Shown here: positions 1-27,704 of the stretch, one piece after another
How positions within the stretch are numbered: the stretch's first letter is position 1
Layout: the number at the start of each line of letters is the position of its first letter
DNA from: Promethearchaeia archaeon
GTDB lineage: Archaea > Asgardarchaeota > Lokiarchaeia > Sigyniarchaeales > SOKP01
Length of the DNA stretch: 27,704 bases
Assembly: GCA_029856155.1 (NCBI GenBank)
Contig: JAHQWL010000066.1
Span: 1-27,704 of the forward strand
Direction of reading: 5' to 3'
Translations under genes and position numbers: made by a program
The notes under the pieces: generated by a model
What the model was told of the DNA's origin: nothing
The model's input: the letters and a program-made list of their open reading frames with translations, nothing else
The model's database searches: none

Positions 1-72
1 GTCTAAAATACTATTGATTAGAAATTGGTATTTCTCATCAGATTCTTTTAATAAACTCTCACTTTCAGTCAA
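1..72 (-). CDS. 5' end of a PAS-domain signalling protein (partial, runs off the window start)
   Basis: Manual translation from TTG at 72 gives (M)TESESLLKESDEKYQFLINSILD. The LKESxEKY..L...D pattern is the typical helix entering a PAS domain. GGTGAG SD at 83..78. Confidence 0.7.
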   Translation of the reverse strand, partial: MTESESLLKESDEKYQFLINSILD

Positions 73-250
73 AAAAACTCACCCTATGAAAATTATATAT
101 TTACCTGATTATGGAGGGAAAAAATTGCAAGGATTGTTATGAATAATTTAGATGTTACTTACTTATTTAATAATTAGCATCTGAGATTCTGGTTTTGAAT
201 TCTAATTGATACTTTTTTAATGAAATTTACCTATATTTACTTAGTTTAAA

Positions 251-826
251 ATGAAGACTACAATTGAGCTGATAAAATTAGGAAACATAGACCAATCTAT
301 TTTAGTGAACTTAAAGAAAAACCTAAAACGGACATTTAGTATATTCAACTTATCTGTCAATATTATTCATAAAGCAATTTCACTTGAACAAAGAGAATAT
401 GATCCAAAAAGAAGTCAATATGATGCGTTAAAAATTTTAAAAAAAATAATTAATCTTACCAAGAATAAACAATTTTTTCGAACCTTAGGAATTATGGATG
501 AAGACATATATTCCAATACTTTAAATTTTGTATTTGGTATAGCAATTAATCCAAAAAGCAGAAAACCAGGATTCCCTATTATAGCATTAATCTCACTTAC
601 AAGACTTAGAGAAAAATTTTATCGAAGGCCTGAAAATACAGCCCTTTTTGAATTGAGGATACTAAAAGAAGCTATCCACGAACTTGGGCACACCTTTAGT
701 TTAGAACATTGTGGTAATTCTTGTATAATGCAATTTTCAAATACTCTAATGGATACAGATAAGAAACCTCCGCAATTTTGTGAATCTTGCTTGAAAAAAT
801 TGACTATTTTCTTTAAGAACTTGTAA
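251..826 (+). CDS. amzA: Archaemetzincin (peptidase M54) zinc metalloprotease
   Basis: HELGHTFSLEHC zinc motif, Met-turn CIMQFS, FCESC Cys pair, and NFVFG motif. Confidence 0.92.
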   Translation: MKTTIELIKLGNIDQSILVNLKKNLKRTFSIFNLSVNIIHKAISLEQREYDPKRSQYDALKILKKIINLTKNKQFFRTLGIMDEDIYSNTLNFVFGIAINPKSRKPGFPIIALISLTRLREKFYRRPENTALFELRILKEAIHELGHTFSLEHCGNSCIMQFSNTLMDTDKKPPQFCESCLKKLTIFFKNL

Positions 827-834
827 TAACCTTT

Positions 835-1836
835 TTAATATTTCTGCTTAAAAACGATGTAAAGCTCCTCACTGATTTTCAAGATTTTTTTACTATTCTT
901 AACTAATTTTATTAAATCAGGAGGGATATTTTGTATACCGAAATAACTTCCAGCCAAACTTCCTCCTATTGCTCCAACTGTGTCACTATCCCCACCAGCT
1001 GTTGCAAGCTCGAAAATACACTCTTTGAATGAAGTTAATCTTTTTAAAAAGATGAAAATTGCACAAATCACAGTACTTATGGTATATGGATGAACAAAAG
1101 CTTGACCTAAATAATCTTCGATAAAATATGGTGATTTAACTCCCGCTTGTGAAAATTTAATTAATCCTGATTCAATTGGTACATTTAATTTCGATTTCAA
1201 TTTATTCAAGATTTTAATAAATTCTTCCCATACCTCATCTTGAGAATTAGCAATTGAATTAGTTATAACTTCAAAAAACTCATCTATGGAAAAACCATTC
1301 TCGGGATTTTTATCTAATAAAAATGCAATAGCACTTGCTATAACTACTGCTCCTGCTGAAGCCGCTGGATGAGCGTGGGTAATTACACTCGATTTAATTG
1401 CCGTTGCTTTTAATGCTTTTGGATCTTTACAAAAATATAAACCAACAGGGGCAATCCTCATAGTAGTTCCATTTCCCCCTGAATTAGAAGCTGCTTCTTT
1501 CCATGGAACACCTGATTTTAATTTTCTGATTGAGGATATACAACCATAACCAGGACCAATAGGAGGATCATCTAACCAATTTATATATTCATCGATAACT
1601 TGTTCAATTTTAAATCCATCACCTTTAATTAAAGCTTCAGCTGTGTGGAGTGTTAATTGTGTATCGTCAGTATACGTTCTAAATATAGATTTATTTTTTT
1701 GAATAAAATCATCAAAATCATCAAAATAACTATATATTTGGGAACGAAGCTTTCCTTCAAAAGGATGCCCCAAGGTGTCTCCTATTGCTACACCCAATAA
1801 ACAACCTTGGAATTTGTCTAGAAGATTTATTTCCAT
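835..1836 (-). CDS. ADP-ribosylglycohydrolase (DraG/ARH family)
   Basis: GCLLGVAIGDTLG, YTDDTQ, GNGTTMRIAP, ITH and GGDSDTVGAIGGSLAG motifs. Confidence 0.93.
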   Translation of the reverse strand: MEINLLDKFQGCLLGVAIGDTLGHPFEGKLRSQIYSYFDDFDDFIQKNKSIFRTYTDDTQLTLHTAEALIKGDGFKIEQVIDEYINWLDDPPIGPGYGCISSIRKLKSGVPWKEAASNSGGNGTTMRIAPVGLYFCKDPKALKATAIKSSVITHAHPAASAGAVVIASAIAFLLDKNPENGFSIDEFFEVITNSIANSQDEVWEEFIKILNKLKSKLNVPIESGLIKFSQAGVKSPYFIEDYLGQAFVHPYTISTVICAIFIFLKRLTSFKECIFELATAGGDSDTVGAIGGSLAGSYFGIQNIPPDLIKLVKNSKKILKISEELYIVFKQKY

Positions 1837-2022
1837 ATTATATCAATAATAAGTTTGAATTATAAAATTTCTCTCTACTAATTTTTTTTCTTTAAATATA
1901 GATAGAAAATAGATCTTTGAATAGAATCTATAAAAATTATAATGTTAGTAATAAGGCTTATATATGAATTTTACTAGTTAATGTTTTAAATTATAGATTA
2001 AAATGATATCAAGAGGATTTAA

Positions 2023-2928
2023 ATGGCCAAGATAGATAAATTGAATAATGTGATTACTGCTATGATAACTCCATTTAATGAAGACTTATCAATCGATGAA
2101 GAGAAGTATAGAGAATTTATTAGGTTTCAAATTGAAAATGATTGTCAAATCTTAACCATGGGTACAACTGGTGAAAGTGCAACCTTGTCCCACGAAGAAC
2201 ACCATAAAGCAATGGATATCGCAGTAGACGAAGCTCAGAGAAGTAAAAAAACCCCATTTGTATTAGCTGGCGCAGGGAGCAATTCTACAAAAGAAGCAGT
2301 TTCCTTATCTCAGTATGCTGAAAAAATTGGAGCAGATGGAATACTACAAGTAGTACCATATTATAATAAACCAGTGCAGCATTCTTTAATTGATCATTTT
2401 TCGGCTATTGCAGATTCTGTATCATTACCCATAATACTATACAACGTCCCTAGTCGTACTGGAAGAAATTTAGAGCCTGAAACGATATCTAAGCTAGCAT
2501 ATTCTAAAGATAACATCGTGGGGATAAAATGTGCCAGTGGAGACATTGATCAAATAACAAAAATAATTAAAACTACACCAGATGATTTTATTGTCTTAAG
2601 TGGAGACGATAGTATGACATATCACATAATGGCATTAGGAGGAAAAGGAGTTATAAGTGTAGCCTCTAATATTATTCCATTAAAAATATTTGAATTCACT
2701 AATACTATGCTTAATAATGACTGGAAAAAAGCTAGGGATATGCAATTAGAACTATATGCTTTATTCAAGGTTCTGTTCATCGAAACAAATCCAGGACCCG
2801 TGAAATTTGCTGCTGAAATTATGGGTATAATGGATAAAAGGATGAGAATGCCATTAACTCCCCCATTGGAAACAAATCAGAAAAAAATTATAGAAGTATT
2901 AGAAAATTTAAATCTAATTCAATTGTAA
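2023..2928 (+). CDS. dapA: 4-hydroxy-tetrahydrodipicolinate synthase
   Basis: GTTGES, PYYNKP, LYNVPSRTG, GIKCASG (Schiff-base Lys) and ETNPGPVK motifs; adjacent to dapB. Confidence 0.96.
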   Translation: MAKIDKLNNVITAMITPFNEDLSIDEEKYREFIRFQIENDCQILTMGTTGESATLSHEEHHKAMDIAVDEAQRSKKTPFVLAGAGSNSTKEAVSLSQYAEKIGADGILQVVPYYNKPVQHSLIDHFSAIADSVSLPIILYNVPSRTGRNLEPETISKLAYSKDNIVGIKCASGDIDQITKIIKTTPDDFIVLSGDDSMTYHIMALGGKGVISVASNIIPLKIFEFTNTMLNNDWKKARDMQLELYALFKVLFIETNPGPVKFAAEIMGIMDKRMRMPLTPPLETNQKKIIEVLENLNLIQL

Positions 2929-2942
2929 CTGGGGCTTAAATT

Positions 2943-3764
2943 ATGATTAAATTATTGATCTTAGGGCCAACTGGTTTTACTAGCAAGCTAATAAGTAAAT
3001 TAGCAATAGCAGACCAAGAAATAAATGTTGTGGCGGCATGCGATATCACTAATATTGGTGATGATTTAGGTTTATTAATAGGTGTAAAAGATCCAAATAA
3101 TATAAAAATAAATGATATAAATAATCTTCAAAAAGTAATTAATGAATCTAACCCAGATGTAGTAGTAGATTTTACAGTGGCACAAGCAACTGAAAAAAAT
3201 TGTATAATATGTGTTGAGAACGGAATACGATGTGTAATTGGTACCACTGCATTGTCAGAAGAATTTTTAAATAAATTTGAAGAACTTGTTAAAAAAAATA
3301 AAGCACCAGCGGTTATATCACCTAATATGGCTACTGGAATAAATATACTCTTTAAAATGGCATCAATACTCACTAAATATTTAGCTGATTGGGATATTGA
3401 AGTGTTAGAAGCGCATCATCATAGAAAAGTTGATGCTCCAAGCGGTACTGCAATGAAAATTGGACAAATAATAAGTAATGAACTTGGTTCTAATTTTGAA
3501 GATATTGCTAAATTTGGTCGGAGTAGGGGACCTAATAAGCGCTCAGTTGGCGCCAAAAATGAAATTGGAATTCATTCTATTAGAGCGGGTGATATTGTAG
3601 GAGATCATACAATATTGTATTGTGGACCAGGAGAAAGAATTGAATTGAAACATCAAGCTCATAGTAGAGAATGCTTTGCTAACGGGGCAATTGGAGCAAT
3701 TAAATTTATTTCAACTGCTAAAGAAAATAAGATATACTCCACAAGTGAAGTATTAGGCTTATAA
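2943..3764 (+). CDS. dapB: 4-hydroxy-tetrahydrodipicolinate reductase
   Basis: VDFT, IGTT, PNMATG, EAHHHRKVDAPSGTA and IHSIRAGDIVGDH motifs. Confidence 0.96.
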   Translation: MIKLLILGPTGFTSKLISKLAIADQEINVVAACDITNIGDDLGLLIGVKDPNNIKINDINNLQKVINESNPDVVVDFTVAQATEKNCIICVENGIRCVIGTTALSEEFLNKFEELVKKNKAPAVISPNMATGINILFKMASILTKYLADWDIEVLEAHHHRKVDAPSGTAMKIGQIISNELGSNFEDIAKFGRSRGPNKRSVGAKNEIGIHSIRAGDIVGDHTILYCGPGERIELKHQAHSRECFANGAIGAIKFISTAKENKIYSTSEVLGL

Positions 3765-3798
3765 AAGGAAATCTTCTTGATAATAAAGCTAATAGATA

Positions 3799-3950
3799 AG
3801 ATAAAATTATAAAAAAGATCAGTGCAGATCAGTATTATCATCAATCTTCTTAGTTGTAAAACTTTACATAGATTTCATTTTGCCAACACTTCATCGAGAG
3901 CATTAAGGGGTATCCAAGCCCTAATCGTCCCAATTTTTATAATTTTATCT
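3799..3950. repeat. Perfect 17-bp inverted repeat enclosing 118 bp
   Basis: 3799-3815 AGATAAAATTATAAAAA is the exact reverse complement of 3934-3950 TTTTTATAATTTTATCT. Confidence 0.9.
3817..3931 (-). ncRNA. Candidate structured RNA with C/D-box or K-turn-like motifs
   Basis: On the minus strand: 5' hairpin 3931..3896, AUGAAG (3894..3889), AUGA (3878..3875), UGAUGA (3843..3838), CUGA (3832..3829 and 3822..3819), then a U-tract. Stems AGUGUUG/UAAUACU and AAUCU/AGAUU each adjoin tandem GA pairs. G.U pairs work only on the minus strand. Confidence 0.55.
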
Positions 3951-4009
3951 CAATATAATAATAATAGACTTAAATTTTTATTTTTGTTGTTTGACCAAAG
4001 TAAAAAGAA

Positions 4010-5323
4010 TTATTTTAAATAATCCGGAACTGTTTGATTTCTAATTAGATCATCAAATGTTTCTTCATTACGGATTTTGTATAAATTACCATCATTTATT
4101 AATAGTTCTGCAGGTCTAGGTCTTGAATTATATGGGCTACTCATTGTATATCCATAGGCACCAGCATCTAAAATTGCTAGATAATCTCCTTCGTTCAATT
4201 CGGGTAATTCTCTGTCTTTGCCGAGGACATCTCCCGATTCACATATAGGTCCTACAATGTCATATTTTAATATTTTTTTTTTGTGTTTCTCGTTGCAATT
4301 TATTATATGATGATATGAACCATACATCGTGGGTCGAATTAAAGTGTTAAATCCCGCATCTAACCCGGCAAATAATTTATAACCATTATCTTTTATGGTG
4401 TTTATTTGTGTTAAAATAATGCTTGATTCTGCTGAAATATAACGTCCTGGTTCAATAAAAAGAAATGGCTCACCAATTTCGCCTTTTTCTACAATTTCTT
4501 TAAATCTAGTAAACACAATTTCGCTATATATATTTAAATCAAGGGGATCCTGTTCTGGACGATAGGGAATTCCAAGACCTCCACCAAAGTCTACAAACTC
4601 AAATTGAATCCCTAATTGCGATGACAATTTTTCTATAATGGTTATAAATTTCTCAATAGGTTTTTCATAATCTTTTGCGTTAATAATCCCTGACCCGATA
4701 TGTTGGTGAATCCCGAATTTTTTAAAACCCAAGTCCCTTGCCTTAGAATACACTTTAATCATCTGATTCTCTAATATACCGAATTTAATCTCCTTCCCTG
4801 CTGTTATGGTATGAGGATGATGTCCAGCCCCAAATTCGGGATTAAATCTAAAAGAAAGGATTCTTTTATCTTTTCCATTTTTTTCATATAAGTTTGCTAA
4901 CCTAATTAATTGACTATAGCTGTCTAAGTTCGTTAATATATCATTATCAATAGCAAATTTGAAATCATTATTCGTGAACATATTTCCGGTATAAATTATT
5001 CGTTCTGGGGAGATACCTGAACTTAAACAAGCATGGATCTCTCCTGTTGATGAGCAATCAAAATTCGATCTTTCAGAAACTAGTATTTTTAAAATCGATA
5101 AATTAGTATTTGACTTTACAGCAAAGTAAATCTTATTTTTTTTATATCCTGAATTCAATGTATCTTTTAATTCTCGATATCTCTTTCGAATCGTTTTTTC
5201 ATTTATAATATAAATTGGAGTTCTGAATTTTTCTGCAATTCCTAATGTGTTTAAATTGGCAAAATAAAGACCTCCATCTCGATATTCTAAATCTTTCCTG
5301 CTCAACCAGTCAATATAATTCAT
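4010..5323 (-). CDS. lysA: Diaminopimelate decarboxylase
   Basis: FAVKSN (PLP Lys), KFGI, HQHIGS, DFGGGLG, EPGRY, GPICESGD, GAYG and YNSRPRPAE motifs. Confidence 0.97.
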   Translation of the reverse strand: MNYIDWLSRKDLEYRDGGLYFANLNTLGIAEKFRTPIYIINEKTIRKRYRELKDTLNSGYKKNKIYFAVKSNTNLSILKILVSERSNFDCSSTGEIHACLSSGISPERIIYTGNMFTNNDFKFAIDNDILTNLDSYSQLIRLANLYEKNGKDKRILSFRFNPEFGAGHHPHTITAGKEIKFGILENQMIKVYSKARDLGFKKFGIHQHIGSGIINAKDYEKPIEKFITIIEKLSSQLGIQFEFVDFGGGLGIPYRPEQDPLDLNIYSEIVFTRFKEIVEKGEIGEPFLFIEPGRYISAESSIILTQINTIKDNGYKLFAGLDAGFNTLIRPTMYGSYHHIINCNEKHKKKILKYDIVGPICESGDVLGKDRELPELNEGDYLAILDAGAYGYTMSSPYNSRPRPAELLINDGNLYKIRNEETFDDLIRNQTVPDYLK

Positions 5324-5398
5324 AATCCTAAAAATCTAGGTCATTAAAGTGATACATATCTTAGAAAACTAAATTATTCTTATCTTAAAAGTAAATCG

Positions 5399-6280
5399 TT
5401 AAACCTCGATCCTCTCAATTATACCATCAAAAACTTTTTCTATCGGACCTTCCATAAAAACTCTTTTGCCAGTATAGGTAATCTTTAAATCCCCGCCGTC
5501 ATTATGCACTAATATAGGTTTATTTTCTTTAAAAATACCTAATATAGTACCTGCTACAATAGACGCACAAGCCCCCGTACCACATGATTTAGTGATTCCA
5601 ACTCCTCTTTCAAAAACTCTCACAATAGCCTCTTCTTCGGAGATTACTTTGACGAATTCAACATTTACCTTATTTGGAAAGCGATCATGAGATTCTATTG
5701 CCGCTCCATACATGTTTAAATTGCCATCATTTAGTTGCTCTTTAGTAAATATAACAGCGTGAGGATTGCCCATTGAAACAGCTGTAAAGTTAAATATTTT
5801 ATCCAAAATCACTAATTGTTCATTAACACATCGATTAACTAAGCTGTCTAAGATAACAGGGATTTCTTCACAATTCAGAATTGGTGCACCCATATCAATT
5901 TCAACACTATTAACTTTATCATTAATAATGTTAAGTTTTGCTACCAAGATTCCCTTGAGAGTTTCTATTTTAATCTCATCTTTTTTAACAATATCATTCT
6001 CATAGATATATTTTGAAAAACATCTTATCCCATTCCCACACATTTCCGCTTCTAATCCATCATTATTAAATATCCTCATTTTAATATCAGCATCTTTAGA
6101 TTCACATACGAATAGTAATCCATCTGCTCCTATTGAAAAATGAATTTCACACAAGTTTAGTGCTAAAAGTGATTTTTTTTCTTCTGGAATATTCCATAAA
6201 ATATCATTAATTATTACATAATCATTACCAAGTCCATGATATTTACCAAAATCCAAATTTTCTAAAATTAAATACTCCAT
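5399..6280 (-). CDS. dapF: Diaminopimelate epimerase
   Basis: KYHGLGNDY, IGADG, AEMCGNGIRC, SMGNPH and ERGVGITKSCGTGA motifs. Confidence 0.97.
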   Translation of the reverse strand: MEYLILENLDFGKYHGLGNDYVIINDILWNIPEEKKSLLALNLCEIHFSIGADGLLFVCESKDADIKMRIFNNDGLEAEMCGNGIRCFSKYIYENDIVKKDEIKIETLKGILVAKLNIINDKVNSVEIDMGAPILNCEEIPVILDSLVNRCVNEQLVILDKIFNFTAVSMGNPHAVIFTKEQLNDGNLNMYGAAIESHDRFPNKVNVEFVKVISEEEAIVRVFERGVGITKSCGTGACASIVAGTILGIFKENKPILVHNDGGDLKITYTGKRVFMEGPIEKVFDGIIERIEV

Positions 6281-6419
6281 GAAATCTCTAAGGTATATGC
6301 TTAAGACAATATTATTAAATTTTATTCAAAATTCAACAAAAAGATCTAAAGTGAATTTTAATTAAAACTCATAATTATATTATAATATATTTTTTGAATA
6401 TGTTGCGGTAACTTTTATA

Positions 6420-6965
6420 ATGAAATATAAAAAGATATTGATATCAATTTTTTTGCTTTTAATGATAGGTCCAATTAATAATGCTATAGCTTTCACTTAT
6501 ATTGATAATAACAATAATGGAAATTACACTTTCTTCCTAATTGACTTGGATGTAGGTAATAATATTGAGCTTAGTGTAACTCATTCTGAAAACGGAAATT
6601 TTACTCTTTTTATATTTAATAAACGCCCCATACAATCATATGTGAATAATGATAATACATTAAATAAGGTCATTTTTGATAATCCAGCAACTGTTGCCTC
6701 TAGTCTGGACGATAATCCATATATAAATTATACGGCAACAGAAGAAAAAATTTATTATATTGAGATAATATTAATCAGTGGTGGACCAGATACTTTTTTC
6801 TTTACATCCACTATTAGATATAGCAATGGAACAGTTATAAATAAAGATTTAACAAGATATTATCTTCCGATCATACCTGGTTTTCCTTTAGAATTCTTAT
6901 TAATCTCTTTTACAATTGCGATAGGAACAATATTGATTCTGTATAAAAAGAGAAAAAGCAAATAA
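6420..6965 (+). CDS. Secreted/surface protein with C-terminal IPGF-TM-basic sorting signal (PGF-/Loki-CTERM type)
   Basis: N-terminal signal peptide MKYKKILISIFLLLMIGPINNAIA; several N-x-T sequons; C-terminus IIPGFP + hydrophobic helix + KKRKSK. Confidence 0.75.
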   Translation: MKYKKILISIFLLLMIGPINNAIAFTYIDNNNNGNYTFFLIDLDVGNNIELSVTHSENGNFTLFIFNKRPIQSYVNNDNTLNKVIFDNPATVASSLDDNPYINYTATEEKIYYIEIILISGGPDTFFFTSTIRYSNGTVINKDLTRYYLPIIPGFPLEFLLISFTIAIGTILILYKKRKSK

Positions 6966-7081
6966 AATAATCTTTTTAATAAATCCAGAAAAATTTTATT
7001 CTAAGTATTTTTTTGAAATTTTATTAGGTTTAATAGATTATTATCCTAAATCTAAATATTAAAAGAAAAAAATAACTTGAA

Positions 7082-8755
7082 ATGTATGAAAAAAAACCAT
7101 GGTTAAAGTTTTATGATAAACACGTTCCTGATCATATTGAATATCCTCGAACTACCATGTATAATGCAGTATTACAAACTGCTGAGAAATATCCTAACTC
7201 TATAGCCTATGATTTTATGGGATATGAATCTACTTATACACAAATGATTAAAGAAATCGATCAGTGTGCAAAAGCTTTAGCTAGCTTAGGATTGAATAAA
7301 GGAGATCGAATGACAATATCTATGCCGACAACCCCTCAAGGAATTATTTGTTTTTATGCAATAAATAAAATTGGAGCCGTCGCAAGCATGATTCATCCAT
7401 TAAGTCCTCCAAACCAGATTGAATTCTTTTTAAACTTGAGTAATAGTTCATTTATGCTTACTATTGATAAAGTTTTTCCTAATGTCGAAAAAGTTATGGA
7501 AAGCACGCCACTAAAAATGGTAATTTTAACCCAGCTAGGTCCAGAAGGAATGAATATTCCGGAAAATCCTAAAATTCAATGGTGGAAATATATCATGGCT
7601 AATTATTACTCTGAAATACCTAAAATTGAGAGGGATCCCGATGATATGGTGGTAATTTTGTATTCAGGAGGAACTACTGGTGTTCCTAAGGGAATAATGC
7701 TCTCAAATTACAATTTTATAACTGAAGGAACACAAGTTGCTACATGGATGAATTTATCAGATAAGGATTCAGCTCTTGCAATTTTACCAATCTTTCATGG
7801 TTTTGGCCTTGGTGTGTGTGTTAATGCAGTATTCATGGGAGGTGGAAAAAGTATCCTGGTGCCATCATTTACTCCGGATCAAGTAGCAGAATTAATTAAT
7901 ACTAAAAAACCAAACCTGATATTTGGGGTTCCAACATTATTTGAAGCTCTCAACCGAAATTCCACATTTCAAAACACAAATTTAAGCTTTTTAAAAGCAG
8001 CCTTTTGTGGTGCAGATACCCTACCACGTACAACAAAAGAGAAATTTGAAGAGATATGTAGAAAAAATGGATCAAATGTTCAACTCAGAGAAGGGTATGG
8101 ATTAACTGAAGCTGTTACTGGAATTTGTGCTATGCCCTTAGGTGAATATCGGGAAGGAAGTATTGGAATTCCCTTCCCAGATATGATGATGAAAATAGTA
8201 GAGTTAGGGACTACAAAAGAAGTTCCAATTGGTCAAGAAGGTGAATTATGCATTCATGGACCTGCTGTAATGTTAGGTTATTTAAATAAACCAGAAGAAA
8301 CTGCTAAAACATTAAAAAAACACGAAGATGGAAAAATCTGGCTCCATACTGGAGATATTGCTACTATGGATGAAGATGGATTCTTCTACTTTAAAATTAG
8401 ATTAAAACGAATGATAAAATCTTCTGGTTTTAATGTATATCCCGCTCAAGTCGAAGATATTCTTTATAAGCATTCCGATGTCCTTGAGGCATGCGTTATT
8501 GGTGTACCTGATGAAAAGCAAGTTGAGATAGTGAAAGCTTTTGTAGTCTTAAAAGATCCTAATAAAGAAAGTAAAGAAATGGAAAAAAACTTAATTACCC
8601 ACTGTAATGAGAATTTAATTAAATGGAGCTGCCCCCGAGAAATTGAATTTAGTAAGCAATTACCAAAGACTCTTGTTGGAAAAATAGATTTTAAACAGTT
8701 AGAAGAACAAGAAAAAGAAAGATTAAAGACTGCCGGGAAATATTATGGCGAATAA
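7082..8755 (+). CDS. Long-chain-fatty-acid--CoA ligase (AMP-binding/ANL family)
   Basis: YSGGTTGVPKG, LPIFHGFG, EGYGLTE, WLHTGD, RLKRMIK and LPKTLVGK motifs. Confidence 0.9.
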   Translation: MYEKKPWLKFYDKHVPDHIEYPRTTMYNAVLQTAEKYPNSIAYDFMGYESTYTQMIKEIDQCAKALASLGLNKGDRMTISMPTTPQGIICFYAINKIGAVASMIHPLSPPNQIEFFLNLSNSSFMLTIDKVFPNVEKVMESTPLKMVILTQLGPEGMNIPENPKIQWWKYIMANYYSEIPKIERDPDDMVVILYSGGTTGVPKGIMLSNYNFITEGTQVATWMNLSDKDSALAILPIFHGFGLGVCVNAVFMGGGKSILVPSFTPDQVAELINTKKPNLIFGVPTLFEALNRNSTFQNTNLSFLKAAFCGADTLPRTTKEKFEEICRKNGSNVQLREGYGLTEAVTGICAMPLGEYREGSIGIPFPDMMMKIVELGTTKEVPIGQEGELCIHGPAVMLGYLNKPEETAKTLKKHEDGKIWLHTGDIATMDEDGFFYFKIRLKRMIKSSGFNVYPAQVEDILYKHSDVLEACVIGVPDEKQVEIVKAFVVLKDPNKESKEMEKNLITHCNENLIKWSCPREIEFSKQLPKTLVGKIDFKQLEEQEKERLKTAGKYYGE

Positions 8756-8933
8756 ATCTGAATCTAAAATGAAATTACGAAATTCGACATCTATTCTATT
8801 TAAATAATTGTCAAATTCAATAAACAAATTTTAAATTTTTTATAATGTTTTTTTCAATATCGTTATATATTAAATATAAAAAATGTGATGTAAAATTTCC
8901 TTCGATGAATTAAGTAAAAAATTAGCAAAATTT

Positions 8934-10088
8934 ATGAAAGATACTGAGGAAATCGAACTTCAAGATGTAGATTTATTCGCAGAATATCTTGAATTTCAAA
9001 TGTTACCAAGTATCGTACAAGCTGCCGCTCAAGCTGTATTGCCAGGCGTTCCAGGGAAAGCAGAATGGACACCTGCCAAATTTTCGCTTGATTTAGAATA
9101 CCCTGGAAAAATTGAGACTGTTGAATTTGTTCGCTCAAATGGTAAAAAAGCTATAATCGGTGGTGAAGTAGTACCTCCATTTTACAATTTTCTAGGGTTA
9201 AGCAAGCGAAATCCCAATCCACCCCTCGTTACCTATGACGTGTTTGATATGGGCGCGAAAATGATGCTTCCTAAACCAATTAAAGAAGAATATGGAGATG
9301 TTTTAGCACACCCTGCTCAATGGGCTAAATTTGCCGTAGATAAATTTGGTGCTGAATGTATTACATTTCATTCTTTAGAAATCGATCCTGGTATGGGAGA
9401 TGCTCCTATTTCGCAATCAGTAAAGTACTTAGAAGAAATCCTTCAAGCGGTTGATGTACCACTTATTATTGGATGTTCTGGTAATAAAGAAAAGGATAAG
9501 CAACTCTTTGAAGCAACTGCTCCTATTACCGAAAGTGAGGTCTTGATGCTTTCCGCAGCAGACAAAGCTACTTGGGAAGATGTAATCCCTCTTGCAGTGA
9601 AATATGACCATAACTGCCTACTATGGACCAGTTTAGATTTAAATAATCAAATTAAAATGAATAAAGATGCATTAGAATTAGGATTACCTAAGAATCGAAT
9701 AGTGATGGACCCTACATGTGCAACTCTTGGCTATGGCATGGAATACTCTTTCAGTATTTATCAAAGGATGCGTGTTGCTGGATTGTTAGGTGAAACTGAT
9801 TTAGCATATCCAATAAGTGGAGGAACGACGAACGCATGGGGTGCTAGAGAAGCATGGATGAGTGAAAAACAAATGCCTGAGTGGGGATTACGCCAATATC
9901 GGGGGCCAGTATGGGAAATAATCAATGCCTTAAGTTTAAGTCTTGTAGGTTTAGATCTGGCAATGATGTTCCATCCTGTGGCTGCGAAACACGTTAAAGA
10001 AATAACTTCCCAATTTTTCGCTGAAGTTCCTAAAGTGTTAGACGATAAGGGCTATTATGATTGGGTTTCAGCAAATTTGAAAAAATAA
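8934..10088 (+). CDS. cdhD: Acetyl-CoA decarbonylase/synthase delta subunit (corrinoid Fe-S protein small subunit); the true start may be ATT at 8895
   Basis: IGGEVVPPFY, DVFD, AVDVPLIIGCSGN, IVMDPT..LGYGMEYS, NAWGAREAW, RGPVWE and MMFHP motifs. Confidence 0.93.
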   Translation: MKDTEEIELQDVDLFAEYLEFQMLPSIVQAAAQAVLPGVPGKAEWTPAKFSLDLEYPGKIETVEFVRSNGKKAIIGGEVVPPFYNFLGLSKRNPNPPLVTYDVFDMGAKMMLPKPIKEEYGDVLAHPAQWAKFAVDKFGAECITFHSLEIDPGMGDAPISQSVKYLEEILQAVDVPLIIGCSGNKEKDKQLFEATAPITESEVLMLSAADKATWEDVIPLAVKYDHNCLLWTSLDLNNQIKMNKDALELGLPKNRIVMDPTCATLGYGMEYSFSIYQRMRVAGLLGETDLAYPISGGTTNAWGAREAWMSEKQMPEWGLRQYRGPVWEIINALSLSLVGLDLAMMFHPVAAKHVKEITSQFFAEVPKVLDDKGYYDWVSANLKK

Positions 10089-10112
10089 TTTTCAATTCTT
10101 TTTTTTCTCTTT
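10089..10112 (+). terminator. Oligo-T archaeal terminator-like tract after cdhD
   Basis: T-rich tract with a long T run immediately after the TAA stop. Confidence 0.45.
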
Positions 10113-10217
10113 ATTGTTAGCAACATGAACTCCTAGATTTGTATACCTATTGAAATTATCCAATAAAACAAAAAAAAATCTCTTATATATTAATAATTAA
10201 TATATTTTATATATCTG

Positions 10218-10421
10218 TTAAGGAAGTTTTGCATCTGGACGAGCTTCCGTAGCTGGTTTACCTTCTATACCCCAATGAGTCTTTGGGATTTCATGAACAA
10301 TGACTTCTACTGCTTGGGCGGGAATACCCATATCGACAAAAACTTGAGTTATTCCCGCTATTATTTGTCTAACACTCTCTTCAGAAATTCCTTTCCACAT
10401 ATTTACATGAACTACTGGCAT
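10218..10421 (-). CDS. 4-oxalocrotonate tautomerase family protein
   Basis: N-terminal catalytic Pro (MPVVHV), VEVIVHEIP..HWGIEG motif, 67 aa; AGGTG SD upstream. Confidence 0.9.
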   Translation of the reverse strand: MPVVHVNMWKGISEESVRQIIAGITQVFVDMGIPAQAVEVIVHEIPKTHWGIEGKPATEARPDAKLP

Positions 10422-10656
10422 ATCATAACACCTTAATTTATATAATATAATTTAATAAAAAAATAGTTAATTTTTTTTCTTTAGCAAATTTAATTCCTTA
10501 AACTATTTTTTATTCTTATTTTATATTAAAATTAAAAATTATTAAGTATTAAATCCTAAGATAATTTAAGAACTCCATAACCATTTTTTCATCCTGTTTA
10601 CATACGTCAAATAACATAAATAAGAAAGATAAAATAAAATCAGAAAATAGTATCCT

Positions 10657-12471
10657 ATGAGCAAATCCAAATTAGAAAGAAAACCTGAAGAATTAATTCA
10701 AGCAGAAAAATTAGTTATTGAAGGCAAGTTTGAAGAAGCCTATAAACTCATGGACAAATTTTTAGAAAGAGGAGAGTCCAATCTAAAAGATACATTATTT
10801 TGCAATCTCCTAAAAATTGATATAATGCTTCAACAAGGATTATACGAAGGTGCTATTAAGCTTGCGAATCAAACATATAAAGAAAGTTTAAGATTAAAAG
10901 AAAATCTCTTAGCTTTTGACGCTTTAAATTTAGAGATTATGAGTCTAATAAGTCTAAATAATTTGGATGATGTCTTAGAGAGAATTAAGGAAGGAGAAAA
11001 ACTCTTAAAAATCATACACCAGGAATACCCAATGGAGTATAAAAAAAAAAGTGCTTCTATAGAACTTCCTAAAGCTTGGTTTTACATCTACAAAAATGAG
11101 GCACCGGAAGTAAAGGAACATTTAGATCTTTGTATAACTTTATTTGAGGAAACTGGGGATAATCTGAAATTAGCTGACACCCTTATATCAACCGTAATGT
11201 ATTATGCGCTTATAAAAGGTGAATTCGATCAGGCTATAAAGAATATAGAAAAAGGGTTAGAAATTTCAACAAACTATAACTGGAAATATGGGAAAGCAAT
11301 GGGGCTTCTTGCTAGGGGAACAGTATTCAGTTTACAAGGAGATTTAGAACAAAGTACCATATATCATGAGCAAAGTTTAGCTCTTTTTAAGGAACTCAAC
11401 AATAAAGATTACATAGCACACGTTCTCAATAATCTGTCATGGAATTATATGATTGTAGGAGATATGGAACGATCTCTCGAATGTATAGAATCAAGTATGA
11501 AATATCGCAAAGAACAGGGAAAACTAAAGGTGTTGGCTTCTAATTATGATAATTTAATTGAAATTTTAATTGAAAAAGGAGATCTTGAAAAAGCTCAGAA
11601 GGCGATTGAACAACTTGAGCTCCTCAAGAATCAATTAAATGATAAACAAATTAATTTGCAGTATCTTTGTGATAAAGCATTGATATTGAAAACCAGCCCT
11701 CGTTCTCGTGATAGGATCGAAGCTGAGGATATTTTAAAAATAATTATTGAAGATGAGACAATTCATTATGAAATGAAGATACAATCCCTACTTAACTTAT
11801 GTGAATTATTACTGGTTGAATTGCGTATCAGCAATGATTTAAGTGTTCTGGATGAAATAAAATCTTTTACTGCTCAACTACTAGAACTTGCTGAAAAGGG
11901 CCATTCTTTCATTTTATTTACTGAAATCTACTTTCTAAAAGCGAAATTGGCTTTATTAACCTTAGATCTAAGAAATGCTCGACGCTTCTTAACACAAGCA
12001 CAGAGAATAGCTGAAAGATTTGGATATATTCAATTGGCAATTAAAATTTCTCAAGAACATGAAAAACTGCGGAAACAATTAAAAATATGGCATAATTTAA
12101 GAGAGAAAGAAATCTCTTTATCGGAACGGATGAAGTTAGCAGGAATGGACGAACATATGAAATATCTCCTCCAAAAACGTGCCAGTTTAACTACTCAAGT
12201 TAAAGAAGATCAAATTACAGTGCATAAGGAACGGAAAATCTGTACAGTCTGTAAAGGAGATATTTTAGGTTATATGTACGCATGCAAATGCGATGCTCTC
12301 TATTGTGAAAAATGCGCTCGGGCGTTAACTGAAATTGAAAATGCATGTTGGGTGTGTAATACACCGATTGATATAACTAAGCCTATAAAGCCTTATAAAG
12401 AAGAAGAAGTCGGAAAAAAAGACATTATAAAAAAGTTTTATAAAAATCAGAAAGAAGATGATATTCCTTAA
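10657..12471 (+). CDS. Tetratricopeptide-repeat protein with C-terminal Cys8 RING-like zinc finger
   Basis: Helical repeats such as GDLEQSTIYHEQSLALFKEL and GDMERSLECIESSM; C-terminal CxxC-x10-CxC-x4-CxxC-x10-CxxC. Confidence 0.85.
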   Translation: MSKSKLERKPEELIQAEKLVIEGKFEEAYKLMDKFLERGESNLKDTLFCNLLKIDIMLQQGLYEGAIKLANQTYKESLRLKENLLAFDALNLEIMSLISLNNLDDVLERIKEGEKLLKIIHQEYPMEYKKKSASIELPKAWFYIYKNEAPEVKEHLDLCITLFEETGDNLKLADTLISTVMYYALIKGEFDQAIKNIEKGLEISTNYNWKYGKAMGLLARGTVFSLQGDLEQSTIYHEQSLALFKELNNKDYIAHVLNNLSWNYMIVGDMERSLECIESSMKYRKEQGKLKVLASNYDNLIEILIEKGDLEKAQKAIEQLELLKNQLNDKQINLQYLCDKALILKTSPRSRDRIEAEDILKIIIEDETIHYEMKIQSLLNLCELLLVELRISNDLSVLDEIKSFTAQLLELAEKGHSFILFTEIYFLKAKLALLTLDLRNARRFLTQAQRIAERFGYIQLAIKISQEHEKLRKQLKIWHNLREKEISLSERMKLAGMDEHMKYLLQKRASLTTQVKEDQITVHKERKICTVCKGDILGYMYACKCDALYCEKCARALTEIENACWVCNTPIDITKPIKPYKEEEVGKKDIIKKFYKNQKEDDIP

Positions 12472-12648
12472 AGGAGACAACTACTTTTACAAATGATTAA
12501 ATATTATAATATCGCGATAATTTGATTCAAACGAATATAAAATAACAATAATTTATTTAAGAGTATATTTAAATTCTAAGTTGTGATATTATAGTAAAAA
12601 GAATCTTCAATTTTATTAAGTTAAACTTGTAGAGAAGCTAAACGAAGA

Positions 12649-13332
12649 ATGTTAAATGATATAATTTTTTATTCAGAACAAAGATTACAGCAAATTGCCC
12701 ATGACCAAATATGGAACGGAAAAGGAACAGAAAGTGATCCTTTTGTAATAAAAAATGCGAATATTCTTGGTCAAGCAATATTAATTAAGAACTCAGCTTT
12801 GTATATTTCTTTTATAAACTGCAACTTTGATCGCGCTGAGTTTGAAGGGTGTCGCAATATTTTATTGAAAGATTGCACATTTGAAAAGCTAGTTTTAAAC
12901 AAAAGCAAAAGTTTCGCAATCAATACGAGCTATATATCTGATATAGAGCTATCAAGGATAAAGCAAATTACTTTTAAGAAAAGTATAATCATTGATATGT
13001 CCACAAAATTTAAGAGAATTAAAAATATCATTTTAGAAGATTGTCAAATAAATAACGACTTTTTGAATTATATACTAAATAATGACAATCGTGGATTTTA
13101 CCCAAAAATTAAAGAGATTATACAATCTTTTATGATCATGTTTGGCTATTTCATATTTTATCGACTCTTTTGGAGAACTTATGATTTAGAATATTCTGAT
13201 ATTGTAAATCTATTATTAATTTTTGGATTAATTGTATCTTTATAATTATTCTTATTGTTTTCTTTCTTCTGCAATTGCCTAGCAAGACGAAAATACCCTA
13301 AAATATTGAATTCCGCTGAAAAAAGCATCTAA
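12649..13332 (+). pseudogene. Membrane protein with GxGTxxDPxxI motif and beta-solenoid-like repeats, interrupted by in-frame TAA at 13243-13245
   Basis: WNGKGTESDPFVI, then repeats such as FINCNF, LKDCTF and LEDCQI. The frame continues after the TAA as LFLLFSFFCNCLARRKYPKILNSAEKSI* to 13332, completing the TM helix. Confidence 0.6.
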
Positions 13333-13460
13333 GATTTTTACCTTATTGGCATTCTAACTATTATAAAAATTTGTAAATTTAATGATATTTCATGTAAAAT
13401 TTAGTAAAAGTCATTATAAATGATATAAAGATAACGTAGAATGAAGTTCAGATTTTTAAT

Positions 13461-13775
13461 CTATAAACATTTCCAAGAGTCAACAAGTAATTGATATTCA
13501 AAGTAATCATCATGAATCTTAGATCTCGGATTTTTACGTGCACCCTCCACTTTTATCAATTTACCGATGATCTCTATTTTTTCTTCAGAGGTAATATCAT
13601 CCTTAGTATATATTAAAATTTGATACCCATCATCTAAATCGAAATAATTCATGTATGGATGAGAATCGACGAAGGTTGCGAGATGTTGCCACATTACTTT
13701 AGAAATTTTTCCAACAATTTTCACTTTTTCACCTACATTACCTGCAAAATCAGAATATGAGGAGATGGTTTTCAT
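13461..13775 (-). CDS. Hypothetical small OB-fold-like protein
   Basis: VGEKVKIVGKI...KIEIIGKL...YQLLVDSW strand pattern typical of OB folds. Confidence 0.6.
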   Translation of the reverse strand: MKTISSYSDFAGNVGEKVKIVGKISKVMWQHLATFVDSHPYMNYFDLDDGYQILIYTKDDITSEEKIEIIGKLIKVEGARKNPRSKIHDDYFEYQLLVDSWKCL

Positions 13776-13864
13776 TATTATACTGTTTTAAGAAATTTTA
13801 ATCCAAGATGATATTAATATTTAAGATTAATAATTGTTTATCTATAGTGTAATTTTTTAATCAA

Positions 13865-14326
13865 ATGAGATCTTTGAGGGAATCTCAATTGGATGATAAA
13901 GAAGTTAGTAAATTTTGGAATGAAAACGCAGAGATTCTTCCACAAGCTAAACAGTTCTACAAAGGAATTCTTATTGCTTTAAATCGGGGTATTCAAATAA
14001 AGTATTTATGGAGTTGTGAATTTGATGAGAGCCCATTATCAGAAGAACAAAAAGCTAGTAACGAAAATCTCTTCAAAAAATTATCTAAGAACCTTTAGGA
14101 ATTATTCAACTTATCTTCAAAAAACCATAAATTTGAAATGAGATTTATACAGAAGAGAATTCCTACTTTTTATGATATATTTGATAATAATAGAATATTA
14201 ATAAAACTCCAAAATCCTTTTAAACCATGGCAAATTTTTGCATGTTTAAATGTTTTATATCCCGTTTTGGCACATGATTTAACTGAAAAATATGAAAATA
14301 TGTGGTTATTTGACGCGATTAGATGA
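13865..14326 (+). pseudogene. Remnant of a TrmB-like regulator C-terminal (PLD-fold) domain; 5'-truncated, with in-frame TAG at 14096-14098
   Basis: ORFs 13865..14098 and 14138..14326 are in the same frame and are joined by the open stretch ELFNLSSKNHKFE. Motifs ALNRGIQIKYL, FYDIFD and LAHDLTEKYENMW are present. There is no upstream HTH (stop at 13850-13852). Confidence 0.6.
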
Positions 14327-14346
14327 AAAAAATAATAAAATTAATT

Positions 14347-14574
14347 TTAAGCTTTTTCAATTTTTAAATAAAAATTTTCTCCTTCAGTCTTGAACTCTAA
14401 GATTTTATCTTCAATTCTATCTAAATATCGTTTAATATTTTCTCCTGCCTCTGCGTAATCACCAGTAACTTCCAATATTTCTCCACTATTCATCTCAAGA
14501 AGTTGTCTCTTAGTCTTCGCTACAGGCATCGGACAAACAAGACCAGAACAATCTAATTTATATGAACCTGTCAT
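14347..14574 (-). CDS. tusA: TusA/SirA-family sulfur carrier protein
   Basis: LDCSGLVCPMP (CPxP motif), GEILEV, 75 aa. Confidence 0.9.
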   Translation of the reverse strand: MTGSYKLDCSGLVCPMPVAKTKRQLLEMNSGEILEVTGDYAEAGENIKRYLDRIEDKILEFKTEGENFYLKIEKA

Positions 14575-14595
14575 TTTTTAATCAGTACCTTAAAA

Positions 14596-14955
14596 TTAGC
14601 TAAATAATATATTATCAGCTTCTTCGCACATTTCAACAAATCCATTCATAGTAGTTTTTGCAATTCCATCTATTAGTTCATCATCAGATAATCCACGTGC
14701 TTTCATACATACACCACAAGCTTTAACTTTTGCACCTTCAGAAATTACATCAGTCATCCATCTTCCTACATTATCATATGTGGTTGGATCTTGATTCTTC
14801 TTTCCCACAAAAACACCATCCTCAACTAAGAATATATTTACCTTATGTTCTTCCAATATTGCAGTGTAGGCAAATCTTAACATAGTATAGGGGCGTTCAC
14901 TTGTGTAAGCACCATCTCCAATAACAATAGTAAATATTTTCCTTTTTTCTGACAT
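14596..14955 (-). CDS. DsrE/DsrF-like family sulfur relay protein
   Basis: IFLVEDGV and ACGVCMKARG motifs, 119 aa. Confidence 0.88.
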   Translation of the reverse strand: MSEKRKIFTIVIGDGAYTSERPYTMLRFAYTAILEEHKVNIFLVEDGVFVGKKNQDPTTYDNVGRWMTDVISEGAKVKACGVCMKARGLSDDELIDGIAKTTMNGFVEMCEEADNILFS

Positions 14956-15048
14956 TTTTGCTTTTCCTCTATTAGTGTTAAGTCTAAAAGTAGTTTTGTT
15001 TCTGCAATTACTTAAAATTAAGACATTTATTAAATTTTTCGTATGGTT

Positions 15049-15125
15049 CTATTAAAAAAATCGATAAATACTAATAGTTTAATTATCTTATATTTTAAAT
15101 AGTATATTAGATATTTCAAATCGAT
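15049..15125. promoter_or_regulatory. Putative LysR-type operator boxes in the dsrE/lysR divergent intergenic region
   Basis: Two T-N11-A boxes ending in AAATCGAT (15051-15065 and 15111-15125); CTATTA...TAATAG dyad at 15049-15077. Confidence 0.35.
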
Positions 15126-15132
15126 TTAAATC

Positions 15133-16050
15133 ATGAATATTGAATACCTAAGAAACTTTATTAAACTAACTCAATATAAAAGTTTCTCAAAATTAGCAAA
15201 TAAAATTCCTATCTCGCAGAGCACATTATCTCATCAAATATCTCAGTTAGAAAAAGATTTTAGTGGAGTTATGCTAATTGATAGAACTACAAAGAAATTT
15301 GAGTTAACTAAAGCTGGAAAAGTTTTCCTTGAACATGCACAACGGATAATAGAGTTGTATGATAATTGTAAACTAGAAATATCTAAATTCAAGAATCAAA
15401 TTGAAGAATCGATTATTATATCAGCTTCAACCATTCCTGGATCTCATATCTTACCCCGATATGTAGCAGATTTTAGAAATAAAAATCCAAATGTAAATTT
15501 CAAAATTTTGATTAATAATTCTCAAAAATCAATTGAAAATCTACAATATGGGAAGGTTGATTTCGCTGGTATTGGTAGTTTTATGGGTTATAATGAGAAA
15601 GAGTTTGAATTTATCAAAATAGGTGAAGATAAATTTAAATTTATATGTTCACCCAATCATGAATTGCTTCAAGCCAGAAATATAATTAATTTTGATAAGC
15701 TAATTAAATATCCCTTTGTATGGAGAGAAAAAGGTTCGGGAATGAGAGAAACATTTATGCACCAATTTCCAGATTATAAGAAATTAGATATTGAATTAGA
15801 AATTAATGATAATGACTCGATTATTTCTACTGTTAGTGAGTCTAATTATATTAGTATAATGAGTGAAATAATGGTTGATAAAGCAGAATCAGCGGGTTTG
15901 ATTAAATCCTTAAAAATTAGAGATTATCCCGTTATCGCTAAAAGAGCCTTATATTTTGTTAAAATTAAAAATAAAAAGTTAAGCAATCTTAAGGAAAAAT
16001 TCTGGAATGAATTAGAAATAGGATTTGAAAACAATTTTGAACAAAAATAA
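15133..16050 (+). CDS. LysR-family transcriptional regulator (CysL-like substrate-binding domain)
   Basis: N-terminal HTH SFSKLANKIPISQSTLSHQISQLE..LIDRT; SASTIPG and REKGSGMR motifs. Confidence 0.92.
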   Translation: MNIEYLRNFIKLTQYKSFSKLANKIPISQSTLSHQISQLEKDFSGVMLIDRTTKKFELTKAGKVFLEHAQRIIELYDNCKLEISKFKNQIEESIIISASTIPGSHILPRYVADFRNKNPNVNFKILINNSQKSIENLQYGKVDFAGIGSFMGYNEKEFEFIKIGEDKFKFICSPNHELLQARNIINFDKLIKYPFVWREKGSGMRETFMHQFPDYKKLDIELEINDNDSIISTVSESNYISIMSEIMVDKAESAGLIKSLKIRDYPVIAKRALYFVKIKNKKLSNLKEKFWNELEIGFENNFEQK

Positions 16051-16088
16051 TCTTTAAGTTGTTTATGTGTGAATCTCTTATCATTTAA

Positions 16089-17591
16089 TTAAACTCTAAC
16101 CCTAATTTCTCTCTTTCGAAGATATATTTTTAAATCTCTTATAGACATAATTTTATAATGAAATAATGAGGCGGCTAAAACAGCTTCAGCTCCCACATTA
16201 ATCGCTTGAAAAAAATGGTTATAATCTCCCGCACCTCCCGATGCTATTATAGGTATGTGTAGTGAATTTGAAAGCATTTGAATTAAATCCAAATCATAGC
16301 CAGATTTAGTTCCATCTTTATCCATACTGGTAAGAAGAATTTCTCCTGCACCTCTCCTAACTGCTTCTTTTGCCCAATTTAATACATCCAAACCAGTTGG
16401 TTCCGTTCCTGATTTAATATATACTTCCCAGTTGGTTTCAGTCTTTTTTGCATCAATAGCAAGTACAATACTTTGAGTACCAAATTTTAGAGATCCTTTA
16501 TTAATCAGTGAAGGATCTTTCACAGCTGCCGTGTTTATACATACCTTTTCTGCTCCTGCTTTTATAATTTGAGTCATCTCGTTAAGATTGCTTATTCCTC
16601 CTCCAACAGAAAAAGGTATATTTATATTTTCGGCTACAGATTTTAGTGTTTCCATCATTATTTGGCGTCCCTCGAGGGTTGCAGATACATCGAGAAAGAT
16701 CAATTCATCGGCTCCTTCTTGGTTATAGAATTTAGAAAGAACTACTGGATCTCCACTGTCTCTTAAATCTTTAAATTTTACACCTTTAACAACCCTTCCG
16801 TCCTTTATATCAAGACAAGGTATGATTCTTTTAGTTAAATTAGTCGGATTATACTTTATAATTAATGATCTAAATTCATTTTCTAATATTCTATTTCTAT
16901 ATAAAGCTTCTCCAATAATTATCCCATTTGAGTAATTAAGTACACTTTCAACATCTTTCTTCGTTCTAATTCCTCCAGATGCAATTATTTCTGAATCTCT
17001 TTCTTTTAAAGAAACAAGCTCTTTATATAATTCAATATTTGGTCCAATTGAAGTGCCATCCCGTGAAATATCAGTAATTATAAAATGAGAAATTCCTATT
17101 TCTTCTAACTTTTTTAACATCGTATTCAAACTAACTCTTGTATTACTCTGCCAACCTTTTATCATCACATTATTATCCATTACATCTAAAGAGACAATTA
17201 TTTCATCTTGAAATTTCTTTACTAGTTTTTGAGTTAGCTCTAGATTTTCAACTGCTATTGTACCAATTATAACATTATTAACACCCCTATTCAGTAGATT
17301 TTTTATTGTTTTTTCTTTTCTAATTCCTCCTCCAACCTGAATTTTACAATCCCAATTATTACATAATTCAGACAATGACAAAATAACATCAAAATTAGGA
17401 GTATTTTCAAATTCTCCAAATTTAGCTCCGTTTAAATTGATAACATGCAAATGGGTTGCTCCTTGTTGACAAAAACTTTCAGCAATTTTGATTGGATTTT
17501 TTGAATAATAATTGATTTTTTGAAAATTTCCTTGATATAATCTGACAACTTGTTCGTTATAAAGATCAATTGCTGGAATAATTTTTTTCAT
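16089..17591 (-). CDS. hisAF: HisA-HisF fusion (ProFAR isomerase + imidazole glycerol phosphate synthase cyclase subunit)
   Basis: Residues 1-250: IIPAIDL..VVRLYQG, QVGGGIR, TDISRDGT, ASGG. Residues 251-500: KRIIPCLD..GRVVKGV, GADELIFLDV, GAGEILLTSMDKDGTKSGYD, AVLAASLFH. No stop between the halves. Confidence 0.95.
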   Translation of the reverse strand: MKKIIPAIDLYNEQVVRLYQGNFQKINYYSKNPIKIAESFCQQGATHLHVINLNGAKFGEFENTPNFDVILSLSELCNNWDCKIQVGGGIRKEKTIKNLLNRGVNNVIIGTIAVENLELTQKLVKKFQDEIIVSLDVMDNNVMIKGWQSNTRVSLNTMLKKLEEIGISHFIITDISRDGTSIGPNIELYKELVSLKERDSEIIASGGIRTKKDVESVLNYSNGIIIGEALYRNRILENEFRSLIIKYNPTNLTKRIIPCLDIKDGRVVKGVKFKDLRDSGDPVVLSKFYNQEGADELIFLDVSATLEGRQIMMETLKSVAENINIPFSVGGGISNLNEMTQIIKAGAEKVCINTAAVKDPSLINKGSLKFGTQSIVLAIDAKKTETNWEVYIKSGTEPTGLDVLNWAKEAVRRGAGEILLTSMDKDGTKSGYDLDLIQMLSNSLHIPIIASGGAGDYNHFFQAINVGAEAVLAASLFHYKIMSIRDLKIYLRKREIRVRV

Positions 17592-17592
17592 A

Positions 17593-18201
17593 CTATAACC
17601 TCTCCTTTATCATCGAGACAAAATACTCTAAAATCTTATTTCCCGGTTCTTTACTTTTTTCCGGGTGAAATTGTGTTCCTAATATATTCCCTTTTTTGAT
17701 TATGGCGGGAAAAAATCTACCATGGAGAACATAATTAATAATAACTTTGATATCATGAGGTTTACAATAATACGAGTGATTGAAATACACATAACCATTA
17801 AAATCAGGTTTTAAAACTGGGATAAGACGATTCCATCCTGTATGAGGAATTCGAATTGATAAAGAATTGTTTAACTTAAATACTTTTCCAGGTATCAGGT
17901 TAAGACCTTTTGCATTCATGGTTTCTTCTGAAGTTGAAAATAATAATTGCATACCCAAACATATTCCTAAAGTAGGTATTCTCCCTATATTCGCTTTTAA
18001 GTAATCAAACAAACCAATTTCTGTAAGTTTGGTTATTGCATCACCAAACGACCCTACACCAGGGAGTACAATCCCTCTTGCTTTTTGGATTAAAGAAAGC
18101 GCATGAGAAATCCTCACATCAGCATAATATTGTTCAATGCTTTTTTGAATTGAGCGAAGATTACCAGAACCATAATCAACGATAATTATTATTATTAACA
18201 C
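17593..18201 (-). CDS. hisH: Imidazole glycerol phosphate synthase glutaminase subunit; start is either GTG at 18201 or ATA at 18192
   Basis: IVDYGSGNLRS, LPGVGSF, GICLGMQ, PHTGWN and QFHPEKS motifs. The listed start at 18267 lies inside hisB and is unlikely. Confidence 0.93.
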   Translation of the reverse strand: MLIIIIIVDYGSGNLRSIQKSIEQYYADVRISHALSLIQKARGIVLPGVGSFGDAITKLTEIGLFDYLKANIGRIPTLGICLGMQLLFSTSEETMNAKGLNLIPGKVFKLNNSLSIRIPHTGWNRLIPVLKPDFNGYVYFNHSYYCKPHDIKVIINYVLHGRFFPAIIKKGNILGTQFHPEKSKEPGNKILEYFVSMIKERL

Positions 18202-18205
18202 CTCT

Positions 18206-18811
18206 CTATAATAATCCCTTACTTGATGGTGTTCTATCACTCCTTTTTGGATCATATCGAGAAGCATAATCTAAAGTTCTTCCAATTGCTTTAAATATTC
18301 CTTCAGCAATATGATGATTGTTTTTACCAGAAAGGAGTTTTACATGGAGGGTAATTTTTGCTTGAATTGCAAATGTATATAAAAAATGTTCTATTAAATC
18401 AACTGGAATTAAGTTATCTTCTTTAGATCCTAAATATGGATTGACCCAATCTATTTCAGAAGCGAAGAAAGGTCTTGATGAGATATCAATTGCAACAAAA
18501 ATTAAAACATCATCCATTGGAAAAAAACAATGACTTACTCGATTAATACCTATTTTTTTTCCTATAGCTTTTCTAAATGCTTTTCCTAAAAGAATCGCAG
18601 TATCCTCAATCAGATGATGAGTATCTACATTTAGATCTCCCCTTGCTTTTATTTCTAAGTCAAATGAACCATGGACAGCAATTTGAGTTAAAAGGTGATC
18701 AAAAAATCCGAGATCTGTTTGTATATCTGTATTCCCTTTACCATCAATATTTAATTTAATTTTAATATCCGTTTCTTTAGTTTTTCTAGCTAATTCAAAT
18801 CTTCTTCCCAT
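18206..18811 (-). CDS. hisB: Imidazoleglycerol-phosphate dehydratase (monofunctional)
   Basis: RKTKETDI, FFDHLL, GDLNVDTHHLIED, PMDD, GKNNHHIAEGIFKA and PSSKG motifs. Confidence 0.96.
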   Translation of the reverse strand: MGRRFELARKTKETDIKIKLNIDGKGNTDIQTDLGFFDHLLTQIAVHGSFDLEIKARGDLNVDTHHLIEDTAILLGKAFRKAIGKKIGINRVSHCFFPMDDVLIFVAIDISSRPFFASEIDWVNPYLGSKEDNLIPVDLIEHFLYTFAIQAKITLHVKLLSGKNNHHIAEGIFKAIGRTLDYASRYDPKRSDRTPSSKGLL

Positions 18812-18812
18812 T

Positions 18813-19937
18813 CTAATTCACCTCAAAAAATGAATTCATTCCTTCTAGAACTTTATCCATTTGGGATCTTGTACCGATTGAAATTCGAAGACAAGAAGAG
18901 AGTTCAATTTCCTCATATTTCCTGACTTTAATTTTTAAATTCAATAGATGCCGATAAACTGCTCCAGCAGTGTCCGATGAGTTAAATCTTATTAAAAAAA
19001 AAGAACCCGCACTTGGATGAATTAAACAATTTTGATTCAAATTATGAGTTTCAATCAATTTTTTGAAAAATTCATCTCTAGTGTTTTTGATTTTTTCAAT
19101 ATTTTCAAAAACTTTTTTCTGAGATTTAATAAGCTGTGTGCCAAATTTAGAAGCTAATCTATTTACATTGAAGGGGCTCTTTATTTGAAATAATACATTT
19201 TTTATAGATGGATCCATTATTCCATAACCCAATCGTAATCCCGCTAATCCATATGCTTTGCTAAATGTTCTTAAAACGATTAAGTTTCTATATTTACTGA
19301 CTAAATTTACCATAGAGCTTTTATTACTAAATTCTATATATGCCTCATCGATTATTGTTAACTTATTTAGCTTTAACAGCTTTAGTATGAACTTTCTTCT
19401 TGCTATACTTCCATCAGGATTATTTGGCCGTGCTAAAATAATTACCTTTGCGATATTAGCTAATCTTAAGAACTTCTCTTCATCTATATTATAAAGTGCA
19501 ATGCCTTTGGAGTGGTTTAAGCTTAATTTTAAAGATTCTGAAATATATTCTGCTCCATTTATTTGCGAATAAATTTTGTACATGGGAAAACTTGGCGAAA
19601 CACTTAAGATTTTGTCATTTTTTTCGGTATATGATCTAATAACCATATCTAACAATTCATCAGAGCCATTTCCACTCAATAAATATGATTCAGGAATGTT
19701 TAATTTTTCAGAAATGCAATTCAAAAGATTTAAACAAAAAGAATCGGGATATCTTCTTAAATCTTGGAGCAGTTCTGATACTGAGAAATTATCTAAAGGG
19801 GGTAGATATGGATTTTCATTTTTATCCAAACGTATAAAATTCCCATTTGATGAATTATCTATTTTATATGATATTGAATTGTATCTAATTAATTGTTTAA
19901 TTTTTTCAGATGGAAAAATAATATTAGGTTCTTTCAT
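18813..19937 (-). CDS. hisC: Histidinol-phosphate aminotransferase
   Basis: LDKNENP, RYPD, GNGSDE, PNNPDG, IDEAY, RTFSKAYGLAGLRLG and LRISIG motifs. Confidence 0.94.
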   Translation of the reverse strand: MKEPNIIFPSEKIKQLIRYNSISYKIDNSSNGNFIRLDKNENPYLPPLDNFSVSELLQDLRRYPDSFCLNLLNCISEKLNIPESYLLSGNGSDELLDMVIRSYTEKNDKILSVSPSFPMYKIYSQINGAEYISESLKLSLNHSKGIALYNIDEEKFLRLANIAKVIILARPNNPDGSIARRKFILKLLKLNKLTIIDEAYIEFSNKSSMVNLVSKYRNLIVLRTFSKAYGLAGLRLGYGIMDPSIKNVLFQIKSPFNVNRLASKFGTQLIKSQKKVFENIEKIKNTRDEFFKKLIETHNLNQNCLIHPSAGSFFLIRFNSSDTAGAVYRHLLNLKIKVRKYEEIELSSCLRISIGTRSQMDKVLEGMNSFFEVN

Positions 19938-21298
19938 ATTGATCCACTACCATCCTTTTTTTTATAAATATTTCTTTGATTAACCGCATTAGAATGAGCT
20001 GTTAATCCTTCACTTTTACCGAATATTGCAGCAAATTTAGACAAAGATTGAGCAACTTTATCTGATAGATAGACAATATTTATTATTTTAACAAAATCCA
20101 AAACGGACAGAGGAGATGAAAATCGAGCAGAACCATTTGTGGGCATTATATGACTAGGTCCAGCAATATAATCACCTAGCACTTCATAAGAATTCTCACC
20201 AACGAAAATTCCACCCGCATTTTGAATTTTAGAAATTATACTCCAAGGATTTTTTATCATTAAAGATAAATGTTCAGGAGCAAATTTATTTGATATATCT
20301 ATAGATTCTTCAAGAGACTCTGTTAAAATAATACCTCCCTTATATTTTAAAGCAGATTGTATAATCTCTTTTCTTTCAAGCGTTTCAAATTGATTATAAA
20401 GTTCTTTCTGGACTTGTGAAATTAGGGATTCATCATGCGTTAATAAAATAGGAATCGCTAAATAGTCATGTTCCGCTTGAGCTAGGAGATCTGAAGCAAC
20501 AAAAGTAGGATTTGCAAATTCATCAGCTATAATCATTGCTTCTGTGGGACCATAAATACCATCAATCCCTACATCACCATACACTTCTTTTTTTGCCAAA
20601 TTAACAAAAAGATTACCTGCACCTACAATTTTATCTACTCTTGGAACTTGATTTGTTCCATAAGCTAAAGCTGCTATAGCCTGAGCTCCCCCTAACTTAA
20701 AAATCCGAACATTTACATTTAATTTTATTATGAGACTACATGCAGCTAAAATTTCTGGTGCAAGTTCTCCCTGATTATTAGGAGGACTAGTAAAAATGAT
20801 TTCTTTTGTTCCGGCAACAACAGCGGGAATAGCAGACATTAATATTGAAGAAAATAAGGGTGTTTTTCCTCCAGGGATATATATTCCTATCTTTTTAATA
20901 GGTGTAATTATTTGTCCTAAATTTCCGCCAAGATCATATCGAATCCAATTGGTAATCGGTTGTGCTTGGTGAAAAGCTAAAATTCTATCACAAGCAATTT
21001 GCAAGGCTTTTCGTAAATTTGGGTCAATTTGTTTAACATATTTTTCTAAATCATCATCAAATAGCTCGAATTGAGTTAAAACAACTTTTTCTAGTTTATT
21101 GGTCCAATATAATAATGCATCATCTCTTCTCTCTTTCACATCGTTTACAATTGTTTTCACAATTTCATTTGGTGTTAAATTCTTGCCGAAAATATCTTTT
21201 ATTGCGTTTTTAACTGGTACCGGGATATTAGCTGTGAGTATCGAATCTCTTCTAAGAATTGTTTTTCTGGCCTCTCTTATTGTATAAATTCTAATCAT
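19934..21298 (-). CDS. hisD: Histidinol dehydrogenase
   Basis: GIYIPGG, GGAQAIAALAYG, GPTE, DLLAQAEH, APEHL, GDYIAGPSHIMPT and EGLTAH motifs. Confidence 0.97.
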   Translation of the reverse strand: MIRIYTIREARKTILRRDSILTANIPVPVKNAIKDIFGKNLTPNEIVKTIVNDVKERRDDALLYWTNKLEKVVLTQFELFDDDLEKYVKQIDPNLRKALQIACDRILAFHQAQPITNWIRYDLGGNLGQIITPIKKIGIYIPGGKTPLFSSILMSAIPAVVAGTKEIIFTSPPNNQGELAPEILAACSLIIKLNVNVRIFKLGGAQAIAALAYGTNQVPRVDKIVGAGNLFVNLAKKEVYGDVGIDGIYGPTEAMIIADEFANPTFVASDLLAQAEHDYLAIPILLTHDESLISQVQKELYNQFETLERKEIIQSALKYKGGIILTESLEESIDISNKFAPEHLSLMIKNPWSIISKIQNAGGIFVGENSYEVLGDYIAGPSHIMPTNGSARFSSPLSVLDFVKIINIVYLSDKVAQSLSKFAAIFGKSEGLTAHSNAVNQRNIYKKKDGSGSI

Positions 21299-22310
21299 TA
21301 TCTATACCTATTTTTTTTATTAATTCTTTATATCTCAAGGATTCTTCTTCAAAAATGTAAAGAGTTGGAATAACTACAACACCACTCCCTCCAATGGAAC
21401 GTAAATTGTTTATAGCTTGCTTTAAATTACTTTTTTCAACAATAATATGAATTGCATACATTTTTTCACCAGATTGAGTATAAACAGGTGATATTGTAGG
21501 GCCCTGAAGACCTTTAAGTCCCTTTTTTGAAAAGATAGATTTTATTACATTTTCTTTGCTTTGACCTCGCATGTTTACAAAAACTGATACAAATTTTTTT
21601 GCTCTTAAGCTAGCTTCAAAATACTCTATTAATTCTCTTGTAACCTTTAAAACCATCATATCTCTCAAAGCAGTTCGATTACCGATTAACACTGCCTCTG
21701 ATTTCATTATACACCCATTTTTTACTCTTTTTAATCTATTATCCTTTAATGTCTGACCTGTAGATACAAGATCAACAATAATATCGCAATATCCTAACTC
21801 GGGATATACTTCAAGAGAACCATTACCTTCGACCAATTCGTAAGAAATGCCGTTAAACTCTAAAAAATTCTTGGTAAGCTTAGGGAACTTTGTTGCTACT
21901 TTAACTTTTCCTCTATTTCTTTTAATATCTTGTAAAGTATTTTCAATCCATTCATCTGGTACTGCTATTTCAAGACTACAAGTACCAAAATTTAGTGAAT
22001 CAAGAATGACAACTAAACCATTCTCTCCTATTGGAATGTGTTCACAAACCAAATCATTACCAACAATTCCTAATTCTAGAGTTCCATTTAGAACTCCACG
22101 TACAATATCAACTTGTCTTTGATAAACTAATTGAATACTGAGTGGTCTTTGAATATAGTCAGTATATTGTCTATCTTTTCTTGTTAATTTAAATCCACAA
22201 GTCTGCAAAAAATCTTGAGTTTCTACTTCCATTCTTCCTTTCGAAGGAATGGCTAGCCTGATTGGATGTGATTTATAAGTTATTAGTGATTTTTGTAGCT
22301 TATTATTCAT
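21291..22310 (-). CDS. hisG: ATP phosphoribosyltransferase, long form with C-terminal regulatory domain
   Basis: LAIPSKGRM, LGIVGND, VATKFP, GSLE, DLVSTGQTLKDNRL and GLQGPTISPV motifs. The ATG at 22310 overlaps the hisIE stop (ATGA), so it is preferred over 22325. Confidence 0.95.
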   Translation of the reverse strand: MNNKLQKSLITYKSHPIRLAIPSKGRMEVETQDFLQTCGFKLTRKDRQYTDYIQRPLSIQLVYQRQVDIVRGVLNGTLELGIVGNDLVCEHIPIGENGLVVILDSLNFGTCSLEIAVPDEWIENTLQDIKRNRGKVKVATKFPKLTKNFLEFNGISYELVEGNGSLEVYPELGYCDIIVDLVSTGQTLKDNRLKRVKNGCIMKSEAVLIGNRTALRDMMVLKVTRELIEYFEASLRAKKFVSVFVNMRGQSKENVIKSIFSKKGLKGLQGPTISPVYTQSGEKMYAIHIIVEKSNLKQAINNLRSIGGSGVVVIPTLYIFEEESLRYKELIKKIGIDND

Positions 22311-23464
22311 ATATTTCGCCTCCATAGTTCATTAATAACATCATTTGGAAAGATTCCCTTTTCTGCCATTAGGACAAGTAAAAAATAAGTTAAATCAGAA
22401 ATCTCCCAAATTAAATTATCATTATCACTATAATTAATTACCTCATCACTCTCTTCTTGAATTTTGGAAAGTAATAGTTTTAAATTATTAGCCAATTTCT
22501 TTGTATATGATTCTTTTTCAGATGAATTTTGAATACGATCTGAGATGAAATCATAAAGAAAGCCTATTGAAAAGTTTGAATCATTAAAGCAAGAATAGGA
22601 TCCTGTATGACACGCAACATTTTTTTGTTTGACAATAAAAATTAAAGAATCAGCATCACAATCAAAATAAATCCTTCTAAGAATTTGACGACTCCCCGAC
22701 TCTTCCCCCTTTATCCAGATTTTTCTTCGAGATCTACTATAATATGTTGGTTCTTTAGTTTTTATTGTTCTTTTAAGAGTATTCTTTGATGAATAAGCAA
22801 GCATTAAGATCTCCCCATATTCATCTTGTACAATTGTAGGGATTAATCCATCTAATTTCTTAAAATCCAGTGAATTTACTAAAATTTCATCGATTAACGA
22901 TACATCCATACTAAAATCAAAATTTATTAAGATCCCCACTCCTTGTGAAGCAACAGCTAAATAACTGGGATATATCTCATTATAACTAAAAACAACAGGG
23001 ACTTTAATGTTTGATTTAAATATTGAAAGTCTTGATTGGATTTCTTCCCCTGAAATTATGTTATCTTCTAAATCTAAAATAATTCTTGAATAATTATCAA
23101 ATAGATTTAAAGAAATCATTTCATAATTTTTCGATTTTATTAATAGCACTTTCCTCGATTTTGGAATCTGATCTAATTTCTTACCATTTAGATCAGAATT
23201 GAAAACTAACTTTTTTACTCCACTCATCAATAACTTCCCTGAAAAAATAATTGTACTCTGCCGTATTATTACCCACACACTAACATTTTTACAAATATTC
23301 TTGATAAGACCATTCTGAATTATTCTAGAGATTTGGTCCTTATTACCATCTAAAACCAATGTAATAAAAACATCCCAATTTCTTTTTAAGAAAATATTTT
23401 CCAAAAATTCCGAAATTTTACAGAATTTTTCAATATCGCCAATGTTTATATTCAATAATATCAT
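22307..23464 (-). CDS. hisIE: HisI-HisE bifunctional enzyme with a ~195-aa N-terminal extra domain
   Basis: HisI motifs GLIPTIVQD, MLAY, YSRSR..IWIKGEESG, DCDAD, ACHTG..SCF; HisE motifs SYT..L, KIQEESDE, EISDLTYFLLV. Confidence 0.93.
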   Translation of the reverse strand: MILLNINIGDIEKFCKISEFLENIFLKRNWDVFITLVLDGNKDQISRIIQNGLIKNICKNVSVWVIIRQSTIIFSGKLLMSGVKKLVFNSDLNGKKLDQIPKSRKVLLIKSKNYEMISLNLFDNYSRIILDLEDNIISGEEIQSRLSIFKSNIKVPVVFSYNEIYPSYLAVASQGVGILINFDFSMDVSLIDEILVNSLDFKKLDGLIPTIVQDEYGEILMLAYSSKNTLKRTIKTKEPTYYSRSRRKIWIKGEESGSRQILRRIYFDCDADSLIFIVKQKNVACHTGSYSCFNDSNFSIGFLYDFISDRIQNSSEKESYTKKLANNLKLLLSKIQEESDEVINYSDNDNLIWEISDLTYFLLVLMAEKGIFPNDVINELWRRNI

Positions 23465-23528
23465 TTACATAGCCTCAAAATTGAGTTAATATAACTATAA
23501 TGTAGTTCCCAATTATTCTATTATAAAT

Positions 23529-23556
23529 CAAAAGAAATAGTTAATCGAAACTACTT
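23529..23556 (-). terminator. Terminator-like hairpin plus U-rich tract overlapping the leader ORF stop codon
   Basis: AAGUAGUU-UCGAUU-AACUAUUU (8 bp including one G.U) followed by CUUUUG. Confidence 0.45.
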
Positions 23557-23682
23557 ATGTGTTGGAAAATGATGCATGATGTGATTATCTTCAGAAAAAA
23601 AATTCACACCAACATCAAGAAAAGATCTCCAATAAAAATTATTATGAACTGAAAAAGAATTTTTTTTGCTAATCATTTTCAT
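23551..23682 (-). CDS. Putative his operon leader peptide (43 aa)
   Basis: MKMISKKNSFSVHNNFYWRSFLDVGVNFFSEDNHIMHHFPTHK*. It has 5 His, 4 of them in the last 10 codons, is on the same strand as hisIE and ends 86 nt before it. Confidence 0.65.
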   Translation of the reverse strand: MKMISKKNSFSVHNNFYWRSFLDVGVNFFSEDNHIMHHFPTHK

Positions 23683-23842
23683 AACATGTTTTTTGTAGAT
23701 CTTAAAAATAACCTAGGGCTAATGCCCATTATTTATTTAATTAAATAACTTTATTGAATTAGCCTTAAATAGTTTACTGTCACTATAGATAATTGTCAGA
23801 TTAACAGAAGTTTTTAGATATGTAAAAAAAAAGGGATTATTA

Positions 23843-25255
23843 TTATTTTATTAATACTCCCGTTTGATCAAAATTTAGAAATGCACTTATTTTTTGTTTT
23901 AGTGGAAAAACACCCTCTTTCAATAAGGTTACTAAAAAAATAGTAACAAACACAATCGACCCTAAACCTGGGGAAAATCCACTTAAAATATCAACAAAAG
24001 AAGATGTTGGATCCCAAGAGAAAAACGTATATACTAGTGAAATTCCAGCTATTAAAATTGAAATAAAAGATATTATCGCAGCTGCTTTTCTGCTAAGATT
24101 TAAATGTATTGGACCAAGATCAAGTCGGAAATATTTGGGTTGTACTATAATTGATAATATTGTATGACTAATTATTTGTTCTTCGAATTCTACATAAATA
24201 TTTAGAAATCGTCTCTCGTTCTCTTTTTTCTTCTTTTTGTTTTTTTTAGATTTGAGAGGCATAATAGAAAAAATCATTACTGGAGGATTAACCGCATCCT
24301 TCTTAACCTCAACTTTTCCAAAGATTGGATGTACTTCGAAACCTTCTCCAGCAATTTTAAGATCTAAAACTGGAGGTTCTTCCTTAGTTGTCACTATTGT
24401 AAATGACGTCTCATAGATAGTTTTACCCTCCTCATCTACAATCTTCAATTCTTTATGCGAAAAATAAACATAAAACAAATAACTTCGTTGTTCCATCATA
24501 ACTGAATAATATTGAAGACCCATATTAATCTCATATATAGTTGGTTGGGGTTCATCTGGAGTAACTATAGAAGGTTCTAGTTCTGACTTAAGTGGTGGAG
24601 CTCCAGGGCCAGCTAATATATCTGAAGCCGGAAGTGGTGAAGGTGCTGCAGGTGCAGAAGTTTTTGCTGGCGCTCCGCTAGGAGGTGAAGGTGGAGCACT
24701 CCCTCCAGGAGGTGCTGGTGATGGAAATGCTCGTGATTTTTTCTTTGCTTTTGGAGATTCTCTCATTCTATGAGATTCTTCGCTTTTTCTCTCATCTCTT
24801 TTTGTCTTTTTTTCTTCTCTATAATATTCTTCTTTATATTTTACACCATCATCGAAAGAGCTTAATTCTGCAATATCTTCATCATAATAATCCTCTTCTT
24901 CTATCTCATAGACTTCGTCTTTCTTTAATTCCTTATATTCTCGCTTTTTAGGTGGTTCTTCTACTTCCTTCTCTGCTTTCTTTTTTCTTAATAATTTGAG
25001 CTTTTTTAACTTGGTGGTTTCACCTATTCGTGTATTAGTTACAAAATCTATAAAATAAATATCTATACGATTTAATTGAGTATCCCCTAAAGACGCAAAA
25101 ATATCTTCTAAAATTATACTTAGCCTTGTTGATTTCTTATAAATCCCTACAAACATGAAATCTATAATCTCTACCGATAGTACACATGATTTTTTATCAT
25201 AGAATATCTTATTAGTTGGAATTTCAAGACTCGAAATACTTTTCAAAGATTCCAA
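23843..25255 (-). CDS. Hypothetical membrane protein with charged and Pro-rich low-complexity regions and two C-terminal TM helices
   Basis: TTG start with GAGGT SD; K/E/D-rich segment; FPSPAPPGGSAPPSPPSGAP; beta-rich domain; two hydrophobic helices near the C-terminus. Confidence 0.8.
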   Translation of the reverse strand: MESLKSISSLEIPTNKIFYDKKSCVLSVEIIDFMFVGIYKKSTRLSIILEDIFASLGDTQLNRIDIYFIDFVTNTRIGETTKLKKLKLLRKKKAEKEVEEPPKKREYKELKKDEVYEIEEEDYYDEDIAELSSFDDGVKYKEEYYREEKKTKRDERKSEESHRMRESPKAKKKSRAFPSPAPPGGSAPPSPPSGAPAKTSAPAAPSPLPASDILAGPGAPPLKSELEPSIVTPDEPQPTIYEINMGLQYYSVMMEQRSYLFYVYFSHKELKIVDEEGKTIYETSFTIVTTKEEPPVLDLKIAGEGFEVHPIFGKVEVKKDAVNPPVMIFSIMPLKSKKNKKKKKENERRFLNIYVEFEEQIISHTILSIIVQPKYFRLDLGPIHLNLSRKAAAIISFISILIAGISLVYTFFSWDPTSSFVDILSGFSPGLGSIVFVTIFLVTLLKEGVFPLKQKISAFLNFDQTGVLIK

Positions 25256-25481
25256 TTTCTAACTTACCTCTTTTTTCATTTAGTTAAGTGGTATTTAATT
25301 TTTAATAATTAATGAATTAACTTTTTATAAGTTTTTATAATGATATTATACCTAATATAGTTATCAACTTCTTAATATTGAACAATAAACGTTGATTCGA
25401 AATAAGTTACCTAAAAAATTTTTAAATTTATTAATAATTGAAACAAAGTACAAATAAATAACAAAAAATAATGTGATAATT

Positions 25482-27044
25482 TTGCAAGGAAAATATATTC
25501 TCACACATGATTTAGGAACTTCTGGGAATAAGGCAGCTTTATTTGATTTAAATTTAGAACTTATATCTCAGACAAAGGAAGATTATCCTTTATCTTATCC
25601 ACAACCTGGATGGGCAGAACAAAATCCAGAAAATTATTGGGATGCCGTGAAAAAAGCAACTAATACATTAATTCAACAGAGTAATATAAATCCCGATGAG
25701 ATCTCAACAATAGTCTTCGATTGCCAAATGAATTGCACTATTCCTATAGATAAAGAAGGCAATCCTTTAATGAACAGTATTAGCTGGTTGGACACTCGAG
25801 CAGCTCCATTAACTCGAAAATTTTCAAAAGGATTAATAAAAATCTCTGGTTATGGATTAAAAAATATACTAATGTTTCTCAAAATCACAGGAGGGGCGCC
25901 TGGATTTAATGGTAAAGATCCAATTTCTCATATTTTATGGTTGAAAGAAAATAAACCAGAAATTTATGAAAAAACATATAAATTTCTAAGTGTGAAGGAT
26001 TTTATTATTTATCGATGCACCAAAAAAGCTGTTACTTCAAGAGATTTAGGTCATACATCTTGGATGATGAATAGTAATCCAGGTGTCTTTGAATGGTCTG
26101 ATAAAATTTTAAAAAAATTTAAAATTGATGTAAATAAATTACCTGAAATAAGAAAATCTACCGATTTAGCGGGAGAATTGACAATTGAAGCTTCAAAAGA
26201 ATTGAATTTGAAATCTGGAACTCCAGTGTTTGTAAGTTCAGGTGATTTAACTTCTGCTGCTTTAGGGTCTGGCGCAATTCTAGATAATAAACTAATTATA
26301 TGTTTAGGAACAGCAGATTGGGTGGCTGCTCATACTTCTAAAAGATTGAAAGATATCGCTCATTACGCTGGCAGTATAAGTTCTTCTCAAGAAAATTATT
26401 TATGTATTTCAAAGCAAGAAACAGGTGCTACATGTTTAGACTGGGCGGTACAACATATGTTTAGAAGCGAGTTGGAAAGATTTAAAGGAAACACAAAAGA
26501 ATTATATTTACATTTAGATTCGATTGTAGAAAAAGCTGAAGTTGGTTCTAAAAATCTCATTTTTACGCCATGGATGTTTGGGGAAAGGAGCCCAATAAAT
26601 GATCCAAATGTTAGAGGGGGGTTCTATAATCTAAGTCTTGAACATACGAGAGATAATATTTTAAGGTCGATTTATGAGGGAGTTGCTTTTAATATTAAAT
26701 GGTCTTTAATCACTATAGAAAAATTAGTAGGCAAATCTGAAGAAATTAATTGCATTGGTGGGGGAGCAAAATCTGATGTCTGGTGCCAGATTCTAGCAGA
26801 CGTACTTAAGCGAAAAATAGTTCAGATGGAAAATCCCGATTTAGCTGCTGCAAAAGGATCGGCAATAATCTCTATCGTTGGACTAAGGCTTTTAAGTAAA
26901 TTTTCAGATGCTACACCGATGATTAAAATCAAAAAAGTCTTTGTACCTAATACAGAAAATGAAGAAATTTATAATAGACTCTTTAATGAATATGTAAATA
27001 TCTATAAAAGAAATAAAAAAATGTTTAAAGCTCTAAATCCCTAA
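25482..27044 (+). CDS. FGGY-family carbohydrate kinase (xylulokinase-like)
   Basis: HDLGTSGNKA, GWAEQNP, WLDTRA, GERSP..D..RGGF, EGVAF and GGGAKSDVWCQILAD motifs. TTG at 25482 is preferred because the GTGA at 25473 looks like the SD. Confidence 0.9.
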   Translation: MQGKYILTHDLGTSGNKAALFDLNLELISQTKEDYPLSYPQPGWAEQNPENYWDAVKKATNTLIQQSNINPDEISTIVFDCQMNCTIPIDKEGNPLMNSISWLDTRAAPLTRKFSKGLIKISGYGLKNILMFLKITGGAPGFNGKDPISHILWLKENKPEIYEKTYKFLSVKDFIIYRCTKKAVTSRDLGHTSWMMNSNPGVFEWSDKILKKFKIDVNKLPEIRKSTDLAGELTIEASKELNLKSGTPVFVSSGDLTSAALGSGAILDNKLIICLGTADWVAAHTSKRLKDIAHYAGSISSSQENYLCISKQETGATCLDWAVQHMFRSELERFKGNTKELYLHLDSIVEKAEVGSKNLIFTPWMFGERSPINDPNVRGGFYNLSLEHTRDNILRSIYEGVAFNIKWSLITIEKLVGKSEEINCIGGGAKSDVWCQILADVLKRKIVQMENPDLAAAKGSAIISIVGLRLLSKFSDATPMIKIKKVFVPNTENEEIYNRLFNEYVNIYKRNKKMFKALNP

Positions 27045-27702
27045 AATAAGATTTAAACATTGCTAAATCATCTTTAATATCCCTTATTTTTTCTATGATC
27101 TTATCATGTCTAATAACTTTTGTAATAGCTTCTTCTACAATTTCAAGATCCTCATATGCTTTAGGGTTTTCATAGGTTTGACTTTCAAAATTTCCCTTCC
27201 AAGGTTTTAATTTTGGCATAGATTCAATACTTCTTAAATTCCAATTAATTTTATCTTTATACTCCTTGGTTAAAGTTTTTATATTCGCTTCAACCCATCT
27301 GTGAATAATCCATGGAGCATATTCATGCAATTTATCAAAATCAAAATCTAAATCATATCTCCATTCATATTGATGATCCCAGTTCCCTACTGCTAGATAA
27401 TTCTCATTATCTGATTTATCTGGAGGAAAATATTTCCAAGTATTTCGGTTTATTTTTTCATCTCTAAATGGTCTACCCTCTGCATATTGGAAAAAGTAAC
27501 CTACTTTTTCTAAAATATTTTGGTCTTTTAGGTTTTTTTTCAGATAAATCTCAATTTGGGTAATATCTATTTTACTCTTTATTATTTGTTCTTGAAATAG
27601 CTTAAAAATTACATTCTTTGCTTCATTTGGATGGCTCTTCCCAGTAAAAATTGGATAATATGTAAAACAAAAATAATCATAATTTAAATCAGGAGTTGCT
27701 TT
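27025..27702 (-). CDS. 3' part of an unknown protein (partial, open to the window edge)
   Basis: The frame of ORF 27025..27330 stays open to the window end (KATPDLNYDYFCFTYYPIFTG...). It overlaps the kinase 3' end convergently by 20 nt. Confidence 0.8.
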   Translation of the reverse strand, partial: KATPDLNYDYFCFTYYPIFTGKSHPNEAKNVIFKLFQEQIIKSKIDITQIEIYLKKNLKDQNILEKVGYFFQYAEGRPFRDEKINRNTWKYFPPDKSDNENYLAVGNWDHQYEWRYDLDFDFDKLHEYAPWIIHRWVEANIKTLTKEYKDKINWNLRSIESMPKLKPWKGNFESQTYENPKAYEDLEIVEEAITKVIRHDKIIEKIRDIKDDLAMFKSYFRDLEL

Positions 27703-27704
27703 AT

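Follow-up and report, generated by a model that had tools for sequence, protein, structure and literature searches.

A probable, enlarged box C/D sRNA gene between dapB and lysA of a Lokiarchaeial genome, with a predicted target in helix 34 of 16S rRNA

In a 27,704-nt stretch of DNA from a Promethearchaeia archaeon (contig JAHQWL010000066.1, here called the window) the genes dapB and lysA converge on a gap of 245 bp, with dapA upstream and dapF downstream, in a genome of 30% G+C. A first-pass annotation made from the sequence alone had placed an unannotated structured RNA of about 115 nt, with C/D-box or K-turn motifs, in this gap. The locus raises the question of what kind of RNA is encoded there, how far it extends, and which molecule it might act on. 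The sequence that had been described is present in the gap, at 3817-3931 on the minus strand, and ARAGORN detected neither a tRNA nor a tmRNA in the window. From the evidence presented below we consider it very probable that the minus strand from 3951 to 3798 encodes a box C/D sRNA of about 154 nt, with a promoter of its own, which is predicted to guide 2'-O-methylation in helix 34 of 16S rRNA (Table 1). Function and target, as predicted, belong to a known and ancient type; the scaffold is lineage-specific and enlarged.

Table 1. Positions in the window of the putative sRNA, its parts and the two neighbouring genes.
Feature	Position	Strand	Description
dapB	2943-3764	+	273 aa; uninterrupted reading frame, full Pfam domain cover
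lysA	4010-5323	-	437 aa; uninterrupted reading frame, full Pfam domain cover
Predicted promoter	3974..3988	-	AACAAAAAUAAAAAU; A-rich BRE followed by TATA box
Terminal stem, 5' arm	3934..3951	-	GAGAUAAAAUUAUAAAAA; partner 3815-3798; predicted 5' end of transcript at 3951
5' accessory hairpin	3896..3931	-	Conserved loop yUGGAUAC (loop 3912-3920); outer and inner stems covary
Box C	3888..3894	-	AUGAAGU; consensus RUGAUGA; AUGAUGA in three lineages
D' spacer	3879..3887	-	9 nt, GUUGGCAAA; orphan
Box D'	3875..3878	-	AUGA, degenerate CUGA; GA invariant, directly followed by C-stem AAUCU
C-stem of internal K-turn and apical hairpin	3843..3874	-	AAUCU/AGAUU
Box C'	3835..3841	-	AUGAUAA; preceded by loop nucleotide R at 3842; UGA invariant
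D guide	3823..3834	-	12 nt, UACUGAUCUGCA; complementary to 16S rRNA helix 34
Box D	3819..3822	-	CUGA; invariant in 24 blastn-collected genus sequences
Terminal stem, 3' arm	3798..3815	-	UUUUUAUAAUUUUAUCUU; partner 3951-3934; U-tracts may also act in termination

The limits first drawn around the RNA were too narrow. Conservation within the genus runs past them on both sides into two complementary arms of 18 nt, and the RNA is for this reason longer than had been assumed: in the genus alignment the invariant block 3951-3934 is the reverse complement of the downstream block 3815-3798, and the two belong to the RNA as an 18-bp terminal stem. With both ends as predicted, the RNA of ~154 nt (3951..3798, minus strand) folds at -37.3 kcal/mol (z = -4.5), and none of 200 shuffled sequences was as stable. 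The 126-nt piece considered by the earlier reader, when folded alone, is no better than shuffled sequence (z = -1.0). The element is kept at full length, at the same locus and with 75-94% identity, in 24 of 25 genomes of the same genus. There is one full copy of the sRNA per genome, and no paralogue carrying the same 5' hairpin was found in the genome analysed here. At all loci for which flanks were recovered, across genera, the sRNA adjoins lysA, dapB or both, and mostly lies between the two.

Covariation in relatives, a kind of check that the first-pass annotation had proposed, was assessed on an alignment of 48 sequences from 12 genera, which were gathered by means of the guide motif, so that conservation of this motif within the set does not count as evidence. 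Support from the alignment extends to four helices: the terminal stem, the hairpin on the 5' side, the internal K-turn stem, and one not previously drawn, next to boxes C and D. Over the whole proposed structure 88% of the cells are paired and 23 of 39 pairs have changed on both sides; these values were matched by none of 500 shuffles, and shifting the partner columns brought pairing down to 42-52%. In the terminal stem, 92% of the cells are paired and half of the pairs (9/18) display changes on both sides. Its arms are wholly different and GC-richer in several genera, in some of them free of T-tracts, and still complementary; the stem is, as judged from these substitutions, an RNA helix and not a conserved DNA word. 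Since it is an uninterrupted duplex, it is without a bulge-helix-bulge motif for processing by an endonuclease.

Two of the elements described earlier gained support from the same alignment. The outer and inner stems of the 5' hairpin are paired in 72% and 83% of cells, respectively, with compensatory changes present, and the AAUCU/AGAUU helix is paired in 95% of cells, with all five pairs changed on both sides. The apical hairpin above this helix covaries within the genus. In the loop of the 5' hairpin GAUAC-C is invariant in all 48 aligned sequences. A separate observation concerns the same loop: together with its closing pairs (GG-CUUGGAUAC-CC, loop 3912-3920) it resembles a stretch of helix 24 in 16S rRNA of the genus (GG-AUUAGAUAC-CC, 16S ~739-752), a likeness that may be either mimicry or coincidence.

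The fourth helix bears on the assignment of the boxes. The earlier reading as a box C/D RNA with the order C-D'-C'-D holds as to type and order, but its register had to be corrected. The helix AGUGUUG/UAAUACU proposed at first breaks down at its central pair, where U changes to A while the partner stays A, leaving 33 of 48 cells unpaired. The AGnGU that follows box C instead pairs, in 88% of cells, with a GCnCU made up of the last guide nucleotides and the CU of box D; the central pair of this helix is AU in 22 sequences and UA in 15. On this evidence the AGnGU/GCnCU helix beside box C/D replaces the one drawn earlier, and therefore box C reads AUGAAGU and box C' AUGAUAA, with a canonical D guide of 12 nt and a short D' spacer of 9 nt. 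The assignment to the minus strand, which had been argued from G.U pairs, is confirmed by such pairs in the alignments.

The consensus sequences are RUGAUGA for box C and CUGA for box D. The box C found here is off the archaeal norm at position 5, where A stands instead of U, and its AUGA and G6 are invariant in the 48 sequences. Compared with the archaeal spacer norm of ~12 nt, the C'-D spacer measures 12 nt and the C-D' spacer 9 nt. Boxes C and D can form tandem G.A pairs followed by the covarying AGnGU/GCnCU helix, and are in this way able to form a K-turn. The internal pair C'/D' flanks the covarying C-stem, consistent with a second K-turn, in which boxes D' and C' together with the C-stem would adopt standard geometry with a 3-nt bulge, RAU. 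In size, too, the RNA departs from its kin: ~154 nt, with an 18-bp terminal stem and an inserted hairpin of 36 nt, stand against a compact archaeal norm of ~50-70 nt and a short terminal stem, which makes it roughly three times as large as usual; compact size, however, is typical of the archaeal C/D family and not mechanistically defining. The way in which the additions are attached recalls the k-junction, reportedly a K-turn elaborated into a three-way junction and ascribed to Wang, Daldrop, Huang and Lilley in 2014. At the level of secondary structure only, the end helix of the C/D K-turn in the Lokiarchaeial RNA is likewise split, with the bulged strand leading into the 5' hairpin and the other strand into the terminal stem.

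The putative gene appears to have its own promoter. With the first G of the 5' arm as reference point, the 48 upstream regions from the 12 genera display a conserved element at -37..-23 from G3951, consisting of an A-rich part (-37..-31) and a TATA-like part (-30..-23), and the position before the G (-1) was a pyrimidine, with G at +1. This spacing of BRE and TATA is the usual one for archaea, and transcription would consequently start at G3951, with which the terminal stem begins, and not at the GGG. The TTATAT upstream of that GGG, to which the first-pass annotation had drawn attention, is not the conserved promoter; it sits between the BRE/TATA element at 3988-3974 and G3951. At the other end, the U6 tract with which the 3' arm begins (3815-3810) could terminate some transcripts before the stem is completed.

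What the RNA might act on was approached by comparing its parts with host rRNA, a check also suggested at the outset, and this comparison gave the D guide a specific target in helix 34 of 16S rRNA. The 16S rRNA sequences were taken from three genomes of the same genus, the assembly itself being without a 16S gene, and the pairing is identical in all three. The guide pairs with 16S nt 1157-1168 (GCAGGUCAGUAU) over 12 contiguous bp, of which 11 are Watson-Crick and one, at guide position 6, is G.U. The pairing spans guide positions 2-13 upstream of CUGA, and so ends one nucleotide before the box. As a control, 1000 shuffled guides were compared with 16S and 23S rRNA together, and only 2 of them matched as well; the target segment is invariant in five further rRNA genes sampled across the phylum. 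By the fifth-nucleotide rule the residue to be modified would be the first G of CAGGUC, 16S nt 1160 in the numbering of the genus. The D guide thereby offers what is expected of an antisense element, i.e. at least 10 nt of complementarity next to D or D' with the target at the fifth pair. As a side observation, the 16S rRNA match in a genome that belongs to a different family of the phylum (L220, G307:C5:332567-335232) spans ~2.67 kb, compared with 1478 positions in the model, which implies a large insertion or intron in that gene.

The pattern of conservation in the guide agrees with this pairing. Among 24 genus sequences collected with blastn, positions 2-13 are invariant but for one substitution in one species, and position 1 and positions beyond 13 (e.g. 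14) vary; such variation fits, because only positions 2-13 would pair. In some lineages the G.U pair has been turned into G-C. Positions 1-3, which the proposed structure also places in the helix next to box C/D, would have to open for the target. Of 161 genomes of the class, 100 carry a 15-nt motif of guide plus D box (ACTGAYCTGCNCTGA), at about one copy each, whereas the reversed-pattern control gave 1 match; in a sample of 301 genomes from the phylum, 66 have the motif (5 matches with the reversed control).

We take the target G to be equivalent to E. coli position ~1197 in the 3' strand of helix 34, presuming our manual alignment and the numbering we used to be right. In Dictyostelium, CD1 has been drawn with the pairing AACAG*GUCUGUG, guiding 17S-Gm1506 (PMC8817022, Fig. 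S6), and in this paper and two others Gm1506 is equated with yeast Gm1428 (snR56), human Gm1490 (U25) and Arabidopsis Gm1431/1434 (AtsnoR19). The predicted target G is, by sequence comparison, homologous to Dictyostelium Gm1506, to yeast Gm1428 (snR56) and to human Gm1490 (U25).

No convincing target was found in 23S rRNA, whose gene in this genome (C34:3761-7141) spans 3381 nt compared with 2987 positions in the archaeal model, which suggests sizeable expansion segments. The sequence of the D' spacer differs between genera; its best rRNA match is no better than those of shuffles (677 of 1000), and no match was seen among the 23 tRNAs detected in the genome. Orphan guides are common, making up 28% in Pyrobaculum (PMC6009581). 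As the D' spacer is short (9 nt), variable and without a target, the RNA effectively has one guide. A further match of the D guide lies in a tRNA of the 16S-23S spacer, where the guide pairs with the acceptor/D-arm (UGUAGAUCAGUG) over 12 bp including two G.U, and would put G10 at the fifth position (loci L032 ~3060-3150, reverse complement, in G069, and L033 and L034). This second match is possible because the Lokiarchaeial guide has U where other archaea have C, and it may be coincidental.

Taken together, these features would allow the RNA to act in the following way. Boxes C (AUGAAGU) and D (CUGA) would form one K-turn, and boxes C' (AUGAUAA) and D' (AUGA) a second one closed by a stem-loop; both would bind L7Ae, after which Nop5 and fibrillarin would join. 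Pairing of the 12 nt that precede box D with the 3' strand of helix 34 would bring the first G of CAGGUC to the fifth nucleotide counted from the box, where fibrillarin would 2'-O-methylate it. The 5' hairpin would enter at the C/D K-turn, creating a three-way junction, and the 18-bp terminal stem would constitute the other lineage-specific addition. Protein binding and methylation are both predictions in this scheme, and that the hairpin and terminal stem stabilise the RNP, or help it to dock on pre-16S rRNA, are guesses on our part. Fibrillarin and Nop5 (aNOP56) are encoded by adjacent genes on one contig (C83) of this genome. L7Ae (125 aa) is encoded in 29 of 31 genomes of the genus; L7Ae (eL8) was not found in the present assembly, which is 97% complete, nor in one other of the same genus (G021), and the sole match to the L7Ae family in the present assembly is L30e (C72:22250-22528). 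The absence here most likely reflects a gap in the assembly. A strict regular expression detected no canonical double-guide sRNAs in this genome, and a looser scan of it for rRNA-antisense 10-mers beside D-like boxes was too noisy to be used.

The unusual scaffold invites other explanations. One of them holds that the K-turn RNA is mainly a chaperone of rRNA folding or processing for the 30S head, in the manner of U14 and snR10, instead of or besides directing methylation. The scaffold of about three times the usual size, with additions that are conserved and covary, speaks in favor of such a role, as does the hairpin loop yUGGAUAC, which is invariant, complementary over 7 nt to 16S 1034-1040 (GGUAUCC), and similar to the loop sequence of 16S helix 24 (AUUAGAUACCC). 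However, a 7-nt match is expected ~0.3 times by chance in ~4.9 kb of rRNA, half of this particular match (CCC) lies inside the stem of the hairpin, and other lineages have GGUGUCC at the 16S site, which for this reason yields no covariation signal. Moreover, other archaea have compact sRNAs with the same guide, and we regard the chaperone explanation as improbable. A related proposal would keep the guide function and treat the enlarged scaffold as functional too: through the clamp and the 5' hairpin the RNA would have a second part to play, in how the 30S head folds or assembles, and it would stand midway between the minimal guides of archaea and eukaryotic snoRNAs with several functions, such as U14. 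To this we assign a small, though not trivial, chance. That the sequence is instead a cis element of the lysine genes, acting as a bidirectional terminator or insulator or as a 3'-UTR regulator of lysA, might be read from its usual position between convergent lysA and dapB across the family, and from U/A-rich arms with T-tracts on both strands. The conserved BRE/TATA at correct spacing nevertheless belongs to the sRNA itself, and lysA has a T-tract of its own that directly trails its stop codon. In addition, the arms are GC-rich and T-tract-free yet complementary in some genera, and an element of this kind would leave the invariant guide, the boxes and the rRNA complementarity unexplained. Such a function is therefore very improbable.

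Perfect inverted repeats of 17-18 bp flank the element and partial second copies exist in four species, as might be expected of a non-autonomous mobile element (MITE) or of an invertible segment with terminal inverted repeats. This interpretation is at odds with the presence of one complete copy in each genome (the 18-mer of the inverted repeat is not a recurrent motif of the genome and has a single further exact match, within a coding region), with the syntenic position across genera, with arm changes that are compensatory and G.U-compatible on one strand only, and with the absence of target-site duplications and of a transposase, and its probability is close to nil. The same low probability applies to the likenesses to a U3-like processing RNA and to a SECIS element that the first-pass annotation had pointed out, based on a 5' hairpin with two K-turn motifs in the former case and on AUGA...GA quartets in the latter. 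The guide follows the geometry of a methylation guide, and the D guide is in fact a standard one; the 5' hairpin is situated inside the terminal stem and not outside it, whereas a U3-like RNA would have a 5' domain beyond the C'/D stem that pairs with the pre-rRNA leader and with the 5' end of SSU rRNA; and the D guide is the only element with a recurrent match to 16S rRNA or its flanks in three genomes. As to SECIS, lysA and dapB are intact and without in-frame UGA, and the AUGA/GA motifs are accounted for as the two K-turns.

The preferred reading as a box C/D methylation guide also has to be placed among known RNA families. A search of Rfam, named as a check in the first-pass annotation, assigned the element to 0 families at gathering score. 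In E-value mode almost all weak matches are to C/D snoRNA families, the best being snoR19 (RF01595) with 29.1 bits against a threshold of 60; SNORD25 is absent even among the weak matches. RF01595 has the same name as the Arabidopsis guide for the same rRNA site. We rejected homology to this family, from whose consensus guides the antisense element is absent, and take the score to reflect similarity of boxes and AU-rich sequence.

The guide itself is more widespread than the scaffold. The enlarged scaffold, i.e. the clamp, the yUGGAUAC hairpin and the stem-closed internal K-turn, was seen in a single family of Lokiarchaeia, and variants of it in two sister families; other Asgard families have the guide in compact sRNAs at other genomic positions. 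With a longer pattern, extended by the preceding box, matches were obtained in Pyrobaculum oguniense, Vulcanisaeta, Thermofilaceae, Geothermarchaeota and Nitrososphaeria, in a list which also holds bacterial entries, two of them chance-like; in the archaeal matches the guide is found in textbook C/D sRNAs of ~50 nt. The same guide occurs in Pyrobaculum calidifontis sR32 (PCAsR32), which is listed with RNA-seq read counts (Dennis et al. 2015, PMC4644070 supplement). This sRNA and the compact sRNAs of Vulcanisaeta, Thermofilaceae and Nitrososphaeria have the same antisense ACUGAcCUGC upstream of D or D', the same predicted target in 16S helix 34, and the same K-turn logic of boxes C and D. They differ in build: the sR32-type RNAs (~50 nt) have a C'/D' loop of 3-12 nt and two 12-nt spacers, and are without a long terminal stem or a 5' hairpin, whereas the Lokiarchaeial RNA (~154 nt) combines a clamp of 18 bp with an accessory hairpin and an internal K-turn closed by a stem, and has only one usable guide. 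Its guide also has U where theirs has C, which results in the G.U pair.

On the eukaryotic side, snR56, SNORD25 (U25), AtsnoR19 and CD1 guide the homologous G (Gm1428, Gm1490, Gm1431-1434 and Gm1506, respectively) with the same fifth-nucleotide geometry, methylation in the Lokiarchaeial case being predicted. The Lokiarchaeial RNA is, like many snoRNAs, long and effectively single-guide. However, these eukaryotic RNAs have no detectable homology to it outside the guide and the boxes and, unlike it, their terminal stems are short and enclose no 5' hairpin. As the guide is also found in Thermoproteota, the target does not represent a link specific to Asgard archaea and eukaryotes; rather, since Thermoproteota and every eukaryote covered by the cited tables share it, it seems to rank among the most ancient guided modifications of rRNA.

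Our results add a well-supported and previously uncurated RNA gene to Lokiarchaeial genomes, and with it the prediction that their 16S rRNA is 2'-O-methylated at a specific site of the decoding region. They also suggest that an archaeal C/D guide can bear large conserved additions, here a three-way junction at the C/D K-turn and a long clamp, around a single working guide, and an RNA of this build would be missed by sRNA gene finders tuned to 50-70-nt RNAs. The scaffold also bears on the possible origin of the longer and more varied snoRNAs of eukaryotes. The practical value is modest, as function and target are of a known kind.

A last observation concerns partial second copies of the sRNA, which were seen in four species of two genera, 1.1-1.5 kb downstream of the full copy. 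They extend from about box D' (from box C in G009) to the 3' arm, and are located at L006:2693-2884 in G009, and at L075:~1560-1720, L076 and L077 in G123, G128 and G134; in G009 the copied stretch includes the 3' end of dapB. A single unrelated gene separates the two copies, of the isochorismatase family in one case and with a 4Fe-4S ferredoxin domain in another, and no integrase was seen. The arrangement looks like the insertion of a gene with duplication of the 3' half of the sRNA.

Follow-up and report, generated by a model that had tools for sequence, protein, structure and literature searches.

Architecture of the his operon and its leader region

The window, by which we denote the entire 27,704-nucleotide stretch of Promethearchaeia archaeon DNA that was analysed, harbours on its reverse strand a histidine biosynthesis operon with the gene order hisIE-hisG-hisD-hisC-hisB-hisH-(hisA-hisF fusion), which is preceded by a short His-rich open reading frame (ORF). 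From upstream to downstream, the features are:

23824..23832 (-): T9 run, 11 nt after the stop codon of the upstream gene; putative terminator (PMC7515710)
23763..23777 (-): conserved motif resembling a promoter, with a TATA-like part at 23771-23764, located 92-98 nt ahead of the leader start; putative promoter
23716..23727 (-): small 5' hairpin with a 4-bp GC stem; a small one at the same place is discernible by eye in several relatives
23701..23708 (-): TATA-like box TTTTTAAG; present, not conserved and probably incidental
23551..23682 (-): leader ORF of 43 codons, conserved in 16 genomes with its frame kept
23570..23617 (-): predicted hairpin H1, in which the His codons are paired with codons further upstream in the leader as long as no ribosome is present
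23502..23554 (-): hairpin H3, starting at the leader stop codon
23460..23501 (-): hairpin H4, here containing the Shine-Dalgarno (SD) sequence (GAGG, 23476-23473) and the AUG of hisIE
22307..23464 (-): hisIE with an N-terminal extension of ~190 aa, the first gene that would be controlled
16089..22325 (-): hisG, hisD, hisC, hisB, hisH and the hisA-hisF fusion

The initial annotation had proposed a 43-codon His-rich ORF ahead of hisIE as a leader peptide, and its position, length, His codons and stop codon were all borne out. The His codons lie at 23583, 23574, 23571 and 23559 (four within the last ten codons), the stop codon occupies 23553-23551, and the hisIE ATG at 23464 follows 86 nt past that stop on the same (-) strand. 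A second ATG at 23676 provides an alternative start, from which the leader comprises 41 codons. The ribosome-binding site before the leader is weak in this genome, with no clear SD; a Pfam search with the leader peptide gave no match, and the assembly contains neither 16S nor tRNA-His.

The N-terminal part of HisIE (22900-23464, -) comprises about 190 aa that match no family and resemble HisA only faintly; its counterpart in genome G055 is a HisA-like barrel, a further deletion of ~85 aa is seen in 13 relatives, and the extension is possibly a decaying barrel. HisA and HisF are fused into one 500-aa protein (16089-17591, -), HisB represents the dehydratase only, and a histidinol phosphatase gene was not seen in the his operon. 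Elsewhere in the window, TusA-like and DsrE-like genes are divergent from a LysR regulator (14347-16050) whose best match, below cut-off, is a selenium-associated family, and the genome has a tRNA-Sec call. Positions 2023-6280 carry genes of the diaminopimelate pathway (dapA, dapB, lysA-like and dapF), and upstream of the his operon a 470-aa protein without Pfam or NCBIfam match is encoded (23843-25255, -), featuring an acidic/basic stretch, a Pro-Ala linker and a hydrophobic C-terminus.

Conservation of the leader

The binomial probability of finding 4 His within the final 14 codons is p = 1.2e-4, close to the rough estimate of ~1e-4 given initially. In a scan of the whole genome, 3 of 5183 upstream sORFs reach this level of His clustering, so that the cluster taken by itself lends modest support. 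The chance of such an sORF falling before the his operon is about 3 in 2109 genes, and since the leader is in addition kept in all 16 genomes with an operon of the same type, chance can be excluded.

Our survey covered 135 genomes of the family, 27 of which encode a bifunctional HisIE, and a His leader was found in front of histidine-synthesis genes in this genome and 18 relatives. The hisIE-first operon seen in the window occurs in 16 Promethearchaeota genomes from 3 genera, which were selected through their HisIE protein rather than through the leader, and the His-rich sORF that the initial annotation had suggested seeking before the his operons of relatives is present in 16/16. These leaders comprise 36-62 codons, the last 12 of which include 4-8 His codons, their stop codon is located 75-92 nt before hisIE, and in most relatives an SD-like GTGA is found ahead of the start codon. 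Read from a start, the frame stays open over 36-62 codons, while stops are present in the other two frames, and the distances from anchor to stop (75, 102, 111, 114 and 117 nt) are all divisible by 3; unlike these length changes within the ORF, the spacer lengths past the leader stop are not multiples of 3. The peptide itself is variable except for the His cluster. Metagenome contigs retrieved with the HisIE N-terminus alone carried the leader in 6/6 cases, two being new sequences. All leader-bearing relatives represent related sequences and not independent samples.

Operons starting with hisC (G055, G061 and G063) exhibit an unrelated His-rich leader 150-167 nt before hisC; G055 is the cultured Ca. 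Lokiarchaeum ossiferum, which carries both a His leader (L224), with its stop at genome position about 3,659,316, and a Leu leader (L212). The HisD proteins of the hisC-first genomes are placed elsewhere in the tree from those of hisIE-first operons. Since the HisD tree was calculated with a quick method and limited sampling, we claim neither a donor nor an order of events. A sister hisIE operon lacks the leader in nine genomes, and those of them included in the HisD tree group as one clade. In control sets, the same leader test was passed by 0 of the 31 gaps preceding his genes in 20 other loci (mostly hisG-D-C) and by 1 of 60 such gaps at non-his genes. Hence, given the nine sister operons and the 20 loci of other type without it, the leader is dispensable. 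A covariance model of our own detects a single copy per genome, at hisIE only (its matches being its training set), and we thus reject the notion of a mobile or repeated element.

Several further loci deserve mention. G018 carries two his sets, a leader-bearing hisIE operon (L003) and a hisG-D-C cluster that has no leader and is accompanied by a separate hisI (L253). In G055, a 20-codon ORF with a strong SD (L224:7440-7510) overlaps the hisC start and lies between the His leader and hisC. A Nanoarchaeota genome (MAG014, JAYEPB010000042.1; L069:201-287) contains four consecutive His codons followed by a stop about 75 nt before hisG, with a weak hairpin and a U-tract downstream; this run has no in-frame ATG, GTG or TTG and is known from a single 4.3-kb contig. 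A His-rich frame at a Woesearchaeota locus (L058) sits within a gene and was rejected as a leader.

Candidate promoter and predicted transcript start

Of 18 leaders, 12 show a strict promoter-like pattern, which is located at a distance of 80-98 nt from the start codon and matches 23777-23763 of the window; in the relatives the motif likewise lies 80-98 nt ahead of an SD-led leader start. The sequence thus points to transcription starting near 23740 and yielding a leadered mRNA. The TATA-like box TTTTTAAG assigned initially does exist at 23708-23701; it is not conserved, being missing from relatives. Moreover, the positions of TATA-like 8-mers ahead of starts hardly peak anywhere in this genome, and the box is, for both reasons, uninformative. 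The near-leaderless start that had been derived from it is superseded by the better, conserved candidate promoter 63 nt further upstream, and the leader is therefore probably not leaderless. As the leader of this genome lacks a clear SD, an additional leaderless promoter may nonetheless serve the ATG at 23676.

Archaeal termination uses U-tracts (PMC7515710), and the T9 run between the upstream gene and the promoter-like motif is likely a terminator insulating the his transcript from that gene. In about 12 leaders (L003, L004, L006 and related ones), a 7-nt segment before the leader SD is complementary to a conserved segment within the ORF, a pairing which could enclose the leader start and which is absent from this window.

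RNA hairpins and ribosome position

The leader region folds better than shuffled sequences (z -2.9), and H1-like pairing is predicted in most relatives. Across 17 aligned leaders, 95% of the cells of H3 are paired, a value which drops to 27-53% in slid controls, and H3 and H4 jointly contain 9 pairs with two-sided changes versus 4.4 in shuffles; these covariation figures are inflated, the sequences being related and the structure being drawn from one row. The ribosome was represented in the folds by masking 13 nt counted from the A site, an assumption derived from the 27-nt ribosome footprint of Haloferax (PMC7261190). In the masked folds, H3 is intact with the ribosome stalled on the first His codons and lost with the ribosome on the stop codon. 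Placing the mask over the stop costs 11-16 kcal/mol of folding energy in 18/18 leaders, compared with 4.6 (median) and 9.6 kcal/mol (95th percentile) at 567 ordinary stops, and the loss at each leader stop is matched by 0-4 of 100 dinucleotide shuffles.

With the ribosome on the stop, about 5 nt more RNA is unpaired on average (positive in 17/18 leaders; 3 nt in this genome). A conserved U-tract after H3 was not found among the 18 leaders, no U-rich window opens consistently, and the U fraction after H3 (0.42) is about as expected for spacers of 19% GC; the U-rich loop of H3 (23535-23523) is confined to this genome. A G-rich SD is conserved 5-9 nt before the hisIE ATG, H4 adjoins this SD in relatives, and a stretch of T3-4 is invariant after or at the end of H4. 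An Rfam search returned nothing near gathering score, including no match to RF00514 (His_leader).

Cognate leaders in other amino acid pathways

When every upstream sORF of this genome was ranked blindly by amino acid clustering, the highest-ranked Trp sORF turned out to precede trpB2 and the highest-ranked Leu sORF to precede leuA (leuA-C-D-B):

Contig C82 of this genome (G000:C82), (-): Trp leader about 16 codons long, its end bearing four Trp, 147-159 nt upstream of trpB2 (L130:9680-11095)
Contig C26 of this genome (G000:C26), (-): Leu leader of 33 codons with a Leu run at its end, 87 nt upstream of leuA (L131:7823-9445)

In the best-matching loci of the family, the Trp leader is kept in 28/30 and the Leu leader in 30/30, and the former is also present in one genome from outside the order. 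In the Trp leader, a hairpin spans the stop, and downstream of it come a long U-tract, open in stall and stop states alike, and additional hairpins; the hairpin of the Leu leader directly follows the stop and ends 25-30 nt before the SD. The threshold for a stop-anchored hairpin is passed by 28/30 Leu, 21/28 Trp and 1/3 hisC-type leaders. The amino acid of the leader hence follows the pathway in three operons, and the design is shared: the codons for the cognate amino acid are placed immediately ahead of the stop, and the stop is adjoined or spanned by a hairpin that withstands a stall and is lost upon a complete run.

Of the cognate leaders which the initial annotation had proposed to seek, those for Trp (trpB2) and Leu (leuA) were thus found; no clear Ile, Val or Met leader was detected in this genome. 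A TIGR00120 search of this genome for argJ gave no match, and no Lys leader was seen before dapA, dapF or lysA in the window. A Tyr-rich 6-codon ORF was rejected as a Tyr leader and is treated as a chance occurrence, since it precedes trpS rather than tyrS; other top matches of the blind scan (before Sir2, FrhB, acyl-CoA dehydrogenase and ATPase genes) were dismissed as non-cognate. On contig G000:C102, a 28-codon ORF with 6 Leu in its last 12 codons is located about 158 nt before a class I synthetase gene near 16532 (-), which is probably leuS.

Proposed sensor and readout

The initial proposal of a ribosome-read His-codon leader is upheld by an ORF that is conserved and keeps its frame, by the corresponding leaders for Trp and Leu and by a hairpin that folds depending on where the ribosome stands. 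Judged from sequence, the ORF is very probably a leader that senses His-tRNA, and it looks like the ribosome-read amino acid gauges of bacteria; that sensing would proceed by stalling is suggested by the design of the leader in conjunction with established decoding. We consider it very unlikely that the ORF encodes instead a His-rich small protein, for example one that binds metal, or that its His codons are the by-product of an RNA- or protein-binding motif. Such a role would accommodate the codon usage of the leaders (80 CAT to 5 CAC, versus 82:18 genome-wide), the pairing of these codons in H1 and the precedent of the actinobacterial LEU element, for which mutation of the Leu codons reportedly left regulation unchanged (PMC1262725). 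It is at odds, however, with a peptide that is conserved only in its His cluster and matches no Pfam family, with CAC variants that remain in frame, and with a leader amino acid that tracks the pathway in three operons.

The same His sensor might be read out in several ways. One possibility, which we regard as rather unlikely, is a translational output, in which the ribosome on the stop melts H3, the freed RNA closes over the SD and AUG of hisIE, and the downstream genes follow through coupling or polarity. In the aligned leaders H4 does adjoin or contain the SD, and it shows covariation; for ~2/3 of the leaders, opening the start region requires more energy in the stop state (by up to 6 kcal/mol), and in three related leaders a duplex occluding the AUG outperforms shuffled sequences (p 0.000-0.036). 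The sign of the shift is wrong, however, in this genome (6.9 to 5.9 kcal/mol) and in its two closest operon relatives, the anti-AUG duplex is at p = 0.68 here and not significant in 15/18 leaders, and the Leu leaders of the same design hold their hairpin away from the SD; with significance in 3/18 only, that duplex was rejected as a general switch. A stalled ribosome is known to protect ermC mRNA in Bacillus. By the same token, the stalled ribosome and H3 could protect the finished his transcript from an endonuclease or a 5'-3' exonuclease (aCPSF1, RNase J), an output which would require no coupling, fits the same ribosome-dependent hairpin and could draw on FttA, which possesses both nuclease activities (PMC11616081). 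We deem this mRNA-stability output distinctly improbable: a conserved cleavage motif was not seen, and by sequence the scheme is hard to tell from termination by FttA. Classical intrinsic attenuation, with H4 and the T run as terminator and a competing antiterminator, appears most improbable of all. The invariant T3-4 and the arrangement of H1, H3 and H4 are reminiscent of a three-hairpin leader, but a terminator scan of the region found no terminator-like site, the stem of H4 is rich in A and U, most folds of the stall and stop states retain H4 without a conserved competitor, and the Rfam His_leader model does not match.

By elimination of other readouts, and by analogy to tna-like logic with FttA replacing Rho, we prefer conditional termination by aCPSF1/FttA before hisIE, which is plausible and tentatively put forward here. 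Termination by FttA had been considered initially in the form of a stalled ribosome shielding a U-tract; this variant is not supported, since the loop 23535-23523 is not conserved and lies beyond the stalled footprint, and the best candidate readout would be FttA acting in a modified form, via the hairpin or via coupling and not through direct cover. aCPSF1/FttA is encoded in this genome (TIGR03675 over cut-off), and Loki aCPSF1 terminates transcription in Methanococcus (PMC7515710). FttA spans nascent RNA from -1 to -36, has been proposed to exclude the ribosome and may compete with it for Spt5 (PMC11616081). Direct evidence for transcription-translation coupling is scarce in archaea (PMC13681488), and none was found in the literature for Asgard.

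According to the preferred mechanism, transcription would begin near 23740 and the leader would be translated while the RNA is being made. When charged tRNA-His is scarce, the ribosome would wait, as established for decoding, at those His codons that lie 18-30 nt ahead of the stop; H3 and then H4 are computed to fold in this position, so that the 86-nt spacer would become largely double-stranded, while the ribosome would stay on the RNA near the polymerase. FttA would thereby be denied single-stranded nascent RNA and contact with Spt5, the polymerase would reach hisIE, and a new ribosome would load at the hisIE SD after read-through. With enough histidine, the ribosome would instead reach the stop, prevent H3 (the melting of which is computed) and leave; FttA could then cleave in the spacer, and transcription would end before hisIE.

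Comparison with known systems

Ribosome-mediated attenuation is textbook bacterial regulation. Enterobacterial hisL (RF00514) and the His attenuators predicted for Firmicutes (PMC9413887) likewise comprise a short ORF with a His cluster before the first his gene, conserved hairpins after this ORF and sensing by ribosome stalling. The Asgard leader differs from hisL in its archaeal host, its length of 36-62 codons and its key hairpin, which starts at the stop codon; since a GC-rich terminator with U-run, an antiterminator and a match to the RF00514 model are all lacking, we do not classify it as a member of hisL.

The closest logic is that of factor-dependent leader attenuation, exemplified by E. 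coli tnaC with Rho and proposed for mycobacterial cys leaders (PMC1262725), where a ribosome held at the leader end decides on the action of a termination factor and an intrinsic terminator is absent. In contrast to tnaC, however, the factor here would be the nuclease aCPSF1/FttA, a functional analogue of Rho, and stalling would result from codon starvation and thus respond to lack, whereas tnaC relies on nascent-peptide arrest and responds to excess. Consistently, a nascent-peptide arrest motif is not conserved, as the peptide varies beyond the His cluster and the hisC-type leaders are unrelated.

Translational attenuators (ermC, cat) also combine an sORF of cognate codons with a hairpin at the downstream SD, and the same likeness holds for the leaderless poly-Cys sORFs of mycobacteria (bioRxiv 10.1101/834739), from which the Asgard leader differs in that it appears to be leadered and SD-led. 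A hairpin over the SD or start is found here as well, H4 covering SD and AUG in this genome and adjoining the SD in relatives; unlike in ermC and cat, a conserved ribosome-dependent opening of the SD was not found, the sign being wrong here and inconsistent across leaders.

Eukaryotic uORF control (GCN4, CPA1/arg-2) requires scanning. The resemblance consists in a uORF that links amino acid state to a biosynthetic gene, but hisIE is equipped with an SD of its own, and a ribosome stalled under starvation would obstruct scanning and entail the wrong regulatory sign. The bridge to eukaryotic uORF control that the initial annotation had envisaged is, for these reasons, unsupported.

Implications

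In the literature searched, which comprised few subscription papers, no report of an archaeal leader-peptide attenuator was found. It is tempting to speculate, though we do so with reserve, that Loki-type Asgard archaea possess a multi-pathway (His, Trp, Leu) leader system in which a ribosome's position on a uORF controls, by means of a stop-anchored hairpin and without an intrinsic terminator, whether the CPSF73 homologue aCPSF1/FttA cleaves and terminates prematurely, and which evolved or was rebuilt within archaea. The system is accessible, because the cultured Ca. Lokiarchaeum ossiferum has His and Leu leaders and Loki aCPSF1 functions in Methanococcus. If the readout is indeed termination, the leaders would naturally report on transcription-translation coupling and on FttA quality control, which have both been called open questions (PMC13681488, PMC11616081), and would do so in the lineage closest to eukaryotes.
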